This document shows, piece by piece, positions 1 to 42,010 of a stretch of 42,010 nt of DNA (its first letter is position 1; every line of letters begins with the position of its first letter). Origin of the DNA: an uncultured Bacteroidales bacterium (lineage in GTDB: Bacteria; Bacteroidota; Bacteroidia; Bacteroidales; UBA12077). The notes beneath the pieces were generated by a model. The model worked only from the letters and a program-made list of their open reading frames with translations, had not been told where the DNA came from and ran no database searches. The translations under genes and the position numbers were made by a program. The DNA lies in NCBI GenBank assembly GCA_964345495.1, contig CAYFRV010000001.1, forward strand, positions 1 to 42,010, in the 5' to 3' direction.

Positions 1-322
1 AGCTTTTGGCAGAGATTTTTCTAACATTCCGTCTTGCTACTTACTCATTCACATCCGCTGCTGCCACTGTTAACCTTGCGGTTTAATTCGGTAGCCATTC
101 TGTTGTCATTTGGTGGTCATTCTGTTGTCATTCGATAGTCATTCTGTTGTCATTCGATAGTCATTCGGTATATATTCAATTGTTTAGGAGTATATTTTTT
201 TTCAACGACTACTGTTTCTTTGTGCCAATGGCCAATAGCTAACAGCCAAAAGCCAAAAGCTGAACGCTTATTAGCAAAATGATGGCAATTTTCTATTTTA
301 CCTCTACTTCTGAAATTGCCTA
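1..322. repeat. Copy of the dispersed modular MITE-like palindromic intergenic element, cut by the window edge. Its right terminus is CCTCTACTTCTGAAATTGCC (301-320) followed by a TA flank.
   Basis: The terminus plus head (267-320) is homologous, as a reverse complement, to 41901-41954, 16751-16804 and 16965-17018. It contains low-complexity GCCAAT/GCCAAAAGC stretches (227-261). Bases 1-10 (AGCTTTTGGC) are the reverse complement of 252-261. Confidence 0.6.
89..170. repeat. 22-bp tandem direct repeat, about 3.7 units, inside the element.
   Basis: The units are CGGTAGCCATTCTGTTGTCATT (89-110), TGGTGGTCATTCTGTTGTCATT (111-132), CGATAGTCATTCTGTTGTCATT (133-154) and a partial CGATAGTCATTCGGTA (155-170). 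There are no spacers, so this is not a CRISPR array. Confidence 0.85.
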
Positions 323-338
323 TTTATAGAGAAAGAGG

Positions 339-959
339 TTAAAATGGCATGTAAATTATCTTCTTTGTTTTGAAGAATTCTTCTTTAAAAAAGTCGTTTA
401 TGTGGTATATCTGAATTTTATCTTTATATTTTTTTATCTCTTCTTCAAAATCTCCGCCTTTTAGATAAAACACTCCATTTTTCATGGAATTTTTGTTTGT
501 TTCGCTAATGTTATTTTTTACCCAATGGATAAACTTCGGGAATTGAGTAACAGCTCTGCTGGTTATGAAATCGAATTTTTCATTGTAGTTTTCTGCTCTT
601 GCGTGCACCGTTTCAATGTTTGTAAGTTCCATTTCTGCATTGATGGCTTCTATAACCTTCAACTTTTTTTTAATTGAATCTAATAAAACAAAGTGACATT
701 CCGGGTATACTATTGCAAGCGGAATTCCAGGGAAACCACCACCTGTGCCAATGTCCAGAATGTTTGTTCCGGGATTGAAATCAGCTATTTTGCATATAGC
801 CAGAGAGTGAAGGACATGATGGAGATAAAAATTTTGAAAGTCCTTTCGCGAAATGACATTTATTTTCTTATTCCAATGATTGTAAGCATCATAAAGCCCT
901 TTGAATTTCTCAATTTGCTCAGATGTTAAGCCGGGAAAATAGGACAACACTTTATTCAT
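339..959 (-). CDS. rsmG: 16S rRNA (guanine527-N7)-methyltransferase RsmG (GidB).
   Basis: 206 aa. It has the SAM-binding motif LDIGTGGGFPGIPLAI and GidB-like length and layout. Confidence 0.9.
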   Translation of the reverse strand: MNKVLSYFPGLTSEQIEKFKGLYDAYNHWNKKINVISRKDFQNFYLHHVLHSLAICKIADFNPGTNILDIGTGGGFPGIPLAIVYPECHFVLLDSIKKKLKVIEAINAEMELTNIETVHARAENYNEKFDFITSRAVTQFPKFIHWVKNNISETNKNSMKNGVFYLKGGDFEEEIKKYKDKIQIYHINDFFKEEFFKTKKIIYMPF

Positions 960-969
960 GACCCCGATG

Positions 970-1566
970 CTATTTGAGATGTTGGTCTTTATTTTTCAGA
1001 ATATTGAAAAGCAGTTCGCGTGCTCTGAAAAGTTGAGCCTTTACAGTACCTAAAGGGAGGTTTAATTCAGTGGCAATTTCTTCGTAGGAATATTCTTTGA
1101 AGTACCTAAGTTCAATAAGATTCCGATACCGGGGTTTGAGTTTATGAACAACACTCCTCATGAGTGAGACTTTCTGGTTCTTTATCATGTCAGCCTCAGG
1201 ATCCAGTGTATGGGACTGAAGTGAGGGAGCGGACATTTCAGAACTATCTTCTCCGTTATCTATAGAAACGATGTTTGCTTTCTTTTTTCTGATAAAGTCT
1301 ATACAATTGTTCGTTGCAATTTTAAAAAGCCAGGTACTGAAAGCATAATTGGGAGTGTATTGTTCAATATTTTTAAAGGCTTTGCCAAAAGCTTCAATGG
1401 TCAAATCTTCAGCGTCGTTTTTATTATTCACCATTTTCAGCAGCATATAATAGATAGCATCTTTATACCTGTCCAGCAATTCAGCATAAGCTTTTTCGTC
1501 ACCTTTAACAGCAAGCTGAACCAACTTATAATCGTATTTTGCTTTGTCGGATAAGTTGGAATTCAT
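970..1566 (-). CDS. RNA polymerase ECF-type sigma-70 factor.
   Basis: 198 aa. Region 2 reads FSTWLFKIATNNCIDFIRKKK. The region 4 HTH reads YSYEEIATELNLPLGTVKAQLFRAR. Confidence 0.85.
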   Translation of the reverse strand: MNSNLSDKAKYDYKLVQLAVKGDEKAYAELLDRYKDAIYYMLLKMVNNKNDAEDLTIEAFGKAFKNIEQYTPNYAFSTWLFKIATNNCIDFIRKKKANIVSIDNGEDSSEMSAPSLQSHTLDPEADMIKNQKVSLMRSVVHKLKPRYRNLIELRYFKEYSYEEIATELNLPLGTVKAQLFRARELLFNILKNKDQHLK

Positions 1567-1582
1567 TTAGTTTCGCTTTAGA

Positions 1583-2722
1583 TCAGATTTTAGTATTTTT
1601 ATTTGCTTCAATTTTATTTGAAATTAATCCTATAAAGTTAAATAATGGTAACAACAAATCATAAAAAGGCGAAAGTAATAATAAATATTTTTCACACAAT
1701 TTCTTTGAAATGTTATTTATAACAATTAATTGAATTAAAAGTCTTAATAAAAACACTCCAATTATATAGAGATGGAATTCAGTAAAATATATAAGAGACA
1801 GAACAAAGCTTGCATAAAAGAAGATTCTGCTGTATACTTCTGTCAGCAATCGCCATTTTGTTTTTTTGTTATAAAAAGAAGCAGCTTTCAAATGTCTTTT
1901 TTTCTGTTTAAACCATGCAATAAAATTTTTTTGAGGCTCTGACCTGACAATCGCTTCTTTAGAAATTTGTATTTTGGTATTTTGTTTGTTTGCAGTCTGA
2001 TTAATAAAGATATCATCATCACCTGATTCTATATGGTAATGTCCTGAAAAACCTTTGTTTTTGTAAAATAAATTCTTTTTATACCCCATGTTTCTTCCTA
2101 TTCCCATGTACGGAAATCCCGAAAGGGCATAAGTTAAATATTGAAGGGCAATAGTTAGCGTGTCGTAACGGATTAGCGTGTTTAGCAATCCGCCCTGGTG
2201 TTTGTATCCTCCATATCCAAGCACGATAGAGTTATCATTGGTAAATTGTTCCGCCATTTTACTAACCCAGTTATTAGAAACGGGGTAGCAGTCAGCATCA
2301 GTAAACAGGAGACATTCATTTTTTGCTGCTTTTATTCCTATCGTAACAGCTAATTTTTTCCCATGGGTGAATTTTTGGTCTTTCTTTATTTCTGTAGTTT
2401 TAAGGTGGGCGTATTGATTGGATAGTCGTTTTAATACGATATCGCTATCATCTGTTGAGCAATCGTTAACCACTACCACTTCAAAATCTTTATAATTCTG
2501 CTCTAAAACAAGGGGTAGATTTTTTTCCAGGTTTTCCTGTTCATCACGTGCACATATTATAACCGAAACAGGTGGTTTATTGCCGGTGTGTTCAGGTTGC
2601 TTATAAAATAAAATTTTTCCGTAAATAGCTATGTAATAGACTAGTTGTATGATTGTTGTGATTACTAAAACTATAGGGATTATCCATAGAGGGTTTTGAG
2701 AGATGAGGTCTATTATTTGCAT
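1583..2722 (-). CDS. Glycosyltransferase family 2, membrane-embedded and synthase-like.
   Basis: 379 aa. It has an N-terminal TM segment, a GT-A core (VSVIICARDE, VVVNDCSTDDS, FTDADC DxD-like, GDDD), a QKKRH motif and C-terminal hydrophobic helices. Confidence 0.8.
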   Translation of the reverse strand: MQIIDLISQNPLWIIPIVLVITTIIQLVYYIAIYGKILFYKQPEHTGNKPPVSVIICARDEQENLEKNLPLVLEQNYKDFEVVVVNDCSTDDSDIVLKRLSNQYAHLKTTEIKKDQKFTHGKKLAVTIGIKAAKNECLLFTDADCYPVSNNWVSKMAEQFTNDNSIVLGYGGYKHQGGLLNTLIRYDTLTIALQYLTYALSGFPYMGIGRNMGYKKNLFYKNKGFSGHYHIESGDDDIFINQTANKQNTKIQISKEAIVRSEPQKNFIAWFKQKKRHLKAASFYNKKTKWRLLTEVYSRIFFYASFVLSLIYFTEFHLYIIGVFLLRLLIQLIVINNISKKLCEKYLLLLSPFYDLLLPLFNFIGLISNKIEANKNTKI

Positions 2723-2838
2723 TCTTATATTTTATTTTTCTTTAACAATGTTATGAAAGTTTTTTTTACTACACAAATTGTTCTTTAAACTTTATCTTTA
2801 TGAATGATTATATTTGCCGGATAATTTTTGTTTAATGA

Positions 2839-2939
2839 AACCCTCATCCACTAAATGCAGACAAAAAACCATGAATACATCCTGCCTGCCGCTCAGGCAG
2901 GTGTGTCGTGTCTGGCAGGCAGGAGGGTTCCATGCATTT
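2839..2939. other. GC-rich structured inverted-repeat island in the divergent GT2/tgt intergenic region.
   Basis: CCTGCCTGCC (2881-2890) is perfectly complementary to GGCAGGCAGG (2914-2923). A competing AGGCAGG lies at 2895-2901. The outer pairs are AAATGCA (2853-2859)/TGCATTT (2933-2939) and CCCTC (2841-2845)/GAGGG (2923-2927). Confidence 0.35.
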
Positions 2940-3011
2940 AACATCTTGAAATGTCAATATTGATCCAAAACATATTAATGAAAACCAAACTGTTAACAAA
3001 CCTTTATCCAA

Positions 3012-4142
3012 ATGAATTTCAAGGTTAATAAAACATCGGAAGGTTCAAAAGCAAGGAGCGGGGAGTTTTTAACTTCACATGGTAAAGTGTTAACACCTGT
3101 TTTTATGCCTGTAGGTACTTTAGGAAGCGTCAAAGGGATAAATCAGAAGGATTTGAGAGAAGAGATTAAGTCTCAAATGCTACTATCGAATACATATCAT
3201 TTGTTTTTACGTCCAGGCGTTGATGTTTTGGAGAGTGCCGGAGGGTTGCATAAATTTATAAACTGGGATAGGCCTATTCTTACCGATAGTGGAGGTTACC
3301 AGGTTTTTTCTTTGTCTGATAACAGAAAGCTGACGGACGATGGTGCCTATTTTCGTTCACATATAGATGGTTCGAAACATTTTTTTAGTCCGGAGAATGT
3401 GGTCGATATTCAGCGGTCTATAGGTGCTGATATTATGATGGCTTTTGATGAATGTACGCCCTATCCCTGTGAATACAAAGCGGCAAAAAAATCGATGCAG
3501 TTAACGCATGGCTGGTTAAAACGCGGAATACAACAGTTTAAAGCTACTGAGCCGAAATACGATTATGATCAGTTTTTTTTTCCGATTGTGCAGGGTAGTG
3601 TTTATGAAGACCTTAGGAAAGAGTCGGCAAAGTTTATCAGCGAAAATGAAACCGCTGGCTATGCCATTGGTGGATTATCTGTAGGAGAGCCGATTGAAAT
3701 CATGTATGAAATGATTGAAGTTGTGAATGAAATATTACCCAAAACAAAACCACGTTATTTAATGGGTGTCGGAACACCAGTGAACATTCTGGAAGCTATT
3801 GACAGAGGAGTGGATATGTTCGATTGTGTGCTTCCTACCCGCAATGGAAGAAATGGAATGTTGTTCACTAAAAATGGAATTATCAATATTAAAAATTACA
3901 AATGGAGAACAGATTTTACACCTTTGGAGGAAAATGGAGAATCTTATGTTGATAGTTTCTTTAGTAAGGCATATTTGAGGCATTTATTTGTATCAAAAGA
4001 AATGTTGGGTTCACAAATTGCCACTATGCATAACCTCAGCTTTTATATGTGGTTGGTTCGCAGAGCCAGAGAAAAAATTGAGGAGGGAAGTTTTCCCTCA
4101 TGGAAAAAGGAAATGACAGAAAAACTAGGTCAAAGATTATGA
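3012..4142 (+). CDS. tgt: Queuine tRNA-ribosyltransferase (tRNA-guanine transglycosylase).
   Basis: 376 aa. Motifs seen are LTDSGGYQVFS, AFDECTPYP, YLMGVGTP and CVLPTRNGRNG. Confidence 0.92.
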   Translation: MNFKVNKTSEGSKARSGEFLTSHGKVLTPVFMPVGTLGSVKGINQKDLREEIKSQMLLSNTYHLFLRPGVDVLESAGGLHKFINWDRPILTDSGGYQVFSLSDNRKLTDDGAYFRSHIDGSKHFFSPENVVDIQRSIGADIMMAFDECTPYPCEYKAAKKSMQLTHGWLKRGIQQFKATEPKYDYDQFFFPIVQGSVYEDLRKESAKFISENETAGYAIGGLSVGEPIEIMYEMIEVVNEILPKTKPRYLMGVGTPVNILEAIDRGVDMFDCVLPTRNGRNGMLFTKNGIINIKNYKWRTDFTPLEENGESYVDSFFSKAYLRHLFVSKEMLGSQIATMHNLSFYMWLVRRAREKIEEGSFPSWKKEMTEKLGQRL

Positions 4143-5230
4143 TTATTCCGGGATTAAAAAAAATAGACATCTATATTATCAAGAAGTTTCTTGGAACTTA
4201 TTTCTTTGCAATTGCTTTAATTGTTAGTATTTCTATAGTTTTTGATCTGTCAGAGAAGGTAGATAATTTCATTGATAATGAAGCGCCACTTAAAGGAGTT
4301 TTACTGTATTATCTGTATTTTATTCCCTGGTTGGCTAATCTTTTGAGCTCATTATTCACTTTCATAGCAGTGATCTTTTTTACTTCAAAAATGGCCTACA
4401 ATTCTGAAATCATTGCTATTCTGAGTAATGGCGTCAGTTTTCGGCGCATTTTATTACCGTATTTTATAGCAGCAACCCTCATTGCTCTAATTTCTTTTGG
4501 TTTAATGGGATATGTCATTCCATATTCGAATGAACACCGAATTAGTTTTGAACTTTCTTATATTAAAGGCAAGCGCCCCGAGGTGCAAAGAAATATTCAC
4601 ATGCAGATAGATACAGGGAAATATGTCTCTATGCGTAGTTATGATCCACGAAAAGATCAGGGACATAAATTTTCGCTGGAAAAATATGAAGAAGGAAAAT
4701 TGATTTCCAAATTGATGGCAGATAAACTGAGGTGGGATTCGACAGCAAATAAGTGGATAGTTGAAAATTATTACATCAGAGAATTAAATAAAGACGGAAC
4801 TGATGAATTAAGAAGCGGGAAGGAAACAGATACCTCATTAACTGTTACTCCATTAGATTTCCAACAAAGGGAAGATTATGTAGAAACGATGGATATGAAG
4901 GAGCTTGATGAATTTATTGATCGGAGAAAAATGCAGGGTGCCGAAAATCTGGAAGTTTATCTCATTGAAAAACACAGGAGGTTTTCTTATCCTTTTTCTA
5001 CTTTTATCCTAACTTTGATAGGTGTTTTTCTGTCTTCAAGAAAAGTTAGGGGAGGAATGGGCGTGCAAATAGGAGTCGGAATAACCCTTAGTTTTGCTTA
5101 TATTCTGTTTATGAGATTCGCCCGTATGTATGCACTCACGGGTGCAATAGCACCGTTTGTTGCAGTATGGATACCCAATGTTATTTTTGCTTTAATTGCT
5201 TTATTGTTATATAGATTTGCCCCGAGATAG
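4139..5230 (+). CDS. LptF/LptG-family (YjgP/YjgQ) LPS export permease.
   Basis: It is a multi-TM protein with a periplasmic insert, which is the typical YjgP/YjgQ topology. I prefer the ATG at 4139, which forms an ATGA overlap with the tgt stop, over the upstream in-frame ATG at 4100. Confidence 0.75.
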   Translation: MIIPGLKKIDIYIIKKFLGTYFFAIALIVSISIVFDLSEKVDNFIDNEAPLKGVLLYYLYFIPWLANLLSSLFTFIAVIFFTSKMAYNSEIIAILSNGVSFRRILLPYFIAATLIALISFGLMGYVIPYSNEHRISFELSYIKGKRPEVQRNIHMQIDTGKYVSMRSYDPRKDQGHKFSLEKYEEGKLISKLMADKLRWDSTANKWIVENYYIRELNKDGTDELRSGKETDTSLTVTPLDFQQREDYVETMDMKELDEFIDRRKMQGAENLEVYLIEKHRRFSYPFSTFILTLIGVFLSSRKVRGGMGVQIGVGITLSFAYILFMRFARMYALTGAIAPFVAVWIPNVIFALIALLLYRFAPR

Positions 5231-5264
5231 AAAAAATTGTATATTGGTTATTAGGGTTTTACTG

Positions 5265-5298
5265 ATTTGACTGTAAAAAAAGGTCAAATTTGTTTTTA
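5265..5298 (+). terminator. Putative intrinsic terminator after the LptF/G gene.
   Basis: The stem is ATTTGAC (5265-5271)/GTCAAAT (5283-5289), followed by TTGTTTTTA. The stem is AT-rich. Confidence 0.4.
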
Positions 5299-5337
5299 TT
5301 AATTTATTTGATTTTGTAATGTTGTAGTTTGTTTATT

Positions 5338-5345
5338 TATTTTTG
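5338..5345 (+). promoter_or_regulatory. Candidate Bacteroidota -7 box (TAnnTTTG).
   Basis: TATTTTTG lies 30 nt upstream of the ATG at 5375. A TTTG at 5313-5316 sits 21 nt upstream and could be the -33 element. Confidence 0.35.
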
Positions 5346-5374
5346 CTGGTTCTTTCTAACTAAATTTATTTATT

Positions 5375-6922
5375 ATGTCATTGAAAAGAAAGATTCTTGA
5401 ATTACAGAAAAAGCGTGAAAAAGTACTGCAAGGCGGAGGCGAAAAAGCTATAGAAAAACAGGTAGCCATGGGTAAGATGACTGCCAGGGAACGTGTTATT
5501 ACACTTCTGGATGATAATTCTTTCCATGAGTATGACCTGTTTGTAGAACATGAAGCTAAGGATTTTGATATGGATAAAAAGGTTCTTCATGGTGACGGTG
5601 TGATTATTGGTACCGGCACTATTTATGGAGCGCCTGTATGTATTTTTGCGCAGGACTTTACAGTTGCAGGAGGCTCATTGGGGCTGATGCACGCCCGTAA
5701 GATCGGAAAAATCATGGATCACGCTATGAAGATGCGTGTCCCCTTAATCGGAATTAACGATTCGGGCGGAGCCAGAATTCAGGAAGGGGTAAACTCACTT
5801 GCCGGTTATGGCGAAATATTTTATCGCAATACGGTGAGTTCGGGTGTTATACCTCAAATTTCCGTTATACTTGGTCCCTGTGCTGGTGGAGCCGTTTATT
5901 CTCCTGCATTGACAGATTTTGTTTTTGTGGTTGAAAACATTTCCAAAATGTTTATTACCGGCCCGGGCGTTATTAAAACTGTTCTGGGCGAAGACATATC
6001 TATGGAAGAACTAGGAGGCGCAAAAGTTCACAGTGAAACAACAGGAAATGCTCATTTCTATGCTGAGAGTGAACTGGAGTGCTTTAACCAGATAAAGAAA
6101 TTAGTTACCTACATTCCGTGGAATAATAGTCAGAAAGCTAAACGTATGGAGCCTAAAGAGCCCCTTTCTGATAAATATCCTATCGATGAAATTGTGCCCG
6201 GAAATTCAAAAGAACCTTATGACATTCGTGATGTTATAAAAGCGGTAACTGATGAATCTGACTTTTTTGAAATTCAGGAAAGGTGGGCCAGTAATATTGT
6301 CATAGGTTTTGGACGAATTAACGGAAACACCGTAGGTTTTGTAGGAAATCAGCCATTGATACTTGCAGGAGTCTTGGATGTTGATTCTTCTGATAAAGCT
6401 GCCCGGTTTATTCGTTATTGTGATGCATTTAATATTCCTGTGGTAACATTGGTCGATTTGCCGGGATACCTTCCAGGAGCCGATCAGGAACATGCCGGTG
6501 TTATCCGTCATGGTGCGAAAGTGTTGTATGCTTACAGTGAGGCCACAGTGCCTAAGATAACTTTCATTCTCCGTAAAGCTTATGGAGGTGGATATATTGC
6601 AATGAATTCAATACACTTGAACGCAGACTTTGTTTTTGCATGGCCTGGCGCTGAGATAGCTGTTATGGGGCCCGAGGGAGCTGCAAATATCATCTTCCGA
6701 AAAGAGATACAAAATGCTGATGACCCCGAAAAAATGCGAAAACAGAAAGTTAAGGAGTATAAGCAGAAGTTTGCTAATCCTTATGTTGCAGCGGCTAAAG
6801 GTTATGTAGACTCTGTTATTGAACCCCGAGAAACAAGAAAATTATTAGAGCATGCACTAGAAGTTTCTCAAAATAAGGTAGATAAGCGTCCATCTAAGAA
6901 ACATGGTATTCCACCATTTTAA
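5375..6922 (+). CDS. Acyl-CoA carboxyltransferase, similar to propionyl-CoA carboxylase beta and methylmalonyl-CoA decarboxylase alpha.
   Basis: 515 aa. Motifs seen are FAQDFTVAGGSLG, INDSGGARIQEG, GPCAGGAVYSPA and RKAYGGGYIAM. Confidence 0.88.
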   Translation: MSLKRKILELQKKREKVLQGGGEKAIEKQVAMGKMTARERVITLLDDNSFHEYDLFVEHEAKDFDMDKKVLHGDGVIIGTGTIYGAPVCIFAQDFTVAGGSLGLMHARKIGKIMDHAMKMRVPLIGINDSGGARIQEGVNSLAGYGEIFYRNTVSSGVIPQISVILGPCAGGAVYSPALTDFVFVVENISKMFITGPGVIKTVLGEDISMEELGGAKVHSETTGNAHFYAESELECFNQIKKLVTYIPWNNSQKAKRMEPKEPLSDKYPIDEIVPGNSKEPYDIRDVIKAVTDESDFFEIQERWASNIVIGFGRINGNTVGFVGNQPLILAGVLDVDSSDKAARFIRYCDAFNIPVVTLVDLPGYLPGADQEHAGVIRHGAKVLYAYSEATVPKITFILRKAYGGGYIAMNSIHLNADFVFAWPGAEIAVMGPEGAANIIFRKEIQNADDPEKMRKQKVKEYKQKFANPYVAAAKGYVDSVIEPRETRKLLEHALEVSQNKVDKRPSKKHGIPPF

Positions 6923-6933
6923 AATTGTTGTGT

Positions 6934-7317
6934 ATGACTACGAATAAAAAAGATAAATCTCAGGAAAAAACGAATCAACAAGTGGACAAGGAAAAAAATG
7001 GTAAGTCCACTCAGCGTTATAGTTCGTTTTGGATTGATGCTACAAAGTACAAGACTAAAATAACAGATAAATTTAGGAACAGGAAAAAATGGGACACATC
7101 TAATAGAGGAGCCGTTTATTCTGAATTTCCCGGAACCGTGCTGAAAGTTGATGTGCAAAAGGGAGATAATGTTGAAAAAGGCGACAGACTCTATATTTAT
7201 GATGCTATGAAAATGAAAAACAGGGCTTATTCCCCTCGCGACGGGAAAGTTAAGGAGGTGAATATTTCTGAGAATGACGTAATTAAAAAAGGTCAGCTAT
7301 TATTTGTTATTGAATAG
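6934..7317 (+). CDS. Biotin/lipoyl-attachment domain protein (biotin carboxyl carrier) with a Lys-rich N-terminal extension.
   Basis: The C-terminal roughly 65 aa form a biotinyl domain with the DAMKMKN biotinyl-lysine motif. I prefer the ATG at 6934 over the TTG at 6925. Confidence 0.8.
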   Translation: MTTNKKDKSQEKTNQQVDKEKNGKSTQRYSSFWIDATKYKTKITDKFRNRKKWDTSNRGAVYSEFPGTVLKVDVQKGDNVEKGDRLYIYDAMKMKNRAYSPRDGKVKEVNISENDVIKKGQLLFVIE

Positions 7318-7348
7318 TCGAATAAACCAGACAACATGTATTTTAAAA

Positions 7349-7380
7349 ATGACGGCTTTACTGGCCGTCATTTTTATTTT
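7349..7380 (+). terminator. Intrinsic terminator after the biotin carrier gene.
   Basis: The stem is ATGACGGC (7349-7356)/GCCGTCAT (7364-7371), followed by a TTTTTATTTT tract. Confidence 0.75.
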
Positions 7381-7449
7381 TGAAAATTAATGGTTTGGAA
7401 ATTCATATATTCTTTTTATCTTTAGTTTCCCTAAGGAAGCTCAGCTAAA

Positions 7450-8436
7450 ATGGAAAATATATTACTGATTGACAGTGACGAAAAATTCGCTAATGATGTT
7501 TCAGAATATCTTAAAGGGTTAGGCTATAGTATCTTGCTTGCCACTGATGGTCCTTCAGGCGTACAAAAAGCACTCCAGTATATTCCTGATATTATAGTAT
7601 GTGATGCTGGCCTTAAAGGGCTTTCAGGATATGAAGTTTTTAATATGATCCAGCAAATTAACACCACTGCTGTCATACCTTTTATTTTTCTGACTACAAA
7701 GAATGCCTATGAAGATCTTCGTACTGTAATGAACCTGGGCGTAGATGATTTTCTTGTTAAACCGTTTGAATTTTCTGAATTAAAAAGATTGCTTGAGGTT
7801 CGGATCGAAAAACAGGAGAAAATTCTTAATCAAATTGATGAAAGATTTAATTTGCTTATAGATTATGCTTATTCTGCTATTTATATATATCAGGACGAGA
7901 GGCTTGAGTATGTCAATCAAAAGTTCTGTAATATTTTAGGATACTCCAAGAAGGAATTGTTGGGAATGAGTTTGGTAAATATTGTATATAAAGATGATAT
8001 TCATATTGTCATTGATAAAATTAATAGGTGTTTCAGGGGAGTTCATGATGAGTTAAAAGTTGGATTTCGGGCAATAAGACGAGACCAAAATGTAATCTAT
8101 GTTAATCTTTCCGGGAATGTTGTTACTATGAAAGGTAAGAAAAGTCTTGTCGGAACCCTTACGAAACAGGAAGAAGACCAGCCGGAACTTAACGGAGAAT
8201 ATGAAGAAATACTAGATAATCAGACCGCTTCATCAAAGCAGGATATTACATCCAGAGAAAAAGATGTTTTGAAATTTATTTGTGATGGAATGTCAAATCA
8301 GGAAATTGGCGAAAAACTCTCTATTAGTGTTCGTACTGTTGAAGGACACAGAAATAGATTGCTAAAGAAAACAGGCTGTAAAAACTCTGCCGAACTTGCT
8401 ATTTATGCTGTTAAATCAGGTTTTTATAAAGTGTGA
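7450..8436 (+). CDS. Response regulator with REC, PAS and LuxR-type HTH domains.
   Basis: The REC residues are present (DSD, DIIVCDAGL, FLTT, VKPF). A central PAS-like segment follows. The C-terminal region reads SREKDVLKFICDGMSNQEIGEKLSISVRTVEGHRNRLLKK. Confidence 0.85.
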   Translation: MENILLIDSDEKFANDVSEYLKGLGYSILLATDGPSGVQKALQYIPDIIVCDAGLKGLSGYEVFNMIQQINTTAVIPFIFLTTKNAYEDLRTVMNLGVDDFLVKPFEFSELKRLLEVRIEKQEKILNQIDERFNLLIDYAYSAIYIYQDERLEYVNQKFCNILGYSKKELLGMSLVNIVYKDDIHIVIDKINRCFRGVHDELKVGFRAIRRDQNVIYVNLSGNVVTMKGKKSLVGTLTKQEEDQPELNGEYEEILDNQTASSKQDITSREKDVLKFICDGMSNQEIGEKLSISVRTVEGHRNRLLKKTGCKNSAELAIYAVKSGFYKV

Positions 8437-8741
8437 TTTTTTACGTTTTTTATGCTTATAGGTGATTTTACCTGTGTATAAATCCTACATGGGTAATAAT
8501 ACGCATTTTTAATTGTTTTATTTTCAGTGTTTTAGCTAAATTCGTTTTCCGTGTAATTTTAATTTTTTATTTTACTGAAGTGAGTTTTGCTGTTCTACCT
8601 CCTTTTATCTCTGCTATAGGGAGTAATAAAACAATACGTTTCTTTATTAATTAATCGAAAACAGGGATTAGGTAAAAATACTCTTTTTATCATTTAAATA
8701 AGCTCTTATCTTAGTTTTGGTTTTAACCCAAAATTTTGCTT

Positions 8742-9236
8742 ATGGACCGATCAATTTCTTATCTGACTTTTTATATTGATGACAAAGAATTTGCTCTACC
8801 TTCAGAGAAAATTCATTCGATTTTTGATGTCTCCAGTATCAAAGATATAGATTCTGAATTATATTTTATGAAAGGTGTTGCTCTAAAGGAAACCGGAGTA
8901 TTGCCTGTTGTTGATTTAGGTCGTGTATTAGGGGTTTCAGAGAATAGCCCATCGGAATCCTCCTCTGTTATTCTTGCAAGCCTTAATCTTTCCGGGAAGG
9001 TATTTAAGGTTGGACTGGTTGTTGATATGGTTACCTCCGTGTTAAGTATTAATAAGAAGTTAGTTGCCGACGCTGTTCAGAATAATTCTTCGTCTGTTCC
9101 AAAAGAAGTTGAAGCTGTTGTAACAGATAAATGTCAGAAAATTTATATCTTAAAAACTGAAAGTTTGTTCTCGGAAGATGATCTTTTAGACTTATATATT
9201 GAAGTAAAAAGGTTTTTAGGTATAGAATTGGATTAA
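8742..9236 (+). CDS. CheW-like domain protein (orphan).
   Basis: It aligns by eye with CheW: YLTFYIDDKEFALPSEKIHSI, MKGVALKETGVLPVVDLGRVLG, VGLVVDMVTSVLSI and IYILKTESLF. I prefer the ATG at 8742 over the TTG at 8736. Confidence 0.7.
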   Translation: MDRSISYLTFYIDDKEFALPSEKIHSIFDVSSIKDIDSELYFMKGVALKETGVLPVVDLGRVLGVSENSPSESSSVILASLNLSGKVFKVGLVVDMVTSVLSINKKLVADAVQNNSSSVPKEVEAVVTDKCQKIYILKTESLFSEDDLLDLYIEVKRFLGIELD

Positions 9237-9252
9237 TGTTCTGTTTTGTTTT

Positions 9253-9309
9253 GGCACATTCAGTAAAATTTAAAACTTTACTTTTACTTCTGAATTTGCC
9301 TGTTTTTTC
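9253..9309 (+). terminator. Miniature copy of the element termini that forms a hairpin plus T-tract directly after the CheW-like gene.
   Basis: GGCACATTCAGTAAAA (9253-9268) pairs imperfectly with TTTTACTTCTGAATTTGCC (9282-9300). TGTTTTTTC follows. Confidence 0.5.
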
Positions 9310-9477
9310 TATGTTATAAAGCAATTATTATTTCCTGTTATTTAGTTGTCCTGCATTTGCTGTAAACTTCTTTTCAAAAAAAAGAAGAAATTCTTATGAT
9401 TTTGCTAATTTCCTGTTATTATTTTTTAACTTAGTGTATTAACCCTTAAAGGGTAATTTTGGGTTTATTGGTTTATT

Positions 9478-9516
9478 AATATGGGCAGGAAATTTTTCTG
9501 CCCATATTTTAATTTA
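9478..9516 (+). terminator. Intrinsic-terminator-like hairpin in a gene-free region.
   Basis: The stem is ATATGGGCAG (9479-9488)/CTGCCCATAT (9498-9507), 10 bp and perfect, with a 9-nt loop. TTTTAATTT follows. Confidence 0.6.
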
Positions 9517-9723
9517 ATAAGTTAACACCAAATACTTTTCTCCATCTAATTGGTGGTTCTAAGAAAACGCATCATTGGCCTGCCCGCTGCACTTTTTCCG
9601 ATAGCTATCGGAATTTCCCTAAAGGAAGGCTAACCCACTAAAAAACAGTCGATTAGTTTCCAGTAAAATAAAATGTAAGCAGGTTTATTTTCTGTTTAAA
9701 GGGAGTTGCTTAAAGACAGTAAT

Positions 9724-9745
9724 TAGGAAAATTCAAAAGCAGAGG
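9724..9745. repeat. Solo terminus of the element family.
   Basis: TA|GGAAAATTCAAAAGCAGAGG matches the terminus consensus. It lies 30 nt from the yaaA stop codon. Confidence 0.45.
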
Positions 9746-9774
9746 TATATTGAAAAAAAACGAGGTTGTAAAAT

Positions 9775-10539
9775 TTAGCGCGTAAAAATCCATTCATTTT
9801 TTGAAGAGAGTTCATCATTAAAAACATATCCATCTTCTTCAAATGTTTTTAATACTTCCGGGTTGTTGATTTTTTCTTTAATAATGAATCGTGTCATTGC
9901 ACCTCTTGCCTTTTTAGCGTAAACAGCTATGGTCTTGTATTCGTTCTTCTTCTTTTCTTTAAAAACGGGAGTGATGATATCCCCTTTGATTGAACTTGGC
10001 TTAATCGCCTTGAAATATTCCTGAGAAGCCAGATTGATAAGGGTGGAATTTTTTTGATCTTGTAAGGCAGCATTTATATTTTCGTTAATTTTATTTTCCC
10101 AGAATTCATATAAATTGTTACCCCTTTTATTTTTTAAATGTGTGCCCATTTCTAATCTATAGGGTTGTATTAGGTCTAATGGGCGGAGAATGCCATATAA
10201 TCCGGATAGAATTCTTAGATGCTTCTGGGCAAACCCCAGGTCTTTTTCATATAATGATTTGGAATCTAGCCTTTTATAAACATGTCCATTAAACATGAAA
10301 ATTGCTTGTTGCGCATTTTCTTTTGAGACATTTGGTGTCCAGCGCATAAATCTTTCATAGTTCAATTCTGCAATATCCCTGCTTACACTCATAAGCTCTT
10401 CAATATCCTGTGGGCCTAATTGCCTCAGTTCATCGATGAGTACTTTGGCATCATTAAGGAAATCGGGAATTGTATGCTGATTGGTAATTAACCGGGAAGT
10501 TTGTTCAAGTTTTTTTGCAGGTGAAATAATTGTAATCAT
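9775..10539 (-). CDS. yaaA: Peroxide stress protein YaaA (DUF328/UPF0246).
   Basis: 254 aa. It has the characteristic N-terminus MITIISPAKKL and a YaaA-like length. Confidence 0.85.
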   Translation of the reverse strand: MITIISPAKKLEQTSRLITNQHTIPDFLNDAKVLIDELRQLGPQDIEELMSVSRDIAELNYERFMRWTPNVSKENAQQAIFMFNGHVYKRLDSKSLYEKDLGFAQKHLRILSGLYGILRPLDLIQPYRLEMGTHLKNKRGNNLYEFWENKINENINAALQDQKNSTLINLASQEYFKAIKPSSIKGDIITPVFKEKKKNEYKTIAVYAKKARGAMTRFIIKEKINNPEVLKTFEEDGYVFNDELSSKNEWIFTR

Positions 10540-10695
10540 AGCGTATATTTATTAGATATACAATTATGAAAAAGATTTGTTCTAACCTAATTTATTCGAA
10601 AAATAAGTTAAAATTTTGGCCTGTTTTTGTTTAGAACCATTAATCGATTTTTTCTGAGCTTTATTTCTTTTTCATGAAAGGCGCAGCACTTGAGT

Positions 10696-11271
10696 TCAAA
10701 GGTTTAATATAATGTCATCTATTTTTCTTTTAGGCACATGATGCACCATATTATCATCTCTCCAGTATTTTATATCCTCCTCCGTGTCAATTTCATTAAT
10801 GACGACAGTTTCCCTTGGTTTTCCTAATGCAATAACTAACATAATTTCATAATGATTTTCAATTGAAAATTCTTCCCGTAGCGTTTTTTTATCAATTGAT
10901 GCAATAAGACAACCTCCAAATCCTTTTTCGATGGCTCCTAACAGTATGCTTTGAGCAGCTATGCCATGATCACAGGAGATGTTTTTTTCAATTCTGTTGT
11001 CACCAAGCATGATAATGTATGCAGAAGGTTTTTCTCCTTCCGCAGGACCTTCCCAATTTTTTAGGTATCCTGCCCAGCTTAAGCAGTTGAAAATTTTTTC
11101 GTTTGTCTCATATTCATTGGATATGAGGTATTTTAAAGGTTGTAGGTTTTTTGCTGAAGGGGATAATCGGGCAAGATTTATGAAGTACTTTAAGTTTCCT
11201 GTTGCTATATAAAAATCTTGATAAAATCTTCTGTAACTTCTGTTTTGTCTGATCAACTGTTCTAGTAGCAT
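10696..11271 (-). CDS. Nitroreductase family protein.
   Basis: 191 aa. Motifs seen are NRSYRRF and SPSAKNLQP, and the size fits an FMN nitroreductase fold. Confidence 0.8.
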   Translation of the reverse strand: MLLEQLIRQNRSYRRFYQDFYIATGNLKYFINLARLSPSAKNLQPLKYLISNEYETNEKIFNCLSWAGYLKNWEGPAEGEKPSAYIIMLGDNRIEKNISCDHGIAAQSILLGAIEKGFGGCLIASIDKKTLREEFSIENHYEIMLVIALGKPRETVVINEIDTEEDIKYWRDDNMVHHVPKRKIDDIILNL

Positions 11272-11406
11272 AGGATTATTTTAAGTGGTAAAAAACTATT
11301 TTATTTGTTACCCCTAAAAATAATCTGTTTAATTTAGATTTCCAATATTTTCTAAATGAACCTGTTTGAAAAATCTTTGGCTCTGGAAACTCTGGATATT
11401 TATGCA

Positions 11407-11447
11407 CAAACAGGACGCATTTTTTTGATATCGATACGTCCTGTTTG
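11407..11447 (-). terminator. Strong hairpin downstream of the SOD gene.
   Basis: The stem is CAAACAGGACG (11407-11417)/CGTCCTGTTTG (11437-11447), 11 bp and perfect. There is no clear U-tract on the minus strand. Confidence 0.5.
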
Positions 11448-11474
11448 CTGAAATAGAGTCTTGTAAGTGCTATA

Positions 11475-12083
11475 CTATTCTTTAAATCTTTTTACAACTT
11501 CGTCCCAGTTGACTACATTCCAGAATGCATCAATATAATCTGCTCTTTTGTTTTGGTATTTCAGGTAATAGGCATGTTCCCAAACATCAATTCCCATAAG
11601 AATTTTTTTAGCCTTGCAGCATCCTGGCAGATCCATTATTGGATTATCCTGGTTGGGTGTGGAGCAGATAGACAATCTTCCGTCTTCTGCTATAATGAGC
11701 CATGCCCATCCTGAGCCAAATTGGCCGGTTGCTGCCTTTTTAAACTCATTCTTGAAATCTTCAAAAGAGCCAAAGTCTCTTTCAATGGCTTCTTTGAGTT
11801 CACCGGTAGGCTCTCCGCCTCCGTTTGGCGACATAATTTTCCAATAGATATTGTGGTTATAATAACCGCCACCATGATTTCTTACGGCAACCGGGTATTT
11901 GGACACATTCTGAAGCAGTTCTTCTATAGATCTATTTTCAAGCTCCGTACCTTCAATTGCTGCATTTAACTTATTTGTATAGCCGGCGTGGTGCTTATCA
12001 TGATGCAATTCCATAGTTTCCTTATCAATATAAGGTTCAAGTGCATCATATGCGTAAGGTAGATTTTCTAATTTAAAAGCCAT
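11475..12083 (-). CDS. Fe/Mn-family superoxide dismutase.
   Basis: 202 aa. Motifs seen are [32 protein letters not shown] and DVWEHAYY. Confidence 0.93.
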
Positions 12084-12218
12084 AATTATTTAATTTTTTA
12101 GAGTTAAACATTATTTTTATTTTGTCTAAATAAACATATTTGTTCTTCAACAATGAAGAGATACAATTGTTTGAAAAAAAATCATTTCATTACATTCGCA
12201 TCTTAAAAACCGGTAGTT

Positions 12219-13526
12219 GTGAATAGGAGAATATTAAACCTGGCTGTTCCGAATATTATCAGCAATGTTACTGTTCCTCTTTTAAGTATGGTGGACATTT
12301 CACTGGTGGGGCATCTTGATGAGAATTCTAAGCTGCATATTGGTGCCATTTCTTTAGGAACGATGATATTCAATTTTATTTATTGGGGGTTTAGTTTTTT
12401 AAGAATGGGAACAAGCGGTTTTGCTGCACAGGCTTTTGGCCGGTATGATTATCGGGAAACTATGCTGGTTTTATCCAGAGCTGTATCTGTTGCGATAGGA
12501 GGGGCAGTTTTATTGATCATATTGCAATATCCTATTGCTAAGATTGGATTTTATCTTCTGAATGGTTCTAAAGAAGTTGAAGCTTTAGCCCGGGAATATT
12601 TTTTTATTAGAATATGGGCGGCTCCTGCCACTATTGGGTTATATGCATTAACCGGCTGGTTTATCGGAATGCAAAATGCACGTATCCCTATGGCTATTGC
12701 GATAACAGTCAATCTCTTAAATATTGGGTTTAATTATACGTTTATTAACTATTTTGGAATGGCTTCCGATGGAGTTGCTTTAGGAACAGTTATAGCGCAA
12801 TATTGTGGTTTTATTTTAGCTCTTTTCATCTTTTTTAAACGACACAGTGATTTGCTGAAATACTGGAGTTACAAGGCTATGCTTGAATTAAAAGCGCTCA
12901 AACTCTTTTTCGCGGTGAACAAAAATATTTTCATTCGTACAATGTGCCTGATTTTTGTGATGACATTTTTTACTTCCCAATCTGCAGACATAGGAGATAC
13001 TACATTGGCAGTGAATTCTGTGTTATTACAGTTCTTTATGTTTTTTTCCTTTGTGATGGATGGATTCGCTTATGCTGCCGAAGCTTTAACCGGCAGATTT
13101 TTTGGCGAGCAGTCGAAGGCTAAATTAATAAAAACGGTCAAATTGTTATTTTTATGGGGTATTGGATTTGCTTCTTTGTTTACCTTGATTTATATTTTTC
13201 TTGGGGATCGCATTTTGTATCTTTTGACGGATAATACGGAAGTCCTGAAACGAAGTGAAGATTTTGTTTATTGGGTATGGGGCATTCCTTTAATTACTTT
13301 TACGGCATTCCTGTGGGATGGCATTTTTATTGGAGCAACCGCTTCCAAAAGCATGAGGAATGCCATGTTGCTTTCTACCTTAGTCTTCTTTATTCCCGTT
13401 TATTATTTGCTTATCGGTCCGATGGGAAATCATGGTTTATGGCTGGCTTTTCTGTTGTTTCAGTTGAGCAGGGGTGCTATTCAGACTTTACAATCTTCTG
13501 GAGCAATATTTAAAAAATTGAATTAA
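12219..13526 (+). CDS. MATE family efflux transporter.
   Basis: 435 aa with about 12 TM helices. The N-terminus has a typical MATE signature (ILNLAVPNIISNVTVPLLSMVDISLVGHL). A GTG start is required to keep that signature. Confidence 0.85.
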   Translation: MNRRILNLAVPNIISNVTVPLLSMVDISLVGHLDENSKLHIGAISLGTMIFNFIYWGFSFLRMGTSGFAAQAFGRYDYRETMLVLSRAVSVAIGGAVLLIILQYPIAKIGFYLLNGSKEVEALAREYFFIRIWAAPATIGLYALTGWFIGMQNARIPMAIAITVNLLNIGFNYTFINYFGMASDGVALGTVIAQYCGFILALFIFFKRHSDLLKYWSYKAMLELKALKLFFAVNKNIFIRTMCLIFVMTFFTSQSADIGDTTLAVNSVLLQFFMFFSFVMDGFAYAAEALTGRFFGEQSKAKLIKTVKLLFLWGIGFASLFTLIYIFLGDRILYLLTDNTEVLKRSEDFVYWVWGIPLITFTAFLWDGIFIGATASKSMRNAMLLSTLVFFIPVYYLLIGPMGNHGLWLAFLLFQLSRGAIQTLQSSGAIFKKLN

Positions 13527-13571
13527 TTTTGTATCTTTATATTTAGATATGTTGTTTTAAAATTTATAACT

Positions 13572-13847
13572 ATGAAGATAACAAAAGACATTTCCATCGA
13601 AGAATTGGTTGATAATGTACCACAAGCGGTTAAATATCTTATGCATGAAGGGATAAAGTGCATAGCTTGCGGTGAGCCCATTTGGGGAACACTGGAAGAA
13701 GCCGCAAAGGAAAAGGGGTACACGGATCAGGATATTGAAAGATTTGTGGCTGATCTTCAGTATTTTGCTGATAATCCGTCAAAAGAAGTTCCACAACCCG
13801 GGTCACAAATTAACGTGAAAAAGATTAAAGGGGATTCTGATGACTGA
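13572..13847 (+). CDS. DUF1858 domain protein (hybrid-cluster-protein-associated redox disulfide domain).
   Basis: 91 aa. The key segment reads IKCIACGEPIWGTLEEAAKEKG. Confidence 0.7.
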   Translation: MKITKDISIEELVDNVPQAVKYLMHEGIKCIACGEPIWGTLEEAAKEKGYTDQDIERFVADLQYFADNPSKEVPQPGSQINVKKIKGDSDD

Positions 13848-14122
13848 AATCAAAATACTTATATAACACAATTGTACTTAACCGAAAATGAGGTGATTGG
13901 TTGTTAAGTATTGGCCTCTGTGCTTTTTTTAACAAGCGTTTGATATTAATTTTGTTTTTTGGTTTTACTGAAATCATTGTGTGATATACAGAACTTTTTG
14001 ATTAACTTTTTCATAACACTTATGCTTTTTTCTGGTTAATGTTTGAAAATCCATAAAAATATACTATTTTGGCTATTTATTGTCAGAATATTAGCTGATA
14101 TGTCATTTAAGGTACGGTATTT

Positions 14123-15265
14123 ATGGAAATAAAGACAATCAAAGGACATTTTTTTACAGAGTTTGAACAAGCCTTGTCTTTAGCCTTGTATAAAAATTTT
14201 AAACCTAATTTTGCCTTGGTTTTTTGTTCGGTATCCCAAAATTTGAACCAGATTAGTAAATTATTTCATGATAATGGCATTGAATTTTTGGGTGCGACCA
14301 CAGCAGGTGAGATATTTGAGACAGAAGTTGATGAAAAATCGATTACGGCAATGCTTTTTAAGTTGCCCCCCCGCGCTTACAGCATGGTCTACCATGATCG
14401 GATAAATACCAAAGAAACTTTGCGTGAAGTTGGTTATGGAATTGGAAAAAAAGCTTTAAATAAATATAATAATCCTTCAGTTATTGTTCTCTCAGGTGGT
14501 ATGAGAGCCAATGGCGAAGAACTTGTTAATGGATTACTTGATTCTAATGTACCAGGGAATAGTATTTTTGGAGCTTTAGCCGGCGATGATTTAAAGATGC
14601 AGGACACCTATGTTTTTTCTGATGAAGGGATAACAAGCAATGGAGTAGCGTCGCTTATTTTAGATGGTGATAAAATTATTGCTTCGGGTGTTGCTACAAG
14701 CGGATGGGAGTCAATAGGAACAGAAAAAGTGATTACTAAGTCAAAAGGAAATGTAGTGTATGGAATTGATAATGCACCGGCTATAGACGTATTCCTTAAA
14801 TATTTTGATAAGTCAAAAGAGCGGTTAGTTGAGAATGATCTTGTTGTTAATGAGTTGGCCCAGTATCCGCTGCATGTTATGCGTGAAAACAATTATAGAG
14901 TGCTTAGAGCTCCATTATTGGCAGATCAGGAGAGGGGAGCTTTAGTTTTTTCCGGGACAGTGGAACAGGGGGCACGTATAAAATTTTCAATACCGCCGGG
15001 TTTTGAAACAATTGAGTCTACTTTACAAGATATTATAAATATGAAAGATAGTGTGCCTGAGGCAGATGCATTAATTATGTTTTCGTGTAAAGCAAGGCAT
15101 CAGGCTTTGGGTCCGCTTGTTGAGGAGGAGATAGAGAGTATTAAGAATACATGGAATGCTCCACTGATTGGTTTTTTCTCTTATGGAGAGATTGGTTCTA
15201 CGAATAGTCATACTTGTGACTTTCATAACGAAACCATCTCTCTTGTTGTATTAAAAGAATTATAG
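14123..15265 (+). CDS. FIST (FIST_N + FIST_C) sensory domain protein.
   Basis: 380 aa. Segments seen are FALVFCS...LGATTAGEI, SGVATSGWESIG and the C-terminal FSCKARHQALG...GFFSYGEIG. Confidence 0.8.
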   Translation: MEIKTIKGHFFTEFEQALSLALYKNFKPNFALVFCSVSQNLNQISKLFHDNGIEFLGATTAGEIFETEVDEKSITAMLFKLPPRAYSMVYHDRINTKETLREVGYGIGKKALNKYNNPSVIVLSGGMRANGEELVNGLLDSNVPGNSIFGALAGDDLKMQDTYVFSDEGITSNGVASLILDGDKIIASGVATSGWESIGTEKVITKSKGNVVYGIDNAPAIDVFLKYFDKSKERLVENDLVVNELAQYPLHVMRENNYRVLRAPLLADQERGALVFSGTVEQGARIKFSIPPGFETIESTLQDIINMKDSVPEADALIMFSCKARHQALGPLVEEEIESIKNTWNAPLIGFFSYGEIGSTNSHTCDFHNETISLVVLKEL

Positions 15266-15269
15266 TTCT

Positions 15270-16727
15270 ATGTTAAATGAACTGGTAGAGTTAAAAAAGG
15301 GTATAGATCAACTCGATATATCAGAAGACCAGAAAAAGGATTTGCAGGGAAAGCTGTCAAAAGTTACCAAATCATACTCCCTGATGGAATTCAAGCTGGA
15401 CCGCACCATTAAGGATAAGAAAGCTGTTTCTAGTGTTTTGAGTAAGACCATAGAAGAGATTGAGAAATTGTCTATGGTGGTAAAAGAAACCGACAATGCT
15501 GTTGCCGTATTTGATTCCAATGCTGATTTAGAATGGGTAAATGATGGCTTCGTTAAGCTTTTTGGCTATACAATGTCTGAATATATTGAAGTAAATGGCT
15601 CTTCTAAAATCTGGGAGATGAGCTCTAACAATAATATTCGTGACACACTGAAAAATGTGATTAATCAAAAGAAAACTTTGGAATACGAAACCATTAACTA
15701 CTCAAAAGATGGAAGAAAGTTTTGGGTTCATACTACATTAACTCCCATTTTTGATAACAATAATCATCTGAAGCGTATTATCATCATCGATTCGGATATT
15801 ACCAAAACAAAGGAAGCAGAGCATGAGCTTGAGCGACAACGAAATATAGCTATTCAACAGCAGCGGGAGATTATAGATAAAAACCATGAACTAGAACAGC
15901 AAACCGAAGAAATTTTATCTCAAAGAGATCGGATCGAAGATCAAAAGGATTTACTTGAAGTAAAAAATAAGGAGCTCACTGAGAGTATTCAGTATGCTGA
16001 ACATATCCAGTCTGCTATTCTGCCACCATCGGAAATGATAAAAGAGATTTTGCCGGAGTCTTTTATTTTCTTTAAACCTAAAGATTTGTTAAGTGGTGAT
16101 ATTTATTGGATTGAATCATATAATGGATTAAAATATTTTGCAGCTATTGACTGTACAGGCCATGGAATCCCGGGTGCTTTAATCAGTATTTTTGTTTATA
16201 ATCTTCTTAATCAGGCACTTAAAATCCATAAGTTGTCAGAACCCGCAAGTATCATTGAATATGTAAATAATGAAGTTTATCAGGCCTTGACGCGTCATAA
16301 AAAGAAAAAACGAATTGGTTTCGGGATGGATCTGACAATGTGTGCTTATGATCCGGATACCAACCGATTGTATTATTCAGGAGTTTTTAACCCGATGTAT
16401 CTTATCAGAGATGGGGAAATAATACATTGTCCCATGAATGAAGAAGCTCTGGATTATGAGGGAGGGGTTTTCCAGTTTAAATGCAAAAATAATTTTATAG
16501 ATACACAAAAAGGCGATATAATCTATTTGTTTTCTGATGGTTTCCCGGATCAATTTGGTGAGGAAAAAAACAAAAAGTTTAAACGAGCCCCATTCAGAAA
16601 GCTGCTTTTGGATAATCATCAAAAACCGATGGAGGAACAGAAAGCCGTTTTAGAAAAAAGTCTGAATGAATGGAAAGGTTCTTTACCTCAAACCGACGAT
16701 ATCCTTGTGATGGGAGTGCGGTTTTAA
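15270..16727 (+). CDS. PAS domain, coiled coil and SpoIIE/PP2C-family phosphatase.
   Basis: 485 aa. The PAS segment reads VAVFDSNADLEWVNDGFVKLFGY. A Q/E-rich coiled coil follows. The PP2C motifs are SGDIYWIE, IDCTGHGIPGA, LFSDGFPDQFG and DDILVMGVRF. Confidence 0.85.
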   Translation: MLNELVELKKGIDQLDISEDQKKDLQGKLSKVTKSYSLMEFKLDRTIKDKKAVSSVLSKTIEEIEKLSMVVKETDNAVAVFDSNADLEWVNDGFVKLFGYTMSEYIEVNGSSKIWEMSSNNNIRDTLKNVINQKKTLEYETINYSKDGRKFWVHTTLTPIFDNNNHLKRIIIIDSDITKTKEAEHELERQRNIAIQQQREIIDKNHELEQQTEEILSQRDRIEDQKDLLEVKNKELTESIQYAEHIQSAILPPSEMIKEILPESFIFFKPKDLLSGDIYWIESYNGLKYFAAIDCTGHGIPGALISIFVYNLLNQALKIHKLSEPASIIEYVNNEVYQALTRHKKKKRIGFGMDLTMCAYDPDTNRLYYSGVFNPMYLIRDGEIIHCPMNEEALDYEGGVFQFKCKNNFIDTQKGDIIYLFSDGFPDQFGEEKNKKFKRAPFRKLLLDNHQKPMEEQKAVLEKSLNEWKGSLPQTDDILVMGVRF

Positions 16728-16748
16728 TCAGGCACTTTCAGGAATATT

Positions 16749-17020
16749 TAGACAAATTCAGAAGTAGAGGAAAAAATTATAATTAGCATCAGTTTTTTAA
16801 TTAGCAGTAAGCTATTGGCTATTAGCAAAAAAACTAGTAGTCGACTAAACAAGAAAACTTCTAAACAATTAAAGTTTTTTTCTTCTGAATGCGTCTATTT
16901 AAAATTATTAATTCATCCTTTATATGCCGTATATCGCTGCTTAGTGCCTACTGCCTACTGCTGACTCATTAGAAAACTGATGGCAATTTTCAAATTTACC
17001 GCTGCATCTGAATCTGCCTA
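16749..17020. repeat. Complete composite copy of the MITE-like palindromic element between convergent genes.
   Basis: The left end is TA|GACAAATTCAGAAGTAGAGG (16749-16770). There is an internal terminus CTTCTGAATGCGTC|TA (16882-16897). The right end is CCGCTGCATCTGAATCTGCC|TA (16999-17020). The 35-nt heads are inverted, as are the low-complexity arms. Confidence 0.7.
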
Positions 17021-17983
17021 ATTATACGTTCCAGGTATCAGATAATTTTTTACGTAATCATTTATCCCCTCTTCTAGCGTATGGAAGGATTTACTATAAC
17101 CCGTACTTCTTAATTTTTTGATATCAGCTTCTGTAAAATATTGATATTTATCGCGAATATCTTCGGGAGTATCAATGTATTCAATCTTTCCGGAAATCCC
17201 TATTGCATTAAAGGTGTTATTAACAAGATCATTAAATGTCCGTGCTTTTCCCTGTCCTATATTGAATAATCCGTTTTTTGGCTTTTTTTCCATAAAGAAA
17301 TACAGCACATCAGTTACATCTTTCACATAGATGAAATCTCTTAGCTGCTCACCGTCTTTGTAGTCATTCCGGTGCGACCTGAAGAGTTTCATTTTACCTG
17401 TTTCCTTAATTTGATTATAAGCATGAAAGATGACCGAAGCCATGCGGCCTTTATGATATTCATTCGGTCCATACACATTGAAGAACTTTACTCCAGCCCA
17501 ATAATCCGGAGCAGAATTTTGTTCCAGTACCCATTTGTCAAAATCATTTTTGGATTCGCCATAAGCGTTTAAAGGTTGAAGTTTAAACGGCAGGTCGTGA
17601 TCATCCTTATATCCGTACTCTCCGCCGCCATAAGTTGCTCCGGAAGATGCATATATTAGGGGAATGTTATTCTCTGCACAGAAACTCCAAATCTTTTTGG
17701 AATAGTTTAGATTAAGGTGATTTAGTATCTCTTTGTCAAATTCTGCAGTATCCGTTCGGGCTCCCAAATGAAAAATAAAGTCAATTTTTTGGTTATCTCT
17801 CGGCATCCAGTGTAGAAAATCTTCCCGGTCGATTTTCTGATTAAATGCTTTTCCGTTTAGATTCTTATTTTTGTCATCTCTCGAAAAATTATCTACTATA
17901 ATAATATCGTGATAACCTTCATCATTTAGTTTTTTGACGAGGTTACTGCCAATAAATCCTGCTGCCCCTGTTACAATAATCAT
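17018..17983 (-). CDS. hldD: ADP-L-glycero-D-manno-heptose 6-epimerase.
   Basis: 321 aa. It has the Rossmann motif VTGAAGFIGSN, the catalytic YGESK and overall HldD/RfaD-like features. Confidence 0.85.
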   Translation of the reverse strand: MIIVTGAAGFIGSNLVKKLNDEGYHDIIIVDNFSRDDKNKNLNGKAFNQKIDREDFLHWMPRDNQKIDFIFHLGARTDTAEFDKEILNHLNLNYSKKIWSFCAENNIPLIYASSGATYGGGEYGYKDDHDLPFKLQPLNAYGESKNDFDKWVLEQNSAPDYWAGVKFFNVYGPNEYHKGRMASVIFHAYNQIKETGKMKLFRSHRNDYKDGEQLRDFIYVKDVTDVLYFFMEKKPKNGLFNIGQGKARTFNDLVNNTFNAIGISGKIEYIDTPEDIRDKYQYFTEADIKKLRSTGYSKSFHTLEEGINDYVKNYLIPGTYN

Positions 17984-18139
17984 AGTTGTTATTTTTAGTC
18001 GATGCGAATTTATTAAAATTTCCTATTTATTAAAAACAATTGATTTGTCCCATGTGTTAAGTTTTATTTGGCACTATTTTATTGGAATTATCATAAAAAT
18101 ATTGTTTATTTGATATAATGTAGCTTAATTCAATGTTTT

Positions 18140-18556
18140 ATGGAGACTTATGTGACTCGCAGAGAGCGCTTTAGTGCTGCTCATAGATTGTATAGAAAAG
18201 ACTGGGACAATGAAAAAAACCTGGAGGTATTTGGTCCTTGTTCAAATCCACAGTGGCACGGACACAACTACGATTTATATGTTACTGTAAAAGGCGAAGT
18301 GGATCAACAAACGGGTTTTGTTATCAATATAAAAGAATTAAGCAAGATAATAAAAGAGTATGTTGTAAATAAGCTGGATCATAAGAACATGAATACTGAA
18401 GTCGATTTTATGAAAGGAAAGCTGGCTTCAACTGAAAATCTGGCCATCGCTATTTGGGATGAACTTGAACCTCCAATTCGCAGGTTAGGCATTGAGCTAC
18501 ATCGAGTAAAAATAACTGAAACAGAGAATAATTTTGTTGAATACTTTGGTAAATAA
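18140..18556 (+). CDS. 6-pyruvoyl-tetrahydropterin synthase / QueD-family enzyme (PTPS-type Cx5HGH motif).
   Basis: 138 aa. Segments seen are FSAAHRL, CSNPQWHGHNY, LDHKNMN and ETENNFVEY. It resembles eukaryote-type PTPS. Confidence 0.8.
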   Translation: METYVTRRERFSAAHRLYRKDWDNEKNLEVFGPCSNPQWHGHNYDLYVTVKGEVDQQTGFVINIKELSKIIKEYVVNKLDHKNMNTEVDFMKGKLASTENLAIAIWDELEPPIRRLGIELHRVKITETENNFVEYFGK

Positions 18557-18567
18557 ATATTTGAATT

Positions 18568-19206
18568 ATGGAAATAGTAAATAATGGTTTTGGTGCTGTT
18601 AAAGAAAGCGGTTACTCAAGAATTGATGTTTGGGACGACGAACGCACCCAAAAAATGGCGGAACATTATAAAGAAATATTGAAACTTTTAGGTGAAGATC
18701 CTGAACGTGAGGGTTTGAAAGATACCCCTATGCGGGTTGCAAAAGCAATGCAATTTTTAAACAAGGGTCAAAATATTGATCCTCGCGAAATAATTCAGTC
18801 GGCAATGTTCCATGAAGATTACAAAGAAATGGTAATTGTCAAGGATATTGAATTGTATTCTATGTGCGAACACCACATGATTCCTTTCTATGGGAAAGCT
18901 CATGTTGCCTATATTCCAGATAAATATATCACGGGATTAAGTAAAATCGCTCATGTTGTGGAGACTTATGCTCGCCGGCTACAAGTGCAAGAGCGACTAA
19001 CTATGGAAATAAGGGATTGCATTCAGCAAACATTAAAACCTATGGGTGTGGCAGTTGTAATTGAGGCGCATCATATGTGTATGCAGATGAGAGGAGTGCA
19101 GAAACAAAATTCAGTGACAACAACTTCTGCTTTTACAGGAACATTTCTAAAAGACACCAGAACGCGTGATGAATTCACTCATTTGATAGGTTCGGAACTT
19201 CATTAA
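18568..19206 (+). CDS. folE: GTP cyclohydrolase I (FolE).
   Basis: 212 aa. Motifs seen are [29 protein letters not shown] and HMCMQMRGV. Confidence 0.93.
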
Positions 19207-19273
19207 CTTCAGTTTGAATACGAATTAAAAAATCTTTATTTTCGCTGCTCATTTTAATATTAACTAAAAAGTT

Positions 19274-20164
19274 ATGCCTATGAAAGCTTATGTATTCCCC
19301 GGCCAGGGTGCTCAGTACGTTGGTATGGGAAAAGACTTGTACGAAAAGACACAAATAGGAAAAGAATTATTTGAAAAAGCAAACGATATTTTAGGTTTTA
19401 GCATTACAGAAGTAATGTTTAATGGAACTGATGAAGATTTAAAGCAAACTAACGTAACACAACCGGCCATTTTTCTTCATTCAGTGATTCTGGCAAAAAC
19501 AATTCCTGATTTTAAACCCGATATGGTGGCCGGCCATTCACTCGGCGAATTTTCTGCACTGGTTGCCAACGGAGCTTTGGCATTTGAAGATGCATTAAAA
19601 TTGGTTGCAAAACGTGCAGATGCCATGCAAAAAGCTTGTGAAGTTGAGCCTTCAACTATGGCAGCTATAATGGGGTTAGAGGACGAGACAGTTGAAGAAG
19701 TTTGTAATCAGATTGAGGATGTTGTAGTTCCGGCAAATTATAATAGTCCGGGGCAAGTTGTAATCTCTGGCTCAACAGCTGGTATAGATACGGCTACTGA
19801 AATATTGAAGGAAAAAGGGGCAAAAAGAGCAGTAAAACTTAAAGTTGGGGGTGCTTTCCATTCTCCTTTAATGGAACCGGCAAAACAGGAGCTTGAAAAA
19901 GCCATTAACGAAACCACTTTTTCCAATCCGATTTGCCCGGTATATCAGAATGCTACAGCAACTCCTGCTGATAACCCGGAAACCATAAAAGAAAATTTAA
20001 TAAAACAGCTTACTTCACCTGTGAAATGGACTCAATCAGTTGAAAATATGATTCAGGACGGAGCACAGTCCTTCACAGAAGTAGGCCCGGGGAAAGTATT
20101 GCAGGGGCTTATTAAAAAAGTTGACCGTAAAATGCCTGCTGAAAGTGCTGAAGTCCCTGAATAG
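19274..20164 (+). CDS. fabD: Malonyl-CoA:ACP transacylase.
   Basis: 296 aa. Motifs seen are FPGQGAQ, the active site GHSLGEFSAL and GAFHSPLM. An alternative start is possible at 19280. Confidence 0.92.
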   Translation: MPMKAYVFPGQGAQYVGMGKDLYEKTQIGKELFEKANDILGFSITEVMFNGTDEDLKQTNVTQPAIFLHSVILAKTIPDFKPDMVAGHSLGEFSALVANGALAFEDALKLVAKRADAMQKACEVEPSTMAAIMGLEDETVEEVCNQIEDVVVPANYNSPGQVVISGSTAGIDTATEILKEKGAKRAVKLKVGGAFHSPLMEPAKQELEKAINETTFSNPICPVYQNATATPADNPETIKENLIKQLTSPVKWTQSVENMIQDGAQSFTEVGPGKVLQGLIKKVDRKMPAESAEVPE

Positions 20165-20410
20165 AAATTCAGAAACAGAAGTGAAGATAAAAATGTTCAT
20201 TAGTTGACTAACAAGTAGAAAGTATTTAGTAAATAGTAGAATGGCATAAAACGCCTTTTATTAGTAGTTTAAATAAGTGGCGTTAAGAGAGATGAATTTG
20301 ACAACCTTTAAACTCTTGCCAAATCGCTGCTTTCTACTGACTACTTTCTACTTTTCTTGCTGCCAAAAAATGCTGCTTTTTTATATATTTTCTGATTCTG
20401 AATGTGCCTA
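20162..20410. repeat. Copy of the MITE-like element, a roughly 245-bp imperfect palindrome between convergent genes.
   Basis: The termini are TA|GAAATTCAGAAACAGAAGTGAAG (20162-20186) and TTCTGATTCTGAATGTGCC|TA (20390-20410). The arms are 20213-20245 and 20318-20355 (AGTAGAAAGTA-type). The central stem is AACGCC (20250-20255)/GGCGTT (20279-20284). Confidence 0.65.
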
Positions 20411-20412
20411 AC

Positions 20413-20826
20413 CTAATCGCCCTTAAACTTTAAAGTTATATTTTGTTCAATGTCCGGATGAAGGCTTCTCGGCACAGGACTGGCATTTACCAGGTTTTTC
20501 AGTATATCTTTCTGTTCATCTGTCAAATCATGATTTGTAAAGTCATATTCGATCTGAACTTCTTTGATTCTCCGCGGATCATTACGCATAATCTTTTTTG
20601 CCGTTGCCGTTGCATTGTCAATATTAAAACCATTTTCCTTCGCTTTTATACCCATAATGGTAAAAATGCAACTGCACAGTGCGCTGGATACCATGTCTGT
20701 CGGTGAAAAGTATTCGCCTTTTCCTTTGTTGTCAACAGGAGCATCAGTAGTGATCTTTTTTCCTGATCGTTCGTGTGTAATTTCTGTACGAAGCTCTCCT
20801 TTGTATTGTATGTGATAAGTTTCCAT
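20413..20826 (-). CDS. OsmC/Ohr family protein.
   Basis: 137 aa. The size and pattern are OsmC-like (SPTDMVSSALCSC). Confidence 0.7.
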   Translation of the reverse strand: METYHIQYKGELRTEITHERSGKKITTDAPVDNKGKGEYFSPTDMVSSALCSCIFTIMGIKAKENGFNIDNATATAKKIMRNDPRRIKEVQIEYDFTNHDLTDEQKDILKNLVNASPVPRSLHPDIEQNITLKFKGD

Positions 20827-20882
20827 AATATTGATTTTTGAAGTAATACTCTTGTTTTAGCAGAATTGTTCGCTGCATTCCA

Positions 20883-23285
20883 TTATTTTTTTGTAAATGT
20901 CATTTTGTATTTGCTGTTTTCCTTTGCTTTGTCTTTGCTGAAATAATCTTTGTGGTATTTTTTGTTGATGTATAATTCTGTTTGATCGCAGTAATGCTTG
21001 CTTGCAGGAATACCTGAATTTCCGGTAGGAATAATACTCCAGGATTGATCCCAGTCGGCAAAGTTGTATATCTGTCTGTGTGATGCACCGTGATCAGCAT
21101 CGTATGGGTTGCTTAAAGAATAACTGTAAGGGGATACCGTATGATAACTTCCACCTACTTTGAAAGGACCTTTATTTAAATTAAAAATTTTGTCTAGTAT
21201 TTTCTTTTCACCCAGTGGATGAGCAAGCGTAAGGGTGTGATGATTGCCCCATTTCCATTGTTCAATATTACTTCCTGCTTCTTTTTCAAGTTCTTTTATT
21301 GCATCTTGAAAACTATTTATAACTAAATCGCTGAATGATTCTTTTTCCTTTGTAGATATGTTATTTATCCATTTGTTGTTTTTATCGTTGAATGTCTTGT
21401 TCACTAAATTTCTCACCAGAATATCATGGTTTAGAAATTTTCCGACAAGTGAATCTCCCAATTCATCACCTGTAAGAGATTTTACATATTCAATATAGAA
21501 TTTTTCAAAAATCAGTGCAGCTTTGCTTTCTTTGCTGTAATGAGCGTTCCACTTTTTTAGTTTATCCAGTGCTTGTTTTTCAGTTTCAGAAAAAGAATCA
21601 GATGAGCTTTCCAGAACATTGATGATTTCAGGTTTAAGCCGCTTTGCCATGTTTGATGTTTGGTCTGTTTGGATGCGTTTAAAATTGGCGAGGGTTAATT
21701 TCTCTTTCTCTGAAAGAAGGGTTCTTATTCTGTCGATTCTTGAGGGAAGGTCATACCAATGACTGATATAGTAGGGATAGTCATCATCTGCAATTCTGTT
21801 GTTTGCAGAAGCAACAAAGCCGGATTCCGGGTTGTAGGTGTGAGGGAGCTGGTCAAAAGGCACAAAGCCTTTCCAGTCGTATTTTGTTGTATCGCCCGGA
21901 TAGATAGAAATTCCATTTCCTTCCCGTATTGGAATACCGGCGCAGCAATATAAACCAATGTTGCCCTGAACATCTGCATAAACAATGTTTTGACTGACCG
22001 ATATAAAAGTTTTAACAGCATCTTTAAATTCCTTCCAGTTTGCTGCATGGTTGAGCAGATAAACAGAGCGAAGTTCATTGCTGTATTCATTGCCGATCCA
22101 TCTCATGGAAACTTGTTTGTCCTTAATATTTTTATGTTTTGAAATAATTGGACCGCGGTGAGTGTATTTGATTGTTCTGTTTACTGTATCCCCGCTTTTC
22201 AGAGGGATCTGTTCTTCTTCTGTTTTCAGATTTTTCCATTTTCCATTTAAACGGTATTTGCCAGAATCTTCCGGATGTATTGTTTCTTCGTAAAAATCCA
22301 TATCATCAAGCATAACATTGGTTAATCCCCAGGCGATGCTGTCATTATGTCCTGATATTACAAATGGCTGACCCGGTATAACTACCCCTGTGACATTTAA
22401 TTTCCCTTCAACCACCATGTGCATTTGTTGCCAAAGTCCCGGAGCAAATAACCCAAGGTGCATATCATTTGCAAGAATGGGTTTCCCCGTGGCACTTTTC
22501 TTTCCTGAAACGGCCCAGTTATTGCTTCCGGAGAACACTTTCAAACCCAGTTTTTCCAGTTTTTGTTTTTGTGCGAGAAGATTATCCATCATTTTCAGAA
22601 TAATGGTATCTGACTCATAATCAGGGAATACATAAGAGTTTTGGTTTGATAAATCAGGGATCAGCGATTGAGCTTTCATTTTGCCTACTTTTGCTCTCAG
22701 CTTATGTAGGGTGATTTCATAACTCCACGGCATAGTAAGATCCCACGCCATATAACCAATCAGGTTGATAGAGTGTATAGGTTTCCATGGTTTGGGTTTA
22801 TATCGGAGAATGCTGAATTCCGGGGGGAGTTGATCTTTATTGTTTTGGATGTACTGATTCACTCCGCTGGAGAAAGCTTCTAATGCTGTTTTTATTTCTT
22901 TCGGTGTGTTATTAAGGACTTTTTGGGATTTTTCCGTTATTCTTAAGGAACGCATCAGCACATCTGTGTCTATAAAATCTTCTCCAAATATTTCAGAAAG
23001 GTTTCCTGTTGTAGCTCGCCGGAGCAGATCCATCTGCCATAGTCTGTCTTGTGCCATTAAATAACCGACAGCTGTATAGAGGTCTTTTTCTGAGTTTGCG
23101 TAAATATGTGGAATTGCCAGGCTATCCCGGTAAACTTCAACCTTTTGGGTTATCTCTTTTAATTGAATATCCTTATTGTAATCGGGGATTGATTTGTGTG
23201 CAATGCGGTATCTCAGCACGGCCATTATCCCGAGCAGGATCAGAATAATTCCTGCTATTCCTATGATGATGCGTTTTTTGTTCAT
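20883..23285 (-). CDS. Penicillin acylase family Ntn-hydrolase with an N-terminal membrane anchor.
   Basis: About 800 aa. There is a TM/signal anchor, IIIGIAGIILILLGIMAV. The putative autoprocessing nucleophile context is FSGSNNWAVSG. I prefer the ATG at 23285 over the one at 23348. Confidence 0.85.
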   Translation of the reverse strand: MNKKRIIIGIAGIILILLGIMAVLRYRIAHKSIPDYNKDIQLKEITQKVEVYRDSLAIPHIYANSEKDLYTAVGYLMAQDRLWQMDLLRRATTGNLSEIFGEDFIDTDVLMRSLRITEKSQKVLNNTPKEIKTALEAFSSGVNQYIQNNKDQLPPEFSILRYKPKPWKPIHSINLIGYMAWDLTMPWSYEITLHKLRAKVGKMKAQSLIPDLSNQNSYVFPDYESDTIILKMMDNLLAQKQKLEKLGLKVFSGSNNWAVSGKKSATGKPILANDMHLGLFAPGLWQQMHMVVEGKLNVTGVVIPGQPFVISGHNDSIAWGLTNVMLDDMDFYEETIHPEDSGKYRLNGKWKNLKTEEEQIPLKSGDTVNRTIKYTHRGPIISKHKNIKDKQVSMRWIGNEYSNELRSVYLLNHAANWKEFKDAVKTFISVSQNIVYADVQGNIGLYCCAGIPIREGNGISIYPGDTTKYDWKGFVPFDQLPHTYNPESGFVASANNRIADDDYPYYISHWYDLPSRIDRIRTLLSEKEKLTLANFKRIQTDQTSNMAKRLKPEIINVLESSSDSFSETEKQALDKLKKWNAHYSKESKAALIFEKFYIEYVKSLTGDELGDSLVGKFLNHDILVRNLVNKTFNDKNNKWINNISTKEKESFSDLVINSFQDAIKELEKEAGSNIEQWKWGNHHTLTLAHPLGEKKILDKIFNLNKGPFKVGGSYHTVSPYSYSLSNPYDADHGASHRQIYNFADWDQSWSIIPTGNSGIPASKHYCDQTELYINKKYHKDYFSKDKAKENSKYKMTFTKK

Positions 23286-23521
23286 TATGATAAAATTTTT
23301 TATTTGAACGATTGAAAGCACAAAAAAATAGATGTGATTTTTCTGCAAATTTCAAATTGACAACTTACTAGTTACATACAATTTTCGTTTTGTACCCGCT
23401 AATATAGCAGAAATCATCCATAAATAAAAATATAAGTTTAAATGTGAAAATTGTTAAACTTAGGGGGAAATGACAGAAACAGTGATTTTATAAATAGCAG
23501 AAAAAAGGAATCAGACTGTTA

Positions 23522-23983
23522 TTAATTATCGTTATCCTTGCTATCTTTTAATTTTTTCAACAGATAGGATTTAAAGTCGTAATCAGCCATGTAAATCCGC
23601 ATGACTTTTTCAATGGGTAAGATTTCTTTAAATTTTTCATGATATTCCTTAAGAAGCTGGCCTTTTTTGTATCTATAATCAACGTACTGATCAGCTATAT
23701 TTTCAAGTTCTTTATTGCTCATTGAATCAGAGTGTTTGAGGTAATAATTCATGCTTTCTTTTCGCTCATCAATGAGTTCGTTTTTTTTATTCCAATATTC
23801 ATTATAAACAGGCCAGAATTGCTGGGCTTCTTCAATTGTAAGACCTATCTTTTCAGTAAAAAAAGCAATTTTTTCTTTTTGTATTTGCTCCCTCACATTT
23901 ATATCGTCTTTTTGAGCATAAATGCTGCTACTTAACAAAGAAAAAAACAGGCTTAATATGATAATGGAATACAGTCGTTTCAT
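23522..23983 (-). CDS. Secreted helical periplasmic protein (Spy/CpxP-like, hypothetical).
   Basis: 153 aa. It has a signal peptide ending in IYAQ and a charged helical body. It is the third gene of an ECF sigma/anti-sigma module. Confidence 0.4.
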   Translation of the reverse strand: MKRLYSIIILSLFFSLLSSSIYAQKDDINVREQIQKEKIAFFTEKIGLTIEEAQQFWPVYNEYWNKKNELIDERKESMNYYLKHSDSMSNKELENIADQYVDYRYKKGQLLKEYHEKFKEILPIEKVMRIYMADYDFKSYLLKKLKDSKDNDN

Positions 23984-23987
23984 GGTT

Positions 23988-24458
23988 TTATTTGTTTGAG
24001 GAATCTTGCTCTTCCGCTTCTAATTCTTTAATTAATGTGCCATAATCAATATCATCTTCCAAAAGGTAATCTATATATTCATCTGCTTTTTCGTTGTTTA
24101 TTTCATTGTTTTTTTGCTGTTCCTGAATTGCTTTTATCATTTCTTCTTCAGATGAATATTGATCTTCATAATTAATCTTGGCTATATCTTCTGATAACGA
24201 AGTTTGCTTTTGGCCGGAATCGCTAATTATATTTACTGCAAAGAAGGCAAGGAGAGCAACACCTATAAACATTGCTGCTAGTGAAAAAGCAGGTTTAAGT
24301 ATGTTTATAAGTGAATTACCGCTTTGTTCTGTTTGTTCGGTTTCTTTACAGCGGGCTTGAATTTTTTCGGGCAATTCTTCAAAATAATTCTCAGGCACCC
24401 GAAATGGGAGCTCTTTGTTTATTTTGTTAAGATCTATATGTTGTTTTTGATTTTTCAT
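23988..24458 (-). CDS. Putative anti-sigma factor (single-pass membrane protein).
   Basis: 156 aa. It has a central TM segment, AFSLAAMFIGVALLAFFAVNII, and an acidic C-terminal tail. It lies directly downstream of an ECF sigma gene. I saw no ZAS motif. Confidence 0.5.
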   Translation of the reverse strand: MKNQKQHIDLNKINKELPFRVPENYFEELPEKIQARCKETEQTEQSGNSLINILKPAFSLAAMFIGVALLAFFAVNIISDSGQKQTSLSEDIAKINYEDQYSSEEEMIKAIQEQQKNNEINNEKADEYIDYLLEDDIDYGTLIKELEAEEQDSSNK

Positions 24459-24505
24459 TGCTATTTTTCCCTTTTACCTATGTGACTGACTTAAACTCTA
24501 ATAGT

Positions 24506-25054
24506 TTAATTGTTTTTTAAGTAGTTTTCAATTTTTTTAACTGCATGATGGTAAGAAGCTTTTAATGCTCCAATTGATGTTTCCAGTATTTCAGACATGT
24601 CCTCGTATTTCATCTCATCAAAATATTTCATGTTGAAAACGAGGCGTTGTTTTTCTGGTAATGTGAGTATTGCTTTTTGTAGTTTCATTTGTATTTCATC
24701 GCCACTGAAATAATTGTCGCTTTCCAGTGTGTCTTTCAGTTGATTTTCGACATCTACGAATGAAATGAAGTATCTTCGCTTTTTTTGTTTCAGAAATGTT
24801 AAGGATTCATTTGTAGCTATTCTGTATAGCCACGTAAATAATTTTGAGTCTTCTCTGAATCTGTGTAAACCTTTCCATATTTTTACAAAGGTATTTTGTA
24901 AAACATCATCAGCATCTTCATGATTAATTACAATTTTACGGATGTGCCAATAGAGCCTCTCCTGATAATTTTTTATGATGACGTTAAAAGCGAAGTCTTT
25001 GGTGTCTTCAGCTTTAAACATCTGAAGAAGCTCCTTATCAGAATACTCGGCCAT
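24506..25054 (-). CDS. RNA polymerase ECF-type sigma-70 factor.
   Basis: 182 aa. Region 2 reads FTWLYRIATNESLTFLKQKK. Region 4 reads MKYEDMSEILETSIGALKASYHHAVKK. Confidence 0.85.
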   Translation of the reverse strand: MAEYSDKELLQMFKAEDTKDFAFNVIIKNYQERLYWHIRKIVINHEDADDVLQNTFVKIWKGLHRFREDSKLFTWLYRIATNESLTFLKQKKRRYFISFVDVENQLKDTLESDNYFSGDEIQMKLQKAILTLPEKQRLVFNMKYFDEMKYEDMSEILETSIGALKASYHHAVKKIENYLKNN

Positions 25055-25072
25055 ATTTTTTAATAGTAACTT

Positions 25073-26062
25073 TTACTGGATTGAGGAACCGGATTGCTGA
25101 AAAATAGTTTTTTTACGTTCAACAGACTTTTCTGCAGCGCGAATAATGTCCGGTATATCAAGATTATATTTTTTTAGCAATTCATCCGGTTTACCGCTTT
25201 CGCCAAATGTATCATCCACTGCTACCATTTCCAGAGGTAAGGGGTGTTTTCTTGCAAGCAATTGTGCAATGCTGTCTCCCATGCCTCCATTTCTTAAGTG
25301 TTCTTCTGCAGTAACTACAGCATTGGTTTTTTTGACAGATTTCAATACAGCTTCTTCATCTAATGGTTTTATTGTGTGTAAGTTGATTACTTCTGCTGAT
25401 ATGTTTTTTTCTGCCAGTTCTTCTGCAGCTTTTAATGAAGGATAGACCAAATGGCCTGTGGCTATTATTGTAACGTCGTTTCCTTCAATCAGATTAATAG
25501 CTTTGCCTATTTCGAAATGTTGATCCTCAGGAGTGAAATTGGGCACTTTCGGTCTTCCAAACCTTAAATATGCCGGGCCAACATGATCTGCCAGAGCTAT
25601 TGTTGCGGCTTTTGTTTGGTTATAGTCGGCAGGATTAATTACGGTCATGTGTGGTAACATTTTCATTAATCCTATATCTTCCATTATTTGGTGTGAAGCT
25701 CCGTCTTCTCCAAGGGTTATTCCTGCGTGAGAAGCACAAATTTTTACATTTTTCCCGGAATAAGCGATAGATTGCCTAACCTGGTCATATACTCTTCCGG
25801 TTGCGAAATTTGCAAAAGTAGTTGCGAAAGGTATTTTTCCTCCAATAGTGAGACCGGCCGCCATTCCCATCATGTTTGCTTCTGCTATGCCGGATTGAAA
25901 AAACCGTTCCGGGAACTCATTTATAAAGTCGTTGATTTTTAATGACCCGCTAAGGTCGGCGCAAAGTGCAACTACATCGGGGTTTTTCTTTCCCAGTTCA
26001 TAGAGTCCTGCTCCAAATCCTGCTCTTGTTGCTTTCGATTCTTCAGCTATTATTTTTTCCAT
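25073..26062 (-). CDS. Transketolase, C-terminal (pyrimidine-binding) subunit.
   Basis: 329 aa. Segments seen are TRAGFGAGL, GIAEANMMGMAAGL and HAGITLGEDGASHQ. Confidence 0.9.
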   Translation of the reverse strand: MEKIIAEESKATRAGFGAGLYELGKKNPDVVALCADLSGSLKINDFINEFPERFFQSGIAEANMMGMAAGLTIGGKIPFATTFANFATGRVYDQVRQSIAYSGKNVKICASHAGITLGEDGASHQIMEDIGLMKMLPHMTVINPADYNQTKAATIALADHVGPAYLRFGRPKVPNFTPEDQHFEIGKAINLIEGNDVTIIATGHLVYPSLKAAEELAEKNISAEVINLHTIKPLDEEAVLKSVKKTNAVVTAEEHLRNGGMGDSIAQLLARKHPLPLEMVAVDDTFGESGKPDELLKKYNLDIPDIIRAAEKSVERKKTIFQQSGSSIQ

Positions 26063-26078
26063 AGTTATTTATGTTTTC

Positions 26079-27467
26079 CTAATAAAGTTTTATTGTTTTT
26101 GATGAACCCGATTTTATTTTAAATGTTTTTCGGGTTGTATACATGGTTCTTTTCATATTTTTTGGCCGGAAAGTAATTTCGTATTTTCCGGGTTGCAAAA
26201 TTAATGATTTCTTTTCTTCTATTGAATTTAAATTATAAATCCGCGATAGTTTTCCTGATTTTTTCTTTTCAAACAAGTAGCCATAACCGGAAGTAGAGAG
26301 AAGAATGTTTAACATGCCGGGTTTTGGAATTTCGATTTTTGTTGTATGGCTTTGTTCGATTTCAACATCTTCAATTTCTAGCGTTGGGAGTGTCAGTATT
26401 TCAAGGTCATATTTTCCGGTGAGGTATTTTTCTTCTTTATTTATCTCCTGCACATTAAGTGTTTTGTGGCTTCCGTTTTTGCGGACAATACATTTGAGAT
26501 TCCTGTACCGAGAGCTGTTATCAGTTGTGAATTTTAGAGACCCTTGGGGAGTTCTGGCGCCTATCATATTATGTTTCCCAACAGTAAGCTTTATACTATC
26601 CTTTCTTACTTTTGGTATTGTGTGAATTGTCAGGTCATATACAGGAAGCGGATCCATGGTTAATGTGTCGGGATTTCCCATATAATTAAGTGTATGGATG
26701 AAATTATATTTTATGTTTCCCGAAAGATGGTGATAGAAAGTCATCCCTACATTGCTTTCGGTGGGTTGTCCTTGGGCATCCAGTAAATTTACCTGAGCTG
26801 TGGTGTTATTTAATATTTTGGTAATAACAACCTCCAGCGCTTGTTTAAATTTCTCTTTATTTGGAGTGTTGTAAAAATGGCCTACACATTCAAATGTTTC
26901 TTTGAAATTTGGGTCAAGGCCGATGCCAATGATAAATGGCTTTAGCACGATTCCTTTTTTTTGGAGTTTTTTAGAAACTTCACAGGGGTCACCTTCGCAT
27001 GCTTCTTTACCATCAGTTATTAGAATGATAATATTTCTGCATTCTTCGCATTCCGGGAAATCCTTTGCAGCCTGTTCGAGGGAATAGGCAATAGGGGTAG
27101 TGCCTTTAGGTCTTATGTATCTGAGTGTATGTTTTATCTGGTTGCCATTGTTTTCAGAAAAGGGAACTTCTAGTTTACTATCATCGCATCTTTGCGGGGG
27201 AACTTCAAATTGATGCCCATAAACTCTGAGACCCATTTCGACATTGCCAACTCCGTCTAAACTATCCACCAGTTGAATAAGGTAATCCCTGGCTATTTTA
27301 ACTTTTCTTTCCTCTTCCCAATATCCTTCCATACTTTGGGAGCCATCAAAAATAAACAATATCCTGCTTTTAGGTATTTGCGATTTTTTGTCCTGCCCAA
27401 AGCCGGATATTGTAAATAGAAGAATAAATACCAGTACCGTATAATATTTTAAGTGCTTAATTCTCAA
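26079..27467 (-). CDS. Secreted von Willebrand factor type A (VWA) domain protein.
   Basis: 462 aa. It has a signal peptide and the MIDAS motif DGSQSM, and TPIAYSL and ILITDG are also present. The C-terminal roughly 250 aa are beta-rich and of unknown function. Confidence 0.75.
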   Translation of the reverse strand: MRIKHLKYYTVLVFILLFTISGFGQDKKSQIPKSRILFIFDGSQSMEGYWEEERKVKIARDYLIQLVDSLDGVGNVEMGLRVYGHQFEVPPQRCDDSKLEVPFSENNGNQIKHTLRYIRPKGTTPIAYSLEQAAKDFPECEECRNIIILITDGKEACEGDPCEVSKKLQKKGIVLKPFIIGIGLDPNFKETFECVGHFYNTPNKEKFKQALEVVITKILNNTTAQVNLLDAQGQPTESNVGMTFYHHLSGNIKYNFIHTLNYMGNPDTLTMDPLPVYDLTIHTIPKVRKDSIKLTVGKHNMIGARTPQGSLKFTTDNSSRYRNLKCIVRKNGSHKTLNVQEINKEEKYLTGKYDLEILTLPTLEIEDVEIEQSHTTKIEIPKPGMLNILLSTSGYGYLFEKKKSGKLSRIYNLNSIEEKKSLILQPGKYEITFRPKNMKRTMYTTRKTFKIKSGSSKTIKLY

Positions 27468-27496
27468 CAGCCGTTTTTTTATTTCATTTAAACAGT

Positions 27497-27889
27497 TTAT
27501 TCTTTTAGCCTTTCATAATCTTCTTTTTTCAGAAGGCCGAGAATTAATAGTTCAGCACTGGAATTATTGGTTGCAATAGGTATATTTTTCTTGTCGCATT
27601 CGTCAAGTAATTCCTGAATATCCTCATGATGAGGTTGTTTTATGTTTGGGTCCCGGAAAAAGATGACAATGTCTATTTTATTGTCTCTGATCATATCGGT
27701 GATTTCATTGTACCCGCCGTATTGCCCCGGACTCATGTGTTTTACCTCTATGTTGTTAGATTCCAGATATTCAGCTGTCCTTCCTGTTGCTACTATATTT
27801 GTACCTTCAATCCATTCGTTACGGTCATTCAGGAAATCTACCAAAGCGGGTTTTTTTGCATCATGAGCAATGACAACTAATTCTTTCAT
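27497..27889 (-). CDS. mgsA: Methylglyoxal synthase.
   Basis: 130 aa. It aligns by eye with MgsA (VIAHDAKK, ATGRTAEYL, IDIVIFFRDP, NIPIATN). Confidence 0.8.
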   Translation of the reverse strand: MKELVVIAHDAKKPALVDFLNDRNEWIEGTNIVATGRTAEYLESNNIEVKHMSPGQYGGYNEITDMIRDNKIDIVIFFRDPNIKQPHHEDIQELLDECDKKNIPIATNNSSAELLILGLLKKEDYERLKE

Positions 27890-27942
27890 AAGCAGTTGTT
27901 TTTTATTTATATATGTTTAACGAAAACAAAACCGAATTTGTT

Positions 27943-28788
27943 TTAGTAATCTCCAAGGGTTTCTTCTAATTGTTCAAGCGCTTTTTCCAGTTGTTCATCG
28001 TTTGGTGCTGCACCGTGCCATTCATGGGTGCCCATCATGTAATCTACTCCCATTCCCATTTCAGTTTTCATGAGAATGATTACTGGTTTTTTATTTCCGG
28101 TTTTGGTTTGAGCTTTCTTAATGGTATCAATTACTTGTTGCATATCATTCCCGTTCATCTCCAGAGTTTCCCAGCCGAAAGCCTGAAATTTAGCTTTTAA
28201 GTCTCCCAGGTCCATTACTTCTTTTACGGGGCCATCTATTTGTTTGCCGTTATAGTCAACTGTTACGATAATATTGTCAACATTTTTTGCCGCAGCAAAA
28301 GTGGCAGCCTCCCAGATTTGTCCCTCTTGAAGTTCTCCATCTCCGCATAGGCAATATACATACCTGTCGTCTTTATTAAGTTTTTTAGTAAGGCCTGCAC
28401 CAATGGCTACCGATAATCCCTGTCCAAGAGAGCCGCTGGCAACTCTTACGCCGGGTAAATTTTCCTCAGGTGTGGGATGTCCTTGCAACCTGCTGTCAAT
28501 TTTTCTGAAAGTGCTTAGTTCTTCAGTGTCGAAATATCCATTTCTGGCAAGGGTGCTGTAAAAAGCCGGTGAAATGTGACCATTTGAAAGTATGAAGATA
28601 TCTTCGTTTTTTCCGTCCATCTGGAAATTCTTCGGATTGTGTTTCATTATTTCAAAATACAGTGCAGTAAAGAAATCTGTGCATCCTAATGATCCACCCG
28701 GATGGCCGGAGCTATTCGCATGTACCATTCGAACAATATCTCTTCTTATCTGTGAGGCTATTCGTTTAAGTTCTTCAATTCGACTCAT
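27943..28788 (-). CDS. Transketolase, N-terminal (thiamine-diphosphate-binding) subunit.
   Basis: 281 aa. Motifs seen are SGHPGGSLG, the ThDP motif GDGELQEGQIWEA and TVDYNGKQIDG. Confidence 0.9.
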   Translation of the reverse strand: MSRIEELKRIASQIRRDIVRMVHANSSGHPGGSLGCTDFFTALYFEIMKHNPKNFQMDGKNEDIFILSNGHISPAFYSTLARNGYFDTEELSTFRKIDSRLQGHPTPEENLPGVRVASGSLGQGLSVAIGAGLTKKLNKDDRYVYCLCGDGELQEGQIWEAATFAAAKNVDNIIVTVDYNGKQIDGPVKEVMDLGDLKAKFQAFGWETLEMNGNDMQQVIDTIKKAQTKTGNKKPVIILMKTEMGMGVDYMMGTHEWHGAAPNDEQLEKALEQLEETLGDY

Positions 28789-28953
28789 TCTTTATGTTTT
28801 ATTAAGTGTTTGTAAATCAATATATTTGTTTTTCGAAAAATAAGATGTAAAAATACGATTTTCATTGGATTACAAATAATTTATCAGTCAAAAACTGTCT
28901 TTTTTTTATCAAAAAATAATTTCACCTGGATACTTCCAAAGCAAGAAAAACTT

Positions 28954-28961
28954 TATTTTTG
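28954..28961 (+). promoter_or_regulatory. Candidate Bacteroidota -7 box (TAnnTTTG) upstream of ychF.
   Basis: TATTTTTG lies 41 nt upstream of the ATG at 29002. Confidence 0.3.
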
Positions 28962-29001
28962 CGTGCTTTAATAAGTAATAATCAAAATTGAAAATCTAGT
29001 T

Positions 29002-30099
29002 ATGGCTTTACGATGTGGGATAGTGGGATTACCAAATGTTGGAAAATCGACTTTGTTTAATAGTTTATCGAATGCAAAGGCTCAATCAGCAAATTACCCT
29101 TTTTGTACTATAGAACCGAATGTAGGAATGATCCCTGTTCCTGATGAAAGGCTGGATAAACTTGCAGAGCTTGAGCAGCCCGAAAAAGTTACTCCGACGA
29201 CTATTGAATTTGTAGATATTGCCGGGCTTGTTAAAGGTGCAAGTAAGGGCGAAGGTCTGGGTAATCAGTTTTTGGCAAACATTAGAGAGACCGATGCAAT
29301 CGTTCATATTTTGAGGTGTTTTGAAGATGACAATATCACGCATGTGGATGCTACTGTTGATCCTATACGTGATAAGGAAATTGTTGATGCTGAGCTTCAG
29401 TTGAAAGACCTGGAAACAGTGGAAAATCGCTTGCAGAAAGTCGAAAAGCAGGCTAAAACCGGAGATAAGGACGCAAAATTGCTTCAGAAGGTGTTAATGA
29501 AATATAGGGATCACCTTTCAGAAGGTCTATCTGTTAGGGAATTGCAGATTGATAAGGAAGAAAAAGCTATGGTTAAAGATTTACAGCTATTGACTGATAA
29601 GCCTGTGCTTTATGTTTGCAATGTTGACGAGAAATCCGTTGTTGAAGGAAATCAGTATGTTGAAAAGGTGAAATCGGCAGTAAAGGATGAAGAGGCTGAA
29701 GTTATTGCTGTTGCTGCCGGTGTTGAGGCTGAAATTGCTGAATTGGATACTAAGGAGGAGCGACAAATGTTTCTTGATGATATAGGGCTGAAAGAGTCAG
29801 GATTGACAAGGTTGATCCGGGCTGCCTATAAACTGTTGGATTTAAATACTTTTTTTACGGTAGGCCCCAAGGAAGTGCGCGCATGGACCGTAAAAAAAGG
29901 ATCAACTGCTCCTCAGGCCGGGGGTGTTATTCATTCAGATTTTCAACGGGGTTTCATTAAAGTTGAAGTGATCAAATATGAGGATTTCATAAATTATAAA
30001 TCTGAAGCTGCTTGCCGCGAAGCCGGAAAGATAAATCTTGAAGGCAAAAACTATATTGTCAAAGATGGCGATTTAATGAATTTTAAATTTAATGTTTAA
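29002..30099 (+). CDS. ychF: Redox-regulated ribosome-binding ATPase YchF.
   Basis: 365 aa. It has the P-loop GIVGLPNVGKST, the segments FCTIEPN and DIAGLVKGAS, and a C-terminal TGS-like domain. Confidence 0.93.
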   Translation: MALRCGIVGLPNVGKSTLFNSLSNAKAQSANYPFCTIEPNVGMIPVPDERLDKLAELEQPEKVTPTTIEFVDIAGLVKGASKGEGLGNQFLANIRETDAIVHILRCFEDDNITHVDATVDPIRDKEIVDAELQLKDLETVENRLQKVEKQAKTGDKDAKLLQKVLMKYRDHLSEGLSVRELQIDKEEKAMVKDLQLLTDKPVLYVCNVDEKSVVEGNQYVEKVKSAVKDEEAEVIAVAAGVEAEIAELDTKEERQMFLDDIGLKESGLTRLIRAAYKLLDLNTFFTVGPKEVRAWTVKKGSTAPQAGGVIHSDFQRGFIKVEVIKYEDFINYKSEAACREAGKINLEGKNYIVKDGDLMNFKFNV

Positions 30100-30207
30100 T
30101 ATAAGCGGAGCTATGGTCTATATTACTCTCTACTCAACAAGATGCATGAATAATTCAGTATAGAATGCTTATATTTGTTTTTATTAACTTTTTCAAATAA
30201 TTCAGTT

Positions 30208-31890
30208 ATGCATAATTCCCGTTTCCTTACTCCACTTCAAATGCTGTTTGTTGTATTCTTTTGCCTGTTATTTGCAACTGAAGCGTTTTCTATTAAGCCT
30301 GACAAAGAGCGCCCGAAGCTGGTAGTACGAGTTGTTGTTGAGCAGATGAGATATGAAATGCTTTTGCGCTATTGGGAAAGATTTGAAGAAGATGCCGGGT
30401 TTAAGAGGTTGGTTGATAATGGGATGCTGTGTAAAAATACTCAATTGAATTATGCACTAACGGAAAGAGCACCCGGGTTTGCTACTTTAACGACAGGAAG
30501 CAATCCATCCGTACATGGTATAGTTTCAGATTATTGGTTTAACAGGCTTTCTAATAAAACTGAGTTTTCAATCGATGATAATCAGTATAAAACAGTTGGA
30601 ACTGTAAAACTAAAAAAGGGATTTTCTCCTTCTAACCTACTTGCCGGAACTCTGGGAGATGAATTGAAGATGCTGAGTCCAGAATCAAAGGTGTTTTCTG
30701 TAGCATTAAATCCTGTTTCTTCCATTCTTGGAGCAGGAAATACTTCAGATGGTGCCTATTGGTTCGAAGATAAGACCGGGAACTGGATTACAAGCAACTT
30801 TTACAGAGAAACATTGCCCGAATGGGTGAAAGATTTTAACAATAAAGGGTTGCAGGAGATCTATATGAAAAGACAATGGGAAACCCTAATGCCGGATACA
30901 ACTTATATTCGAAGCCTTCCCGACAATAACAATGCTGAGGAAGGATTTCTACTGATTTATAAAAATCATTTTCCCTATAATTTATCTTTATTGAAAAGGA
31001 AAAGTAAAAGTTATAAATATTTAAAATACACTCCTTTTGGCAATACCTACACAAAAGATTTTGTGCATACATTAATACGGAAGGAAGGTCTTGGCAATGA
31101 TAAGCATACCGATTTATTAACTGTGTCTTTTTCTGCATCTTCATACGTGAATGAGTTGTTTGGTCCAAGGTCTATGGAGATGGAGGATTTGTATTTACGG
31201 CTGAACAGTCAACTAGAACATTTGGTGAATTTCCTGGAGAAGAATGTAGGTGAGGATGAATTTCTCTTGGTTTTAACAGCTGACCGTGGCTGTGCTGATA
31301 CTTATGAATACCGTAAGAGCATGAAACTGCCTGCGAGGAATTTCAAACCTAAACAAGGGTTATCATTGATGAAAAGTTATTTGGATATCGTTTATGAGAA
31401 AGAAAATTGGATAAAAAGTTACACTAAGCGGCAGTTGTATCTGGATCATGGTTTAATAGACCAACATGGTTACAGCCATTCGGAGGTAGAAGAAACAATC
31501 TCTAATTTTATGGTTAAAAAGTCAGGAATAAGTTATGCAGTAAAAGCTTCAACACTGAGAGAAGGAAATTTTACAGAAGGTCTGAACCATAAATTGCAAC
31601 AAAGTTTTCATCCGAAGCGTTCGGGCGACATATTTTTGGGTCTGGAAGCGGGAAGTATCGAGCAATCTGAAAGCACTGGTTCGTCTTATAATTATCATGC
31701 TCATATACCACTTGTTTGGTATGGAAAAGGCATTCGTGCAGGTAAGATACAGAGAAGAATTAAACTCCGGGATATTGCCCCTACAATAAGCATGTTGATT
31801 GATATACCTTTACCGGAAGCATCGAATGGAGAACCTATATGGGAGTTGTTAGATGCTGAAAATAAGAATGATACCTTTGTAACGGATTAA
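30208..31890 (+). CDS. Alkaline phosphatase superfamily protein (nucleotide pyrophosphatase/phosphodiesterase-like).
   Basis: About 560 aa. It has a signal peptide and the NPP-like core TLTTGSNPSVHGIVSDYW. I prefer the ATG at 30208 over the TTG at 30175. Confidence 0.7.
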   Translation: MHNSRFLTPLQMLFVVFFCLLFATEAFSIKPDKERPKLVVRVVVEQMRYEMLLRYWERFEEDAGFKRLVDNGMLCKNTQLNYALTERAPGFATLTTGSNPSVHGIVSDYWFNRLSNKTEFSIDDNQYKTVGTVKLKKGFSPSNLLAGTLGDELKMLSPESKVFSVALNPVSSILGAGNTSDGAYWFEDKTGNWITSNFYRETLPEWVKDFNNKGLQEIYMKRQWETLMPDTTYIRSLPDNNNAEEGFLLIYKNHFPYNLSLLKRKSKSYKYLKYTPFGNTYTKDFVHTLIRKEGLGNDKHTDLLTVSFSASSYVNELFGPRSMEMEDLYLRLNSQLEHLVNFLEKNVGEDEFLLVLTADRGCADTYEYRKSMKLPARNFKPKQGLSLMKSYLDIVYEKENWIKSYTKRQLYLDHGLIDQHGYSHSEVEETISNFMVKKSGISYAVKASTLREGNFTEGLNHKLQQSFHPKRSGDIFLGLEAGSIEQSESTGSSYNYHAHIPLVWYGKGIRAGKIQRRIKLRDIAPTISMLIDIPLPEASNGEPIWELLDAENKNDTFVTD

Positions 31891-31902
31891 AAATTCTAAA
31901 TA

Positions 31903-33495
31903 ATGAAGCTCCAAATCCGATTCATTATTAAACTTTCTCTTTCCCTCATTTTGGCAGGTTTTATCCAAAGTGTTTACGCCCAACAAAAAAATTGGGTGTT
32001 TTTCACGGATAAAAAAGGAGTAGAGTTTAATCCGTACGAATATTTTGATAAGAAAACAATTGAAAAAAGAAAACGACAAGGAATACCTTTAATTCAATAT
32101 ACAGATTTGCCTTTAAATAAAAGTTACCTTGATGCGGTTACTAAAATTTCAGGGAGATCAATGTCTGTTAGTCGCTGGTTAAATGGTGCGATTGTTAATT
32201 GTAGTGAAAGTGAAAAAAAGCAGCTCAATAAATTACCCTTTGTAGCAAAAATTCGACCAGTGAATAAAAGGGAGTTGCAGCTTTGTTACGATACCGTTTT
32301 GCCGGCTAAAAATAAGGATATTCTGCGTCGTCAGTTAGCAAGGTTTGAAGACAGTTTATTTACGATGCATGGATATGACGGGAGCGGAATTCGAATTGCA
32401 GTTCTGGATGCCGGTTTTCCGGAAGTGAATACAAGTCCGTTTTTTCAACATTTGTTTGAAGATAACCGGATTATTGAAACTTATGATTTTGTGCAGGATG
32501 AGAAGGATGTTTATAATCATTCTTCGCACGGGACAATGGTGTTGTCTTGTATTGCAGGCAAATATGAGGATAAACGGATTGGATTAGCCACAGGTGCGGA
32601 ATTTCTTTTAGGACGAACAGAAAAAGCATTCACTGAAACAATTTCCGAGGAAGAAAATTGGTTTGAGGCCATGGAATGGGCAGATAAACACGGAGCTGAT
32701 ATTATTTCCAGTTCCCTGGGCTATTCTTATCACCGTTATTTTAAGCAAGAAATGGACGGAAAGACAAGTTTAGTGAGTAAGGCTGCTAATATTGCCGCGT
32801 CAAAAGGCATGTTGGTTGTTGCTTCGATGGGAAATGAAGGAATGAGCCGATGGCAGGTTCTGGTAACTCCTGCAGATGCAGATAGTGTGCTGTCAGTCGG
32901 AGGGATAAGTCCTTCTACAGGAATCCACACCCCCTTTAGTTCATTTGGTCCTACTTCAGACAAGAGATTAAAGCCAAACGTAACAGCTTTTGGCCATGTT
33001 GTTGCTGCCGGGAAGGATGAGTTGGCGACCACTCAGGGAACATCTTTTTCAGCGCCACTTGTGACAGGGTTTGCAGCATGTGTATGGCAAAAAAATCCTA
33101 AATGGAATAATGTTAAGTTGAAAGAAGAGATTTCAAATTCAGGGGATTTATTTCCTTATTTTGATTATGCACACGGATATGGAGTTCCACAGGCCAGTTA
33201 CTTCTTTGACAAAAAAGCAGAAGCGGATACCCTTGTTAATTCTACGTTAGAAATTAATTTTAAAAATGATAAAATCACCATTAAAATACCTGATAATGAT
33301 GATAATAAACCATTAGAATCGAATTATTCACAGCTTTTTTATCACGTGGAAAACTCTGATAATTACTTGCATAAATTCGGAGTGGCTGAAGTAAAAAAAG
33401 GTGAAACTCTTAAAATAAAGAATAAAGACGAATATTCAGGTTCTGTTTTTAGAACTTATTTTAATGGTCAGGTTAGTGAACAGAAGATCCCCTAA
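31903..33495 (+). CDS. S8 family (subtilisin-like) serine peptidase.
   Basis: 530 aa. It has a signal peptide and the catalytic triad contexts IAVLDAGF (Asp), HGTMVLS (His) and GTSFSAPLVTG (Ser). Confidence 0.88.
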   Translation: MKLQIRFIIKLSLSLILAGFIQSVYAQQKNWVFFTDKKGVEFNPYEYFDKKTIEKRKRQGIPLIQYTDLPLNKSYLDAVTKISGRSMSVSRWLNGAIVNCSESEKKQLNKLPFVAKIRPVNKRELQLCYDTVLPAKNKDILRRQLARFEDSLFTMHGYDGSGIRIAVLDAGFPEVNTSPFFQHLFEDNRIIETYDFVQDEKDVYNHSSHGTMVLSCIAGKYEDKRIGLATGAEFLLGRTEKAFTETISEEENWFEAMEWADKHGADIISSSLGYSYHRYFKQEMDGKTSLVSKAANIAASKGMLVVASMGNEGMSRWQVLVTPADADSVLSVGGISPSTGIHTPFSSFGPTSDKRLKPNVTAFGHVVAAGKDELATTQGTSFSAPLVTGFAACVWQKNPKWNNVKLKEEISNSGDLFPYFDYAHGYGVPQASYFFDKKAEADTLVNSTLEINFKNDKITIKIPDNDDNKPLESNYSQLFYHVENSDNYLHKFGVAEVKKGETLKIKNKDEYSGSVFRTYFNGQVSEQKIP

Positions 33496-33505
33496 ATATT
33501 TTATT

Positions 33506-34195
33506 ATGAAGAAATCTATACTTGCCTTAATTGCCTTTTTCTTTGTTTTTAATCTTTCCGCTCAGAATATTTTGTTTGAGAAGGATACGGAAGAACTGTA
33601 CAGTATTTCTGAGTTTGGTCCTAACCGAAAACACTTTATGTATCTATATGGAGGAATGGGGTTTTATTCTGTTTCATCTTCAGACTTTAAACAATTTAAC
33701 ACCAATGAAGTTTTTTTAGGAGTCCGGTATAAAAGAAAATTCAGTTCATCTTTCTCAGGAGGAACAACTTTCTATTGGAAACATAGTAATTTTAGGTATA
33801 ATACCGACCCGGAGATTATTGACGAGGGCACATTTTATGATAAGGAGAAATTAAATGTGAACGCTTTTGGAACTGAATTGTATTTGCGTATTAATTTTGA
33901 TCCGGATAGAGGCAACTACGTTGGTGATTATATTGACCTGGGAGGCTATGGTGAATGGTTGTTTTCAAATGCTTACAAAACGTATGAAAAATCCGGGTAT
34001 TCGTTGTTTAAAAAGAAAAAAACTGTGTACAGACAGCTGAACGAAGTCCAAGATCTTGGGTATGGCATTTTGTTGAGAATGGCCAGGAATCGTTTTGTTT
34101 TGTTCATAAATTACCGGGTATCCGATTATTTCGAATCTGATAAAAATGAACCTGCAAGAGCTGTAGTTGGTTTAGAATTGAGTTTATATAGATAA
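33506..34195 (+). CDS. Hypothetical secreted protein, possibly an outer-membrane beta-barrel.
   Basis: It has a signal peptide (MKKSILALIAFFFVFNLSAQ) and alternating aromatic/Gly-rich segments. I prefer the ATG at 33506. Confidence 0.4.
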   Translation: MKKSILALIAFFFVFNLSAQNILFEKDTEELYSISEFGPNRKHFMYLYGGMGFYSVSSSDFKQFNTNEVFLGVRYKRKFSSSFSGGTTFYWKHSNFRYNTDPEIIDEGTFYDKEKLNVNAFGTELYLRINFDPDRGNYVGDYIDLGGYGEWLFSNAYKTYEKSGYSLFKKKKTVYRQLNEVQDLGYGILLRMARNRFVLFINYRVSDYFESDKNEPARAVVGLELSLYR

Positions 34196-34199
34196 AATT

Positions 34200-34517
34200 A
34201 TGGGTTGGAGTTATTTATTAATTGCCGGAATTTTTGAAATTGTATGGGCTATAGGCATGAAATACACACATAGTTTTTCACGTTTTTGGCCCAGCCTGCT
34301 TGTAATAATAGCTATGTTACTGAGCGTTTATTTTCTAACACTAGCGATAAAAACTATTCCAGTAGGTACTGCTTATGCGGTTTGGACAGGTATTGGTATT
34401 GCAGGCACAACTGTGCTTGGAATCATTTTATTCCAGGAACCGGTCCAGCTTATTCGATTGTTTTTTATTTTTCTTATTTTGGTTTCTATAGTCGGATTGA
34501 AGGTTATTGCAAAATAG
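34200..34517 (+). CDS. sugE: SMR-family transporter of the SugE/Gdx type.
   Basis: 105 aa with 4 TM helices. The N-terminus reads WSYLLIAGIFEIVWAIGMKYT, with the conserved membrane Glu. Confidence 0.85.
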   Translation: MGWSYLLIAGIFEIVWAIGMKYTHSFSRFWPSLLVIIAMLLSVYFLTLAIKTIPVGTAYAVWTGIGIAGTTVLGIILFQEPVQLIRLFFIFLILVSIVGLKVIAK

Positions 34518-34556
34518 AAAGGAATAATGGTATGATTATCTTGATAAGCTGGAGTC

Positions 34557-34598
34557 AAAAAAAAGGTGCTAACATCTAAATGATAGCACCCTTTTTCC
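34557..34598. terminator. Bidirectional terminator between the convergent sugE and AOR genes.
   Basis: The stem is GGTGCTA (34565-34571)/TAGCACC (34584-34590). An A-run precedes it and CTTTTT follows it. Confidence 0.55.
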
Positions 34599-34616
34599 TT
34601 TGATAACTTATTAATC

Positions 34617-36497
34617 CTAAACGTTATACCTTCTCAGCGATTCCTGGATTCCTTTGTGGATTTCATACCAGAAATTCAGAGCGGCTTCATTTTTATCTTC
34701 ATCAAAAGCTTTAAGCCATTTTGTAAGCTCTTCGTCCTCTACGCCATCGACTTCCTTTTTTCTTTTTAAGAACTGATAAACAAAGTCGATACTTATATCT
34801 GTTTCCCAGAACATAGATGCGTTTCTGCTGTTTATCCGGCTGGCAGTTAGTTGAGTCATTTGCTGGAATTCCTCTTTTTTGTCAAAGAGGTAATCGATAA
34901 TGTCAGGAAGCATATCTTCAGCCCATTTTCTGTGAAAACGGCACATTCCCATATTGTCCATGATAAGTTCCTGTTTAAAACGCTCTGCATTTAATTGGCC
35001 CAGTGTTCTTGGAGGAAGGAAATCGCCTCCGTAATACATGTAATATTTACCCATAATGGCCATTGGCGAAACTACTCCAGGTGTCCAGTACTGATTGGGA
35101 ACCATCCATCCTCTTCTTCCGAAGGCGTTATAAAGAAATTTTTTGGTAAGGTCCTGCTTTTTCTTCATCGAAATTCGATGTGCAAACCTTCGAATGCCCC
35201 TGTGCAAGTCGAGTATGCCTCTTTTTTCAACAATGGCGTTTAACAATTCCACTCCAACATTGGCATTATGCATTGAAGTTTCAACTACATCGAAGTTTTC
35301 AAGATCAAAAATGGGTTTTTGTGAAACTCCGCATTCTTCCGGAGTAAAGCTTCCGTCAATCAATGATTCCATAAGCCAGCTTAAAACACCACCTATTGAA
35401 ATGGCATCAAAGCCATACATATCGGCAGTATGGTTTAGTTTTTCTGCGGCACGTTGATCAAACACACCACAGAGTGGTCCCATGGTTTGATAGGGTTCAT
35501 AATCTTTTTTGTATTCCCCGCGCATTTTTTTACAAACAGCTGCACATGGTTCTCCGCAATTTTTCTGGCTTTTGGTTTTTATTGTTTCTTCATTGAATTG
35601 CTTTAGATAATGGCCTTCAATAAACTCTTCCTGAATTTTTTTGCGTTCTTCTTCAGACATGTAGATGCTTCTGTAGTTAAAGGCCATAAGTTTTCCACCC
35701 ATAGTGGCATAATTCACTCCAAAAGTTCCACCGGTTTGGAATTTAGGTTCAAAACGGTATTTGGTAGTAGCTTCAACGTCTTTTGCAGCCAGTTTCTTTT
35801 CATAGCGGTCCTGAAACCATTTATCCGCCACATTTTTATTGATGAAATCTTCCGTAATGTGTGTTCCACCATAAATAACAGCTGCAATACCATGTTCTTT
35901 GAAAAGTTTTGTTCCTAATCCGCCACGGCCGGCCCATGTGTCTACACTTGTTATTTTTCCTTTTTGAATAGGTACGGAACCAATGGCTCCTATATCACTA
36001 GATTCGGCAGCAGGTCCAACGGCTAATATACGAGGATCGGATTTGTACCTGTCGCTGTAGAGTTCATGGGTATAATCCATTAGTGAATAAACTCCGCCTC
36101 TGCCGGTACGCCATATTTGACGTACGTCTATTGGTTTTATTTCAACTTCAATTTCTTCTTCATGGGTTCTGTTCAGGAACAAAACAGATGGGGTAGAAGC
36201 TTTTCCTATAATAGAGAGTTGGTTGATTCCGAGATTGTCAAAAACCAAACCTGCACCTCCCATTGATGAGATGTAAAAACCGCCCCAACAGGGAGAGAAA
36301 CCAGTGAAAACAAGGCGATTTGCTCCCGGGAATACAGACCCTGCTAGTAAACCTGTTCCAATATTTAAACTGTTATATTTGCCAGATAGATATAGTCCAA
36401 GATCAACCGGGCCAAAAAAACGGCCTACCGGATACCGTTTCATCTTATAGAATCCTGATTCAGCATCAATTAAAAGAGTTTTTAAATTTGTTGCCAT
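34617..36497 (-). CDS. Aldehyde:ferredoxin oxidoreductase (AOR) family protein.
   Basis: 626 aa. It has an AOR_N-like N-terminus (GLLAGSVFPGANRLVFTGFSP...GGAG) and a Cys cluster, CGEPCAAVCKK. Confidence 0.75.
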   Translation of the reverse strand: MATNLKTLLIDAESGFYKMKRYPVGRFFGPVDLGLYLSGKYNSLNIGTGLLAGSVFPGANRLVFTGFSPCWGGFYISSMGGAGLVFDNLGINQLSIIGKASTPSVLFLNRTHEEEIEVEIKPIDVRQIWRTGRGGVYSLMDYTHELYSDRYKSDPRILAVGPAAESSDIGAIGSVPIQKGKITSVDTWAGRGGLGTKLFKEHGIAAVIYGGTHITEDFINKNVADKWFQDRYEKKLAAKDVEATTKYRFEPKFQTGGTFGVNYATMGGKLMAFNYRSIYMSEEERKKIQEEFIEGHYLKQFNEETIKTKSQKNCGEPCAAVCKKMRGEYKKDYEPYQTMGPLCGVFDQRAAEKLNHTADMYGFDAISIGGVLSWLMESLIDGSFTPEECGVSQKPIFDLENFDVVETSMHNANVGVELLNAIVEKRGILDLHRGIRRFAHRISMKKKQDLTKKFLYNAFGRRGWMVPNQYWTPGVVSPMAIMGKYYMYYGGDFLPPRTLGQLNAERFKQELIMDNMGMCRFHRKWAEDMLPDIIDYLFDKKEEFQQMTQLTASRINSRNASMFWETDISIDFVYQFLKRKKEVDGVEDEELTKWLKAFDEDKNEAALNFWYEIHKGIQESLRRYNV

Positions 36498-36525
36498 GTC
36501 TTATATGTTTTTAAGTTCTTATTTG

Positions 36526-36533
36526 CAAAAATA
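36526..36533 (-). promoter_or_regulatory. Candidate -7 box (TAnnTTTG) for the AOR gene.
   Basis: The minus strand reads TATTTTTG, 29 nt upstream of the ATG at 36497. Confidence 0.3.
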
Positions 36534-36605
36534 TGTAATCGCGGAACTCTAAACCTCTTAGCCAGAATTATTCATATTTAATAATTTATGAACAATGCAG
36601 ATTAG

Positions 36606-36676
36606 AATTCAATAAAAATAATGTTTTTTCTAAGAAAAGGCAATAGAGAAAGATTGAGATAATTCAATAAAAATAA
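36606..36676. repeat. Exact 16-nt direct repeat spaced 55 bp apart, upstream of the AOR gene.
   Basis: AATTCAATAAAAATAA occurs at 36606-36621 and again at 36661-36676. Confidence 0.6.
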
Positions 36677-37080
36677 GACAATTTAGCAGTCGAGTCTTTA
36701 ATTTCCTGTGTGAGAATAAATAATTGCATTGAAACAAAATTTATGAAAATTTAGGAACTGGTAATTGTATTTTTTGCAAACGTTGTAAACATAAGTATTT
36801 TCAAGCTAGAAACATACAGGAGCTCTCAGGAATGCGCGCCTTTTTTCTATAGTTTTTATATATTGGGTTTAAACAGAATGGTGTCGTGAAATCAAGATGC
36901 CAGCTAAATCTCCGCTTCCGCAAGCGTCCGCTTGTGAATTCTTTGGCCTCTGCCTTCTTAGCCTTAGCCTCAGCCTCATTTAACAATAGAACAATTATTT
37001 AAACACTAAAACTTTGTAAATAATTTAGTTGTGCGTCCTATGATACGGGATTGTAGGATGAATTTCGGGTATATGCATTT

Positions 37081-39375
37081 TCAACTAATTATTTGATCAA
37101 GAACTTCAATCAGTTTTTTCTCTTCTATAGGTTTTGTAATGTACCCATCAAACTTGTATTTTTTACTTCTTTCTTTTTCTTCTGGCATGGCATAGGCAGT
37201 TTGTGCAATCACAGGTAGTTTGGGTCTGATTGATTTAATTTCCTTTGTTGCTTTATACCCATCTTTTTTTGGAAGTTTCAGATCCATTAAAACCAGGTCA
37301 ATATCTTCATTATTCTGGCATTGTTCTACAGCTTTTTCTCCATCTCCGGCAAACAGAAGGTTGACTTTATGTTTCTTTAAAATTGCACGCATCAGTTCAT
37401 AACTGTTGGGATCATCCTCAACAACCAGAATTTTTTTGTCTTTCAGGTCAATATCAGTGGATTTTGAAGACTCTGTATCTTTTTTATTTGCTGGTTTATA
37501 GGGGAGCGTGACAAAAAACGTAGTTCCTTTATTTTCTTCTGATTCAATCCATATCTTTCCGTTGTATAGTTCTGTAATTCCTTTGCAAATTGCCAGACCC
37601 AGTCCTGTTCCTTTTTGAGCAATCTGCGCATCTGTGTGCTGATGAAAGCGTTGAAAAATCAGTCCTTGTTTTTCTTTTGGAATTCCCACTCCTGTATCTT
37701 TTACATAGAATTTAAGTGTATTTTCGTCTGCGAGCGTGTAGCCAAATGAAACTTCCCCTTCTTTTGTAAACTTTATGGCATTATTGAGCAGGTTTTCTAT
37801 CACCTGCATAAGTCTGACCCGGTCAAGGGTAATCATTGAGTCTTTGTTGCTTAGTTCAGTGTAATATTTAAGAGAAAGATTTTTTTCTGTTATATTTTCA
37901 TTATTTAGATATTGGGTATAAATTTCGTCCATAAGTTTATTCACTGAGAAGTTCTCTTCACTCAGGGTCATTTGTTCAGCCTCAATTTTGGAAATATCGA
38001 GAATGTCATTGATTAGGTGTAATAGTTGTTTGCCATTGTTTGATATGATGGAAGCAAATTTATGTTCTTCTTTTGTTGCTTGTTTTTTCTTTGTGAGCAG
38101 GTAAGAGAAGCCTAAAATTCCATTAAGCGGAGTCCTTATTTCATGTGACATGTTTGCAAGAAATGCACTTTTTAGCTGGTCGCTTTCTTCTGCCTTCTGC
38201 TTGGCGTTGATCAGTTTTTTCTCAAATGTTTTTTGTTTGGTGATATCTGTTTGCGTAATCCATGCACCTGTTAATTTATTATCAGAAAAGATTCCAGTTA
38301 TATTCTTGGTGAAGCAGATTTCTTTTCCATCGATGGTTTTTTCAGTGCTCTCGACATTATTGAGTTCGTAACCGTTTTCAATGAAATTTTTTAAAATGTC
38401 TTTTTTCTGAAATATATTATTATTCGAATGAAATTCCTTCAGGCTTTTTCCTATAACAGATTCAGCTTTTTTAAAGCCATAAACTTTTGCAAAAGCATTG
38501 TTACATTCAGCTATATAGGCGTGATTAACAATGTGATCATAAATGCTTTCGACGTCCAGATTTGTTAGCAATGGAGTGTTAAGTTCTACACGATAAATGC
38601 CTTCATTCGTATTTTCAATAAATGTTCTGTATTTTGCCTCGCTCTCTTCTGCTTTTTTCTTTTCCCGTTTTAGTTCTTCATTTTTTTCTAAAAGCTGATC
38701 ATTGGTTGATATATACTCCTCGTATAAAGCTTCCGCATCGTTTTTGTTTTTTTCTATCTCTTTAATTTTGTTTTTGTATTCTGTAACATTGAATATCACT
38801 ACAACTCCTGCGTACACCTTGCCTTTTTCGTTTATTAGCGGGGAACCTCTCAGCTCAAACCATTTTTCTTCAAACTCGAACTCTTCGTGGACATTTGTGC
38901 GGTTCAATATTTTACGATAATTTTCCTTTAGGAAACTGATCATTTTTTTTGGCAGGGGGAGTTCATTTATATTTTTACCTTCAATTGCCTCAGGTTGTAA
39001 TTCATAATTTTTTATTTGGTTTCCCTGGGCAAGAATAAAATTCATTTTATGATCAAATAAGTATATATCCGTTCGTGGAATATTTGAGAAGAGTGTGTTA
39101 TACCAACGCTCATTGGTGTTTATTTTGTTTATAAGCTCGTTTTTCTTTTTCAATTCATTAAAGATGAGAAAATAAATTATGATTGTTGTGGCGATAACGA
39201 AAAATACTCCTTTAATTGTTTGATAGTTAGTTATAGATTGAAGATCTCTGGAGAGGTATAAGATTAATTGATCAGAGAAAAATATCCATAATGCGCTAAT
39301 AATAAGATAAATAATTCCAATCCTGAAGGCAGAATTATGGCGTAACCAGTAATTAATTTTTCGGAAGTTATTCAT
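37081..39375 (-). CDS. Hybrid sensor histidine kinase/response regulator with TM segments, PAS domains, HisKA, HATPase and a REC domain.
   Basis: 764 aa. It has the H-box [13 protein letters not shown] and the G-box VKDTGVGIP...[10 protein letters not shown]. The C-terminal REC reads ILVVEDDP...[13 protein letters not shown]...ITKP. Confidence 0.9.
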
Positions 39376-39503
39376 CTAATATTTTTTACCATTCGTCCTA
39401 ACAAATTGCAATTTAATCAAATAACAGAATATTCCAAAAGAAAATTAAAAATTCCATTAAAAAGGTGGAAAGTAGATATGTCGTGAAATAAAGTGGTTGA
39501 TTT

Positions 39504-40154
39504 TTACCTGTAAAGATGGAAAAACCCTTTTTTCGCTCTGTCTGAATTATTTACCGGGACTACGATATAATAGTAAACCCCTTCCTGTGCATAATTTCCG
39601 GAGGCAAGTTTTCCGTCCCAGTATACTACAGGTGCAATTTTTTCGTATATAAGGTCACCATTCCTTGTATATATCATTAATTTGAGCTTGTTGTCGGAAC
39701 TTCCTGATGATTTTACAACAAAAAGATCGTTTTTTCCATCTCCATCTGGAGTGAAGACATTGGGAACTTCTATGTCACTACTTATTGATATACTGATATT
39801 TGTAAAATAGGAAATTCCTGCGGTGTCATTAATAACTTCCAGAGTTAGGTCGTATGAACCTGAAGACTCAAATTTGTATTTAAAATAAGGTATTGTATCG
39901 TTGTTTGAAATATAAGAATCGTATTGTGGGTCCACAGACATGCCGTCAACTGACCAGTTAAACTCGTAATTCGTTGTGTCTGCTTCGAAATGAAGCGTAT
40001 CACCTGAAGCGATTTTCATTGGGAGTAAAAAATATTCAAATTCAGAAACATACGTACTGTCTTTGATAGCAATCCCGTCAAATTGGGCAAAGCTGTTAAT
40101 TGAAGTGAAGCAGATGAAAATGAATATTGATATAAATGCTTTATTTCGGCTCAT
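39504..40154 (-). CDS. Small secreted protein with a PKD-like domain and a gliding-motility-associated C-terminal domain (T9SS type B sorting domain).
   Basis: 216 aa. It has a signal peptide. The C-terminal hallmark is VPNVFTPDGDGKNDLFVV...WDG...GVYYY. Confidence 0.8.
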   Translation of the reverse strand: MSRNKAFISIFIFICFTSINSFAQFDGIAIKDSTYVSEFEYFLLPMKIASGDTLHFEADTTNYEFNWSVDGMSVDPQYDSYISNNDTIPYFKYKFESSGSYDLTLEVINDTAGISYFTNISISISSDIEVPNVFTPDGDGKNDLFVVKSSGSSDNKLKLMIYTRNGDLIYEKIAPVVYWDGKLASGNYAQEGVYYYIVVPVNNSDRAKKGFFHLYR

Positions 40155-40445
40155 TTAGTAAAATTTATTCACGTAAATATATAAAATTGCAAATTATATA
40201 TTCAAATTTTTCTTTTATTTTTTTAACAAAGAATTTGGATAACCCGAAGGTTCACAGTGTAGAGTCGTTGTTTGTTGTTAATAACTTTTTGATAATCTGT
40301 AAAATAAAGCATTAAGGATGAGCTATTGTTAATGTATTTGTTTCAGTTAAGTTGAATTATTTTTTAGCAATTTAAACTTCATTATTTTCATATCATCAAA
40401 AGACATATTTTAATTTTTTGATAAATCTGGCAAAAACAGAAAATC

Positions 40446-41372
40446 ATGGAAGCATATATTGGGGAAATAGCAGGTTTAGCAGCAGCTTTTTGCTGGACAA
40501 CAACAGCCATGGCATTCGAATCAGCGGGAAAGAAGATCGGTTCGCTTTCAGTAAATTTAATTCGGCTTTTCATGGCGATTTTTTTACTGGGAATTTATAC
40601 CTGGATTTCCAGGGGTTTGTTTTTGCCTGTTGATGCTAGCTTTCATCAGTGGAAATGGCTCATAATTTCCGGTCTTGTTGGATTTTCGCTCGGCGATCTG
40701 TTTTTATTTGAAGCTTATGTACGAATAGGTGCTCGTTTGTCTTCCCTTATTATGTCTTTTACTCCACCAATAGCAGGTATAATCGGCTATTTTGTGATGG
40801 ATGAAAGACTCACATGGTTAAATATTGCCGGTATGGTTGTTACGCTAACAGGTATTGTCCTTGTTATTACTCAACGAAAAAATCGAAATCCTAATCCTTC
40901 AAGAATTGTAGAGAATCCGCCTAAGAAAAAGCGTCTTTCTTATCGGGCGGTTGGTATTATTCTGGCTTTTGGTGGCGCTGCCGGTCAGGCTACGGGATTG
41001 GTTTTGAGTAAATTCGGAATGCAGGACTATGACGCATTTGCTGCCACTCAGATAAGAGTAATTGCCGGAACCATTGGTTTTGCTGTTTTATTTGCTATTC
41101 TTAATCGCTGGAAGAAAGTCTATACAGCACTAAAACATAAAAAAGCCATGACGGGGGTTACTATCGGGGCGTTTTTTGGTCCTTTCCTTGGTGTTGCCAT
41201 GTCTCTTTTGGCTGTACAAAATACACTTACCGGAATTGCATCAACGCTTATGGCGCTTGTTCCTGTTATGATTATTCTGCCCGCTGTGTTTATCTTTGGT
41301 GAAAAAGTAAATGCCCTTGAAATCATAGGTGCTTTTATCGCTTTTGGTGGTGTTGCTTTATTTTTTCTTTAA
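40446..41372 (+). CDS. DMT superfamily transporter (two EamA domains).
   Basis: 308 aa with about 10 TM helices in two halves. The halves are joined by a basic linker (QRKNRNPNPSRIVENPPKKKR). Confidence 0.8.
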   Translation: MEAYIGEIAGLAAAFCWTTTAMAFESAGKKIGSLSVNLIRLFMAIFLLGIYTWISRGLFLPVDASFHQWKWLIISGLVGFSLGDLFLFEAYVRIGARLSSLIMSFTPPIAGIIGYFVMDERLTWLNIAGMVVTLTGIVLVITQRKNRNPNPSRIVENPPKKKRLSYRAVGIILAFGGAAGQATGLVLSKFGMQDYDAFAATQIRVIAGTIGFAVLFAILNRWKKVYTALKHKKAMTGVTIGAFFGPFLGVAMSLLAVQNTLTGIASTLMALVPVMIILPAVFIFGEKVNALEIIGAFIAFGGVALFFL

Positions 41373-41400
41373 TTCATAGTACATTTGTTAAAAAACAGCA

Positions 41401-41901
41401 ATGTATAGACTTGGCTTTATTTTTGGCATCTTATTTCTTATTGGTTGTTCTGTTTCTGAACCCAAAATGAAGGAATTCCAACCTTTAAGCAGCGATATTT
41501 TCTTAAATGAACCTTTTAGTTTTAAACTTGATATTGAAACTTTTGAATCTGAAATGGGCGAAGATTACCGAAAACGGACTTTTATAAGAACCTTGAGCTC
41601 AGACACTACCAGAAAAGATACGATATATAAGTTTGTAAGGAAGAAAAACAGTTTTATTTTTTATCGAACAACAAAAGGCAAATCTTCTTTTCTTTCCGCA
41701 AGAATACGGTATAAAAAGACACTCTTTTCGGGTAATTTTTATCCGGGAATTTCCAGGCAGGAATTAAACCAGGTGTTTACAGATATGGATTTTGATCTTG
41801 ACACATGTAAATTTGATAATGGGAAAAGGCAGGCTGTTTTTATTTTCAACGATAACGACAAATTGCAGGAAGTTCAACTGAATAATTATTACAAACGTTA
41901 G
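41401..41901 (+). CDS. Hypothetical lipoprotein.
   Basis: 166 aa. It has a lipobox, FLIGC. I recognised no family. Confidence 0.5.
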   Translation: MYRLGFIFGILFLIGCSVSEPKMKEFQPLSSDIFLNEPFSFKLDIETFESEMGEDYRKRTFIRTLSSDTTRKDTIYKFVRKKNSFIFYRTTKGKSSFLSARIRYKKTLFSGNFYPGISRQELNQVFTDMDFDLDTCKFDNGKRQAVFIFNDNDKLQEVQLNNYYKR

Positions 41902-42010
41902 GCGTTTTCAGAAGTAGAGGTAACGATTATAATTAACATCAATTTTCTAATAAGTTGGCAGTCGGCAGTGGCAGAAAGCAGCGGAAACATACGGCATATA
42001 ATGGCTGAGT
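41899..42010. repeat. Copy of the MITE-like element, cut by the window edge.
   Basis: The order is TA|GGCGTTTTCAGAAGTAGAGG (41899-41920), the head TAACGATTATAATTAACATCAATTTTCTAATAAG, the low-complexity TTGGCAGTCGGCAGTGGCAGAAAGCAGCGG and then ACGGCATATAA. It is homologous to the reverse complement of 16920-17018. Confidence 0.65.

Follow-up and report, generated by a model that had tools for sequence, protein, structure and literature searches.

A probable MITE family with 6-bp target-site duplications, located mostly between convergent genes, in an uncultured Bacteroidales bacterium

REPs are palindromes of 20–40 nt that are moved by RAYT and leave no target duplication, HUH transposition making none, and possible roles in transcription termination or mRNA stability are considered for the REP/BIME, REPIN and QMITE2 sequences. 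The target duplication of the Correia elements consists of TA only. QMITE2 of Coxiella is placed mostly in 3' UTRs, and some of the BOX, RUP and SPRITE repeats are described as terminator-like (PMC10969869). The described system that is closest to the elements reported here, in both architecture and phylum, is BrickBuilt (MITEPgRS) of Porphyromonas gingivalis, which is strictly intergenic, is built of a 'leader' and a 'tail' part and varies in the copy number of its array; the same species carries several MITE types with similar termini (PMC4596501).

In the present work, we have analysed a stretch of 42,010 nt of DNA (referred to below as the window) that makes up an entire NCBI MAG contig, has a GC content of 35.8% and a housekeeping gene content, and in which a scan for tRNA and tmRNA genes found none. 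Homologues of its HldD protein group the window with uncultured Bacteroidota of conserved synteny, and the strains of its own species come from microbial-mat metagenomes. The genes that adjoin the repeats were identified by Pfam, and the epimerase is taken as HldD because its database homologues bear the name ADP-glyceromanno-heptose 6-epimerase:

339–959, minus strand: GidB-family methyltransferase
8736–9236, plus strand: CheW
9775–10539, minus strand: YaaA
15270–16727, plus strand: PAS-SpoIIE protein
17018–17983, minus strand: NAD-dependent epimerase, hldD
19274–20164, plus strand: acyltransferase (FabD)
20413–20826, minus strand: OsmC

A repeat family in the window and in related genomes

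A repeat search of the window recovers both inverted and direct relationships among the copies, and an nhmmer profile of the terminus and the adjoining head (~60 nt) has seven matches in it, with E values of 1e-9 to 1e-15; a weak match (E 0.07) is present at 9723–9747 on the plus strand. The seven matches are:

266–323, minus strand
9250–9303, minus strand
16748–16805, plus strand
16964–17022, minus strand
20162–20216, plus strand
20361–20412, minus strand
41897–41955, plus strand

The 20-nt terminus GGCAnATTCAGAAGTAGAGG, with up to 4 mismatches, is found 91 times in 662 kb of the window and related loci and 2 times in the shuffled sequence. A strict pattern scan of one genome per species located 28 loci in Bacteroidota bacterium Y22_60dBSe2.bin.25 (JBNJFT01) and single or double loci in each of several other Bacteroidota or Bacteroidales MAGs, the leftover matches being isolated and without fit to the module profile. 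A metagenome scan with the 20-nt terminus retrieved 83 stretches, nearly all of them from two JGI metagenomes, which hold 244 termini in 413 kb by a relaxed pattern. These results confirm that the repeat family is real and goes beyond chance. The preliminary description of this DNA, made by inspection, had proposed a dispersed, modular, MITE-like family, and this proposal is upheld by the profile matches, by the excess of termini over shuffled sequence and by the further copies in related genomes and metagenomes; the sequence features that it listed all exist where it had placed them. Rfam has no match at the gathering threshold over the window, none at E<=1 over 16650–17100 and nothing relevant over the CheW–YaaA spacer, and a full-text literature search with the terminus sequence returned only unrelated primers. 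As judged from Rfam and the literature text, the family is previously uncatalogued.

The elements end in GGCAnATTCAGAAGTAGAGG ... CCTCTACTTCTGAATnTGCC, i.e., in 20-nt terminal inverted repeats. The majority of the unit elements lack symmetry, with one long arm (terminus, a head of ~35 nt and a subfamily-specific array of 7-nt repeats) and with a short terminus as the other end. Alignment of many copies indicates that what the subfamilies have in common is limited to the ~20-nt termini plus, at one end, the ~35-nt head followed by 7-nt arrays, the interiors being unconserved between them. Sizes range from 48 to 460 nt, and no internal ORF of function is present. The following subfamilies are distinguished:

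Type A, ~285 nt: long arm with GCAGTAN heptads and then ATATGCAGCACATAATGGATA, opposite a short terminus ...CTTACTTCTGAATGTGCC
Type B/C, ~270–460 nt: two arms that pair as a long hairpin
Type D, ~265–285 nt: begins GGCAATTTCAGAAGTACCGGC
Deletion minis, 48–145 nt

The long, AT-rich hairpins of B/C-type units fold far better than shuffled sequences (z -4.6 and -5.2), whereas A-type units, with a terminal stem of 14 bp only, fold no better than shuffles (z -1.6). Elements are often nested in other elements or abut them, and abutting elements have one TA in common.

Five family loci lie in the 42-kb window. Apart from the junction of PAS-SpoIIE and hldD, its copies are:

1–320, minus strand: right part of a large element cut by the contig start, with terminus and head at 266–320, GCCAAAA-type heptads at 225–260 and an 11/22-nt array at 79–177; TATTTA follows at 321–326; located downstream of the GidB-family methyltransferase gene (339–959, minus strand)
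9253–9300: miniature element of 48 nt consisting of two termini only, downstream of the CheW gene, with a perfect 6-bp duplication, TGTTTT, at 9247–9252 and 9301–9306
9726–9774, plus strand: solo degenerate left end GGAAAATTCAAAAGCAGAGG, preceded by TAATTA (9720–9725); the weakest member
20165–20408, plus strand: B/C-type element between FabD and OsmC, a long imperfect hairpin with a fold z of -4.6
41901–42010, plus strand: left end (long arm) of an A-type element that is cut by the contig end

The miniature element is a hairpin followed by TGTTTTTTC, which contains a T run. In the solo copy, the left end is fused to a piece resembling an A-type interior that extends to the YaaA stop codon. 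The element at 20165–20408 has a right flank of TAACCT (20409–20414), and its B...C architecture recurs, with a perfect duplication, in the related locus L022. Both termini that had been reported for this copy are present, but the anatomy given for the left one does not hold, its first four bases being gone, and the FabD stop codon TAG abuts AAATTCAG.

Target-site duplication and a nested composite

Related loci in which hldD and the PAS-SpoIIE gene lie next to each other without a spacer provide empty sites for the family. In L085 and in L086–88 (80–81% HldD identity), these two genes share a 4-nt overlap within one TAATTA or TAATTG, the sites reading ..CGCTTC TAATTA TATTTC.. in L085 and ..TTT TAATTG TAATTT.. 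in L086. The filled sites read ..GGTTT TAATTA (GGCAG...CTGCC) TAATTA TAC.. in L081 and ..GGTTT TAATCA (GGCAC...CTGCC) TAATTA TAC.. in the window. Empty sites in relatives had been suggested earlier as a test of the TA duplication; the relatives possess a single hexamer where the filled genomes have two, and the comparison delimits the element proper as GGCA...TGCC and shows that the target hexamer is duplicated. This comparison and that for the inner element described below are both made between species, not within a population.

The same duplication length emerges from pairs of plus and minus termini lying 100–900 nt apart, for which the n bases that end the left flank were compared with the n bases that begin the right flank. 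For n of 2 to 9, the numbers of exact flank identities are 19, 1, 0, 0, 7, 1, 0 and 0 among 55 pairs from genome-derived loci, and 28, 1, 1, 0, 8, 0, 0 and 0 among 66 non-redundant pairs from independent metagenome loci; in each set, 0 of 5000 permuted pairings attained the observed counts of 6/6 or at least 5/6 identities. The perfect hexamers include TATTTG, TAGTTG, TAAATA, TAAGTA, TAAGAA, CAAATA, TCCTTA, TAGTTA, TATATA, TAATTC and TGTTTT, and duplications that do not start with TA are CAAATA, TCCTTA, GAATTA, ACAGCA and TGTTTT. In both sets, the duplications of many pairs are decayed or absent. The duplication is copy-specific, direct and located outside the inverted repeat. The termini were described earlier as mostly flanked by TA, and this stands: in a set of 66 non-redundant termini, 79% have A at position -1 and 71% have T at position -2, with conservation also at positions -5 and -6. 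The target consensus is approximately TAWWTA, and hence TA flanks most termini and conservation extends to -5 and -6.

The ~270-bp "palindrome" between PAS-SpoIIE and hldD, which the preliminary description had presented as the best complete copy of a single palindromic element, consists of two asymmetric elements in opposite orientation, one of which is nested in the other:

16725–16730: left copy of the target duplication of the outer element, TAATCA, which differs from TAATTA at one base
16731–17018, minus strand: outer element, 137 nt without the nested insert; an internally deleted A-type MITE
16731–16744: short terminus of the outer element, GGCACTTTCAGGAA
16745–16750: left copy of the duplication of the nested element, TATTTA, which is outer-element sequence
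16751–16895, plus strand: nested inner element, 145 nt, with ends GACAAATTCAGAAGTAGAGG ... TTCTTCTGAATGCGTC and its long arm on the left
16896–16901: right copy of the duplication of the nested element, TATTTA
17019–17024: right copy of the target duplication of the outer element, TAATTA

In the outer element, the long arm (terminus, head and CTGCCTA heptads) runs leftward from 17018, and this outer element is orthologous to the element that adjoins the hldD stop codon in L077, L081 and L084. The inner element reads GACAAATTCAG...CTGAATGCGTC and has a perfect TATTTA/TATTTA repeat on its two sides. Its removal together with one TATTTA leaves 137 nt that are collinear with the uninterrupted ortholog in L081 (TAATTAAACACTTGCAGGAATATCTAAAATCATT in the window against TAATCAGGCACTTTCAGGAATATTTAAAATTATT in L081). 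At the point of insertion, L081 reads ..CAGGAATATCTAAAATCATT.., with a single TATCTA, and the window reads ..CAGGAA TATTTA (145 nt) TATTTA AAATTATT... L081, a sister species, is therefore the empty site for the inner element. In L081 itself, a D-type element lies within the flanking TAATTA, which results in three copies of TAATTA. The head-to-head symmetry of the window copy is only apparent, since the long arm of the inner element is on the left and that of the outer element is on the right. The TATTTA repeat and the L081 empty site thus replace the single palindrome by a nested composite; the extra internal terminus noted at 16882–16895 is indeed present, and the outer left end, formerly set at 16751, has to be moved to 16731, where GGCACTTTCAGGAA begins.

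The two flanking genes terminate within this structure. The first three bases of TAATCA (16725–16730) are the stop codon TAA of PAS-SpoIIE, and the hldD stop codon TAG (17018–17020, minus strand) combines the final C of the element with the TA of the duplication. The ORF upstream of 41901 ends in the same manner, its stop codon TAG (41899–41901) being formed by the TA of the flank ACGTTA and the first G of the element.

Location at gene ends, transposition model and alternative explanations

The location of the copies at gene 3' ends, mostly between convergent genes, was recognized from the window alone, and the enlarged sample bears it out. All copies in the window are downstream of a gene, and they are present in 3 of its 4 convergent spacers and at both contig ends. 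Of 57 termini with a neighbouring outside ORF, 51 face the 3' end of a gene that reads into the element, and for 13 of these 51 the stop codon is either inside the duplication or composed of the duplication TA and the first G of the element (viz. the stop codons at 17018–20 for hldD and at 41899–41901). The occupied spacers (n=81) comprise 66 convergent, 12 tandem and 3 divergent ones. In the genome-derived loci, 27 convergent, 2 tandem and 2 divergent spacers are occupied versus 37, 134 and 32 available; in the metagenome loci, the corresponding numbers are 39, 10 and 1 occupied versus 49, 175 and 44 available (Fisher p 1e-27). Availability of the target motif was considered as a cause of this bias and rejected, the density of TAWWTA being near equal across tandem, divergent and convergent spacers (5.8, 7.8 and 6.2 per kb, respectively); coding DNA holds 1433 such sites (2.3 per kb), a total far above that of the spacers. 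Because target availability fails to explain the bias, either selection or an unrecognised targeting cue must be assumed.

The convergent bias is most economically explained by selection, which would remove insertions from promoters, operon spacers and coding DNA, and some of the surviving copies may have come to act secondarily as transcription barriers. A bias that exceeds survivorship, with a transposase guided to the junctions of transcription units or with elements kept by the host as insulators, we regard as rather unlikely. Cues for such guidance could include terminator hairpins, converging polymerases or local supercoiling; if the elements were insulators, a mobile, self-renewing 'junction module' would have replaced the ordinary inter-terminator spacers in this lineage, and the spacer swap of L077 described below, between strains that are 99.8% identical, would be a cassette-like exchange of such modules.

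The family shows terminal inverted repeats, a target duplication, empty and filled sites, small size, dispersed copies and no transposase gene, and it is very probably a family of non-autonomous MITEs that make a 6-bp target duplication. In the model that we propose, a transposase supplied in trans, probably of the DDE type, would make staggered cuts 6 bp apart in the target, with a preference for TAWWTA, and each insertion would therefore be surrounded by a 6-bp direct repeat. New copies would often land in or beside old ones, giving rise to composite clusters. At the junction studied here, hldD and PAS-SpoIIE would once have overlapped, with the stop codons of both genes in one TAATTA; the outer element, which is old, would have entered this hexamer, and the 145-nt element would have nested into the outer one later. 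Insertion at a stop codon would be harmless since the initial G of the element and the usual final TA of the target rebuild TAG or TAA for both genes.

The window was reported to hold no transposase, and none is present in its 42 kb. The ~1.07 Mb of related loci, which are short-read contigs around copies, where IS copies break assemblies, yielded neither an autonomous element nor a transposase that carries these termini, and no pair of inverted termini separated by more than ~600 nt had a matching duplication. The ORFs interior of solo termini (viz. a histidine kinase, an endonuclease-I-like protein, a lipoprotein and a UPF0182-like protein) look cellular, as judged by eye. A generic scan for ORFs between inverted repeats of at least 14 nt revealed nothing convincing, and viral contigs had no match to the terminus.

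The element adjoining the hldD stop codon occupies the same place in four species (hldD ~86% identical) with wholly different interiors, consistent with an old insertion that later underwent nesting and deletion, and full-length copies are 74–87.5% identical to one another. Four strains of the window's own species (99.3–99.9% identity, collinear, without indels) displayed no insertion polymorphism at the two sites covered. The FabD–OsmC spacer of L077 and that of L078/L080 (532 vs 252 nt) differ entirely from stop codon to stop codon, between regions that are 99.7–99.9% identical on both sides; this difference is a replacement of the whole spacer and no clean insertion. Many contigs, including both ends of the window, terminate inside copies. 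As short-read assemblies would break at young copies that are nearly identical, old copies are over-represented in the sample.

Four other readings of the family have been weighed against the 6-bp MITE. The preliminary description had found the TA flanks to fit an element of the IS630/Tc1-mariner type, which inserts at TA and duplicates TA only, and this accords with the TA that directly flanks 36 of 66 termini, with the single TA common to abutting elements and with the TA duplications that ITm elements generally make (PMC10045372). The exact direct repeats, however, peak at 6 nt in two independent sets, several duplications fail to begin or to end with TA (CAAATA, TCCTTA, GAATTA/TAATTC, TGTTTT, TATTTG and TAGTTG), flank positions -5 and -6 are conserved as well, and the empty site has one hexamer where filled sites have two. 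That the hexamers are part of the element is excluded by their being non-palindromic and copy-specific. The empty and filled sites and both pair statistics hence speak for a 6-bp duplication; the 2-bp TA duplication is rejected, and an IS630/mariner origin is very unlikely. Movement by RAYT (HUH, IS200/IS605-like) on single-stranded hairpins, in the manner of REPs and REPINs, would make GTAG the recognition motif; GTAG is indeed part of the terminus (GAAGTAGAGG) and of many heptads (GCAGTAG, GTAGATA), and the extragenic location and the inverted arrangement fit. This reading is rejected because of the 6-bp duplication and is highly improbable: the units are 250–460 nt long with 20-nt terminal inverted repeats, not palindromes of 20–40 nt, and an unsystematic look at the loci examined saw no RAYT gene flanked by copies.

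The location at gene 3' ends would also suit a family of structured non-coding RNA genes or integron attC-like sites at cassette ends, and two termini in the window read GTTAGGC or GCCTAAC, similar to the attC core sites RYYYAAC and GTTRRRY. Such a reading has next to no likelihood, considering that Rfam has no match at gathering or at E<=1, that the core GTT/AAC is unconserved across 66 termini (flank positions -3 and -4), that the flanking genes are convergent housekeeping genes without a co-oriented cassette array, and that the 6-bp duplications are copy-specific. A further possibility is that these are primarily host-functional structures (bidirectional terminators, insulators or REP/BIME-like sites) whose mobility is incidental or ancient. 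The extreme convergent bias beyond the frequency of the target motif, the retention of the hldD-stop element in four species (~86% gene identity) while its interior turns over, the stable folds of the B/C units (z -4.6 and -5.2) and the miniature element at 9253–9300, a hairpin followed by TGTTTTTTC, all point in this direction. Against it, A-type units have a fold z of -1.6 and a terminal stem of 14 bp only, a simple scan predicted no terminator-like sites inside elements, L077, L082 and L084 retain an ordinary terminator hairpin of FabD next to the elements, relatives live with overlapping hldD and PAS-SpoIIE genes and no spacer, and the interiors are unconserved between subfamilies. We therefore consider a primary host function unlikely and retain the interpretation as non-autonomous MITEs with a 6-bp target duplication.

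Significance and comparison with known systems

This family explains assembly breaks downstream of genes in this microbial-mat Bacteroidota lineage, and it is behind the wildly differing intergenic spacers between close species. For annotation, it is of importance that repeat ends supply several stop codons and that spurious ORFs are called in the heptad arrays, and the family should be masked. The hldD junction offers a clean natural example of a transposon that entered the shared stop codons of overlapping convergent genes, both of which were rebuilt via the 6-bp duplication. As its copies occupy the majority of convergent junctions in the DNA sampled, the family provides a good system for studying selection versus targeting, and its defined terminus and duplication length are a handle for finding the mobilising transposase.

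MITEs as a kind of element are already known; what is new is this family, with its 6-bp duplication, its nested architecture and its restriction to convergent junctions. In common with the REP/BIME and REPIN sequences of Proteobacteria and with QMITE2, its members are extragenic, hairpin-prone and enriched at gene 3' ends; they differ from REPs in having 20-nt terminal inverted repeats and 6-bp duplications. They are similar to the Correia elements of Neisseria and to IS630/ITm-type MITEs in their length (~100–300 nt), inverted ends, abundance and TA flanks, and Correia and ITm MITEs can likewise supply regulatory signals or stop codons. ITm MITEs, however, duplicate TA only (PMC10045372), whereas the present family duplicates 6 bp. 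Most members of the IS481 family make 6-bp duplications, as is the case here, but IS481 ends are TGT...ACA (PMC10045372) versus GGCA...TGCC in the present family, and no IS481-like transposase is linked to it; an origin as IS481-derived MITEs was rejected, the duplication length fitting and the termini not.

The pneumococcal BOX, RUP and SPRITE repeats resemble the family in being small, non-coding and intergenic, and in being bunched and inserting mutually into one another to form composites (PMC10969869). They belong to another phylum and have other sequences, and BOX is modular without the combined signature of terminal inverted repeats and duplication. BrickBuilt, like the present family, is a MITE-like element of the Bacteroidales whose terminal inverted repeats are conserved and whose interior includes an array of tandem repeats (PMC4596501). 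It differs in its terminal inverted repeat, GAGACCTTTGCA, which matches IS5-family ISPg elements and is unrelated in sequence to the present termini; in its internal repeat of 23 or 41 nt, compared with 7 nt here; and in having a known parent IS family. A 6-bp duplication and a bias toward convergent genes, which characterize the present family, are not reported for BrickBuilt in the part of its description considered here (PMC4596501).

Convergent gene ends and intergenic repeats in related genomes

The convergent genes hldD and PAS-SpoIIE overlap by 4 nt (CTAA or TTAA) in relatives that lack the element, the central TA of the overlap being common to both stop codons, and there is no space for any terminator between them. 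The strain of locus L077 is 99.7–99.9% identical over kilobases to those of L078 and L080, yet their FabD-OsmC spacers are wholly different. The swapped segment is bounded precisely by the two stop codons, and the OsmC stop itself differs between the strains (TAG/TAA). The alternative spacer lacks any terminus of the family and carries a hairpin (30-bp stem) composed of GAGTTGATT-type repeats. Short-repeat arrays of the AACTCAATTAACTCAG / GAGTTGATT type also adjoin many elements in the related MAG (Y22_60dBSe2.bin.25), and they appear to form another class of low-complexity repeats in these intergenic regions.

Features of gene ends and intergenic regions in loci (L-numbers) of related genomes
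L085 6963-6966: 4-nt hldD/PAS-SpoIIE overlap
L086 4215-4218: 4-nt hldD/PAS-SpoIIE overlap
L077 7288-7819: FabD-OsmC spacer, 532 nt
L078 3406-3657: FabD-OsmC spacer, 252 nt, also with short-repeat arrays
L025 5930-5975: short-repeat array
L006 985-1015: short-repeat array
L040 3605-3625: short-repeat array

Contig ends and gene calls within elements

Contig ends frequently lie inside elements in this lineage (viz. window positions 1 and 42010, the ends of L082, L083, and L084, and the contigs of L174 and L177, which stop at the equivalents of window 16978 and 16953, respectively), and because of this the family is a main cause of assembly fragmentation in the lineage. At window 79-177, inside the element that the left contig end cuts, about 4 copies of ATTCGATAGTCATTCTGTTGTC form a tandem array with an 11/22-nt period, longer than that of the heptads of other copies; a related short run, TTCGATAGTCATTCGGTTGTTCTGTTGTT, is present in L081. 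Gene callers also predict spurious ORFs within these heptad arrays, one example being a 120-aa ORF at L077 7320-7682.

A second repeat around a nitroreductase gene

A second repeat of about 150 nt, unrelated to the MITE family and with the ends GAATTATTCAT...ATGAATAATT, was observed in L077. One copy lies on each side of the nitroreductase gene of this sister species, both inserted after TTCTAACCT. The repeat is absent from the window, where the orthologous spacers are 10540-10695 and 11272-11474.

Second-repeat copies (with flanks)
L077 16693-16764: first copy
L077 17565-17636: second copy

A conserved stretch in the CheW-YaaA spacer

Within the CheW-YaaA spacer, a stretch of about 120 nt (window 9385-9510) shares about 90% identity, as judged by eye, with the orthologous spacer of another species, with which hldD identity is only 86%, whereas the remainder of the spacer is unalignable between the two species. 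No Rfam family matches this stretch. It contains a TAATTTTG box and a pair of hairpins whose stems are conserved and whose loops vary, its end (9478-9508) resembles a terminator, and a small RNA gene may be encoded here.
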